The notes under the pieces: model-generated | What the model was told of the DNA's origin: nothing | Database searches by the model: none | The model's input: the letters and a program-made list of their open reading frames with translations, nothing else | Translations under genes and position numbers: made by a program | Part shown: piece by piece, positions 1 to 64,000 of the stretch | Layout of the letters: each line of letters starts with the position of its first letter | How positions within the stretch are numbered: position 1 is the stretch's first letter | Source: Pelomyxa schiedti | Lineage: Eukaryota > Protista > Evosea | Direction of reading: 5' to 3' | DNA length: 64,000 bases | Assembly (NCBI GenBank): GCA_020536535.1 | Contig: JAHLWZ010000866.1 | Coordinates: 1 to 64,000 of the forward strand

Positions 1-592
1 TGCTCAGGCGATAAAGAATGCATCAGTAGTTGTACGTAGTAACTCAAGTTAAGAGCCGTCTCAAGAACCTCCTGTCCTAGGATAAAGAAGCAGCTGCCAA
101 GCTCAAATCCGGCTGCAAAAACGAAGCAATTGCGTTGAAGGAGGGATTGATAGCAACCCTTGCACCTCTTGAAGGGCAAGACCCCAGTGGCAATTCTATT
201 TTGCCATACTACAATCTAACAGCCCAAAAGAGTTCTAAAACGGGCGCGAGCCAAGCTGGAAGACATGAAGAGCTCCCACAAGTCACATGCCACATTGGCA
301 AAAGACCTTCACTACGACGCGGAATGCGAAGAAGAAGGTTATTTTTTCCCCCGCTCCTCATTTTGGTGCCACCCTCCGCACTCGCCACAGTCACCCTTTT
401 TCCCAATCCCATAAGTTGCTGACAAACACACAAAGATGATGACTTTGGATACGCCAGTGGGGCTGATTCTGATGAAGGAAGTACAGTGATGCAGAAGAGG
501 AAGCGGAAGAGCCCGCCGCCGTTGATGTTTGTGATTACGAAGAGGCTGTGGAAGTTGAGGAGCCGTCAGGAGTTTACGACGAAGATTCCTGA
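1..592 (+). CDS. 3' end of a hypothetical spliced gene with an acidic C-terminus (starts before the window)
   Basis: Exon-like frames DKEAAAKLKSGCKNEAIALKEGLIATLAPLE and PKRVLKRARAKLEDMKSSHK...ECEEE|DDDFGYA joined by introns. The stop is at 590-592 (acidic frame, needs a 1-nt shift) or at 719. Confidence 0.4.
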
Positions 593-761
593 ACAACTCA
601 AATCCCGAATTCATTCCATCCCTCCGGTCCCACCTCAGTTTGTCATTTTTGAGAGATTGACAGTGGTTAAACACCACGGCCTTACGTTTTTTCTCGTTAT
701 CTGTCAAGACGGAACTTAACATTAAAACAATAAAAACCCCTCCTCGACATCACAAGCAGAG

Positions 762-1975
762 ATGAGCAAGGCCACCGGAAATGCGACCGACATGTGCGTT
801 TGTCGTAGCGAGATGTAGTTGGGTGATTGGTTGTTGGCCGGTGCATGAACGAAAACACGCAACTTTTGTTACAGTTCGTTTTTTCAGGAGCCCTGAGGAA
901 TTGGAGGAAGAACACGTGCATAGAGTGTACGACGAGATAGCCGACCACTTCAGCCGCACAAGGTTTTTCACGTTCTTATCGTAAACAACAAATGCTAATC
1001 CTCGTGAATGGTTTTAGGTATAAACCGTGGCCCCGAGTGGAACAATTTATTGCAGAGTGCACAAGCACAAACCCTCACTGCATCATTGCGGATATTGGGT
1101 GTGGAAATGGGAAATACCTGGGTTTCTGCAATTCACTGTAAAACTTAACTTAATTCCCATACACAAACCTTACTCTACACATAATGCGCCTTATTAAAAC
1201 TTACCTTCCCTTGTTAGGTGTTTCATCTTCTGCTTATTGTATTGGATCTGACAGGTTTTCAACTTCCTGCGTTTAAATCATATTCATTTCCTAACAGATG
1301 TGCAAATTTGGTTGATATTTGTGGGCAGAAAGGATTTGAGTGTGTAGTTGGCGATAACCAAAGCATTCCTTTCCGTGATGGTTCTGTGGTACCGTTTTTT
1401 TTTCGACTTCCATATTGCATGCAAACGACAGATTAGGACGCCATTTTGTCAATTGCAGTCATACACCACTTTGCTTCTGATGAAAGAAGACTTTTAGCTT
1501 TGAAGGTATGTAACAACGCTTTCACATTTATTTGATCGTTATTAAGGAACTTGTGAGAATTTTAAGAGTTACTGGCAAGATTCTGATCTCAGTTTGGGCT
1601 CATGAACAGGTATGCGTTCACAATTCCAAGGATTGCCTCTAATTTATTGTTCAGCCTCAATTTAAAGAACTTCCCACTCAGGAGGCAATGATAACATGGA
1701 AGCTCACTGATAGTGCTCCCAAAAAAAAGGGTGCACTACCCAGAACCATCAAAGAATTCCAAAGGCACGCAAGCTCTCATTACTTTTTGCCACTTATAGC
1801 ACTAGATACTACCACCTGTTTAAGAGTGGAGAGCTGGCTTCCTTACTATCGCAGGTCCCGCAACTTCACGTAGATACGTGCGAATACGACCACGACAACT
1901 GGTACGCCATTGCAACCAAGGTAGCCAACACACTACCCCAAATTCCCCGTTCCTCATTCCCAACAGGTGTCCTGA
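762..1975 (+). CDS. TRM9: tRNA wobble-uridine methyltransferase (Trm9 / ALKBH8 methyltransferase domain), multi-exon
   Basis: Spliced peptide [31 protein letters not shown], SAM motif IADIGCGNGKYL, DAILSIAVIHHF, C-terminal RYYHLFKSGEL...YDHDNW. Confidence 0.9.
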
Positions 1976-2116
1976 TTCAGACCCCATTTTCCACACCTCC
2001 ACTTTGGTAATTACAACACCAGCGGAAGTGGTTTGTTTGCCTTTGTTTCTTTCTGTACAGCCCCAAAAAAAAAAAAAAATTAACAAGAAGAAACCTCAAA
2101 AAACGAAAAAAGTGGG

Positions 2117-3801
2117 ATGTGGTGCAGTGGGCCGGCCGTGGAGCACCAGGTCGCGAGTTCGAGCCCCAACACCACCAACGGCGGGCACAGCAACAGCCAC
2201 ACTAACAACACCAACAGCAGCACCACTGGGTCGAGAAGATCGTCCACTGGCCACCAGCACCAACACCAACACCAGCAGCAACAACAACAGCAGGCACGGG
2301 GGCCGTCGTCGTCGACCACACCCACACCCACACATGGGAGGGCGACGGCAGCCCCAGAAGGCGGAGGGGGGGTGCACGAGACGCCAACCAACGCAACGGC
2401 AACAGCAACAGCGTCGACGTCGGCAACGGCGGCGGCGGCGCCGTCCCTTTCTCCGTCGTCCTCGCCTACTTCCAAATCGACAGCGGCGGCTTCGGGTGGG
2501 AATGGGGGGAACGGGAATGGGAATGGCAATAATGGGACTAGCGGGCATGAGGAGGACGAGCTTGGGATATTGGAGAGGGTGCAGAATTGCCTAGAGTGCC
2601 CAATTTGTTTCGACTTGCTGAGGTTCTTTGTTTGACTAATTTGTTTCATTGATTGTTGTTGATTTTGCCCTTGTTTCTGTTGCTATTCAGAAGAGGGAGT
2701 ACTGATTTAAACACTAAGAAGTTGTGGTATTGTGATAGTAATGAGGTCAATACAGCAGTCTCCGTTTTACTGCATTATAAAAGTAAATAGAAAAGCTGAT
2801 GGAGGCACCAGAGGAATTAATCCGTACCTAAAGGGATCCAAATGAAACAAACTGCGGCCATTCTTTTTGTGAATATTGTATAAACAAGTGTCTGGAGACA
2901 TCCTTCTTGTAAGCTTTCAAGTACTAATGTATTACCGTATCATTGATAATGTTTACAGATGTCCTGTTTGTAAAAAGAGTGCAACACCAGTTCATCCAAG
3001 TTTTACTTTACGAAAGCTTGTTGATCTGTACAAAGAAATCAATCCAGATGCGGAGGTAGGGTTCTTTTTATTTCAAGTACTTTTTTTAATTAAAGTTTCT
3101 AGAATTCTGCTACGTCTCGTTCTTCTGTAGCATCACTGAAAGCAGCAGGAAACTCTGCCTACAACGCCAAAGAATATGCCAAAGCTATTGAACTGTATTC
3201 CGCTGCCATCGCGACTAAGAATTCCACTCCGACATCACCAGCGTACAGAGACCCAACGCTATGGTCCAACAGAGGACAGTGCTACATCAAACTCCGGCAG
3301 TACCAGCGAGCAATCGACGATTTGCGTCGCTGTCTTGAGCTTGATCCCACCTGTTGCAAGGCAATGGTGAGGCTCGCTCTCTGCCAAGAGGCACTGAACA
3401 TGAGGACCGATTGCGTGGAGACCCTGCGGCGGTGCCGGGTGTGTGATGTAGCCAGGGAATTCGCCGCCGAAGTCGACGCCTGCTGGGCCAGAGTCATTGG
3501 AGGCCTTGGGACAAGTGCCCCACTGCCTTCCAGCAACAATGAGCAGCCCAGGGACCAGTTTTGGCGAACGCCGCAAACACAAGCACCAGCACAGCCGCAG
3601 CCGCACAGCAGCAACCGCACATCACCACCACCTCCATCCCAGCACACACAAAGCTCACAACAGCCCGCAAGTAGCACAGCCACTGGCACATATGCCTACA
3701 CACACCCGCTGGGGCCCAATGAGACCAATGCACATAGTACATCCCCACAGAGGCACAGCAGAAGGAACAGAGAGGACGGCAAAGAATGCTGCCTTCAATG
3801 A
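2117..3801 (+). CDS. RING (C3HC4) + TPR protein with C-terminal CaaX (putative prenylated E3 ligase)
   Basis: Low-complexity N-terminus; CPICFDLLR|DPNETNCGHSFCEYC...CPVC; TPRs LKAAGNSAYNAKEYAKAIELYSAAI and LWSNRGQCYIKLRQYQRAIDDLRRCLELDP; ends KECCLQ*. Confidence 0.85.
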
Positions 3802-3966
3802 CAATAGCATTGTTCCGTAGTTCAAAAACACCTCATGTATAGAAACACAAATGTAGTGTGAAGTTGCAAGAATTTCCCCTGAAGGGTGTTTTTATTTTAC
3901 TTTTTTTTTATGGACAAGAACCTAGTGGGAGTGGAGGAAATAGACTGTACATTTTCACAATGTATT

Positions 3967-6900
3967 TTACTCCCCAATTGGTTTTGTTTGCCTGAGTGGA
4001 AGTTAGACAAAGGTTATTGCATGAAACATACTGATTGTGCAAGTACGTGAGGGCAGCATTTGCGGCCATTTTCTTGGCGATTTTCTTCTTGGATGATACC
4101 GCACTGCCCAGGGTTTTTCCGAGTATGATAACTTCACATTGGAATTCCTGTTCGCTGATTTGCGTGAAATGAAATGGCCTCGGAATTTCTGTTGGGTACA
4201 TTTGCTGGACTGTGCTGTAGAGTTCCCTGCGGAATCACAAGCATCAGAGTTGATTGAATGCATCATTAGATTTCCGTTATAAAATTGAGGGAATGGTGTG
4301 GGAATTACGTTACGGGATCCTCCACAACAGTATCAGAGGAGGGTGCTTTGATGTAATCAAACAGCAAAGGGAATATAACGGCCTGTGTTCTTGTGTACGA
4401 AAAGTTTGTATCAACAAACACCGCCCCAGCAATTGCTTCGAAAACGTCCGCACAAACACTAGCAGATGGCCTAAAAGATTTTAATCATTTTTTGACACCC
4501 AATATAAAAGAGGTCAACTGTACCTTTCGTTTTGTCGTATGAATTTATCAAATCCCCAATGCAAGCAGGCCTGTGACAAGGAAGTATTGCAGGCTCTTTT
4601 ACGTTGCAGAGATGAGAGAACAGAAGGCGGTTGATTGGGGTGGCATCTTTTATTGTTGTGAGTGGGTAATATGTGATTCCAATGGGAACAAACTGAAAGA
4701 GATGTTCAACAATTATCAAGTCGCACACAGCATCGCCCAGAAATTCGAGCAGCTGGTAGTTCTGGTCCAGATGAGAATTTATACTCTTTGGTGTGAGTGC
4801 CCTTCCCAACAGTGTCCAGCTTCTGAATTCGTAGTGCAAAATGACTTGAACTCTACGAAACTTAAAGGTATAAACACTGTGCATGCTGGGTACTAGAAGC
4901 GCTTACCTCATCAGAGACTGAAAGGGAAGTGTCAATGAGAATAAAATACTGGTTGATTTGTCTAAAGGGCAAACCCATTGCCCGCAAAAATTCGCATGAT
5001 ACTGGAAAGCTTAAGAGGTAGGATTGGAAGAAGAGAGATGGCATCTACCACTCAAGTCTTTGCAACACAAAAAGAGGGCACCACAACAACTTTCTAACAC
5101 ATCTGCAAAGAGCTTAGGAGATACCAGTCGAGTAGTATCTGCATATTCTCAGAGGAACCAAAACCAAACAGACCATTTTTGAACCTTTGGGAGGAAAGCC
5201 AGGTGGTACCCATTCTCTTACAGTTACTGGAGCAGTAAAAATATGGAATGGTAACACTGAAGAATGGCATAGTCCAGTAAGATTTGAGTTGCTCACTACA
5301 ACAGCACGCTCTTGTGATTTTTTGCCTTCACCTCCGGGTACTGTGCAATACACATGAATAGAGGATATGAGCTTTAGTACACAATCCCCAAGCTTCTCTA
5401 GCCTCTCGTAATTCGTGATATCACAAGCACTTGGGGCTGTGAGTGCAGAAAGCAGAAGGCTGCAGGGAACAACAGAGAGAGACGGGATCTGAACTTGAAG
5501 ATCTACAGTTGAGGCTATGCGCTGCCAGAAGTGGTGAGACTTGTTTTTGTTTGTTTGTTACCTCCAAAGCATAAATAATAGCGGGGAGCTTGAGGCATTG
5601 CTTCATGGCAAAAAAAGAAAGTGGATAAACTTCACAAGCCTCGGGTGCAAGAAGTACGGTTTGTGCGGGGCTCAAATCCTTTGACTGTTTTTCTGTATGA
5701 AAAAATGTGCACTCCAATAACTTCTGCTCTGGATCTAAAACTAATTTCCACTTCTCTGTATAGTATTCATAATAGGTTCGGTATTTACTCCCTGCATTTC
5801 CAAAGTCAACAAGCAGATTTTTGCTCGTATATTGCAGAGGGATGTAAAGTTGGGTATTGTAAGGAGTAAAAATAAGCTCCTCACCGAACCTAACCTCGAG
5901 GTGTGTGTGGGTAGGTGTAGGCATGTGTGGAAATTGTGACCTCTGTATGGTTGTGGTGATGTTGGTAACGGATCGCCAATCTATATTACACAATTCTGGT
6001 AATAAAGGTTCGCAAATAGGAAGGATTGAGTAAATCTTGGCGGTATTGTTGTCCCATTTGAAACTGGTCCCCAAATGAGGTAGCAATAAGCGAAATAAGT
6101 GCTCCTGGAAAAGCAACATGTTTTCATAAAATTGTGTGGGAATGATAATGCTCCCACATGATTGAACCTTGATATGAGCAACACTGGACTTCAGTCTAAC
6201 TGGAAACTCCACAGTACTTGTTCCAGGTGCAAAATTAGATGGTGTTACTATGACCCAAGATAACGGAACACCATCTACTATAATGCTGTGTGCAAACCCT
6301 TGATAACTTTCAGGGGTGTCTTGTTTCCAAGGGCCTTGAAAACAACTTGCTACCCTCAACTGAGGGCATTTCTCGAGGGTGACTCGTCTGCCACTGTTTA
6401 TAACTTCGGTTCTTGGTGCTTTATGCACCGTGCTGTAAGTGTTTACATCACATGCCAATCGTTTGTTGCTCTGTGGCAAGTCCTCCTTTGAAACACAAGT
6501 ATCACTGTTACGAGTACCGAATTGTGTTGAAGAGAAAGCAAGAGGTTCAGCACTAGTCAATTCAGACTGTGCATGATCAGTGTACGCTATTGGCAAAGAA
6601 GCCCTATGGTCATTGTTGCAGAGTAAGTGCGAGACTGGGCAGAACAGAGTGGCACATAAGGCATGAGATGAGTGAATCTCACCTCCTTGTACGGGTTGTA
6701 TTGTAGAACAGTATGAAGACCATAAACAGCAGAATGGTGACGGTGATACAGCTGCGTCAAAAGCAAAGGTATTGTCACTGTAACTCACTTCAGTTCCCAT
6801 GAGTACAAAGATGGTTTGGGCTTGTTCATTAAACAATTCCGCTGGTGCACAAGTGTCAAAGTAAAACACCACTTGAAATGCCTCAAGGTCACTCTTGAGA

Positions 6901-8388
6901 ATTGTATTTAATTCCTGCACACTGGAAACAATCGTGGTACAGTCTGTTAATTGTGGCAACAGTGTTCTTTGGTTGGGGTGATTTCTCACCAAGGTGCCAA
7001 GTGTATAGCACCGCGAAACTTGGACTACCTCATTAAGATTTTGTTGCACAAGAGAGGAAATTAATGCAGAAGATGTCAGTACCAAGATCAAACGGTATGG
7101 TAAAGCGCCTCGAGGGCAGCTACACATTCTGGTAATCGCCCCAGCTAATGACAACATTTTGGGACTCATATTCGAAAGAGAGAGAGTTTGGTTCAGAGAT
7201 GCCGATTGAAAGGATTCTGGTGATGCAGATATAGTTGAAAGATCTTGCAGGATCTTGTAAACAGAGAATGGCCCAAGTTCATGAAGTACACGCAACAGTG
7301 TGGCTTTGGTGACACTGGAGTGTTGTGGTAGGGGTATCTTTTCGAGTTGACTCACAAATTGCGGATGGTAAATTTGGGTATAAGGGATTATGAACTGGCA
7401 TGTGCATATGGAGGAATGCCTTGCTGGATGCTGAGGTTCCATTGAAGCCGTACAGTTTATTTTCTAGTCAAATGATGGAATGAGTCAACAAGAATCCAGG
7501 TGGTTGGCATTGCCCATCATACTTTAGCATGAAAAGCATTTGATTCAAAGTACAAAGTACAACAAGACATAGTGGTCAATCCCAAAACACGTGGAGCTTG
7601 GCTGGCGCCATTTGGAGAGGAATGCAGTAGGTTAAGAAAAACAGAAATTGGGTGCTTGTGTGCTGCCAGATGGAAATCATCGATGATAATGAGAACGACA
7701 TGAAGGAGGGAGAAGAAGTGTTTTTCCAAGGCATTCAGGAGGAATTCAACTGTACAGAGCTGTGAGAAAGGATTTAAAAAAAAAGAAAGGGGAAAAGACT
7801 GTGGCTATTACCACGAGATGGATTGATGAGCCAACTCTTTGCCACAACTCCCTGGTGTTACTGTGTGGACACCTATGGGATATTTTAGACGGAGAAAAAG
7901 GCCTTTGAACACAAGATATAAAAGTTACTTGAACAATGGGATACTTGTATAATCAGGAATCAGAGAACATTGTTCCATTAATTCCACTTTGGAAGAAAAC
8001 TATTTGAAATCTGTTGAGTGATACCCACTTACACTTTTCCTTCCCCCTCTCCCATAAGTTATAAGTTGGAGTTTTGCGTGCATACCAGGTACACAACCAA
8101 GGGAGCAGATTCAGATGCATAGCCGCCTCCTCCATCACAAAAAAGTGCCTCGTCGCGCCCGCCTGGTCTCGCATTGTATCCCATAAGTGCACAAGTGGCC
8201 CCTAGCGCAGACACCAGGGCCTTGGAGTGGCTGCACGCAAGGCCTTCCACCACCAAGTCACCGTGTTTGATGCCCTCAGCTATTTCTGTCTAGATCGCGG
8301 GGGTGAGTCTGACACGATATTGTGGGAGCGAAACCTGTGTCTCTATCGACACCCCATGTTGTCTCAGGGCTTTGAACGCCGCGTCCAT
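3967..8388 (-). CDS. Dicer-like ribonuclease: degenerate DExH helicase - PAZ - RNase IIIa - RNase IIIb - dsRBD
   Basis: RIIIa NYERLEKLGDCVLK...FADVLESCCGA; RIIIb NYQLLEFLGDAVCD...ADVFEAIAGAVFVD; PAZ-like TYYEYYTEKWKL...LLAPEAC; dsRBD FQCEVIILGKTLGSAVSSKKKIAKKMAANAAL; helicase motifs LIIIDDFH and PRVLGLT. 5' exons at 8388-8090 give QTEIAEGIKHGDLVVEGLACSHSKALVSAL. Confidence 0.92.
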
Positions 8389-8495
8389 CGTCCAGGTTCG
8401 ATCGCAGAAAAAAGATGGCGAAGATCTGCCAAGATTGAGAGTCTTTACAACAAACCACCGCGCCTTGTTGTCTAAATCTCAGTATCACGTCACTA

Positions 8496-10785
8496 ATGTC
8501 GTGTGGAGAAAGGAGGGCCCGGCTGCTTACACTCGAATCAACATCTCATAACAACACAACAACAGTGGAGAATGGAGATGCCGCACGTCGGTGGTTGGTG
8601 ACGGTGTCGCGAGTTGTGTGGGATCACATCGTCGAACCAGCGATCGTGTCTCCGTCCCACAATCGCGGGGTGCCACTCACCCGGCCGCAGTGCCATTGGC
8701 TCATGGGCCTCGCCGACGCCCTGTTCCCCCTGGTGCCGAGGGCCTGCCGGTTGCTCACGGGAGGCGGCGGGGGTTGTTGTGTGACTGTGTCCCTATTCGA
8801 CGACGAAGATTATGGGATGCCGAACACATCACGCTATTTTGGGCTCGTGTGTGCGGGGGCAGCAGGGAGCAAGAGGTGCATCGAATGGATTGTGAAGAAC
8901 AAATCGACGAGGAACAACAAGAAGGAATGCATCGCTGTGCTCAGGGGCCTGTGCTTGGGTGTGTGTCTGTATATGCATTTACTGCGTAAATTGAATGCAC
9001 ACCTTCGCGGTCTGATAACAACCCATAATTCGTAACGTCTTGGATTTAATTCCTTCAAAACGCTCACGAGAACAGGGGGACACCTTGACATGGCCAAGGA
9101 GCTGGTCGAGGGCGGAGACACGCCGTGGTGTGGCTGTGAACTCCTGAGATGGCCTGCAGGTGACCGCGACGTGATCGATGACTTGAGAGAGATCCGCTAC
9201 TCCGGCACTGTTTCGTGCAGCCTGCTGTACGACGCCTGCAAAGGAGGAAACCTGGAGGTTGTCAGGTGGGTGATGTCATCGTTCCGCGATGTGGGGACTG
9301 CGGCCTGGGAGTTCCCAATGCCGTTCCGTGCTGCTGTGAGGTGGGGCCGCCTCGACGTGGTCAAGTGGCTGAATTCATCCACCGGCTCTGTTCCGGCTTG
9401 CCTCGAAATGCTCAGATATAATGCCGATGACTGTTCTCTTGCCAATTTCGTTGCCAGCCAAAGCTTGGAAGTCGTGAAGTTTTGCACTGAGTTGTTCTGT
9501 GGATATGAGCCCAATGAAAACAGAGATGAAATACTTGAGAAGTTTATTGAGTACTGCCCAATTGGATGTGACGTTGATGAAGGCTGCCAGTGGATCAAAG
9601 ATAAATTTTCACTGACAAAAGAACATTGCCCCAGCCTCAGCTTAATCTCCAGTTTCAAAAATGCAAAGGGTTTCAAGTGGCTGATCAACACCTTTTCCCT
9701 GAAACCAATTCAGGAAGAGTTGCGTTGTGCATGCACTGACATTGCAGACCAAGAACTCACAGAGTGGTTGATCACAAACTTCAGTGACAGTGTTGGTCCA
9801 GTGGAAACCGACACACTCATTTCTGCATGTGGGAACAAAAAAGACAGTGTGTCAGTGCTCCAGGTCCTGATTTCCAATCTGAGAACACCACTGAAAGAAG
9901 AGGAAATGACACAGTGCCTTGTCGCGTCTCTTTCCCGCAGCAACACATCAATTGCAGAGTGGTTGGAAAAGAAGTTCCATGTTATGGATCATGTGAATTC
10001 AGTCCCCAGATTGACCGATGAAACGTTCACCAAGGTTTGCAGTTCTCCTAATGGTTCCGGTATTGGTGGAATTCAGTGGTTCATTTCGAATTGCGCAGTC
10101 ACAAATATCAGTGAAAGGACAGTGATTGATGCTATTCGTTTCTTTTCTACTGAGAAAAAGATACTGCCAATGCTGCTTTTGCTGAAGACTTTTGAAGTTT
10201 CAATTGTCTCTGATAATGACAAGGCTAATATGGTTCATATCATTGTATCACGTGGCAATCTTCCGCAAGCGAAGCAGATTGTATCTCGTGTCAGCTTCTC
10301 TTCTGAAAACGTTGCTCAGGGTTTGTCACAAGGAGGTCGAAAATCAGGAAAAGTTGTGAAGTGGTTCATTCAGCAGTTCCACCTGAACGAAAGTCAAGTC
10401 AAGAGGAATGACAACCGTTTGCTCTTCAAGTTGATTGACGGCAACAAGACCAGCTGTGCCGAGTGGTTAATCAGAAAATTCCACGTGACTTTGCCAGAGG
10501 CATGTCCCAATAGATTTTCTATGGACTAACAAAAAAATAAAGATTGGGGCCATGACCGACATGCACGGAATAGACGCATCAGTTTCACTGGTTTGCACGT
10601 GGAAGATGCTGCTTCGTGTGTTCCCCGAGATGACACTTTCGTTTGCCAAGCGGTACTTGTGGGAATATGCTACGGCCTTCCACCTGCACCTCAAAGCATC
10701 CAGGAAGATGCTGGGCCTCACTGATGCCGATCTGGTTGCCGAGGATGATTTCTCATACCTGTGGACGAACGCGTGGATCCCATAA
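8496..10785 (+). CDS. Ankyrin-repeat-like protein, copy 1 of a paralog pair (3 exons)
   Basis: ANK-like motifs LCLGGHLDMAKELV, ACKGGNLEVVRWV, AVRWGRLDVVKWL; introns 8959-9075 and about 10500-10542 (GC-AG); clear paralog at 44537-46867. Confidence 0.8.
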
Positions 10786-10999
10786 GCAAAGACATGGGAT
10801 TCATTGCCAATCTGACTGCCAAACCAAAAAACATAAAGAGCTTTGTTTTGCCGCAAGGAAAAATTTTTTGGTTTTTTTTACTTTGAACAAAATCGATTTG
10901 TTGTTGTTCAGCGAATCACAACTCCCTAAAAACCCACAATTTCGGTTTTCAACTGTTGAAAGGGCAAAACATCCCCAGCAGATTCACCAGAGTACAGAG

Positions 11000-11244
11000 G
11001 TTCTGGGAGCCCTTAGTGGCCACTGCGGACCGGGAACTGGAAACATACATCATCATTTAAGAAGACTTGAGGACAAATACAACGTGGACACGTAACTACA
11101 TCATTTAGGAGGACGAAGTCTCCAGTTCCTGTCGACCGGCCCTCAAGCGAGCAAGTCGCACCCGAGGACGAGTTCCCCCACAATTGGAACGTGGGGTAAT
11201 ACAGCCAAGGGCTGCAAGGGACAAAACTCCCAGAACATTTTTTG
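11000..11244. ncRNA. Candidate structured ncRNA (~237 nt multibranch fold) of unknown family; strand uncertain
   Basis: Perfect 10-bp closing stem 11000-11009/11227-11236; second stem 11010-14/11216-20; ~13-bp stem 11028-41/11121-33; hairpins 11141-67, 11176-96 and 11202-14; ATTTTTTG and a T-run immediately downstream on +. Confidence 0.55.
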
Positions 11245-11422
11245 TTTTTTTTTTTTGGTTTTTTTGAATACTTGCAGCTGAGGTTGTGAAGTGTTTGATT
11301 GGCTGTCGAGGTTTGTTTGTGGGTGTGGGAACAGAGATAGAGCCATGGGAGGGAGTTTGTGGAGCCATTTGAAGCTTCTCTCAGGCACGGTTGCATGGAA
11401 GAGGGAAAGAAAAGTTCCGCTT

Positions 11423-14400
11423 TTAAACGCCGTTGAAGTGGAACTCGTATTTGCCGGCTTTGAAGAGGAGAATTCCGTTGTTGTTGAGAGTGTCTATGAG
11501 AGACTGGCAGTCTTCAGCAGCTATTCCATTCTGAGAAGCAAGGGCTCTTAGCTCCTGAGGGAAAAGTGAGAATTCAAAAACACAAAACCTAAGGGTGTGC
11601 ATGTGCTATGGTTGGGTGTGTTTTAAGTTTACCTTTGTGGTGAATGAGTTTGTATTTGTTCTCTGGCTCTCTCGTCTTAGTACTTGCCGCATTACACTGA
11701 TTTGCTTGGCCTTTCCTAGTCGCTTGCCTGTGTTGGCTAGCCGGAAGTCTACAAAGGTGGCATCTCCGCCTTGCGTGAATATTTGCTGTAGCGAGCCTTT
11801 CATGATGGAAATAGCATCCTGCCAAAAAGGAGAATGGAGTAAGACGGAATGTAATATATTAGACGAAGTGGTTAATTGTTATTCTTTTTGAAAGAGGACC
11901 TGCGCATCAGAAACAGATGCCTCTGGCTTCATTTCAACTTTAGCACGTGCTTCAGTGAGTCGTATCAGAGCCTCCAGGAGCCTGAAAGTATATCATTTTG
12001 GGAGTTCTCTGAATGACGGTACCTTGGAGTAACAGGCATCACTTCATCATTGCGGTGAGTAGTTCTCATCTCTTTGTAAAAAGCAGATAGAACTGCTCCT
12101 GCCTCTGGAGATAACCTATAAATAATTAATTTTTGTAAGATGCTTTATTATAATTGGAGCACCTTGGGTGAGAGTACTTCCGCACGTAGGCGATATACTT
12201 CCGCAACATATGTTGCAACAGAGGTTCAAAGTCATCTGGTTTGTGCAGCCTTGACTCCAATGGTAGATCAGAATAAGAAGAATCCCATTGTTGAGAGCCA
12301 GGTAATGAAAGTCCTTCATATTTTAGAAATTAAATTTATACTTTTTACTAGGGGAAGGAATACGTGGTCGTTTCTGGGATAGTCCACTGTGTAACTGGGA
12401 TATAGGGATAGTCAACAAAGTGGAAGTAAAGAAATGATGTTCCACATTACCTCCATCACGTGATCTGCCAAAAGTCTTTTGTGGAACGATCAGTTTTGTC
12501 TCGAAGTTAATAAAGAAAGATTACTTGTCTTTTACTTCATCAGGGTTATCCAAAAGAACAAAAATAAGATCGAACCGAGAAAGTAAGGCAGCAGACATAC
12601 TCAAGTTCTCAGATAGCTTCTTCCCTTTACTGCAAACATTTAGATATTGTGGAGAAAGAAGAACCACACTTGTATCTGCCCCCAATGGGGTTTGCAGCAG
12701 TAATGACTGTGGTCCTTGATGGCAAACTGCAAACAATTCCTGCTTTCGCAATACTTATTGATTGCTGCTCCATTGCTTCCAGTAAAGATTCTGGTTCGTT
12801 CTTGGGCATTTTATCAAACTCATCTATACAACAACAGCCTTGATCGGCCATAACAAGTGCACCTGCCTCCAGAGCATAATCCGGAGACCCTGGCTGTTTG
12901 TGTAAAGCAACAGTAAGACCTGCCGATGAAGCATAGGTGCCGCACACAAATACACCACGAGGAGAAACGAGGTTTACTGCATTCAGAAGTTGGCTTTTAC
13001 CAAGACCAGGATCACCTGAAGAATTGTAATTATTTTATGTTGTGTAAAAGAAGGAATACCTACAATCAATACATGGGGATCACCACGTATTGGCAGTTTG
13101 TTTCTATTCTTGGAGTATTTCTGACATCCCCCAAGTAGAGCAAGTAGGAGACCAGCTTTGGTGTTTAAGTGAAAGCACCCCACAAATAAGCCAGATCACA
13201 GAAATACCTTTGACCAAATCGTGTCCAAAAATACCAGGACACAGGCTGTTGACAAGCAAGTTGAATAGGTTTTGAGTTTCATGAATTGCAACAATGAGTT
13301 GCAGGTCCTGTTATTCGTTAGAAACAACAAGTAAGCAAAAACAACTTTCTGAGAGAATTCCATTTGCTCTTTATGATCATCGTGATTTTTATCCACGGAG
13401 TTAACTTCAATATATGCATCGAATATTGCTTTCTTTTTATCTGTGAACCTTGCAGCTGTGTCAAAACCCAACAAACAAGGACAAAATAAGTCAATTGTCT
13501 TTGGACAGAAAAGCTTTGACTTACATTTTTCGTCAACAGGTTCAACTGATCCCGCTTTCACGATTCCACAAACTACAACCTCATCACCTGGAACACAAGA
13601 ATCTACCAAGTCCTCCTTTAGTTCACAGTCAATACTGTAAATTTTGTTAACTTTCCTATTACTCTTAGGTTTGGGGTACATTCGTGGTATACGTCCACTA
13701 GATTTGTCATCCACTTGTTCCTGAACCCTATGTACAAAATTAAACACTAAGGAATATACTAGGGAAATACCTGATAACTTGCCAATCGATAAGGGATGCT
13801 CCAGAGTGCAAGGGTTTCCACGTTCGCGAATTGCAACCCGAACACTGGACTTTCGGCGTCTCATATCGTCCATCACGAAATTGAACATAAACTTGAGTAG
13901 AACATTTCACACACAAAAAGGGATGCTCTTTGACCTACAAAAATAAGACTCAGTTAACGGTAGGAAGTTCATACCATGGGCCGTATATTGCCAGTTCGTA
14001 CAACAGTTCCTTTCACACAAACAAATTTGCCTGTGTAAGATTTACCAGGATCGATGTGGGAAAGGGCACTCACCTAGAAAGTTGGCTTTCAACTTTCTCA
14101 GAGGAGTGATTTTGCTGTATTTGAATAACCGCACAGTGAATTTCCTTTGCGGTGGTGGGGGTGCTAGTTCATCATCCATTTGGGAGCCTGAGGGCTGATT
14201 CTGATTCCCATACACAATCTTTGGAAACAAGTCATTCCCGGGGCGCTCCCTTGGCACAAAGAACCTGGTGTAAAGAACAAGCGAGACACGCGAGTGCCGT
14301 CTCAGGGTCTTCATACACGAGGCGAGGGAAGCTCGGATCAGAGATATGTTCTATCAACTCTTCATACATAAACGGTACAACATTGTTATCTCCAATAAGC

Positions 14401-14985
14401 TACATACCGCATGAGTTATGCACATTATCCAAAAAGAAACAAAGCAAAGAGCAAAGTGAACAGAAAAGAAAAGAAAAAAACAAAACAAAAAAAAGTCCAG
14501 GGAGAATCACATACCTGAGTAGACACATAAGGCTTAATTTGCTCGGCCAAAAAAAGCACGAACCTCGCCTTGTCGTCGTCCTTGGCGCTCTCCTCCTGGA
14601 AATACACGTCCCAGCCCTCTACAACCGCCGCCGTCGACGACGCCGCCGCGGAGCTCCCCGCAGCCCCGGCACCTGCACCTGCGCCTGGCCCCTGCCCCCC
14701 ACGCCCACGCCCCCGCCCGCGGCCGCCGCCTCCCTGCGCGGCCGGCTGCTGCTGCTGCTGCTGCTGCCCTGTCCCCCTGCCCCCTCGACCCCTGCCCCTC
14801 CCCGCGCCCGGCCCTTCTCCCCCTTCTCCTTCCCCTGCGCCTCTCCCTCTCCCTCTTCCCGCTCGTCCTCGGCCCCTGGATCCCCGCCCGGCTCCCCTGG
14901 GCTGCTGCTGGGGCTCGTTGCGGGTGGGCAGGTGTGCCGACGACGGCAGGGGCACGCCGTCATCATCGTCATCGGGGTCTCCCAT
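11423..14985 (-). CDS. MCM8: DNA helicase MCM8
   Basis: N-terminal RG-rich tail; KLKANFLG; [22 protein letters not shown]; [11 protein letters not shown]|[10 protein letters not shown]; [22 protein letters not shown]; AALLSRFDL; C-terminal [12 protein letters not shown]. Confidence 0.92.
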
Positions 14986-15223
14986 GAGCAGAAACCACTT
15001 TTTTGCTGCAGGATCAAACAGCTGGACTACGCATCCCACCAGAGGAATACAGGCACCAATGGTTGTCTACATCCCTCCCGAATCGCAACAGGGAGGTTGG
15101 CATTCGAAAAGGAAAAGCCCAGCTGCGCTACGGGCCATTTCTGATGAAAAAAGGGTATGGGTTGTTACAAGTTGGTGTTTGTTCAATTTGGTTGGGTGTC
15201 ATTAATCATGGGGGAGCAATTAG

Positions 15224-18200
15224 CTAGCTGCTGCCGTAGATGTCAATGTCACTTCGTTCAGTGTCACCACAGGGCTCGGTTATGTTGCCCACGGCTTGGA
15301 GTTTGGAGACTAGCTCTGGGATGGTGTGAGCTGTTATGTTGCTGCTTCCTGTAAGGGGTACACTGTAGCGGTCTGTGGCCCGGGGGTCGTAGGTTATTCT
15401 GTTTACTCTGTGGTGTGGTGTGTTTGGTTTGTTAGTTCTTGTGTAGCTGTAGTTTGTTGGTGGAATTTGGGGTGTAGATAGAGATAACCGCAGCTAAGGG
15501 TGGTTCTATGTGTGTGAAAAAAAGGGAATGCAAACCTTTTGTGGACGGGTGCTGTACCCTTCACTTTAGACACTGTAAAGGGGGTATTTTTGGAGTCATT
15601 GAAACTCACACGAACGAGGAAGGTCCCTTCTTTCCGCGAGACAAGCTTTACCTCGGACTGCATTCTTTCAATGTCCCCGGCAAACCAAACCTGGCGTTTG
15701 AGTTCAACAATCTGTGGGAAGGGGAAAACCCCAAGTTAGTAAGTCCATTTAATAAGAGAGAAGACACACTTCATCAAAAATAGGTCGCCCCGCGGGGACA
15801 AAGAACAAACCAAACCAGTTGCCCAGTTGATTGAATCGTTCCATTGTCACTACTTTTAGATTCTTATCAACATGTTCCTTCGAGGTTGTCCCTTAAACAA
15901 AGTTAAAGGGTTATTCTGCTTCTGAAATAGAAACCTATGAATTGAGTGAACAGGGATATATGCTCTCCAGAGACAGTGCCAAAGGGGGCTGTCACAAAAG
16001 GTACGAAGTCTTCTACAGGAACAACTTCTTGTAATTGCTTCATGAGTTAGTTTTCTTTCATTTGAGTGTGAGGCTACCCCACGATTATAGAAGTGATCTC
16101 GCCAGAATTGACGAGCCTGGGGCTCTTCAATCTGACACTCGATTATGGAGAAATTCAAGTCTCTCAGCACCTCCGGGAAAAGTGGTCGGTTATTGGCAAG
16201 TTTATCCCAACATCGTTTAATAAGTGCCACAAGTGTTGGTGGTAGGGTGCGTTCTATCTCGGGAGCGATAATAGGTCGTTCGTGCTCAATACAAACAGCC
16301 TTTAGTTTTCTTCTGGTGAGGGAAAAGTGGTACGATCATGGCGTGAACCTGAAAGAAGCTATCAATATCATTGTAAGTTGCAAAGGGTTCTTCCCCAGTG
16401 AACAACTCGTAAAGAATCAAACCAAACGAGTATCTGAGCAGATCTTATTATATCAACTTCTTGAAAATCTACTTACACATCAGCCTTTTCATTGAATTCT
16501 TCCAGGCGCATAACCTCGGGAGCCATATAAAGTGCTGAACTTATAAGACCTAATTTATTTGAAAGGGTGTTGTGCCTGTTCCTTTTGGGCCTTTCATGTC
16601 TCTCAAATTGCGGTTGGTTTTGAGCGTTTCACTGTTCACTTTATTTAAAGGTGGAAGGGAATAAAAGTGGGTACCTGAATCCAAAATCTGTAACCTGGGG
16701 AAAAAAATAAGACGCAAGCCTTACAATGAGATAGGTGTCAAACCTTGACGTGATTATGCTCGTCCAGAAGCAGATTTGCTGGCTAAAAGCAATGAAACAC
16801 CAGGTGAAACAAGTGATAAATACCTTTAAATCTTAAGGAGAGTTAGTGGCATAGAACTCTGGAATGAATAAAAACCTCTGTGGATAATCTTACAAATTCC
16901 ATGAAGCCAGTTCATTCCATAACCCTGTGGCCTGTGTTAGTGTTGTATGAAACTTTTCATTTTGTGCTCACAGCATCACGAGCCATGATGAGCTTCTGAT
17001 AAATAGAGAATCTGGAGTATAATTCAGGTGTGTGAATCAGGTTATCCAAATCACGTTGCATGAGCTCAGTGACAATAATCAAATTTCCTGGATTTGTGCA
17101 AGCCCCAAGACATAATACAACTGGGGAAATAGTTAAATCAACTGGAAATAAAAAATTGGCAGAAAGTAACCATTGGGATGGAAAATTTTCCTGAAAATAA
17201 CTATTAAAAAAATTGCTAGCGAAATTGAGGAAACCTCATTATCATAACCTCATGTCGGAACATCTGCAATTCCGGAGGTGTAAGGTGCTGTTTTAGTGGG
17301 ATCTTGACTGCCACAGTGGTTCCACGGCATGATGCTATTTGAAGAGGTGAGGGTGACTGCCCCTTTCTCACAAATACATACCACGGTATACACTACCAAA
17401 GGCTCCACCCCCAAGGTAATCTCTATCCTTGTCAAAGTGAATCTCTGTGGGTGGTATCTCAGGTGGACCCACATTTTGGAGCTTAAGGAAACGAGGTGTT
17501 AGATAAATACGAACAGAGAGTTATGCAACCCTTGTAGCCCCTTGTTGAGCTAGTGTTGTGGCGCCAGCACCATACATTCCTGGATCGATTTCGTCTTGAT
17601 CCTGCACTTGTGTAGCAGGAGTAGTTGGGGTTGAAGTGGAAGTTGTGCTCGTTGAGGATGAAGTAGAGGTGGCTGAGCCACTCTAAGGTACTTCTGTTTA
17701 AGAAATACATAGATTAAAAAAAAAAAAAAGGGCACCTCTCCTCTAATGGGGCCAGGTGAAGCAGAATTTTTCACAATATCTGGCCGCTTCTCAGCAAAAG
17801 TCTGTACACAAATCAGATGGTTTTAAGGTGTGGAGGCAATGTACAGTGACAATATTAACAATTCGAGCTATCTCAGCCACAGCTTTCTCGAGGCTTTTTT
17901 CTGCATCCTCCAGGAAATGTCAAAATGGGATTGTAAAACATAACAAAGTAAAGCAACCTTAATTTTGGATTTTTGGGTTTCGTGGGCCTTAATGAAGGCC
18001 GTGAGTTCACTTTCATTTACGCACAACACATGCATAGCAGATCTCAAGTCGTAAAGCCCCGCATTGTGGTCCAGCTTTTTCCTGCCTCGCCGTAAAAAAA
18101 AAAAACGAGTACAAAGCACAGCAGGAAAAAAAAAACCGTAACAGCAAACAACTCAGGGTCTCCCAGACCACCCACACTTAACATTGAGATCTACGCACGC

Positions 18201-18248
18201 GACGATCTCATCCACAGACTTGCACAGCAGGTGCGTATCAGCCGACAT
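15224..18248 (-). CDS. Shk-type tyrosine-kinase-like protein kinase with C-terminal SH2 domain
   Basis: GPPEIPPTEIHF...LGGGAFGSVYR..VAVK; HR|DLK|PANLL; VTDFGFS; post-kinase IEEPQARQFWRDHF; SH2 WFAGDIERMQSEVKL...GTFLVR. Same architecture as the Dictyostelium Shk kinases. Confidence 0.9.
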
Positions 18249-18445
18249 TCACTTTATGTTTTTCGTTTTCAACAAACCCAACAGTGAAAAGCACTTTCAA
18301 AGAATTTCTTTTGAGAAATCGGGAGATTGCCCGGATGCATCCCACAGGGCCAAAAGAAGGCAAAAACCAACAAAGCACCAAATCCCAACAAGCCCAGCCA
18401 CTTGTGTTATGGATTACATGTAGGTTGTAAGTGACAAGTGGAACT

Positions 18446-21400
18446 TCAATTGTTGATGGCAAGTAGAATGGCAACAGGGGTACACGGTGCGTTGAGGGAG
18501 AAAGAATCAATGGACTCAGAAGGAATTCCACTGCGGTCCCTTCTGGCTGCTATTACCGCATGGCGTACTGCAAAGCTGGCAGAGGCAGCCATTCCGAGCG
18601 GTGGTTCGCTGTGTGAATGTATGTTAGTTCCGGTGTGGCGTGCACTGTGTGATTCACTCACCCAATGCCCCTGGAGCTAAACACAGCTGGTGATGGATCG
18701 GGATTGGATAAAAGTGCCACACGGAAATCCATTGGTATATCGTAGACAGAAGGGATCTTATAAGTCTGAGCATTGCGGGTGACCATGTTCCCTTTGGAGT
18801 CTCTTACGATTTCCTCCATAAGGAATTCTCCAAGTCCTTGGACAAAGCAGCCTTCAACCTTTCAGATAACATAACTGAGTCTAGTGTAGTTGCATTGGCA
18901 TGGAAGGTACCTGCCCAATGTCTATTCCTGGATTTAAGGACTTGCCAGCGTCATACAGTAGGTCAGCGCGTAGGACCTACACAGAGTCAGGGAATTTTGT
19001 GCAACAGGGGAAGGAAACCTGAGTTCTTCCAGTTAAAACCTCAATTTCTACCTGAAGAGATTAATGTCGGATGACTGCAGGAAAAGTAACTTACCTCCGT
19101 AACAGCGGCACCAAAGCAGAAATAGTTGAATCCTTTTCCAGTATGCGTTTCAAAATCGTAGCCCACATTTGGAGTGGCATAATGACCGGCACAGGAAAGG
19201 GAAACTCTATTCTTGTATGCTGCATCACAGACTGCAGCAAATGGTTTCCCTCTGAGTTGTTCCTTGAAGGGTTGAAGGCGTACATTGAGCTCTTCACACG
19301 CTTTAAGTACTGCTCCACCTGTTTTTTTTTAGAGGCAAATTTATATTGTCCAATAGGGACAGAAGGACAAACCAACAAGGTCTGTGCCTGCCGAAGCTGC
19401 TGTTGGGATAATGTTTGGAGTACGAGAAGTATCTGTTTCAGTTACTGTTATACTCGCGACAGGGATGCCAAGAACATAAGATGCAATCTGTGCAACTTTC
19501 GTGTTGAGTCCCTTGTTGTGAAAACGTCAGTGGGAGAAGATCCGACTTGAAGTGCTACCTGTCCCATCTCAATTCCGCTGTGAGAAATAATACAAGTACC
19601 GTCGACATATAGATTTACAAGGGCATTTGCTTGATTGAGGAATTGCACTTCAAAAGAAAGACCGTGCTTCATTGGAGTAATGGAAATGCCCCGTTTGATA
19701 AACTTGTTGTTTGCATTGAAAAGTGCAATTTCATGTTCCCGGGCTTCATAATTAGACTCCCTGAAGTGTCATCATTATCATTGGTTACTTTCCATTGGAC
19801 CGTTACATGCCTCTTTAACTGTGCCCAGATTCTTCTTATAGTATTGTACTCCACTAGCTGGTTGTACGGTGTTGTTTGGCCTGCTTCATACAAATTCAGT
19901 TCTCGGACACGCTCCACCGTGAACCCAACGGTTCTTGCTATGTGCTCCATTAAAATTTCTGCACAATAGATAGCTTGGGGAACTCCAAATCCTCTCATGG
20001 CGGAGTTGGACGTTGTGTTTGTGCGACAGGCTCTGCCAACCACACGGAAATTAGGAATCCAATAGCAGCTGTCCATGTGAAGCAGAGCCCTTGTCAGCAC
20101 AGTAGTACTGTACGGTATTCTATGCCCGCCGTCACTGTGGACTTTCCAATCAACAAACAGTATTTTTCCATCTGGGGTGCAGCCAGCTCTGTATTTTGCC
20201 TGGAATGGATGCCTGCCTCCAGTTACTTGCATGTCCGTATCCCTGTTTTTCTCTTTCAGTAAGCTAGGAAAATATAAAGATAAGAAAACCTGTCAAGCTG
20301 TAAAATGACGGGAGTATTCGCTGCCTGCGCAGCCACAGCAACGCAGCATGGCAGAAAATATGTGCACTCTTTACCACCAAAACTGCCCCCAAGTCGTTTG
20401 ACAGTCACAGTCACTTGACTTTCCTTCAACCCCAGTACTTTGGCTACACTAACCTGGTGATTGTTGAGACAAGGGCTCCCAGTAAAGAAAAAGCAATACC
20501 TGAGTTTTGTCTGGGTGTTGTGTTGTTGCCTTGACCAAGATGGAACCGCCCTCTTGAGGGAATGCTGATGCAACATGAGGTTCCAGGTAAAAGTGTTCTT
20601 GTCCGCCTGCGGTTGCCAATTAGTGTCCCACTTTTCCTTCTGAAAAAAGTACCCAAGAAAACGCTCCCCTCCAAAATAATTGGTGCTTCCACATTCACGG
20701 AACCGCGTTCCAGTACATACTCTTTACATAGATATGAATTGGCTTTTATTGCATCATTGATTGTCAAAATAGGTTCCAGTTCTTCATACTGAAGGATGTT
20801 AAAACACAGGAAAAGTCACATTCACACGCACTTCTATCTTCACCATAGGTGCTGCCATCTTTGCTTGTTCAGGGGTTTTAGCCAGCACCAACCCGATAAT
20901 GTGGCCCACACAATGAACTTCCTTATCTGCAAATACTTCCATATCGTAGTAGAAAACGTTACTTCCAACAATATCTGGAAGTTTATGGGGCCGAAGAAAT
21001 AAAACATCAGTACTTTAAAAAAAAAAACAAACAAAGAAAAAAAAAACCTTTTGCTGACACAAATTTGACGACACCCGGCATGCTAAGGGCTGGAGCTGCA
21101 TCTATTGACAGCATTCTCGCTCTTGCTTTGGTGCTCATTACAAGGGCTGCATACAGGACATTGTTTGGCAAATACATATCAGCCAGATAGACCGCCTCCC
21201 CAGTTGTGTGAAACTAAAGAAAGTTTTTTGGTTTCTTGGGAAAATGGAAGATGAATTACACTTGCAGAGAGGTGCGGCAAATCGGTTCCCAAAACACCAG
21301 TATCAGTAGTTCTGTCAAATACTTGCGAGAATGTCATTGTTGACGGTGTTTTTATCTCCACGGCAAGGTTTGTTGTTGTCTCAAGGTAGAATTTTCTGAA

Positions 21401-23250
21401 GAGATTGAGAACAAGTTGGTGCTTGTAAACTTGGAAGCAAGTCAATGCTGTTTCAGTGCTAACAGGAGGGAGTGGTGATGGGGCAGGGAATATTGCTTTT
21501 GCCCAGAGTTCAAGGGAATTCAGTACATTGGGTACAACGCTGTCATTCCAACAGCTTCCGACTAAGCTGGATTTGATGGAGTCCACCTTGTTGAGTTAAA
21601 GATGTGTTGTATAGAATCTGAGAATATAGAAAACCTCGAGAAGTCTATGTTCTGGACAACCAAAGAAAAATGAACAGTGCTTTACAATATTTTCGGGGGA
21701 CAGATCAATGACAAAAGATGCCCCAATCATCGATTTATCATTATACATCGTGCGTGACATTCGATATGACCTGCAAAGGAAATTAGAGGAAAGCTTCTCA
21801 AGAGAAATATACCCAACAAGCCTCTTCAAAGTAGAGGGTGACCCCAGTGGAATTCGTACTGTAACAAGAAAGGCACCTTTGTGCTCCTTCAAAGTTGCCA
21901 CAACGTCTTGGATGCGTACTTGCAATTCTTGTAGTGGCTTGGGTACAATTACAAGTGCTGTGGCTTCCAGTGAAGATAGAAGAGGGAGGATATCCGAATA
22001 TGCGTCATTGCACACAATTCCGCCAAGTGTAATGGTATTTCTTGCGGCGTAATTTGCTATATGTGTACAGCATTTGTGAAGCTGACTGAGGGGAGTATTC
22101 TAGAGTAGATTATGAAGGGATAATTTCTAAAGGCACACACAGGTTTTTCAGACGCTGTGGTATCAAGTGAACTGACAAGGTCTGCCAGTGCTACCGAGGC
22201 ACCAACAACTAAATTCCCTTCTTGGGCAATAACGGACTTCATTTCTGCAACTCTTCCCACTTGCACAAACACGACATTTGAGTCTCCGTTGCAGAGTGCA
22301 GGTAAAATTCCATTGTGCGTGAAGTTTGCGCCTCCTCCAACAATATGGGATAGAGGATATGTTGCCCTTAACTCCGTAATTTGTGCAAGGTTCAGGGGTG
22401 AAAACCATTGCTTCCTGCCACTGGCACTACAGATAGCCAAGAGAGGGCACAGGCTTTTGTTTTTAGGATTTAATCGTGCAGTAAGCTCTGGCGGAATAGT
22501 AGGCGGTACAATGATAACAGGATTTGCAGTAAATGAAGTAGCCACATCGACAACAGGTCTGTATCCTGAAGGTAAAGTTGTAAGTCTGAAAAGTAGGGGA
22601 ACTAAGTCTCACAAACCAGTGCACCTGCACAAGTTGCCCTGAAGAGCTTCCTCGATATCTGGTACACTGGGAGTCGCGTTCCGTACAAGCAGTCCGTAAA
22701 TTGACATCACCATCCCTGCACTGCAAAAGCCACACTGTGTGCCATGGTTCCTGGCAAGGCGTTCCTGAATTGGATGCAAGCCGCCACGTGTCCCACCAAG
22801 CCCCTCAGAAGTTGTCACCATCATTCCGTCAACTGAAAGTCGTATTAGAAAGGAGAACAAGAAGAAAGGCAATACCTGCCGCCAACGGAATGAGGCACGA
22901 CTTAACGGCACGATGCACAGGTTTCCCATCAGATTCGCAATACGACAGAATGACCGTGCACGTACCACAACTAGTTTAAGGAATCGGGCATTAATAAGAA
23001 TATACAAAACAAGATCTCTCATCGTATATACACGTAGATCTAAGAGTACATAACAGAACGGAATAAAACAACCAACGCTCTATACGTACTTTCCTTGTCC
23101 GCAGCCCTCCTTTACGCTCCTCGTCGCCCGCTTTTGTGGCAGATCTCGGCGCAGAAAATTCGACAGTGTCCAAGACAGATCCAACTCGGCAGCATCCACC
23201 TCGACCAACCGGCCATTAACGCCAAACAAAAGTCTGTTTGTGACCTCCAT
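18446..23250 (-). CDS. XDH: Xanthine dehydrogenase/oxidase family molybdo-flavoenzyme
   Basis: 2Fe-2S motifs KEGCGQGN|[21 protein letters not shown]; FAD domain; Moco motifs [39 protein letters not shown]|EPP. Confidence 0.93.
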
Positions 23251-23409
23251 TGCTTTGTCCTTTCAAACGTTGCCGAGTTTTTTTCGTTTGTTTGGTTTTT
23301 ACTTTGTGGATCTTTTGTATTCGTATTCCGAGATTATTACTAACCAAGGTCCATTCACGTAACAAAAAAACCGGTTTTTTGTTCGCGGTGCGTGTTTGGC
23401 CAACACGCA

Positions 23410-24614
23410 TTAAACAAGGGAGGCCGGCGCCTCTGGGGTTTGTGGAATTATGGGTATAGGTAAGAACCATTGCCAGCGGCTGTCACCAAAGTGCTCACAG
23501 ATATTGCTCCTTACTCCTTTATCATATGGCCTGTCACTCTTCTGTGGTAGAGGTAAGTGATTTGGAGGTGTGTGTTAGTTGGTTGTTTTTACCTGTCCAT
23601 AAGGAGTTCTGAAGGACCGGTTTGTCAGGGCCATGAGCTCTTTGCTTGTTAGATTAAACAAGATCATGAAGAAGTGGTGCAAAAAGAGGCAGAAGAGAGT
23701 TAAGCTCTGTGAGGCACCAGAAACAATTGCCAGGTAAAGCAGAATAAGCCACAGGTTTGTCAATGTGGCAAACCCCTTGTTCCCGAAATTTTATGTTGGT
23801 TTTGGATGTTGAGTGGACATGCGCATTAAGTTGTTGTATTTGACGAGTGGGTGAAATACAACTGCTTACTGTGAAATGGAGAATCAATCTAGTAATCAAT
23901 GAAAGGCAAGATATCACCCCTGCCATCGCACTGTACATCACAAAAAGAATGAACAGTTTCCGATTATTTTTCCCTATGCACTGCGGTACCCAAGGGCCTA
24001 GAAGTTAGAAACAGAGTAAATTAAACGTGTGAGTTTGGAGAAGGAAGTACAGTGGTGATCCATTCCAAGAATACACCTTTATTAAACTATTGATGAATGT
24101 TGAGGAGAGAGAAAATAAAGAAGAAGTTGATACTTGTTGCAAACGTGACAATGTCTGGAACGTGGAGGCTTGGCCTGGTTGCATTCCTCACAAAAATCTT
24201 CTTTATTCTTACGAATCCAATTAATTAACACGAAACAAATAGTAAATTGCACAGTGCACTAACCTGCACCTCAGGGGTGTAGCTTGGATCCACGAAACCA
24301 GGTGGCGTTTGACAAAGAATCCAGTAAACCCAGCCAGCCACACAATAAAGTCCAAGGTTGACGACAATTAGAATCAGTGTAGGTGTGCTAAATCGAGCAA
24401 GTGGCGCTCCTGCATAAAACGTAACCCTATATATTGGCATTTTATGAGGACATATACACTATGGTTTTTTTTAATTGTTTTAAATTTTTTTTTTGAATGG
24501 CGTTACAAACAGAGAAAAACAAAACAGGATGATCCCGTAGACAAAACAAACAGCCATGGTCTTTTGGTTGCTCAAATGACGCGCCACTTTGAGCGTAACA
24601 ATAGAGCCCTGCAT
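23410..24614 (-). CDS. DHHC-type protein S-palmitoyltransferase
   Basis: CEECNQAKPPRSRHCHVCN...CILGMDHH|CPWVPQCIGKNN; flanking TM segments; C-terminal PYDKGVRSNICEHFG. Confidence 0.9.
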
Positions 24615-24712
24615 TTCGTATGAATTTTTTCAACAGATTCTTGTAAAAAAAAAAAAAGAATCATTCCTCTTTGTGGTGTTGATGATGGGGCAACTACTAG
24701 TTTTTACAGTCA

Positions 24713-27612
24713 CTACTGAAGGCAACACTTGCGGTCCGGGTCAGGTTCTGGTGTTGTATTTTGGCTACGAACCCAATGCCGCACTGTGTTTTGCATCATG
24801 ATTTGTAATGAAGAGGTGAGTTGCATGGCTGAAATTTCACAGTAGGGAACAGAGAGCTTCCTGCAGTTTCAAAAGCAGGGGAATAAAAAGTTAGTTAGCA
24901 AGTTGGATTGAGATTCAGGTTATGTACCTCGATAGAGCCTCTCCTTCACTCTGACTGATGCACTTGAGGGTGGTGGCAGCTCGAAGGTCTCTGGTGTTGT
25001 GTTTGGTTGGGCAAGTTGTGTTCAATATTGAGCAATACACACATCTTGGTGGCCACAAGAAGATAGGGAGTATCTGGACAGAACCTACGAATTTCTGGAA
25101 CCCATTTAGCCTCCTACTTGAGAATTCAGAGTGGTAAAAGTGGAATAGCCGTACTACACACCACATCCCTAATGCTATCCGGGGAATTAACAGCGAACAT
25201 AACAAGAAACATATCTGTGGAGGGATACCTAAAGCACAAAAGGAATTAAAGCAATGCGGGAACAAAGAAACACAGTTACGATAGTGGTCGCAATCTGTCA
25301 TAGTCTTCCTGTCCAGCCTACGATATAGAGTCAAGGAAGTTCAACACATAGGAAAATTACAGTATCCCAAAAATTGATGGAAAATATTAGCTTGTCAACG
25401 ATAATACTAGTAGAGGGGCTCTCAAATCCGGCTGTATATAGGAAGGTTCTTAGATCGTTGTTAAGCAAGACAAAGATAAAGGATGAAGTCGTATACGGGA
25501 AAATATTGTCTACGCATGTCCTGATGGCAGAAGTTTTACCCACGCCTGGATTTCCAACAAGAACGAGTTTCATGGAAGGCTGAAGAACGCCACCAAATTT
25601 ATGTTTTTGCTTGTGTAATGTATTTCGCCAGGATATCAGCTGGAAGAAGCTTAATCTCCTGTCATAGTTACCATGAAGGTCTACCTGGGATCGTGCGGAT
25701 ATAGGCGGTGACAACACTGTCGTTGCTAATCCTGATGCAAATTCGGTCCATAACTGGTCATTGAAGCAAGTAATACGATACCACTGCTTGCATACAGCAC
25801 CACACCTAGAGTAAAATTGATTCACTGATACTTGAGATTATGCATCACCTGGCTAAGTCACTAGGGTTGTCCAGATACGAAAAAATTTGAAATAAAATAT
25901 CATCAGGGAGTAAGTTGGATCTGACTAACTCCTGCTCCTGGTTTACAGCAACTAACATCCTGCATTTGAGGAGGTCTCCACTTTTGGTTAATACTTGTCC
26001 ACCAGTAATGTACAGATATTCTCTGGTTACCATTTAAAATCCCCTCAACGAAACCTGTACATACCGGAAGATACAAGCAGCTCCAAATGAATGTGACTGG
26101 AAAATAGAACCTGCGTACTTAGGAGAGTGTGTTGTCCACATGTATCGTTGAAGGTCAAGAGTGTGAATGGCGCAAGCAGCCACTTTTTTAGTCTGTGGGA
26201 AACTTCCACCAAATATGTGAAGCTCTCCCGAGCTGGTGTCCAGTGTGTGAGCTGATCCCCACCTTAAACCGGTTTGGTAAAGGGTTATCTCGGTAGTGAT
26301 CAGACCTCGGGAGGGGAACATCACCAGTGACCGTTATTAGCGACCATTGTAAAGTTTCCAAATTGAGCTGCCACAGGTCGCTATCAACGGGATCTCTGCT
26401 GTTGGCGGAAAGACCACCAAAGATATACATCTTTCCATTATACTGACAGGCAGAATGGAAATACCTAACACAGAGTGAGTTGTAGGCGGCAATATCCGCA
26501 TATTACCGTGGGGGGATTTCACCTTGGGCAGCAACTGAATTCCATGATTGGGAGAGGGTATTATACGAATATACGTCATTGCATGTATTCCTGTGCAATA
26601 TGAGAAGTTCATCGACGACATTTGACATACCCATTACAATCATAACCGCCAAATATGAAAATAATATCATTGAAAATGACGGCTGAGTGTCCATACCGCA
26701 TCTGACGACTAGTCACTCAAATGCAAGAAAGGTGAAGTGAACATTTGGAGCATTGTCACTCTGAAAGCCTTGCGGAGATAGGCGTTTCCAAGAATTTGTG
26801 CCCAAAGATAGTTGCCACAAGTCATTCAATATAAAACTGGGCGCTAAGTTTAGGCAGCTGGCAATATTTATGTCGAAAGTTGAATTCCACACGTGTTGCG
26901 GCCGCCAAATATAAACACAGAGTCACAGCTGTGGGAATACACCGAAGAGTGATGAATCCTCCTCAAAGCCTCTGAACAACCAAAAAAAAGGAGGAGAAAA
27001 AAAAAAAAGGCAAGGGAGAATCGCCGCGTCAGTCCAACCAGCGAATTCAGGAGAAAGAATGAAACTATTCGAAAAAGCGGAGTGACGGCTAATCATACTA
27101 TCAGTTCCCCCCGTAGTCGTTAGCTTTTCCCATCTGAACCCAACTCTCTCACCAGTCCCTTCAGGCCACAACCTCCAAACCTCAGATAAGAAAATTCTCT
27201 CAATGGAATTCACAGCCCCTGAGGCTGAGGCTGAGGCTGAGGCTGTGCTTGAGGACAAAGGCAGGCAGGCACCGCCAAACATGACGGCGTGGGACCCATA
27301 ATCGGAGACCGCCAGTGGCATCCCCGTCGGGGCGCCACTGGGCGGGGCCTCGGCCGGCCTGTGGTGCGCCCCGGGGGCAATCCCATAAGCCTGGTACGTC
27401 GGCGGCGGTACCCTTGTCATGCTGTGCCCGTATCTGCACACTGGCACCCCACACACTACGGCTGCTCCTCCTCCAACACTCGATGTCGCTGCCTCCGTCG
27501 TGGAAGTCGTTGGTGCCGATGTTGATGGGACCCCTGGGTCATTGGGCTCAATATCAGTAGACACCAACGACCACCACGAGGCAGTTCCCACGCCCCTTGA
27601 TCGTCGCTTCAT
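24713..27612 (-). CDS. Kelch-repeat + F-box + Rac/Rho GTPase fusion with CaaX
   Basis: Kelch blades (RYGHSM, MYIFGG, LHIFGG); F-box LLPDDILFQIFSYLDNPSDLAR|CGAVCKQW; GTPase KLVLVGNPGVGKT, WDT|AGQEDYDRLRPLS|YP, YCEISA; ends RKCCLQ*. Confidence 0.85.
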
Positions 27613-27844
27613 GAAAAACAGATTGACTTGACATTTGTTCAAGTCTTCTGAAAAAAGCACTTGAGCAAATTTGTGCATTAAGGTGTGTACAGAATTGACC
27701 CTGGAGCCATTCCATGGTATTACTGACTGTGTTACATTTGCATGGCCTGGCAATAGATTTCATGAACTGAGTAGAAGACAGTTGGAAACTCAAATGGTGG
27801 AATGCAAAACAAATACATTTTATTACATAGAGGATAGGCTTTCC

Positions 27845-28908
27845 TTAGGTGTGAAGGTGTGCGCTAGAACTAGTTTGAAACAAAGGTATTGATGTGCGTG
27901 CTATCGACGTGCCATCACGCGATGTCTCAAGGTCAACACAATTAACCTCAAACTCAAATCCTGTGAGTTCATCCCTCAGTTGTGATAGGAGGGGCATAAT
28001 GCCGGGAATACTTGCTGTTGTAAAGTAGCAAACGCTGATATGCCCTGCCCCACCATACCATGGAGCAGCACCAACAGCACTTGTACACCTATAGACAATG
28101 TGGGGTTATGGCACAGTGTCAGAGTACAATACTATTAGCAAATAGTATATGTTGGGTTTTTTTTCCTCCTAGAATACCGTGCTACTTGGTTGTTTTTAAT
28201 GAAGGGCTGCGTGGGAATGGGATAGTTTACTTGCTCCTAAGTTCAGAGAGTTTGTCAGAGTCTATTTCAATTACAAGGCAAGATATGTCCTTGTCTGTGA
28301 TTCGTTCAAGCTTTGAAAGGTGTGGTGCACGCAACCTGACTTTATAATTCAACTTAACCATATTAAAACCCGAAAATATACAATACACATATTTCACAGA
28401 TAAAGAAAACAGTAAAAAAAAAAAAAAAAAAATAGACACGCGAGAATGCCTTGCCTCGAAGCGGTGCGCCGTCGGCGATCCCGAGCCTGGGGCACTCGCG
28501 ACTGAGGCAATCTGCTATCTGTTCCCTGAGCGCGTCGTGGGCCCCCGAGGCCCTCACTACGAAGCTGGCGTGGTGCCAGTGTCCCCCGGCGCCCAGCGCG
28601 CGCCTGCGTGCCTGGCACCCGTGCCTCGCGCTCTCGGCCCACGACGCGGGCGACATCAGGGCGTGCCCGTCCATGTCCGTGAGGTCCACTCTGTGCTGCT
28701 GCTGCTCTTGGTGGTGGTGCTCGTCCTCGTGCTGCTGGTTCTCCTCGTGCCCGTGACCCTGGTCCGTGTCAGCTGGGGTGCGTTGAGTGTGCTTGTCGAT
28801 GTAATCCCTGAGGAGACGAGTCAGCGACTCGGGCAGTGGCACGTAGCAAGACGAAGTTGTTGTTTGTGTTGTAGTTGTAGTCGCCGTGGCGCCGTCTGTG
28901 TGTCTCAT
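27845..28908 (-). CDS. Probable 2H phosphoesterase-fold protein
   Basis: Two HxS motifs (WHHASFV and GHISVCY) with a terminal FEFEVNCVDL strand, as in 2H enzymes. Internal splicing only partly resolved. Confidence 0.45.
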
Positions 28909-29098
28909 GGAATCTGATCAAAAGTTTCGTCGTCTTCTCGGATCTATCTGCTAATTTTTTTCCCCCCTTTTCTTCGGGCCTGTCAATTAAATCTTTTATT
29001 CTTTTATTGCGTTGCGGTGCAACAAGTACGCCGGAGAACGACACCGACAAAGCAATAAGAAAACCAACGCTCGCGTTTCGTGTTTCGTGACCGTCACC

Positions 29099-32000
29099 AT
29101 GATGAGATCTACGGCCACGACGTCGGCGGCGTCGCCGCGTACGCTGCAGGATTTCGAAGACCGGCGAAACGGCGGATCTTTCGGCAGCACTTTCGGCAAC
29201 ACCACCACAACGCCGGCCTTTGGATCTACCGGAGAAACTCTGCTTGGCAGATCTACAATGACTTCGGGACTGAGGCTGGGAAACAGAGGCGTGATTGGCG
29301 GGCCACTTTCCGCGTTCATTCCGCTGGATCCGTCTGGACTGTTGCCTACTGGATTCGCGCGGGCCGCAGCGCAGGAGGACGTGCCGAGAAATGTGGTCGG
29401 AATGAAAGCTGGTGCTCTCAACTATCACGATTTACGAAAAACGTGTGAGGATGTGGAGTTGCACATGCCACGAGACCTGTGTGTTTTTTTTTTTTTTTTT
29501 TTCTTTTCATTTTCTTTTTCTTTCAATTTTGTTACTTTTTAACTGACACCTTTTCCCTGGGTAGAAGGAACAGGCAGTGGGAATTGCCTCAGGCGCCAAG
29601 TTTTGGGCCGTACATTGCAACACCATGGGAACAGCTCCTGATACACCCTTCTATCCCATTTCCCCCTGAGGTTTTGCAGTCTCACAATCGTACGTTTTCT
29701 CTGAACCCCTTCTGTTAATAATACTTTACAAGGAGGTCCTAATGGAGGATGTGGTTTTTTTGTTTTACCTCTTATTGAGCACGCCTGTATTTCTATTGCC
29801 CAGGAATTGTACCTTTGGAAGTATAACATTGACATGTGCTTGAATTTCACAGTACATGCTTTCATATTAACCGAATCCTAGACAGCATTGTGGTCTTCAA
29901 CACCTAAGTTTTGGCCAAGATATTGTTACAGCCACTGTGTTTCCCCCGAAGGTTGCACTATTTGTTACTTTCCGTCCCAACTTTTTAAAGCCTGGTGTAT
30001 TCCAAGAGCATATAAAATATCTACTTGCGATCTCTACCGCTGGGGAAGTAGTCATCTATGGCGTTGCAGCTTCTGAAAACGACTATCAATTTCTTCCAAG
30101 TATTCGTCATCCTACCATGCAGTTAAACAAAGGGACATTTTAGGTGACCTCAGGATAACTATTGATGGAGGTCACATAAACAAGCTCCTTGGAATGCGTA
30201 ATGGACGATTACTCATGTGTGGAACTGATGGTTCTGTTAATGAGTTTCAGTACGGAGCCGGAGTATGTTTCCTGGTCCATGTTATGGGATCCAACCTTCC
30301 CTTCCTCTTACAGGGATCAAGTGGGGGTTGGTTTTCTGGGTTATTTAGAAGCAAATGTCGTCGAGTTTATGCCACATCGCGGGTTACAGGCTACATTGCA
30401 CCTATTATTAAATGGTTGGCCTCAGTAGACAGTTTTTTTTTTTATCTGCATGAACCTTTTTCTTTCCATTGCAGGTTTACTTCAGCTGAGCCATTGGTGG
30501 ATGCAGCTCTTGATGATTACCGAAATATTCTCTATACGTTATCAGACAGTGACACATTAAAAGTAGAAGGTTCACTAATGTTTGTATTTCAACTTACAGT
30601 AAAAAGGTGTATGATCTGGGAGGTACAGTCAAGAGTATTTATGTAAGGCACAATAACATTTCACAGCTGACGGCTTTATGTGTCCTGCTGAAGTTGCCGT
30701 ACTTCAAACTCCTTGGACTGCAGTTGCACAAACCTTCCCTGAGCCGCAACCACAACTTGTTACTAGGGTTGGAAACGCCTCTTTTCCCCAATTTCTCATT
30801 TATACACAGGACCCGCATAAGCTACCAGATCAGTATAAAAATGAATCCTGGGACCGTGCTATAGTAGCTTTCATTTTACCTAAACAACTACTCACACACA
30901 AAAAAGCAAGCTGGCCGAGTTGATAGTGGATTGGTCTTCACAGATATCAATCAGAAGTGGAACTATCTTCTCCGTGAGGGAATTGTTTCTGAGGTTGTCT
31001 CTATGCCCTGTTACAACCTTTTAATATTTTATTCAGAGATACTATCAGGGTATATATGTGCTTCCTCCCTCTGAAACAACTCAAATGCACTTGGTGGCTG
31101 TAACAATGCATGGTGCTCGGGTTTATTATTCAACAACTAACCAAAGTGTATGTGCCTTACACCCAAAAGTTCCTTCACTTGTAAACAGGACCCAATAACT
31201 ACCCGCCCATATACACTTAGGGTTGCTCATGTAAGAATGCCTCCCCCTACAGCAGGTCAAAAAATTATCCTCATAATTCGTTACTTATCCTCAAAAGAGT
31301 CAAATTCCCTACAATCATGTCCTTTGTACTCTCAGGGGGTTTTTTTCTTGCAAGCCACTGATTCTAATACCCTGTTTGTTGTTGCACCTCAAGTCAAATC
31401 TGACTTCGGTGATGCACCTCCCCATGTGCAGTATATGGGGCAAGGTGCCAATTTTGAGGAACAAATTTCCCCCTTTCAGGTTGTTCGTCCCTGGTAGCAC
31501 CCATCCACCAGGCACTAATTAAAAACTAGTTCCCTGAGAGAATCTGGTGTCTCTGTGATGTTGTTGAACCCCAACCCCATCTCCCACAGCATAATGACTT
31601 CTGCCTCTCCAGTAGGAACGAATTAGTTTTACAGCACCTTCGTGCTCCAAAAACCTTTGTTTGTATGACTGGAACAGGTACTAGACTCTAATAACAAACA
31701 AATGGCCAACCCAAATCTTTCAACAGGTGTGCGCCTCATGACAAAGCAAAGACCAATCGATCAGCTTTTGTTGCTTTTGCAAAAGAGCGGAATAGATGAC
31801 GACACCGAGATCAATGTTGTATTGATTACTACGTCATATCTCTGACGGTTTTTTTTTTTTGTTTGTTTGTTTCTTTTTGCAAAGACTTTTTTTACTGCCC
31901 ATGGTAATAACGAGACCTGTGCCATGTTACTTTCTCTTATTTGTGATATTTCTGGTGATACTACATTATCAAGTAAGCCAACTACTATCGTATTATTGGT

Positions 32001-35000
32001 GATCACTTGTGTTAATATAGCCTTTTCATAGGCAAAACCAACACACAAGATCTGCGAGATTTTGCGATTCACACCTTTTACAAACATGGTGGAGTAGCCA
32101 AGTACATCAAGCATGCTGACGGCCTTTTGTTACAAGGTTTCGTACTCTCTTGTACTGTGTTTTAATGTGTAATGTAGGAGAGTGCCCCTATTCATCACTG
32201 GGATCCCAACTTGCAAATTTAATACAGTATTCACACAAACATGAGGCAATATACCTTGTAGTGAGTCGACTGCTTTCCCCCCTGTGGCGAACAACATTGT
32301 AACTTAATTCATCTGCATGAAATAGTAAAATTTGTATTTAGATTCCCTTTACCCTGTCCCCTTCCCCAGTTAGCAACACTAGAACAAGTCCTACTTCGTA
32401 TTTCCGATTTCCTTGCAACCTATATCCTTACTCTTTCTCTTACGAGCCTTTTGAATGTTGCCTTAACTTCCACAACATATTACTAGAGCTCCAACCTATG
32501 GGCTCCAGCAGCAGTTCAGAGCCTTACAAAATGCCAGTGCAGAGAACGCTGCAGAATTGGTTTCCCCCTACGAATATCTATGCTCCTATTAACGTAGGCC
32601 TTTCTCCTTACTCAGCAAGAAAGCCAATCCATAGCAAGAATAAAGGAGTTGATAAAGCATTGTGCTGAAACCGTTGCACTGTTACAGTTATACAACGAAA
32701 ATTGCCCTAGGTTGAGTTAAGAATTAAGTAATATGAGATAACACTACCAGAGGAAACCCCCACACTGCAGTCACCTTCCGGGAATTCCTTTGTGATTCTG
32801 AGTCAAGTCTGGCCCAGCAGCTTATCACAGAAATAATGGACGAACAAATCAGAGTTAACAACGTGTGTCAATCTTTTTCTTTTCTTTAGTTGAGCTCCTC
32901 TGCAGTCCGATCACGTAAGTCTTGAACTCGAAACACGTTGTTCAAGCTACTTCTCCAAGCAAACACACCTTCTTTACAAAGTGAGTCCAGTCAAATCCCT
33001 ACGGTGTTAACCTTTCCGTTTTGCTGTAGGGCCGGGATCTACTTCTGTCTGCAAAGCAACAAAAGAATCCTGTATTACTCAAGGAAGCTCTGGAGGTAAT
33101 TTGCATTTCAATAGTAATTGTTTTAACGGTAAATAGTACTACAAACAAATTCGAGATCCTCCTTTCTCTGGTATGTGCCGCACCTTCAAAAAAGTTTGTA
33201 CTCACATTGCCTAGAACTTATAGATGTGTGTTACGATCACCCAAAATTGTTTATTGATGTTGCAACCACTGTTGCTCGAATTGGGGATCCCACTGGTAAA
33301 CCACATTTTCTTACCTTTTTTCCCGGTGGCTAAACAATAAAGATATCTCATCACACTGGACTCCAACTGCGGATGCAACTGTGAGGAATGCTCGGGCACA
33401 CCGTATGAATTGCTACAAATACATTTTCGCTTTGTTGGATGAACTGCCGAAAGGTATTGTTCACATATTAGATTGTTTTTACTTGTTTCTTTATTTTATT
33501 TTATTGAGCATTAAATTCGATTGACAGATATTCAAAATGACACAATCGGTCACATTTTACAAATTAGTGATAAAACGCTGCACTGGCAACTTTACGATTG
33601 GCTTCTTACTAACAAGAGTCCCATCATCTACGATGTATTCTCTCTGTCGAACTAAGAATTTTCATAAAACTTTTTCAGATAGAGACACCCTTCATAGAGG
33701 AGTTCTTCAAGTTTTCTCAAAAAGAAAATTTGGCTGAAGTTCGTACATTTATCTATTAACAATTTTCATCTTCTTTTTCTGAACGCCTTAGTGGTATCAA
33801 AAGCATGGCAAACTTGAGAAAGCCGCCAAAATATATTTTGATCTTGGGACAATTGAGGTTCAAGCTCCATGCCCTGTGTTACCTTATCATTTACCAACAG
33901 GGCAATGTTTCTCTTGAAGATAAACTCCAAAGGTTGAACAAGGCCGCAGTGCTTGACCCAAGGCTACGTCAAGATACTCAGGCTCTCATCCCCGTGTGTA
34001 GTTCCTTGCAGCAAAAAAAGAGGCTAACCTGCCTTCTTCTCCCCAAAAAGCGCATTGAAATTCAATCTCTTTTGCTCAAAAAATTCCAAGTGGACAAAAT
34101 TGCACCTCCAAAAGAACTAGAGGGCACGATTTTAAGTTTTGAACAGGTAATCCCCCCTTTTCTGGTGGTATGGTAGTCAACACCTTGTTCAAGCTGTTGG
34201 GAATCGCTATCTCCCACCGAATTTATGAATCAGTTTTTGACGTGGCTTGCTGGATAACAGTTCCCAGTGATGTACTTGAGGATGCATGGGAAAAACTTTT
34301 AAATACAAGTGCGGTTCAGTGTTACTTCTACACCAGCCTAACATTAATTTATGCTCTAGCTACAGATATTCAAGACGCTTTAGCAGTCGTGAGTATCCAA
34401 GGCAGAAAATACTTCAGGCATTACCCAAACGGGCCATTCCTCCTAGGTAATCCCTTTAAAAGACAAACTGCCAAGTAACCAACAGTAGATTTCCTTGTTT
34501 CTCATCTTGAAACGATGAATTTTCGCTCCAATCGCATGAATAACCTGGTTCATCATGTAGGGACACCACTGGAAACCCACATTCATCGCGTTGCATCAAC
34601 AATGCTCAAGATAGGGGTAAAAGAAACGATTTTGCTACAAGCATACCATCAAGTGTATAATTCGGTAAGGCGTCTGTAATGTTGGTTGTAAAATCACAAA
34701 ACTGCAGCGTGCACCCGTTCCAGAACAGGAATGGAAGATACACCTTTTGCAAATAATCAGATTCCTCAACACATCTCTTTTGTGTGTTCTTGGTTCTTTA
34801 TGTTACAACCAACAGTGCCTAGGACTGAATACAGAGAAGGGAAGACTTTGTTGAGCAGAGAATGCATTGGCCAGTACCTGCGTCATTTGCAAGAATCATT
34901 CACCCGACAACCCGAGACAGAAGAACTTACAAGGTCTTCTAATATCCCCTTTACCTTCATTCAACTCCGCACTCTAACCTCCCTACAGAGAATTCCAGCG

Positions 35001-35013
35001 GTTGTTATCCTAA
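29099..35013 (+). CDS. NUP155: Nucleoporin Nup155/Nup170
   Basis: IPFPPEV; LPLIEHACISIAQELYLWKY; KPGVFQEHIKYLLAIST; GRLLMCGTDGSVNEFQY; GWF...KCRR; DDYRNILYTL; HLVAVTMHGARVY; LRVAHVRMPP; many short exons. Confidence 0.9.
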
Positions 35014-35212
35014 AGCACTACATCAATCGAAGGAAAAGACACACACCCAAAAACCCCTCCTAGTAATTCCTTCCTTGCAAGAAGGAAAACTACCAACACA
35101 ACCCCAAACAACGCCTACTTATCTCTGAAAGCAGAAGAGCAAAAAAGAAGCTCCACAAAAAAAAACCAGTTTTTTTTATTTCCCCTAATTGACCGTTGGC
35201 CGATTGACGTTG

Positions 35213-37401
35213 ATGGAAACTCTTGTGCGTCTAGGGGGCACGTGGTCAGGCACTGAGGGAAGTTGGTTGCGAAGGGAGGCTCTTTGGACATTGACGAATG
35301 TAACTACTTACAACAAGCCAACTGCGCATGCCCGTAACCCGATAGAGTGCGTAAATTCCATATTGTGGGAGAAATAATGGCCATTGAGGTGGTTTCTTTT
35401 TTTTGGTTTTTTGTTTGTTTTTGTGTAATGAAATAAATGTAAGTCCTAATGTAGAACTCCATAGTGAACTATGTTTGATGTGGGCACTGGGAGTTGGTGA
35501 TTATGATTCCCAGTACTGGGCAGGGCAATCTGGGCTGGGCTTTGTTCGGGTCTTGCTGTCAGATAGGGCCGGGTCTTCCAAATTTTTTGCAACTGCTCTA
35601 TTGAATGAAGTTGACTCACGTGGATTGCTTCGTGCTTTGAACCAATACAGCGTTTTGAACAAATTGACCATTTTCCATGGTGTTACAATGATACTTGCAG
35701 ACGCAGAAGCAACACAATTACTGGTAAACATACCTGCAGGAGTCTTCACAAATGCCACATTAACTCTGACACTTGCTGCCGATCATTCAAGACTGAACTT
35801 CTCTTCAATTATCCATCACATAGGTCACCTGAAAAAACTAGTTATTCGAGGCATAGACTTGCATGAAGGAGTGAGCGAATTTGCTTCAAGGATCGCATTC
35901 AGTGAGACCCTCTCTGAACTTACTCTTGCCTCATGCCAACTTGACATACATGACGTTTACAGCATAGCCGCTGCTGCTCGTTGCTGCGCTTCATTACACG
36001 CCATTGACTTGAGCGGAAACCCAAGTATTGGGAACGCTGGAGCAGCTTGTCTAGCTGCAGCAATAGCTGGCAAAAACGGTACTCCTTTCACAAGAGTGAA
36101 TCTGCGGGCATGCATGATCCAAAATGGCGGTGCATATGCATTAGCATCAGTGATGAAGACGTTACTGAAGTCTACTGGAGTGCCAACTCTTAGCATTATT
36201 TTGACCAACAACAGTATTTCTGCAGCTTGCATCCGTCGTATTACACAGGAGATTGGAGACAAGTTCCTTTATTCCGCTGTACCTGTTGTCAAGATATGTA
36301 TGATAGGATCTGGCGGTATTGGTACCAAGTCAGGTATTTTACTTTGTACCTCCATCAATCTCATTTGTTTCAGCTCTCACACTAGTATTTCTACAGGTTT
36401 ACAACCAATTCTTTTTACCGTTAACCTCTACCAGAATCACTTTGTCACAGAGTATGACCCGACCATAGAAGATTCCTATAGAAAGTATATGCTGTACTGT
36501 AAGGTTATCGATATGAACCATCTCTTAGGTCATATGTACTTGACGGTCAGCCTATTATCATGGACATTACTGACACAGGTGAGGAGCTGTTTTTGTTGCT
36601 TCTTCTAAAAATTAAATTTCCTGTCTTTTCCAGCTGGACAAGAGGAGTAAGATTTCTTTCCAAAGCACCACTCTTTAACTTTCTCATAGATACTCAGCCA
36701 TGCGGGACACGTAACTAACTTCAGTAATCCTTTGTTTGACATTTGGCAGATATTACCCTCACCACGACGTATTTTGCGTAGGGTATGCGATGTAACTCAT
36801 TATGCAGCTCACTTATACTAAAAGGTATTCAGTAACATCCCGTTCAAGCTTCGAGGATGTAATAAATTTCCATACGGCTATTCTAAGAGTTCGTGCAGCA
36901 TCCGACTATCCCAAGGGTACTAAGAAGCTAATTGTATGTATTCCAATTGCCACAACCCACCAGCTTTGTAGTACTGTTGGGAGGAAAATGTGATCTTGAG
37001 GCTGAAAGAGTAGTCAGTTATGACGAAGGAGTAGCACTTGCACGACAGCTGAATTGTACTTTTTTGGAGGCCAGTTTTTTTTCTCTTGCCAACGAACGCT
37101 CTTATAATCTCTAACCCGTTGTAAAACAAACAAAAAGGTAAGTGCCAAAACGCGAGTCAACGTTGACACCGCATTTGAAACTGCGGCTCGGGCCGGTCTG
37201 GAGGACAGGAGAAAAGGGATAGTCTTTGACCCAGTCCCTTTCCCAATGCTTACCAAGCTCCCGATCCCCTCACTCACCAAAATGAAGGCCACAGAAATCC
37301 CTGTACTTCCTGACATTACTCTATGTTCTACACCAACATCCCCCGAAGAACCACCTCAGAACGAGGACCTAATAGGTATCTACTTCATTTGTACTTGGTG
37401 A
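35213..37401 (+). CDS. RNI-like LRR + C-terminal Ras-family GTPase fusion
   Basis: LRRs (LSELTLASCQL, LHAIDLSGNPSIGNAGA, VNLRACMI); Ras domain GSGGIGTKS|AL, FVTEYDPTIEDSYRK, DT|AGQEE|YSAMRD, GKCDL, FLE|VSAK. Start position approximate. Confidence 0.85.
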
Positions 37402-37504
37402 TACTAAAAATACAAAAAAAAGACTGGGTCAATACTCAAGTCCCATAGAGTACAAAAAGTTCTTGTTCAAAATGAAGTAAAATAACAATATCTTTATTTG
37501 TATA

Positions 37505-40500
37505 TCAAGTTTTTCCCTTTGGGGTGCGTTTGGCCTCCAAGGCCTGTTGTAGTGTTGCTTCTAGCTTTTCGACTGTGGCTAGAAGTTCCGCGTTTTCTTT
37601 TGTGACAGATGCCACCTGTGCTATTGTAGTGCTGTAGCTTGTTGTGAGGTGCTCAATGACAGGTCTCAGTGCAACCCAAGCACATACTGAAGCATGCCGA
37701 CGTAGTGCAGCCCGGGTACCCTTCCAGGGACATTCCAGGTCTTCCGCAACGCAGGGGACTTGGAGAGATTCACATACGGCATCGTGTTGTATTGAACTGT
37801 CCTCCCCTTCAAAGTATTCGCCACAGCCCCGCGGACACACTGTTACAAGAATTGGATTGTGGATGATTTGAGGAATCAGGATACACACATGTGCAGTGGG
37901 CATCTACCCAGGGCCCAGGAAAGGACCGGGGTATGAGTTTCTTGCACTGTGGGCAGGGAACAAGCTTCTTTGGGCATGTTTGGTCATGTCTTTCTTGAGC
38001 ATTTAAAACTAGTCTTGTAGCGCAACCCTCATTAGCACATGCTGAATAAAAAATGAGTACACGAGCTCAATGAGGGGAACCATACTCCTTTGGCACCGTG
38101 TGTTATGTGCTGTGACAAAGATTCCATAGGGCATAGACACTGAGCATGTAGGACAAGTTGTAAGTGCCCTGGGGCACCAGCGTCGATGGGAATCTCGATC
38201 CGAAGCCGAAACCCGTAAACCACACCCATTTTCGCACTCTGAAGGAAGTCATTTGAATGCAAGATACAAGGAGAGCAAACGGTCTGGGCAATTCTGAATG
38301 TGGTTGTTTCGTGATTCACATGGTACTCTTCTCTTGCAAGTTGTACAGATGTAGCACAGGGATTTAAGTTTGGCATGCACATACTTAGGAACAACTTTGG
38401 ATATGGTGCTATCATTTATTTCCGATGCACAAGAGCACATTGCACCCTCAAAAAATGTATCCCGCGAAAAGAAAGGAAGACAAGTACCTTATGCGCGCAA
38501 GATAAACACATCATCTCGCCACAGGTGTGAATTACAGGGTTCACTAATGGATTTCTACAAACAAGGCATTCTAATCCCGGTTCCACGTTTATCCTCTGTA
38601 GTTTGTAAATGTACAATTGAAAAAGAGTGATACATACAGACATCTGGGCGACAGATTGCGCCAGTGCCGATTTCGTTTTCCCATCAATAAAAAATAAAAT
38701 GTCCGTGTTTAAACGGTCATTGCCAAGCATGTCTTCAAGAGCGAAGGAATGGCCACTGAAATTGATGTGAGTTGCTAACTAGGAAGTGGAAAAGAGAAGA
38801 CATTGGTGTGGCAGGTTTCGAACACATCAGGTGTATTTCATTTGGTTCAACAGCTCCCAGAAGCATTCTGCTAAGCTTAGTGGTGACAGTGACATATGAA
38901 GCAGTGCGATTCATATAGCACAAAATTGGAGGTGCTGAAGGTGATGTTGACACTATTTGTGAAGGCTGAGTTGTAATTACTGTCGAAGAAGTTGTGGGTG
39001 TGGTTGAAGAAATATCTGTTCGCTCGGATTTCAACGAGGGTTTAGTTGGTGGTTGTGTTGGTGCATCACATGCAATGAAGGAGATAAATAATCTCTGCAA
39101 GTTGCGGTTGTACCATTCTTGTATTGTTCGGAATGGTGCACTCTGCTTTACTTTCTCAAATACTAAGATATCTACCCAACATTACTTAACATGTAAAACT
39201 AAAGGGTAACAAACCTCCATTTACGAGTTCGTTTTCAAATATCGTTTTTGTGGTGTTTACTGGTTTAACAAGGTCTGGTTTGATTTCCTGGTGAAATTAG
39301 AAGCTGCTATGGTGTGGTGTTTTCAACCTCAAAAATGTTAATTTCTTCGTCTGGACTAAGGCCTGCTAGTTGCCGCATGATAATTGCAAGCTCAGATGAG
39401 ATTTGCTTGGGTTGTGCATAGTAACAGCCTATGTACCTGAAAAATGGTGAGGAATCGCATTACACGAAGTAGTATACCGAGGTTCTTTTTGGGTTATAGG
39501 GTTGTAGTATTTGAAGAATAAAAGTGAGTGATGATTAGCATCAGGAAATGCTGCGAAATTTTCCGACTGGTTTCTCATCAGTGATGCATGTTAGAGTTAC
39601 TCAGAATTCATTCACCTGAATTGAAGGAGGCTTGCTTTCTGAGACTTGGGCAAAAATGAATATGTCCGGGTCATTCATCCTTCAGTGGGGTCAGTGTGAA
39701 ACATTCCCAGTAGATGGGTACTACCGTATGATATCATCTGAGGGAGGGACAGGTTCATGGGGCCGTACTGTTAGATTCTGTCTTGTTACGAACATCCACA
39801 GTCTTAGCAAACCCATGTCAACATCAAGCTGCTGTGCACATAATCTCTTGGGAAATGTTATTGAGAGATAGTAGAAATAATTTCAACTTGAAGAGCATTT
39901 CCGGTAATGCCCTGTTTAACTCGGAAACAACACTCAGACTGAAGAGGAATGAGCCCACATCCATGGTGACAGCAAAAGGTTGCCTCAGTAGCAAGCCTAA
40001 CAGAGACCACTAGGAGTGTGTTAAAGGGGAAAACAATGTAGAGTAGATTTACTGGGTGGTGGTGACACTTCAATTCTTATTGGAACAACACAAAAAGTAA
40101 CGGTTTCATTTGCAGAAAAGAAACCAGGATCTTGTTTTAACAGGGAAATCGGAACGAATTCAGTAAAGCCCCAATCCAGTTCCGAGTCAGCGTTGGTGAA
40201 CACATGGCGTGCCTCTATTTTAGTTTTGGCAAAGTGAGATGTGAGAAAGATTTGTGTTCTTAAGTGTATCACACCAAAACGTAGAGTTTTTTCCGAGTCA
40301 ACATTGTGAATCATTTCTACGCGAAATTTTGCCTCCACAGTCCACTCTGGAACTTGGAGTTTGCCTAGTTCCAGGTACACTGCCACATTTCTTTTGACTT
40401 TGTGCTCGTTCCCGCGTGGAAACACGCGCAATCTCCTTTTGGTGATGTTGGCACGAAAGCTACGCTTTCAAGAGATCTGGCCGTACCAACATACGTCTTT

Positions 40501-40623
40501 ATACCACCATTCGTCGCTGCACACGGACTCTTCCTCGCCACTTAAAAACCGAGGAACACAAAACGTGAGCCGACACGGCTCTTGTGGATCTTGTGGGCGG
40601 TCCAGCACCCCACCTCTCAACAT
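37505..40623 (-). CDS. MATH + USP7-type UBL1-3 + RING + TRAF zinc fingers + coiled coil (no USP catalytic domain)
   Basis: MATH WRLRVFPRG...VAVYL...DWGFTEFV; UBL1 VRLATEATFCCHHG...LRLWMFVTRQNLTVRP; UBL2 LLFFKYYNP...IFEEIKP...ELVNGDILVFEK; RING CLVC...CGEMMCLSC; TRAF-type CxxxC...H...C repeats. The frame is continuous through GT-AG introns at the junctions checked. Confidence 0.8.
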
Positions 40624-40770
40624 TATTTGAAAAAATGAAAGACAGAAAAAAAATTAAAGTGATGGCAACAGTTGCCCGGAGCAGATGCCAAATCTTCCGA
40701 GAAGATCGTAGTTGCGATGAAAATACGAGAGATAGGGCTCTGAATAATAGCAAGGCGATAAGCCCAGATA

Positions 40771-41898
40771 TCACAGGTTTTTGAGCCATGAACATAGCAG
40801 AGAGAAAGTGATAGAGTTGGGTCCAGGAATCAGCAACTGTTGCACAGCTGTTTTTGTGGTTTTGGCTGCTGTTCCCCACAGTACCTCCAAATCATTGGCA
40901 ACTGATTCTGCAGAAACCCATTTGGCAGATACAAGTTCCTTCGGATTGAACTCGACAGACTCAGGCTGGGGAGAAACGGCCGTAACGAGGAATCCCACAA
41001 TCAATTGAGACCCAAATGGCGGTGCCAGAGGCATAGATGCACAATAGGTAAACGTGGAGTCGTCCAGAGCAACACCTGTCTCTTCTTTTACTTCTCTCGC
41101 TGCTCCTTCTTCTAGTGTCTCACCAGGTTCCAAGTATCCAGTTACACATGCATGTACTCCTGTATAAATGTGAGTGGCGAAGCAAAAAAGACAGCTAACC
41201 TGCTTGGTTGTTGCAGACAAGGAGGCATCTCTTCTTATCGGGATGTAAGACGAGGGCTGCTACAATTGGGTCTGTTCGGAGCCAGTGCTGGGCGCAGCAG
41301 GTCAGGTTCTGGCATACCCGGTTTGGAGTGGATGCACTTGAAGTACCGCAACAAGAACCGCACCTGTTGCAGTGCAAGTATGTATAATGAAAGTGAATCA
41401 GGTTTTTTGCCTTTAACTGTTAGTCCTCTAGACAGGAAATTCTTCTTTGGAGAAGTGACTCACAAAAGATATAAACGACGCCTCGGCAGTGTTCATCTTC
41501 CCGGTAACCCTCAGCCAGTTCCCGCCGTTACAAAAGAACGCCGAGTCAGCCATGCCGCACTCCCTAGACTTCACAAAGCCAACCAATGGCTGCGTGACAC
41601 TGCTATTGACCACCACTCCAAGCAACTCAGACCTGCTACTGCACGCCACAGGGATTCTCTTCACGCTCGCCACCCTGCCCAAGACCACTTCCAGCACCCT
41701 GCCTCCGCTGCCTAGATATCCCCTCCTTGTCAAGTCGGCGGCCTCCCACACAAACGTGGTTGCAGAACTCCACCCGTTACGAACGACTACCAGCGGCCAC
41801 ATTTGCTCATCGAACAACACACAGTACTGCTTTGTTGCTGTTGCAGTTGCAGTTGCAGGTGCTGCTGCTGGAATAACTGTCGAATCAGTGGGTGGCAT
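40771..41898 (-). CDS. NudC-like NAD(H) diphosphatase (NUDT12/13/NPY1 family Nudix)
   Basis: Zn ribbon CNRCG...VCQNLTC; RTDPIV; Nudix box GYLEPGETLEEGAAREVKEETG; divergent SQPWPFP motif (SMPLAPPFGSQL). Confidence 0.85.
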
Positions 41899-42039
41899 AT
41901 CTTGGTCACATTCATCGCCGCAAGCGACGTGACTCCGCGGGGGGGTGCTTGGCACTCGGTCAACGGACAAGCACAGGCGCGTAACCATCAAAAACAACAA
42001 ACGACGAAATCAAAGGAAAAGTGAAACGAGAACGTTCAT

Positions 42040-43288
42040 CAGCCAGCAAACACCGGCACCAAAGTTGGCGCTGGGCGTGGCCGAAGTGGAGGAGATTGCG
42101 CGCAAGCTCCGGGACCCAGCGGACGTGGAGTCGTGCTCCCGGGTGTGCGCGACGTGGCGGGCCGCCACTGCGTCGCCTCGGGCGTGGATGGGTGCCCTCG
42201 GCGGCGCTCTGGGGTTGTCTGAGAATTGGCTGTCGCTCAGGCAAGAGGTGTCTTGGATTTCCGATTTCCCTCTGGCGTCCTCTCGCGCGCACGCGGATGT
42301 TGTTCCGTTTGACGCACCGAGTTTCGAAAAAGGGGCCTTTTGCTTATTCGCGTAAAAAGAATGCCAGGGACGTTTGCTTGGACTGGCTGAGGCTCACGAG
42401 GGCTGAGAGGGAATGCTGCCTCTTGGGTCAGTCTTGGATGCCTTGGATTGAGCCCCAAAGCAAGGCACTACTCAAGTGCATAGTTCTGGGAGAACCTGGC
42501 GTTGGAAAGACATCCCTGGCGCAGTCACTTTTTCAGAGGCACCGTGGGTATTAAATTCATTTCCCAAGGGGCATTTTCTACCACTCGGTCATTCTTCCAA
42601 AGATCGTTACCACGACGTGCACATGGCGCTATTGGAGCTGATTTTTCTGTTTTTGAAATGAACTGGGGTTCTATTCAAGGTATTTGGAATACCTTGGCCT
42701 GTGGCTGATAAATATTCAGTTTGGGATACTGCAGGTCAGGAGAGATTTCAATCACTTGGTACGTGCCACACGTATTAAGCAACTGTCTAAATCCACTTTC
42801 CGTAAGGAGGGACCTTCTACAGGCAAGTTTTTCTGGAACAATCCCGCACTAAAAGTTCCAAGGGGAACTGATTGCGTGATGCTTTGCTACTCCGTCAATG
42901 ATCGGACATCACTTGAGAAGTAGGTATTGCGTTCTTTGTTAAACTAACCTCACAAAAAGACTGCCTTTGTGGAAGCAGAGCTATCACGATGCTGTACCTG
43001 GCGTGTCACGTGCCGTTTTTGGTGTTGTGGGTTGCAAAAGTGACTTGCAGTATAATTGCAAATCCCCGGTTTCCATTAAAGCTGCCAGGTATAAAGTTTT
43101 GTGATCGACGGTGCCAACGAACTCATAGGGCAACAACCAAATCCATAGGAGCGAGATATTGTGGCGAAACAAGTGCACTTGATTGGGTCAACATTAAAGG
43201 CCCATTCTGCTATTTAGCACTGCTTGCTTCCCAGGCTAATAGCTTTCCTATGCCTACTGGATCCAGAGCGAAGTTGTCTTGTTACTGA
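42040..43288 (+). CDS. F-box + Rab7-like GTPase fusion (start codon unresolved)
   Basis: F-box VEEIARKLRDPADVESCSRVCATW; GTPase [49 protein letters not shown], ETSA. Confidence 0.8.
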
Positions 43289-43368
43289 CTGTAATTCTAA
43301 ACACTTGTACTTTACAAACTTTTCACCAAATGGAACGGTCCTTATTGGAGCACAAAAATTTTTGTCTT

Positions 43369-44465
<1,097 letters not shown>

Positions 44466-44536
44466 GATTGAACGATTTGTTTTCAAAAGCTTGAATCTCG
44501 TATCTACAAGAAAATTATCGCGTCGGTCTCTTGTTG

Positions 44537-46353
44537 TTACATGATCCAGACGTGCGTCCACAGTGAACTATCCTCGTCAGCATCCAGATCGGCATCAGTG
44601 AGGCCCAGCCTCTTCGTTGATGCTTTGATGTGCAGGTGTGAGGCAATAACAAAGTCCCACAAGTGCTGCTTGACAAACGAAAGTGTCATCTCAGGGTACA
44701 CACGAAGGAGCATCTTCCACGTGCCAACCAAGGAAGTTGATGAATCTATTCCGTGCACGTCAAGCATGGTTTCAAACTTTTGTTGTGTGATGAGTATGTT
44801 TTGAAGGGTAGTTTTTGTCATTGTGGGTACCTCTTTAAGAGTCACATGGAACCTTCTGATCAACCACTCTGAACAGCTGGTCTTGTTGTACTCGATTAAC
44901 CTATGTAGCAAACGGTTGTCATTCCTCTTGACTTGATTTTCGTTCAAGTGGAACTGCTGAATGAACCACTTCACAACTTTTCCTGAATTGACATCATTGT
45001 GTGACAAACCCTGAGCCACGTTTTCAGAAGAGAATCTGACCAGAGACACGATCTGTTTTGCTTGTGAAACACTGCCACGTGAGGCAATTGCATTGACGAC
45101 GTCAGTCTTGTCTTTTTCGGAGAGAATTGAAACATCAAATATATTCAGCAGAATCAGCAAAGCCCCTGGTGCTTTCTGTTGAATGAAATGATGAATAGCA
45201 TCAACCACGCTTTTTTCACTGATATTCGTGACTGTGCAATTCGAAAGGAGCCATTGAATTCCCCCCGTTGCCTCACTCATTAGGAGGTGAACATCGGAGA
45301 AAATTTCATCAGTTAATCTTGGAACTGAATTGACGTGATCCATGACATGGAACTTCTTTTCCAACCACTCTGCAACTGATGTGTTGCTCTGGCGAAGACA
45401 CATGATAAGGCATCGTGTTATTGCCTCTGCTTTCAGTGGTGCCCTCATTTTTGAGAGCAGCGACTCGAGCACCAACACACTGTCTTTTTTGTTCCTGCAT
45501 GCAGAAATGAGTGTGTGAGGTTCAACTGGACCAATGCTGTCACTGAAGTTGGTGATAAACCACTCTGTGAGTTCTTGGTCAGCAATCTCAATGCATGCAC
45601 AATCCAAGTCCTCCTGTGTTGGTTTCAGGGAAAAGCTGTTGATCAGCCACTTGGAACCCTTGGCATTTTTGGAGTCAAAAATCGACCTGAGGCCGGGGTG
45701 GTGTGTCTCTGAAAATTGTTCTTTGATCCACTGACAGCTTTCTTCAACCTGGAATTCACCTGGGCAGCACTCAATGAGCTGCTCAAGCATTATTTGCCCG
45801 TGTTCAGGGGGTTCACTCCCACGGAACAACTCAGTGCAAAACTTCACAACTTCCAAGCTTTGACTGGCAACGAAATGAGCAAGATAACACCCCTTGACAC
45901 AGTTGGCGAGTATTTCACTGCAAGCCGGAACAGCACAAGTGTATGAACTCAGCCACTTGACCACATCAAGGTGGCCCCACCTCACAGCAGCACGGAACGG
46001 CATTGGGAACTCCCAGGGCTCAGTCCCCAGACCCCGAAACGCTGACATCACCCACTTGACAACATCCAGGTTTCCTCCTTTGCAGGCATCATACAACAGG
46101 TTGTATGGTTGGCTTTTGATGCAACGCATCTCTCTCAAGTCATCGATCACGTCGCGGTCACCTGCAGGCCATCTCAGGAGTTCGCAGCCACACCACGGCG
46201 TGTCTCCGCCCTCGACCAGCTCCTTGGCCATGTCGAGGTGTCCCCCTGTTCTCGTGAGCGTTTTGAAGGAATTAAATCCAAGACGTTACGAATTATGGGT
46301 TGTTATCAGACCGCGAAGGTGTGCATTCAATTTACGCAGTAAATGCATATACG

Positions 46354-46410
<57 letters not shown>

Positions 46411-46867
46411 CCAAGCACAGGCCCCTGAGCACAGCGATGCATTCCTTCTTGTTGTTCCTCGTGTGCTTGTTCCTCAGAATCCAATCGATGCATCTCTTGC
46501 TCCCTGCTGCCCCCGCACACATGAGCCCAAAATACCGCGACGTGTTCGGGGTCCCATAATCCCAGTCTCCCTCCTCCAGTTCGCGAACCTTCACATCGGC
46601 ACCGCCTCCCGTGAGCAGCCGGCAGGCCCTCGGCACCAGGGGGAACAGGGCGTCGGCGAGGCCCATGAGCCAATTGCACTGGTCCCTCATCAGTGGCACC
46701 CCGCGATTGTGGGACGGAGACACGATCGCGGGTTCGACGAAGTTTTCCCACACGACTCGCGACACCGTCATCACCCACCGGGCGTCATTGTCCCGTTCCT
46801 GACCTCCAAGCCCACACATGTTGTTATTACGGAATGTTGCGTACAGTGGCTGCAGCCTCGCCATCAT
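44537..46867 (-). CDS. Ankyrin-repeat-like protein, copy 2
   Basis: Colinear with 8496-10785, with the same two intron positions. The second intron is 54 nt, in frame and stop-free, so the ORF track reads through it. Confidence 0.8.
46355..46410. repeat. Compound (TA)n(CA)n microsatellite at the 5' end of intron 1 of ankyrin copy 2
   Basis: Directly visible; the equivalent site in copy 1 is the short GTGTGTGTCTGTATAT. Confidence 0.95.
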
Positions 46868-48130
46868 GTTGGGGGTTTTTTTCTTGGAAAACCTCTGTTG
46901 TGGTGTTGTGGTTGGCTGGTTGAAACAAGGAACCACTTAGTTAAGACAAATCCAAAGTGTCCGCACATTCCCCAATTTGGATGGCTCGGGGAGATTTGAT
47001 TGGTGCTATCCTCGTTACTCCAGTCAATTCGTCTAGTCGAATCCAATTTCTGTCTCGAAAATTAAGCGGTTGCCCGGGCAATTGTGTCTAGTAAGCAATA
47101 ATTATCCAAATCAAAAAAAAAACATAAAACAAAAAAAACAAGCCTACAACACCGCGGATCTGCGACTAATGCCGTATCGCCTTGTTATTTCCATCTCAGA
47201 GATCGAGGAGTTAGGTACGTGTCACAGTGTGGAAGGCCTGAGGCGAAACGCCGTGACTGGCTCCGTCGAGCGCATCGACAGGAACATCCTCCTGTGCGCC
47301 GAAGGCTGTCTTCTTCCCCGCATCGGGCAAAGTATTGGGGTGGTCGACGCGTTCACCAACACGATCACGGAGTAAGTTTATCTTTCCAATTGTATTCTGA
47401 TCTCGTTTGCGTGCGCAAATTTCTTACTTGGCATTTGCTAGATCTGAGAGCAACACCACTTTTGACGTTCTGGTTGTTGAGAAGTATGACGTTCTTCCAA
47501 GGGGGTATACTTTCCCGGGAGTCACCGAGTTGGTAATGAGGCCCTCGAAGTGATGTTAGTATTGCATTCCTTTGATTAGTAATTTTTGTAGTATCCATCT
47601 CCCGTTTTCTCCCTCAACTAAGTGACAAAAATGACAGGGTACCAGCTCCACTGACTTGGGACTGTCTAAAACTACTACTCAAAAATAAATAGATTTTTGC
47701 CTGAGTGAAGAAGTTTTGTTTGTTTACAACCCGGGAAAAAATCTCCGGCAGTCCTTGCTCTCAGAGGCCGCTGGTCCATGTGTTCTATCCAGTGTTAACC
47801 TTATGATCACTATTATACAGCAGTTATTGTTGTAATTGGAATTCCAGGAATACCCAATCCTCCTGCTGGCAGGCTCAGTTTCGTTAAGAACCTAACTAAC
47901 ACACTCACAAAAAAATTCATTTTTTTGGATTTCCTTGTTATTGCTCCAATAAAAAAATGGGAAGGTATTACCTGTTTGTCAGCTAATCCATGATTTCATT
48001 GTGCACCTTGTCAAGAAGTTCTCGCGTGAGACAAGACAGATAGTGGGGAGAGTTGTACAGTAACTAGAAAGTTCCGGAAACAAGTCCGCGACTAGTCAAA
48101 GTTAGTTTGGAGAAAACAACATAATCAGGG

Positions 48131-51100
48131 ATGCCTGGAGAAGATAAGAGTCCGCCAATGGATACTCCCAGAACTACTCAATCGTCTAGTGCTGCTGTGA
48201 ATGGTGGTTCAGCACCGGCAATAGTTTATATGGCCACGGCAAAGGTTCTATCTCATGATATCATTTCTGATGGTGAAGCTTGGAAAGCTAGAAGGAAGAT
48301 GTTGGGATTGCCAGAAGTGGTCCAACCTGGAGTGAAGGAGAAGATGGACAATAGTATGGTGAAGGGAATCTCATATCGCCAAGTGTTGGTGGAAAGCGGT
48401 ATTAGCGCACAGACGGGCATCAGGTTGGTCGGAAGTTACCACGATCGCTCATATTGTGATTGCCCTATCTGGGGATGCAGCGTTATACTTAGGACCGCAG
48501 ATCATGCAATTGAGTTCTTTGAAAGATGTTAAATGTGAATTCATGCAGAACTATTTGCTTGAAGAAGAAAAGCTGTCCAGATAAAGGCTTTTGAATATGA
48601 TTCAAGGTGCAAATGAAAGTATCGAAGGTTATACGCGCCGAATGAGGTATACTTATGAACAAGTCTATGGCTCAGTTTATGATGTCAATACAATGCGAAA
48701 CCTTATTGAAACCATGATCAGTCGTTTGCTACCAGAATTGAGAGCAAAATCAATGCTCTACCTGACTTTAGTGACTGGTCCGAGGTGGTCAGTATGTTGA
48801 AAAAGATAGAAGTTACTACAAGCAAGAATCCCGTTGTTGGACCAATTGCTGGGGAAGAGCCTAAAGATATGCAACAAATGATCCAAACAGCAGTCAAAGT
48901 ATCCCCTTAGGCTTGTCTTGATCCATATTAGAACTGGAAGCAGCAACACTCGAATCACTTGGAGTTGTAGTATTGGAAGTCGGAGCAGTAGAGGATTTGT
49001 CATCTTTCTTCCTAGTACATGACATTCCTTGGTCACAATTGAAACAGGGTCCATAACAGCTTCTCTTCTTGCCAGCCAAAAAAGGTTTGGCCGCGGGCAA
49101 AGGCTCCGTGCCTCCGACCGACAGCTGAAGACAAGAGTATTGAATACAAAGCCAAATTCGACTGATATACTCAGTATAGATTGATCTCCTCGCCTTTGTA
49201 ACTCCCCTCCTTTGTATCACCTTTCATCTTCCTCTTACACTTCTTCCGATACGCACTCCACATTTGAAGTAGCGTTCTCCGTTTTCCCCATATAGGATCT
49301 ACTTTGGCAGTCAAATCAATTTTGGATTTGGAACTAGGAACGGAATACCCGATACATTTCAATTCCTCATATCCATCCACTTGGCAATTCTTATTGCACT
49401 TACCGGGTCTGACACCAATGAAGTGTGCTGATGTGAAATATCCATTCAGTGTATACAGTGTTTCAGTCTGTCAGAATTAAAGCTCGATGTTATACTGTAA
49501 TCAAGGCCAAAGTGCGAGATATATCTCCTGGTGATGAAGTATGCATAGAGCAACAAAAAGGACATAAAGCTGTGATGTGTGCAACTGTGTTAGCCAAGAT
49601 TGATGACAAAGGTGAAGTTCCCTTGTTGATCACAAATCCTAGAAGACAACAATGTCGACTCAACATAAATGCGCTAAATCTTGTAGATCCAATTCCTACC
49701 TATACAATTGAGTCAATAGGACTTGCTTGAATCCAGAGAGGCGAAACCTAATCCAGTTGATATTTCGATCAAGAAGAGAACTCAGGGTGATGAAAAAACT
49801 CTTCGAAGGAAAGAACTAATTCAGAAGTTCCCTTGATTCATTTGGACCCGAAAAGTCAAAATCGAGTGAAGCAACTTCTGGAGGAGTATTTGGATATTAT
49901 CAGTGATGGTGATATCGATACTGGAGATACTGCTCCGATTGCATTACCGATGTATCGTAAAGTGCTGGAGATAAACAGAATTATAGAGGAGGAAGTCAAG
50001 AAAGGTCTAGCCTCAGGAGTAATAGAACCTTCTGTAGGGCAGCACCAGTCGTGCTTGTGGAGAAACCTATCGATTTTGTGGATTACAAAAGACTGAATGC
50101 TGTAACCAAGAAGATGGTGTATCAAATGCCAAGATTTGATGACATGCTGGATGTGCTAGGTGGCAATAATTGGTTCACCGGACTCGATTTGAAAGCTGGC
50201 TATTGGCAAGTCGAAATCAGCTTTTCGTAGAAGATCGATATTGTACCAATTTGCTGTATTGAGTTTTGGTTTAGTCAATGCACCTGCCACTTTTCAGGAA
50301 TTAATGGATCTGATTCTAGCGGGATTGACTGTTTGGTGTATATCGATGATGTAATCATATTCTCGCGAGGAGCCCTAGTTGAACACCTATCTTGGGTAAG
50401 GAAAGTATTTGATTGCTTGAAAAGAAACTGCAAGAACAAGTCTGTGTAGTTGAAATATCAAATCAAGAAATTGGTGTGGAGCAAAAGAAGGATCCAGAAC
50501 TGAAGATACTTTCTGAAGTAGTCAAAGGCAATTATTCTGTGTTGAAAGATGCCTGAAGATGAACACTTCAAATATATGGTTCAGAAAGATCTCTTTGTCC
50601 TTGACCACGAACAAGCAAAGTTATCAACCAAAAAGTGTACTAGCTACTGAACCAAATGAGTATGTAGCTATTGACTTATGGGACCATTTCCAGAAACCAA
50701 GTCCGGAAACACTTGTTGACTTGTATACAAGCTGAAAACTTTGCGTAATAAAGAAGCTTCTACATTGGTAAGATGTATTTAGAAACACTGGATTGTTCCA
50801 CAAGGAGGATTGAAATACCTGGTTTGTGATAGAGATCCCGCCTTTGTGAACGATGTAAATACCGAGATGTGTCGAAGCTGGGGTATACATCGGAATACTG
50901 TAACAGCTTATCATCTCATCCACAGTCCAATGGAGCTGCTGAGAATGAAGAAAGCAAGTGATAACTTAGACCATACAGAATTGTTGACAAGCCTACTGAG
51001 TTGTATAGAACATTGACAGGACTACCTGAAGGAATACACCCAGTAATCCATATCGATAGACCCAAGCCATATCTGGATAGTGAGCTTAGAGTTAAAGCGG

Positions 51101-51330
51101 CTGAAGAAGAGCAAAGCTACGAGATACCACAAGAACCAGTGATGAAACAAGAGAGAATTACATACATCAGCAAAGGTGATAGATGGAGTTTTAAAGTTCA
51201 GAGTCAAATGGGAAGGATTGTCTATCAAAAATTCAACTTGGATGACAAAGGAAGAAGTCGATGCTAAGGTAATGGAAGTATATGAGAAGAAAGAGGTATA
51301 CAAGAAGGCAAAACAAGCCTGGTGGGTAAC
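48131..51330 (+). mobile_element. Degenerate Ty3/Gypsy LTR retrotransposon remnant (gag, RT, integrase; frameshifts and deletions)
   Basis: gag MIQGANESIEGYTRR; RT VDYKRLNAVTKKMVYQMPRFDDMLD, LDLKAGYWQV, FGLVNAPATFQ, YIDD at 50339-50350; integrase LVCDRDPAF...TAYH; RT-then-INT order. No LTRs or RNase H recognised. Confidence 0.88.
48894..49400 (-). mobile_element. Opposite-orientation gag fragment with zinc-knuckle remnant, nested in the Gypsy element
   Basis: Minus-strand IQRRG...TEYISR and GPCFNC; it interrupts the + strand gag-pol. Confidence 0.5.
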
Positions 51331-51332
51331 GG

Positions 51333-52230
51333 CCTAAACACACAACCATAATGAAGAGCATGCCCAACACAAAACCGACCTAATAAAGTTGTTTGGCACA
51401 GCCATCAAGGCTGCCAACATAATAGAGTTAGTACATACAGTAAGAGCGGTAATTACGTCCAATCAATCAATTGCTATTGGGCAATTTGTTCAACAATAAG
51501 ATGTCGATCCACCTGTAGTTGATGCCTGGACAATCTCAGTAATAGCCAACAAGTCCATTGAAATGGAACTACCTGGATATAACCTAAAGCACGTTGTTGG
51601 CAATGTCGGGAATCTTCAATTTGGGGAAGGTCATGAATGTGTTATAGTACAGAAGGCGGAAGTTACCGGTAGCACTGGTGCGGGTAATAAAAAGGAATTA
51701 GGGCGGAAATGGAGAAACTTACACACAAAGTTAGTAAAGACTCAGGGGTAATGGGATGCACCAGAATTCTCTGTACAAAGTTAGTTTCATATCTGAGGAG
51801 AAAAGAGCAGATGCTAGACACAGTTCAAAGGAGAATATCCAGTGCATGAACGGTTTTGCTGACTCCTTGGGCACGGAGTACTCTTGCAAAATGTATTCTG
51901 GGGATGTACATCGGTCATGCACTAAATTGGAAAAGACTGCACACCCTTGCACAACTGCTGAAATGGTGCGAGTTCGATGTTATACCGTAATAGCACAACC
52001 TTTCACGCACTCAAGGATGAAGGACATAATGAGAGTGCACAGCACAAGTATAATGTCCAACAACACAACTACAAACACAAACACCCGCACTAGAAGCGGC
52101 AAACCGGGAACACCCCCAAACAGTATTTTTGCAATCTGCCCAACACCACAGGTGACGGTAGAAGCGAAGGAAACAAACCACAAATTGGCCAAACTGGACT
52201 GTGTGCCCCAATACAGGGCTCCCACCTGCC
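51333..52230 (-). pseudogene. Hypothetical membrane-protein gene or fragment
   Basis: Hydrophobic frames (LVRVFVFVVVLLDIILVLCTLIMSFIL) joinable by a GT-AG intron. Later frames contain stops and no family is recognised. Confidence 0.25.
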
Positions 52231-52390
52231 AAACTGGGGCCAGTTTGACTTAAGTGTGTGCACCATCACTCGTGAGGATACACCGCTCACAATGTATCTT
52301 ATCGCAATCACGTGCTTAACAACAAACCGAGCCTTTTTTTGAAGTATCTCGGCGCAACCGTGGCGATCGCTGGCCTAGATAATTTCGGAG

Positions 52391-52584
52391 ATGTCGGCGA
52401 CAGGTACGTCTTGGGAGAGTGGCCCTGAGTCTCTTGTTGGGTCCCTGAACGAGGTTGTGAGACTGTGGAACGAATTGAACGGCCACGCGGGGGCGGCCAA
52501 CGGCGCGTCGGCGTATTGCGCCACCCACGAGAACTCCGCTGGTACCCTTTGTGCTCACTCTTTCTCGATGTCTATGGAATTATG

Positions 52585-52620
<36 letters not shown>

Positions 52621-53517
52621 CCTTCTCGAACACAACAACGACATCAAGAGGCGCAGACTGCACTAAAGAAGGCTTTTCACGACACTGTGATGGCTGCTTT
52701 TCAGGAGAGAAAGTGTGTCTCCCAATCGAGATTGAGAAAGGAAGAAACCCACCAACTGTGACACAAGAGCCATAGAGCACAGTTTAGAAATGTTGAGGCA
52801 AGCCCAAGCGAAGCAAACTGGAGACCCTAGTGCCTCCAGCACCAGCTCAAGCGTACCTCCAAAGCCCAAACCTGCTAAACGTGGTCCAATAAGAAAGAAG
52901 TCCAAAGGTGAAATGTATGTACAAATGAATTCCCTCTCGGTATCGGCTCTAAATTGTGATATAGAGACCCCTCACGGTTGATTCCGCCTGATCAACAAGT
53001 GGCAGCTTATGACCAATCTGACAGGGCTTGGATCCTCTGCTCTGTGAAGAGATGGATACCTTCAAAACACCAGTCAGTCAATTACATCTTCGAATTTTTT
53101 TATCCCCTTTCCTTCTTATGTGCTTGGTCAGGTATGAAGTACTGGACGCCGATTTTGATAAGCATGATCCGGACTCCAAACCGAAGACACTTCTGGTTGA
53201 CCCTGATGATGTCATTGAGCTTCCTGAAGCATCACCTGACTATGTAGACTTCCCAATACACACGGAGGTGTTTGCTGTGTTCCCAGCAACAACTACTTTT
53301 TACAGAGCCATAGTACACGACACCCCTCTACGAGTCAAGGTAATCCTCAATTGAATAGATAGCTAAATTAAGAGCACCGCAACTAATGACTTTCAAGAAA
53401 AACAGCCGAAAACTCTGGCACTATTCACTCACGTTTGAAAATGACAATGATGAAGGCCACACTCCGCAACGTGAAGTTCACGTGAAATATGTTATACTCC
53501 CACCCAAAAACCGCTGA
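52391..53517 (+). CDS. SGF29: SAGA-associated factor 29 (tandem Tudor)
   Basis: QVAA...WILCSV...YEVLDAD; FPIHTEVFAVFPATTTFYRAIV; YSLTFEND...V..KYVI. Confidence 0.9.
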
Positions 53518-53748
53518 TTCCAACAACACTCCGTTCCCACAATGGGCTCGCCAGGACCACTCTCCAATCACCCTTTCCCCCCGACCACTGGGGCAGCACT
53601 TCCCTGCCTCTCCCTCTTTCCTTTGACAACTTTCACTTGATATGCCCAAGAAGCAAGCAATTGTACGCAACACGAAAGATCAAAAAAAATAAAACTGAGA
53701 AAATTTCTTCCTTCGTTAACAAAGAAAGGCAAAATAAACAATAAGGAG

Positions 53749-56700
53749 ATGAGCGGCACGGGAGCAACGTCATCGGCCGGAGGAGCGGTGGTATGGGATC
53801 TGGAGCAACAATTTGACAACGAACTGGGATCTATTTTATCACATAGACCACCGGTGGCCGCGGCAAAAGTGCGCGCCATTACGAAACTCGCTTTGAAGTC
53901 CACCAAAGTACCTTTTTCTTTTTTTTTTCCCCTTTTTTTTTGTTTTGTTTCGTTCCGTAGACTCACTGTAGCTTTTTTTTTAAAAAAAAAGTACTATAAG
54001 CATGTTGTACATAGAGTAGAGCGCTTTATTCCAAAGACTCCCATCGAACACAGGATATCTATGTTGTACGTAATGGACTCCATTTGTCGGTAGGAAAGAG
54101 CATGCCTGTTTCGTTTGACTTACCTTACCTAGTAATTCTCTTATGAAGTATGATGATAAAGACCTGTATGTTGGCCGCTTCAGCATTAACATCCGTACCA
54201 CTCTTGCGACAATCTGCCAGTGTCCGCAACGAGATTTGGTAGGTGCAGCTAACATTCGGAGATAGTTTCTTATAAGTTGCAGGAGTCCGTCAAGAAGGTT
54301 TTGGGAATATGGAAGAAGGGCAGCACATTTCCGGCAGAAATATTGTCTGACCTTGAAACCCTTTTAGAGAAGAAGAAATCAGAGTTTTCCCCTCCACTGA
54401 ACACTGGCTCTACTAATACGAGCATTACTTCCATTTCCACCCCAAGCACCCCTCCTTTTTCTGCATCCATTACTGTCCCACCTCCTAATTCGAACTCGCC
54501 TCCAAAGCAATCCCAGCCCCAGTGGTCACCACCTCAGAATTCTAGCACTGTGAATCCTTACCCAAGCCCCCCAATGCAAGTGCAACCGCAAACCCAATAT
54601 CCCATCAACACTTCCACTCCAGCAACACCCCCCTTTACTCCTCAAACCGTGCAACCTTACAAGAAAAGCACCGACCCGAGACTTCGCAATTCCACTATCC
54701 AAGGACCACCCCCCACACAGCTACAGCCATACATGCAAGATCAGCCCAAGTCTCAAGGTCTAACAGATTTCCAACAGAATCCATCACAATTACCACAACC
54801 CCAGTTTCCACAGGATCAACAATTCCAATCAGACCAACTGCGGCAAGACTGGCCAAATGTGTGGAATGGACAAGGACAGCCACAACAGACTCTTCCATAC
54901 CCACAAACAGATACACAGCAAGTCCAACAACCACAGCAACAAACGCAACTCCAAGACCAACAAGTCCCATCACAACCACCTATTCCCCAAATTCCCCAAC
55001 TCCCACCAGTACCCCAAGAGCAACTACAAGCAACAGTGCCACAATTTCCATACCAAGTTAATCCAGCACAACCTCAGACTCCCCAACCACCTTTTACTGG
55101 GCAGGCTCCATACCCTTGGCTCCCGCCACAATACCCACAGCCTGGTTACAATCCGTATTATCCTATGGGACCTCAGGGAGGTGTACCCCCTCCATACCCA
55201 GGCCAATACCCACCAGTCCCGCAATCAGTACAACCCCCTAATATTCCCACTACTACACCCACTCCAACTCCTGCAGCAGCAGATACCAAACCTGCAACAA
55301 CTGAAAAACTGAAAGTTGATACCTTTGATTTTGACTACAGTGATGATGAAGATGAGGATGTTGATGACGAGGTTTACTGAAAACCATTATTTGTTGTCTT
55401 ACCTTTGCCTAGGAAAGAATGAGAAGGCTAGAAAAGAGGGTAAAGGAAGAAGAACGGATAGCTAACAACGCAACAAAGCCGTCAGCTACTCCAGCCCCCC
55501 AGCCAACACCACAACAAACTCCTCCACAGCAAATACCTGCACAACAAACAGCAACACCAGCAGCACCAGTACCAGTACCAGCACCAACAAATAGTTTTCC
55601 TCCCCCACCAGGGATGCCCACATATCCTTTCCAGTATGATTCTGCCTCCCAAACAAGTTTGACTTATTCTTCACAGGGGCCAATGGCCACAATATTATCC
55701 TGGTGCGTCTGGGCAGCCTGCATACCCATATTACTCTGGTGAGAGTGTTCCTGGGAACCAGCCGTCTTATCAGAGTCCTGCTCAACAACCCCCAGCTCAA
55801 CCACCGTGGGCTTCCACGGAAGCGAGCACAGCCATTACATCTGGTAATGTTCCCCCTGGTTACATGAGAGGTAAAACTTTTGTTATATTCTTTCAATCAG
55901 ATTTATTTGCTTCAGTAAAAAGTACCATACTTTGGGTTGGAAACGTGCCGCCTGGTGTAACGAAACAGCAACTTCACGACTTGTTTTCACGGTTTGGAAA
56001 AATCGTTGGTCCTGTTAAGGTTGTTAGTGTTGGGTTATGACAATTCCGATACTAACGGTGACCCAGTTGATGGAAGACAAGAAAATGTCATTTATATCCT
56101 TTGAAACTAGAGAGCAAGCTGAAAAGGCCAAAATGGAAATGCACCTATTCCCAATCGAACAGAACGTTAAAATCAAGGTACAATCCACCACTGTGATATT
56201 GTGTTTGTTACTCCCTCTTTTCTCCTGCTCCTCCCTTCCTCCCCCTTCCGCTCCTCTTGCTCCTTCGATTCTCGCATTCTCTTTTTCATGTATGTTGGCC
56301 TTTCTTTGTTACTGCCGCTCATTACTCTGCGTCATGTTTCGGAATCACCCACAAACACAAATACCTTTCAACGGCCAACAACAAACCACCCACTCCTCAT
56401 TTGTTGTTGGGGAACATTCCCCTGTGATTGGTAAGAGAGCTTTTTTTTTAACATTGATTTTTCCTCCTCCCCTCTTGTTTGTTTTGTTCCTTCCTCTCCT
56501 ACACACAGGTGGGCTGGGGCAGGGGTTCAGTCATCAAAGAGAACTTTGACTGGGCCACTGGAGTGTCCATAGTCCCACTGGGCTCAAATATCCCTGGATT
56601 CGTGCCTGTTGAGGGGAATGCCGATATGTCTATGATGCCATCGCAGCCGCCGCCGCAAATGCCAATGCAAATGCAACAGCAACAAGTTCAGCCTCAAGGG

Positions 56701-57858
56701 AGCAATGCACCAAATCAAATCCCGAACATGACTTCAAACATGAGTTCGAACCCTAGTCAATCAACACTCTCTGGTCCTAATTCCCTTCTCCCACTTCCAA
56801 GTAGTACTACCTCCAATCCCCGTGGTTCTATGACCCCAAGCAACCAGGGCTATAACTATGGGAACCCACCACGCCCTACCCTTTCCCTTCAATCACAAGC
56901 ACACCAAGTCACAAGTCCCACAGAAACCTCTGATACCGCCGCCGCCATTCTCTATGCTCAAAATCAGAGAACCTCCCAACAGACACCACCTTACTCTCAA
57001 AAACTCTCACAAGTTCCAAAAAGATTATCAGAATCTCCTCAAAGGCAACAGTCCCCACAGAAAAAGCCTGGAGGAATTATGGACAAAACCCTACTACAAC
57101 AACAGCAACAAGCACAACAACATTTGCTGCAGGTGCAGACTGGGTGGTCCTTTGGGTCACTCGGCAGGAAAACCCTGTCATCAACATCATCCACAAGTCG
57201 CAAGAGCAAGAGCAGGAGCAGGAGTAGAGGCCGTGGGCGGAGCAGGAGCAGAAGCAGGAGTAACAGTCCTAACAGGCGAACAAAGAACACCAGGAATTCC
57301 AGCAGGAGCAGAAGTGACAGCAGGACAAGAGCAACTGGAAAGAGAAAGCTCAGTAGAAGCAGGAGCAGAAGTAGAAGCTGGAGTAGAGGAAGGAAAACAC
57401 CAACAAAATCCAGTGACCCCAGACTCTACAAACCAAACACCTCCACATCCACTTTCACACCCACATCCACCACCCCCAGCAGTAGCGCCCTCAACAGCAC
57501 CATCAGCAACGCCAGCACCAACACCAGTAACACAAGTGGAAACCGGGGCAGAGGCAGGAGCCGAAGCAGAAGCACCAGCAGAGGAGGACCAGGAAAGGGA
57601 AGAAGCAAAAGCCCGAGTAACAGCTGGAGCCCCCCAGGAGACACAAAGTCGAGCCAAAGCCCAAGGAGGGGATCAGGCCCACTACAACAACAACAACCAA
57701 TTGGGATTGGGGGCTTCCCAGGTTCTGCAGTGAACGGCAGTGGCACTGGTACTAGTAGCCAACAGCAGCCAGCACCCCCATCATCAAAAAGGACCAAGTA
57801 TAGCCCGCCAGCACAGCAACCACCAATGCCACAAAAGAACCCAAATTCCGAACCCTGA
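53749..57858 (+). CDS. SCAF4/SCAF8 (Nrd1/Seb1-like) CID + RRM + RS-rich protein
   Basis: CID FDNELGSILSHRPPV...ITKLALK..YYKHVVHRVERFI...LYVMDSICR; P/Q-rich linker; DFDYSDDE; RRM STILWVGNVP...IKVGWGRG; RS tail. Confidence 0.88.
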
Positions 57859-58113
57859 ACTTCCCACCCCAAACCCAATTGATGCACCAAATTCGAAGTG
57901 AAGTCAATTGGCACCACCAATACACAAACACAAAACTACACACCCACTGGAAAACGTGGAATGTAAAGTACCGCGAGATTAAAATGACTTAGTAAATAAA
58001 ACCAAAAAAACCCCTGCTTTCTTGTATTTATTTTCACTTTTCCACTTCGTCGTTTGCTGTGGTCAGATCCTGGCTGTCTTTGTTTGGATAATCTAACAAT
58101 GAAGGAGGGGTAG

Positions 58114-59921
58114 GTGGTGCGACTGCACGGAGTTGTTGGTTGTGGTGTTTGCTGTAATTACGGCGTTGGTACCGGTGCGAGTTGCGTAAGAACACGTGAC
58201 CATTTTTCACTAACACTCGTCAGGTCGCCTGTTGGATCTGGAAAGCTGTTGTGCTTCCCTAGTGCAGCTGACGCCAGGGCCTTTTTTAGGCTTCTTTTTA
58301 CTTGTTTTGCTTGGTGGGGTGTTCAGATGGTAACTATTTGTTGTTTTTTTTTTTACTTCTTTCCTTTTGTTTTTCATTGGGCACCTGTTTAAAGCATTGC
58401 TTTACTTTAGGTTTGGGCTATGGAATACAGTCACACTACCCCCTTCCTCACTGATCACTTGGATACTTCATTTACTATTGGTGTTCTGGTATGCCTATTT
58501 ATTTGAGAGAAAATACCTAACAGTCTCAGGCGTGGTGTGCTGGGCCAATCACGGGGCTTATTGTACGACCTTTTCCAAACTAGCGTTTACAGTGTGTTTA
58601 AGCACTTCTTAGGTTCAACCTGTTGTTGGTGCTCTCTCGGACAAATTCCAAACTCGCAAACCTTTTGTGGCAATTGGAGCTGTCCTAACTTGTTGTGCTT
58701 CTATGACCTTTTCTACATCAGGTATAACTTCTCCTATACCCCGAGATTTGATGTAAAGGTTAGATTTAATCTCTGGTGGTATTAACAACGGTGCTATCGC
58801 AATAGCTCTAATATCATTTCTTGTAATGGACTTGTCCATTAATGCTACAATGGTACAAGTCTTCCTGATTTTACATTCTCAAATTTTGGCAGGTCAGTCT
58901 GCGTCTGCTTACTTCAGATATGGTTTCCAGTTCTGGAGATGTTACTCAGCAAGCTACAGCACAAACAATAGCATCCATTTTTCAAGCCACAGGGCAAATT
59001 TCCGGAATGCTGATAAACGGTGTTTTCCCTAATCCACTTGAGCAACTCTGGGTTCCCTATGCTATTGCTAGTGGATCATTACTTGTTTCATGTGGAGTGT
59101 GCATGATGGCGGCAAAGGAAACAGACAAGGAAGATAGCCCACAAGAGCCGCATCAACCCCACCAAAATTGTACTACATCTTTGGTCAATTTTGCACGATG
59201 GCTGAAATTGATGGGCCAAGAGCTGGCTGCACCACCTTGGATGATGGGACGCGTTCTTGCTGTGCAAATATTCACATGGCTGTCCTGGTTTTGTTCCTTG
59301 ATTGTGCTGACTTCATGGTTCTCAGAAGTGTTCTTTGAAGGCGATGGCGATGAAGGCGACAACGCAGGAAGTATGGCATTTCTTGCACAAGCCGTAGTTC
59401 AACTTGGTGCCTCTCTTCTACTTAGCGCTTTGATGCGCTGGGAACAAGGCAGGCAAGAAAAGAAACCTCCACAACCAGAAAGTACTTGCCAACTAAGCTT
59501 GACACATATCGGCTGGTGTATAACACTTCTTCCTCTTCCTGTATGCTGCGGTCTGATGTTTGGGCTCAGTGCCGCAGAAAAACTCCCTGTGTGGGGGGCG
59601 CAATTACTGTGGGGCTTCACTGGGATTGCAACCGCTGGGACCAACATATTCCCGTTTGCAGTTGTAGGACAACTCTACCCTAGCAAAAACAAAGGGTTCA
59701 TGATGGGATTCCTCAACTTGGCCATTGTTATTCCACAGCTCATTGACACACTTTACATTGGCTCAGTTCAGGAAGGATTCAGCATAAATGCATGCATATT
59801 CCTTACAGCCATGTGGGGTCTCTTAGCTGTACTGATGTGCACCCTAGTAAGGGTGCCTCAGAAGACCCAACAGTCTGATGTGGAGACTCCCCAGACAAAC
59901 CTGTTGCCTTCTGGACACTGA
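58114..59921 (+). CDS. SLC45/SUT-like sugar:H+ symporter (GPH/MFS); 5' end unresolved
   Basis: GPITGLI|VQPVVGALSD...RKPF; MDLSINA; QIFTWLSWF; GFMMGFLNLAIVIPQLI. Confidence 0.85.
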
Positions 59922-60215
59922 ATTATATTCCCAAGCTTGGTGTAATACCCCACTTAACACTTTTGTGTAACTAATAGCACAACAACGTTTTTCCTCATTT
60001 GGAACGTCAAAGCCAGGCCACGCAAAAAAACACACCCGGCATCTCTTTGTTCGACATCAAGTGCATTTGTTGAAAGCATCAAAACTTCCATGTCCCGAAA
60101 TGGGAATTTCGCCTCGCAACCATAAATCAACACCTCAACGACGTTTTTTCAAAACAAAAACGAACCAAAATTAAAGAGGCTGTTTTACACACAGGGTGGT
60201 GCCACGACGAGTGCC

Positions 60216-63200
60216 ATGACGACCACAATGAAGAAACTACTGAGGCTTAGTGGCACTTCGTCGTCTCCCTCCATTTCGACCACTGTTGTAACAACCCCAA
60301 ACGCCACCAGCAGCTTCGCCGCGCCACCCACAATGAGCACCAGCCCCAATCCCAGCGGCTCCATATCGCCCGTCACCCCCAACAAGCCCCGGTCCGCGCT
60401 GACCTCGCCGCGGCGCGTGAGCACCAGCGGGCCCGTGTTCCTCACGCCGCCCACGACGCCGATCGCGACGACGCCGCCGCCGCAGTGGCCGATGCCGCCG
60501 ATGGGCATCGCGATCCCGACGCGGTCGTCGTCCGTGCAGCAGTCGTCGTGGACCCACGCGACGCCGACGTCGCAGTCGCTCAGCTCCTCGCACAGCGTCA
60601 GTCCCATGATCGCGATCCCGGCCGTCGGCGCGGTCTCGGCGTCCTCGTCGGGCGCCACGACGCCAAAGGCGCCGGCGCACTCCAACTCGACCTCGCCGTC
60701 GCCGTGCTCGTCGCTCTCGGCGTCGCCCAACTTGGTCGCCAACGCCTTCACGTTCACCAGGGTGACGCCGTCCCACAAGTCGCACTCCACCAACGCGCTC
60801 TTAAGCAGCTCGGTGCCGCAGAATCCTCCGGGCTGCTTGCCTGGTTTCGAGTACAGGGCGGCGATTCAGCAGCAATTCGCCGACGAGAACACTAATAACA
60901 ATAACAAGGGATTCCTATCTGGAACCAGCACCCCGCCTTGGACTGAGAACGGGGAGGATGATGGGCTTGAGGAGGAAGAAATGACGCCCTACATTGTGAT
61001 GGGGAGCGGCGGTAGCAATGGCGGCGGCACTGTGGCTGACGCGGAGTATGATGGGATTGTGATTGGAGGCGCTGGCCTCGATGGAAGCACTGTTCACCAC
61101 GATTCCAGCCCGAATACACCTCTGCGCAACTCCAGAGGGAGCAGGCACATGCTAATTAACTACCGCCAGCGGCAATCAACTGAACTGAATGGGTGGCAGG
61201 AGTCACCTGATATTTGCAGCACTTCCCCGAGGCCACCTAGTACTTCTCCTAGACCTCCTTACTCGCCAATTCACACACTTCGCGATTCCGCCTCTAGTGA
61301 GAGCAATTCAGATGCAGCTGACACTCCAAAATCAACTGTAACTTACATGATGGCTCAAAGGCTGTCCCCTCAAATTCCTCATGTAGTGCAACCCATATCT
61401 CGCCTGAATCTTCCTCCACCTCCATATCATCCAGCACCAGCACCAGACGCTTCAAATACCCCACGTATGAACGCAGCCTTCGACACTACCCCGCGAGCCA
61501 GCTCAGCCCTAGACAGTTCCACCACTCCACGAGCAAACTCCACCTGGGACTCGGGGACACCACGAATATGGGATTCAGGCACCCCACGAATATGGGACTC
61601 TGGAACACCCCGTGCAAACCTTGAATCTTCAAATACTCCACGAATAAATACGAGCCCAGATTGTGTAAACACTCCCCGCACAAACTCATCTCCAGAGTCT
61701 GCCACCACTCCGCGCATCTACGCGAACTCCAGTGTAAGTTCCTCTAACTCCGGTTATGCTCCGGTACCTCTCTCAAGTGCACACAAAACCTCTTCCCGTG
61801 AACGTCTGCTGTATTCTTCACACAAGAACGCAACCATGCGTAATCTGGCCGAGTATCTGACTGTTATTAACACTAGTCTTTTAACTCTAAAAAGTACCAA
61901 CAACTCAAACTAATTCAAGTCTAACCAACTACAAAAGTTATATCAGGAAGAAATATTAGGGGCACCAAGGGCAAGCCAGCATCAGCCTTTTGCGTGGTGA
62001 GACCGGTTGAGCCTGCAAATGATTTACCCCCAAAAGCCAAGAAAAAGATATACAAAACAGAGTGCTCAATGAAAGACCTCAACCCTGTTTGGTACGGATG
62101 TTCCCCTCAATAATAATATAGAGATCAAATAACTCCCTAAACGAACTAACTTTCCAAAGGGAACAAGAATTCGAAATGTATGATGTAAGGTTCCCTTGAA
62201 GTAAACCTCACTCCACAAATTAGAGAATTCTCCAATAGTGTCTCCTCAATAATTATCCAAGTCTTTGACCACCACAAGCTTCAAAAAGATGATGTTATTG
62301 GTGAAATTGAGATTCGAGTAGCTGAATTTTTTGATTTCAGGTTTTTTTTTTCATCCCGGGAGGCATGAATATAACCTTATGATACAGCACACATACCCTG
62401 CCACTCAGAATTGACTCTTCAACTAAGGCTTCTGGTGAGTTGGAAATCTCGTGTAAAGTTGTAACTGCATTGGAGCGCAATGAAGACGTGAGGATCACAA
62501 AGCTACATTACGACAAACTCCATTCTGTATGTGTACTCCTTTTGTATATGTGACTCACTCCTCCCAAGTTAATAATAACTGAAGATGCAAGTTTACTTCT
62601 CCTTCTTTGCGCTGCATTGGAAAATAAGTGTGATGAGAGCTTTGCAATTTCAGTGGTTCGACTTTTCAATAGAGATGGACTTGCTCAGTCATTAGTTACA
62701 AACTTGCTCTGCCGAGAAGTTACTAGAATTCTAAAAAGTAATTTTCCTTCGTTTATTCGGCCCTTAAATTGATCAGCTGGCTCGACTGTTGTACTTCGGG
62801 CCGATACCATTGCAACCAAATTATGCACTCAATATGCTAAACTAATTGGGTATCACTACCTCACTTGCGTGCTGAAGCCACAGGTAGAGGTACTGCTCCA
62901 AAGCAATTCTCAACTCTATGAAATGGATCCTGACAAGACCAGGTGAGTCCCAATCAACCTCCATGAATTAGTCTTATAACTCCCTAAAATAGCCCAAGTG
63001 ACCTATCCACCAATGCATCCGAACTTGTTAGCGTCTCTACAAGACTCGTTGAGGCTATTATGTCACCAAGTAACTTTTTGCCAAGGTTTCTTCCTTCTTT
63101 TGATGCTTAGAGTCTCATAAATGTTAGGAGCTTGCACCAAGTTATACATAGTATGAACCAGTTTGCCGTCACCATAGGTCATCCAGAGTTCTCAACTGCA

Positions 63201-64000
63201 ATCTCTGTGGCAATTTTCTTCCTGAGGTACATATGCCCAGCGGGTAAGCCTTTATCTTTATTTCGTTTTGCAAGCCCTTAATCCTCCTGTAGTTATGTTT
63301 CCGGAGCAGTGGGACATAGCATCAGGTTAGAATACAACAGGAACCTCCGCGCTTAACTTGTACATAGGGGAGGTTACAACAGAAACTAGACGGGCTCTTG
63401 TAATGGTTACTAAGATAATCCAAAGTTTGGCAAACCCCTCCAAGCAACAGTATGTATCATAATCCATACTATACCATTTCAAGATACTGGAAACCATTAA
63501 CAGTAACACTATTGAAGGGAAGTTGCCCATGAGCCGACAATGGAACTAATCCTACCAAAAATACAACCACTTAGAGAACCAATGGAACAATTCTTGCAGA
63601 GGCTTAAGGTAGTTTCCTTCTCACAGTGTTTGTAGTTAGAATGTTTTATGGTTTTTTTTTTGTATTAAAAGAGATTGCCTAGGAAAGTCCAACTAATGGA
63701 TTGCCTGATGCCTCGCATTCCATCCTCCTGGATGAGGATTATCCAATTCTTATGTCTGTATTGGTGTGTCACCCCCCGAAATCATATTTTCCTGATAGGG
63801 CAAAAAAGATTAGAAAATTTGCGGAAAAAATAGTAGCAATGGAGAAGGTCTTAAATGCACAGCAGTTGGATTCAGCAACCGCTTCTGCAAAGCTTGTGGT
63901 GTGTTTGTTTTTTTCTCCCTGTTATCGTTCCTTTCTGTGTTACTTACTCCTAACCACAGAGAGATTTCCAAGATCTCAAGGCTATTATCACCCAGCACCA
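60216..64000 (+). CDS. RasGAP with C2 domain and long S/T/P-rich N-terminus (runs off the window end)
   Basis: C2 QPFCVV...KDLNPVW|EQEF...IQVFDH...DDVIG; GAP VLRADTIATKL, YEMDP, FFLRYICPA, RALVMVTKIIQSLAN. Confidence 0.88.
61452..61720 (+). repeat. Coding tandem repeat: nine x-x-T-P-R units, including three 24-nt WDSGTPR(I/A) copies at 61545-61616
   Basis: Directly visible; the copies differ mainly at synonymous positions. Confidence 0.9.

Follow-up and report, generated by a model that had tools for sequence, protein, structure and literature searches.

An intact gene of Pelomyxa schiedti, on the minus strand at 37505..40623 of the window (the whole 64,000-nucleotide stretch that was analysed), encodes a chimeric protein in which USP7-type and RING-TRAF-type domains are joined. 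In order, the protein carries a MATH domain (aa 17-150) and USP7 UBL1-3 (aa 154-509), after which come a RING-like domain, then seven zinc fingers of TRAF type and finally a coiled coil. The USP catalytic domain, UBL4-5 and the C-terminal activating tail are absent, and there is no room for the catalytic domain or for UBL4-5. In comparisons of sequence, profile and predicted fold, the N-terminal ~500-510 aa point to USP7 and the C-terminal ~300 aa to TRAF6 RING-ZnF. An earlier note had proposed a single gene joining MATH-UBL with RING-TRAF, and mapping of the deposited protein, together with Pfam and PDB comparisons, found all of its elements where it had placed them.

The gene was first searched exon by exon against Pfam and then by way of the deposited NCBI protein (P0001, 813 aa). 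P0001 matches the minus strand of the window at every residue, from the ATG at 40623 to the TGA at 37507-37505, in 16 exons separated by 15 introns of 40-60 nt, all GT-AG. Given that the Pelomyxa schiedti gene models were predicted by Augustus on a single-cell assembly and then refined with PASA and EVM (PMC8887013), neighbouring MATH-UBL and RING-TRAF genes might have been merged, or the protease lost by misassembly. A stop-free reading frame at 38419..38778 on the minus strand argues otherwise; it runs from the last part of UBL3 through intron 11, which is 42 nt long and in frame (38637-38596), into the RING's first half, and so joins UBL3 to the RING with intron 11 either spliced or retained. 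The ORF listing gives an ATG-started ORF at 38416-38730 in the same frame. In addition, a mere 43 nt lie between MATH and UBL1, the same domain order recurs at three independent loci on different contigs, and two copies at 31% identity have 15 of 15 intron positions in common. These observations largely refute an artefact, which we consider extremely improbable.

The MATH (TRAF-like) domain, aa 17-153, is encoded by exons 1-3 at 40053..40575 (minus strand), interrupted by introns 40486-40436 and 40274-40215. Pfam MATH_2 matches P0001 at 7e-15 over the full length and at 2e-11 exon by exon, and aa 18-142 align to human USP7 70-193 as the first-ranked match in a PDB phmmer search. The best fold match found by Foldseek is the USP7 TRAF domain (2xxn, E 3.8e-9), with SPOP second-best. 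The DWGF peptide-binding strand is present (D113-F116). When groove residues are mapped from the PDB alignment, R104, E162, D164, W165 and F167 in USP7 numbering are identical, while F118 is changed to Tyr and I154 to Ala. Derivation of the domain from a TRAF gene was considered and rejected, since USP7 is the best match and an intron within MATH is common to this gene and canonical USP7.

The domain is followed by the 43-nt phase-1 intron 3 (GTAAAT...CCTAG; 40010..40052, minus strand), which sits where canonical USP7 carries its protease-coding exons and splices ...IRIEVSPPP to (M)VSVRLATEATFCCHHG. The direct link from MATH to UBL1 through this one intron, as described in the earlier note, is exact in the P0001 mapping. 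Between the MATH and UBL1 matches, ~13 residues replace the ~370-residue protease region of USP7. Neither P0001 nor the paralogue P0003 has a Pfam match to UCH (PF00443), and a six-frame scan found zero PF00443 matches on contig C866 as against 119 elsewhere in the genome. A profile check for MATH, USP7_ICP0_bdg, RING and zf-TRAF with no UCH matched the four domain types and no UCH, and the match to both MATH and PF12436 bears out the description of a USP7 scaffold lacking its deubiquitinase domain. There is also no Pfam match in P0001 to PF14533 (USP7_C2); homology to USP7 stops at UBL3, and the RING begins at aa 517. The loss of UBL4-5 and of the USP7 C-terminal activating tail goes beyond what the earlier note had described.

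Three UBLs of USP7 type are retained. UBL1 (aa 154-247, VSVRLATEATF... LRLWMFVTRQNLTVRPHE...; 39643..40009, minus strand) is recognised by PDB phmmer, by hhalign and by AF2 with Foldseek, and UBL2 (aa ~262-390, LLFFKYYNP ... EEIKP ... ELVNGDILVFEK; 39041..39551, minus strand) by Pfam USP7_ICP0_bdg. A Ser/Thr/Pro-rich linker (aa 391-422; 38945..39040, minus strand), predicted to be disordered with pLDDT <50 at aa 393-422 and missing from P0003 as an alignment gap, precedes UBL3 (aa 423-509; 38638..38944, minus strand), the last segment with USP7 homology. In PDB phmmer, aa 156-390 align to human USP7 566-810. The full-length Pfam match to USP7_ICP0_bdg (PF12436) covers aa 208-390 at 8e-33, and the exon-by-exon search returns four collinear pieces of it, at profile positions 1-24, 57-76, 77-115 and 139-188. 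The assignment of UBL3, described earlier as UBL3-like, is upheld by hhalign, which aligns aa 155-492 to USP7 565-886 with probability 99.7, and by an AF2 model of the N-terminal half (pLDDT 82.8) that places a beta-grasp fold at aa 429-493. The top Foldseek matches of that model are all USP7, with TM ~0.75 for UBL1-3 against 5c6d, 4wph and 5gg4. It had also been claimed that the docking surfaces of both MATH and UBL1-2 are kept. The residues support that claim: most key MATH groove residues remain, with the I154 to Ala change among the exceptions, and of the four UBL2 acidic-patch residues checked the equivalents of E759 and D764 are kept, with D758 and D762 replaced by Asn.

Seven TRAF-type CCHC zinc fingers (aa 576-755; 37682..38356, minus strand; Pfam zf-TRAF_2, Sina_ZnF) are found downstream of the RING. 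Exons 14 and 15 are each 153 nt long with phase 1 on both sides and encode two fingers apiece, and zf-TRAF_2 matches the last exon at 2.8e-6. For the C-terminal half, Foldseek ranks the TRAF6 RING-ZnF structure 3hcs best (E 6.7e-6); the AF2 model used was built from a trimmed family alignment, as exon fragments of the repeated fingers misaligned, and is of moderate reliability only. The coiled coil (aa 756-807; 37526..37681, minus strand) is predicted by AF2 as a single helix (model residues 252-303, pLDDT 93-98), and exon-by-exon Pfam matches to coiled coils are weak. The several TRAF fingers and coiled coil reported before are thus seven CCHC units, which P0003 conserves, and a predicted helix. 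P0001 ends six residues past the coiled coil, where there is no TRAF-C (MATH) domain; its sole MATH is N-terminal, at the end opposite to that in TRAFs, as had been pointed out.

Judged by sequence, the chimeric gene is present in three diverged copies, on contigs C866, C920 and C214. The paralogue P0003, within 29700-33100 of C920, is 31% identical to P0001, and its 15 introns all agree with those of P0001 in column and phase; at the MATH-UBL1 junction, the matching column holds a phase-1 intron of 42 nt. The copy on C214, within 34000-37400, is collinear and more divergent. Divergence is even over all domains, at ~30% identity. Within aa 510-760, however, 33 of 40 Cys and His residues are identical in P0003, compared with 47 of 211 other residues (p = 6e-13). 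The loss of the catalytic domain and the atypical RING could suggest a pseudogene, the decaying relic of a USP7 duplicate. Such a relic would not be expected to keep all 16 exons open and its GT-AG sites intact in two copies at 31% identity, to conserve zinc ligands so far over background or to retain its docking-groove residues; the reading was rejected on these grounds and is very unlikely.

Intron positions suggest how the gene arose. Introns are held in common, by position and phase, with canonical USP7 on C72, including one of phase 1 that lies three codons ahead of V[KR][IL]ATE. The genome has a further USP7 gene on C810. On its acceptor side, intron 3 matches in position and phase the intron that precedes UBL1 in canonical USP7. 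On its donor side it is phase 1, whereas the post-MATH intron of canonical USP7, at the same codon position, is phase 2; therefore, simple intron-to-intron deletion fails without a one-base shift. Neuralized-type genes on C710, C464 and C178 have introns that match (phases 0, 1, 1) and share the HTCGE variant of the RING. For C72 and the Neuralized-type genes, intron phases were read by joining adjacent exon ends only. The introns that the gene has in common with each of these sources point to its assembly at the level of exons from canonical USP7 and from local RING-TRAF-coiled-coil-Neuralized genes. The USP7 exons that flank the protease region would have been joined at the DNA level, and RING-TRAF-coiled-coil exons would have taken the place of the USP7 tail. 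Given that the RING-TRAF module looks to be from a local family with a C-terminal Neuralized domain, the protein resembles a ligase chassis that gained a recognition module as much as it does a converted USP7.

The RING-like domain (aa 517-553; 38423..38574, minus strand) is split by intron 38487-38447 and is recognised on its exon as zf-C3HC4_3, the exon-by-exon match covering the first half. The ligand positions in P0001 are C519, C522, (H532), C534, E536 in place of His, C539, C542 and C549-x-C551. Both departures reported earlier, CGE for CGH and a terminal CSC, are there. It may be that the architecture is real and the RING catalytically dead, so that the protein is an oligomeric scaffold or decoy that competes with canonical USP7 for docking motifs or brings USP7-type clients to zinc-finger partners. 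In line with this, the His that serves as fourth zinc ligand is replaced in all three copies (Glu in P0001 and the C214 copy, Ala in P0003), P0001 terminates in CxC rather than CxxC, and AF2 confidence falls from pLDDT ~78 in the first half to <50 at aa 547-564, such that the last Cys pair is not confidently placed. TRAF proteins whose RING is non-functional or missing do exist and serve as adaptors. On the other hand, copies at ~30% identity conserve the seven other ligand positions as well as a His that stands two residues ahead of the third Cys, and the variant is retained across the wider RING-TRAF-Neuralized family, which argues for a working variant and not decay. The family profile also still matches the RINGs of active E3s, including LNX2, TRIM21 and TRAF6, as well as TRIM5, with 'CGe' aligned to 'CGH'. 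A dead RING is a tenable, if lesser, possibility.

The combination of domains suggests, plausibly, that the fused protein may be a ligase aimed at USP7-type targets. The coiled coil would oligomerise the protein, MATH and UBL1-2 would dock proteins with USP7-type motifs (P/AxxS, KxxxK), and the RING-ZnF head would recruit an E2, such that docked proteins would be ubiquitinated and not, as with USP7, deubiquitinated. As a ligase or an adaptor for one, the product would oppose canonical USP7 or complement it. Counted against this account, its exon-level origin included, are the departure of the RING from the C3HC4 rule, the two UBL2 acidic residues that are Asn, the change of MATH I154 to Ala and the mismatch in donor phase at the junction. 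The account as a whole, that of a chimera built from exons, with USP7-type docking and RING-TRAF parts and acting as a putative ligase or adaptor, has in our estimate about an even chance of being right. A bolder version would have Pelomyxa building a ligase family from its own deubiquitinase, with the same degrons (P/AxxS on MATH, KxxxK on UBL2) read by one eraser, canonical USP7, and by three writers as a paired on/off switch made by exon shuffling, and with the variant RING, in which a His comes before and not after the third Cys, as a working and undescribed zinc-binding arrangement. We regard that version as doubtful.

Deubiquitinases and ligases with common targets usually come together as separate proteins, as is the case for USP7 with MDM2, ICP0, UHRF1 or TRIM27. 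In this gene, the half of a deubiquitinase that recognises targets appears to have been transferred, at the level of the gene, onto a ligase-type chassis and then kept in three copies. Were the RING active, the protein would be a natural experiment in which substrate specificity is reused with the opposite enzymatic sign, resembling engineered degraders made from DUB-binding modules, and it would offer a handle on the role of USP7-type docking motifs in an early-branching amoebozoan. With its intron evidence still visible, the gene is a clear case of exon shuffling as well. Its reach is limited, in that it comes from one little-studied anaerobic amoeba and the component domains are all already known.

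An exhaustive phmmer search of the MATH piece over 1.84 billion representatives found the architecture only in P0001 and P0003. Word-indexed searches with the full length, the RING-TRAF region and a two-sequence profile returned canonical USP7s or the query only, and these missed P0003 too, such that they are weak evidence of absence. No cluster that combines the modules was found in the ESM Atlas. One metagenome scan had no match; another gave 25 loci, 0 of them with RING-TRAF downstream. Those on long enough contigs have the canonical USP7 order, and two of the loci (L039 and L040) match the UBLs alone. A text search of the literature did not find the architecture described, and the Mastigamoeba genome paper does not treat TRAF or MATH proteins. 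Within the searches run, then, the fusion was found in no other organism.

USP7/HAUSP, with its plant (UBP12/13) and yeast (Ubp15) counterparts, belongs to peptidase family C19. Like USP7, P0001 has an N-terminal MATH with the DWGF strand, followed by UBL1, UBL2 and UBL3, arranged as in USP7; unlike USP7, it is without the catalytic domain, UBL4-5 and activating peptide, and it continues after UBL3 with a RING-like domain, TRAF fingers and a coiled coil. TRAF6, TRAF2 and the Dictyostelium-type TRAF-like proteins likewise have a row of CCHC fingers and a coiled coil, behind a RING where P0001 has its RING-like domain, and a MATH is present in them as well. The MATH of TRAFs comes after the coiled coil, whereas that of P0001 is N-terminal and of USP7 type, with three UBLs before a RING that is without the canonical His. 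The Neuralized-type genes have the variant RING (C-x2-C ... H-T-C-G-E-x2-C-x2-C ... C-P-x-C), TRAF fingers and coiled coil of P0001, but they have a C-terminal Neuralized homology domain, no MATH or UBL and one two-finger exon fewer. Two predicted 'UBP12-like' models from Camellia sinensis (P0011, P0017) offer a separate, independent example of a protease-less USP7 relative. In both, MATH directly precedes the USP7 UBLs with no Pfam UCH; unlike P0001, they keep UBL4-5 (USP7_C2) and lack a RING, TRAF fingers and a coiled coil. Finally, SPOP, a MATH-BTB adaptor of CUL3 ligases, has the same MATH subtype, which in SPOP presents substrates to a ubiquitin ligase; unlike P0001, SPOP has neither a RING of its own nor UBLs, and its BTB domain serves to recruit the cullin.

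The window region is eukaryotic DNA in which the GT-AG introns are very short. Phmmer against 1.84 billion representative proteins gives a 100% match for its MATH-coding piece (40054-40464, minus strand): P0001, an 813-residue Pelomyxa schiedti protein that NCBI lists with the automatically assigned name 'ICP0-binding domain of Ubiquitin-specific protease 7'. The genes of this organism were predicted with Augustus and refined by PASA and EVM with transcriptome data (PMC8887013). Mapped residue for residue, P0001 defines a fused gene of 16 exons on the minus strand, which starts with an ATG at 40623 and stops at a TGA (37507-37505); its 15 introns are all GT-AG and measure 40-60 nt. Intron 3 (40052-40010, minus strand, 43 nt, phase 1) lies between the exons for MATH and UBL1, and is the short intron that had been proposed for that join from the sequence alone. 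The upstream neighbor (40771-41220, minus strand) carries a Nudix box in its last exon (GYLEPGETLEEGAAREVKEETG); its stop codon and the start codon of the fused gene are only about 150 nt apart, leaving a very short promoter region for the latter. The downstream neighbor (35403-37448, plus strand) is convergent and encodes leucine-rich repeats and a Ras-like GTPase (YDPTIEDSYRK).

The architecture claimed in the earlier note, a USP7 scaffold that has lost the deubiquitinase domain and gained a RING/TRAF module at its end, is confirmed by several methods. An exon-by-exon Pfam search of the window gene matches MATH_2 (2e-11) and then USP7_ICP0_bdg in four collinear exon pieces (profile positions 1-24, 57-76, 77-115 and 139-188), followed 3' by the first half of a RING and by zf-TRAF_2/Sina_ZnF. 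In the deposited protein, Pfam finds MATH_2 at residues 30-141 (7e-15), USP7_ICP0_bdg at 208-390 (8e-33) and a weak zf-TRAF_2 match at 701-757, and no UCH, the USP catalytic domain. Scanned in six frames, the entire genome (52 Mb) yields 119 matches to UCH (PF00443), none of them on the contig of the fused gene. Human USP7 is the best PDB sequence match, in two stretches: residues 18-142 of P0001 align to USP7 70-193, and 156-390 to 566-810. Therefore, the protease domain of human USP7 (about 208-560) corresponds to some 13 residues in P0001. Profile-profile comparison with eight canonical USP7s equates residues 155-492 with USP7 565-886 (probability 99.7, E 3e-26), so that UBL3 is present and the USP7 homology stops there. 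The AlphaFold2 model of residues 1-510 (mean pLDDT 82.8, pTM 0.70) has only USP7 structures as its top Foldseek matches (9a9w, 5c6d, 4wph and 5gg4; TM about 0.75 over UBL1-3), and its MATH domain best matches the USP7 TRAF domain, with SPOP behind. In the model of residues 505-813 (mean pLDDT 73.7), the initial half of the RING is followed by seven zinc-finger units of beta-beta-alpha form and by the predicted coiled coil, a helix of 50 residues with pLDDT >90; Foldseek places the TRAF6 RING-zinc-finger fragment 3hcs first (E 6.7e-6).

The two halves belong to one gene. Between 38778 and 38419 one frame stays free of stops, running from the end of UBL3 (…EDMLGNDRLNTDILFFIDG…) across intron 11 into the RING, whose first half (…CLVCRNPLVNPVIHTCGEMMCLSC…) it contains. 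Intron 11 is 42 nt, in frame and without stops, so that the USP7-derived and TRAF-derived parts share a frame whether or not it is spliced. A second copy, C920:29771-33010, encodes P0003 (803 residues), which shares 31% identity and the domain order with P0001 and also maps exactly to 16 exons. All 15 introns agree between the two in phase and alignment column (within three columns where the alignment is gapped). A third, more divergent copy on C214 (about 34000-37300, plus strand; L011:574-3763) keeps the order of MATH, UBL, RING, TRAF fingers and coiled coil, with NWGF instead of DWGF in the MATH domain and HSTCGEMLC in the RING; it was missed by the Pfam-based genome scan and was analyzed exon by exon. 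P0001 and P0003 are about equally similar over their domains (29-33% identity, MATH through TRAF fingers), except for the coiled coil, which is lower at 17%. Within residues 510-760, 33 of 40 Cys and His residues are identical, versus 47 of 211 other residues (Fisher p = 6e-13). Two merged genes, a misassembly or a pseudogene are hard to reconcile with this even identity and Cys/His conservation. Separate MATH-UBL and RING-TRAF genes, or a USP domain lost by misassembly, had been raised beforehand as ways the fusion could prove spurious; the shared frame and the same architecture in P0003 speak against both. In short, the open frame, the 43-nt MATH-UBL1 gap, the P0003 copy and the shared introns all indicate a single gene.

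The canonical USP7 of the same genome (C72, about 23300-27700), also analyzed exon by exon, has UCH matches between MATH and USP7_ICP0_bdg, and then UBL4-5. It has introns in common with the fused genes: inside MATH (phase 1, KY(G)|LKHTF vs RF(E)|ARHVF), at the start of UBL1 (phase 1, with the split codon three residues before V[KR][IL]ATE), in UBL1 (phase 0, SQLN|EFVT vs NALQ|RLCA), and at LILYE|EVRPS vs NIFE|EIKP (phase 0) and LRTG|DIIIF vs LVNG|DILVF (phase 1). Two further introns, phase 0 before and phase 2 after FFKYY, are in nearly the same place. The C72 protease is coded between a post-MATH intron (24174-24218) and a pre-UBL1 intron (25673-25718), where the fused genes have a single intron of 42-43 nt. 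The acceptor side of this junction intron exactly matches the pre-UBL1 intron, and its donor lies at the same codon position as that of the post-MATH intron, though with phase 1 where the latter has phase 2. Simple deletion from intron to intron would therefore have required the donor to move by one base; loss of the protease by such a deletion is likely. A second gene with UCH and USP7-type UBLs lies on C810 (about 106500-109100, minus strand); tblastn with a USP7 query gives no MATH match there.

The P. schiedti genome (G000) contains many relatives of the final P0001 exon. The closest of those examined in full, on C710 (L015:2364-3746), C464 (L014) and C178 (L013), encode a RING, TRAF fingers, a coiled coil and a C-terminal Neuralized homology domain (PF07177; 2.8e-8 on C710, and 8.9e-5 on C178, just under Pfam's own cut-off), a combination that may itself be unusual. 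In the RING-TRAF part, intron positions and phases (0, 1, 1) were compared for C710 alone and equal those of the fused genes, which have one additional two-finger exon (153 nt, phase 1-1). The C-terminal module therefore looks like a local chassis of ligase type that is paired with differing recognition domains. On the 139-kb contig C801, identically scoring TRAF finger/coiled-coil exon matches lie in opposite orientation near both ends (2912-3244, plus; 135839-136171, minus), perhaps through an inverted duplication or through faulty assembly.

The family RING motif is C-x2-C-x9-H-T-C-G-E-x2-C-x2-C, an intron, and C-P-x-C. Its profile matches active RING E3s (LNX2 at 5e-5, TRIM21, TRIM5, TRAF6 and RNF125), and in these alignments 'CGe' stands opposite the canonical 'CGH', so that the fourth-ligand His is missing. 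The position is Glu in P0001, C214, C710 and C464, Ala in P0003 and Gly on C178 (motif CTGW). A conserved His that precedes the third Cys by two residues (by three on C214) might replace it. Only in P0001 does the RING end in C-S-C instead of C-P-x-C, and AlphaFold2 gives its residues 547-564 a pLDDT <50. The RING was thus rightly described as atypical, and because of the missing His, the C-S-C end and the low pLDDT, ligase competence is uncertain, least certain for the window copy. The claim that both docking surfaces are kept is borne out for most of the MATH groove residues and for two of the four UBL2 acidic-patch residues compared. In the PDB-search alignment, USP7 MATH groove residues R104, E162, D164, W165 and F167 are kept as R53, E111, D113, W114 and F116 of P0001, and F118 is Y66, counted as kept, but I154 is Ala. 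In the UBL2 acidic patch, E759 and D764 are kept as E342 and D347, invariant between P0001 and P0003, but D758 and D762 are Asn. We take the docking roles of these residues from the USP7 structural literature.

A three-member P. schiedti family in which USP7 docking modules without the protease are joined to a TRAF-type RING chassis is well supported. It is plausible that the fused proteins act on proteins with USP7-type motifs, as ligases or at least as oligomeric adaptors; the main rival reading is a non-catalytic decoy or scaffold.

No such fusion was found outside P. schiedti by exhaustive MATH phmmer, word-indexed searches, the ESM Atlas or two metagenome scans, although the word-indexed searches, which missed P0003 itself, are weak evidence of absence. 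None of 25 UBL-positive metagenome loci has a RING-TRAF part; wherever the sequence is long enough, the gene is a canonical MATH-UCH-UBL1-5. Text searches found no description in the literature. Protease loss alone is not unique, since the predicted Camellia sinensis UBP12-like proteins P0011 and P0017 have MATH directly followed by UBL1-5, with no Pfam UCH. These would represent an independent loss and, unlike the P. schiedti fusion, carry no RING. Every component domain is already known.
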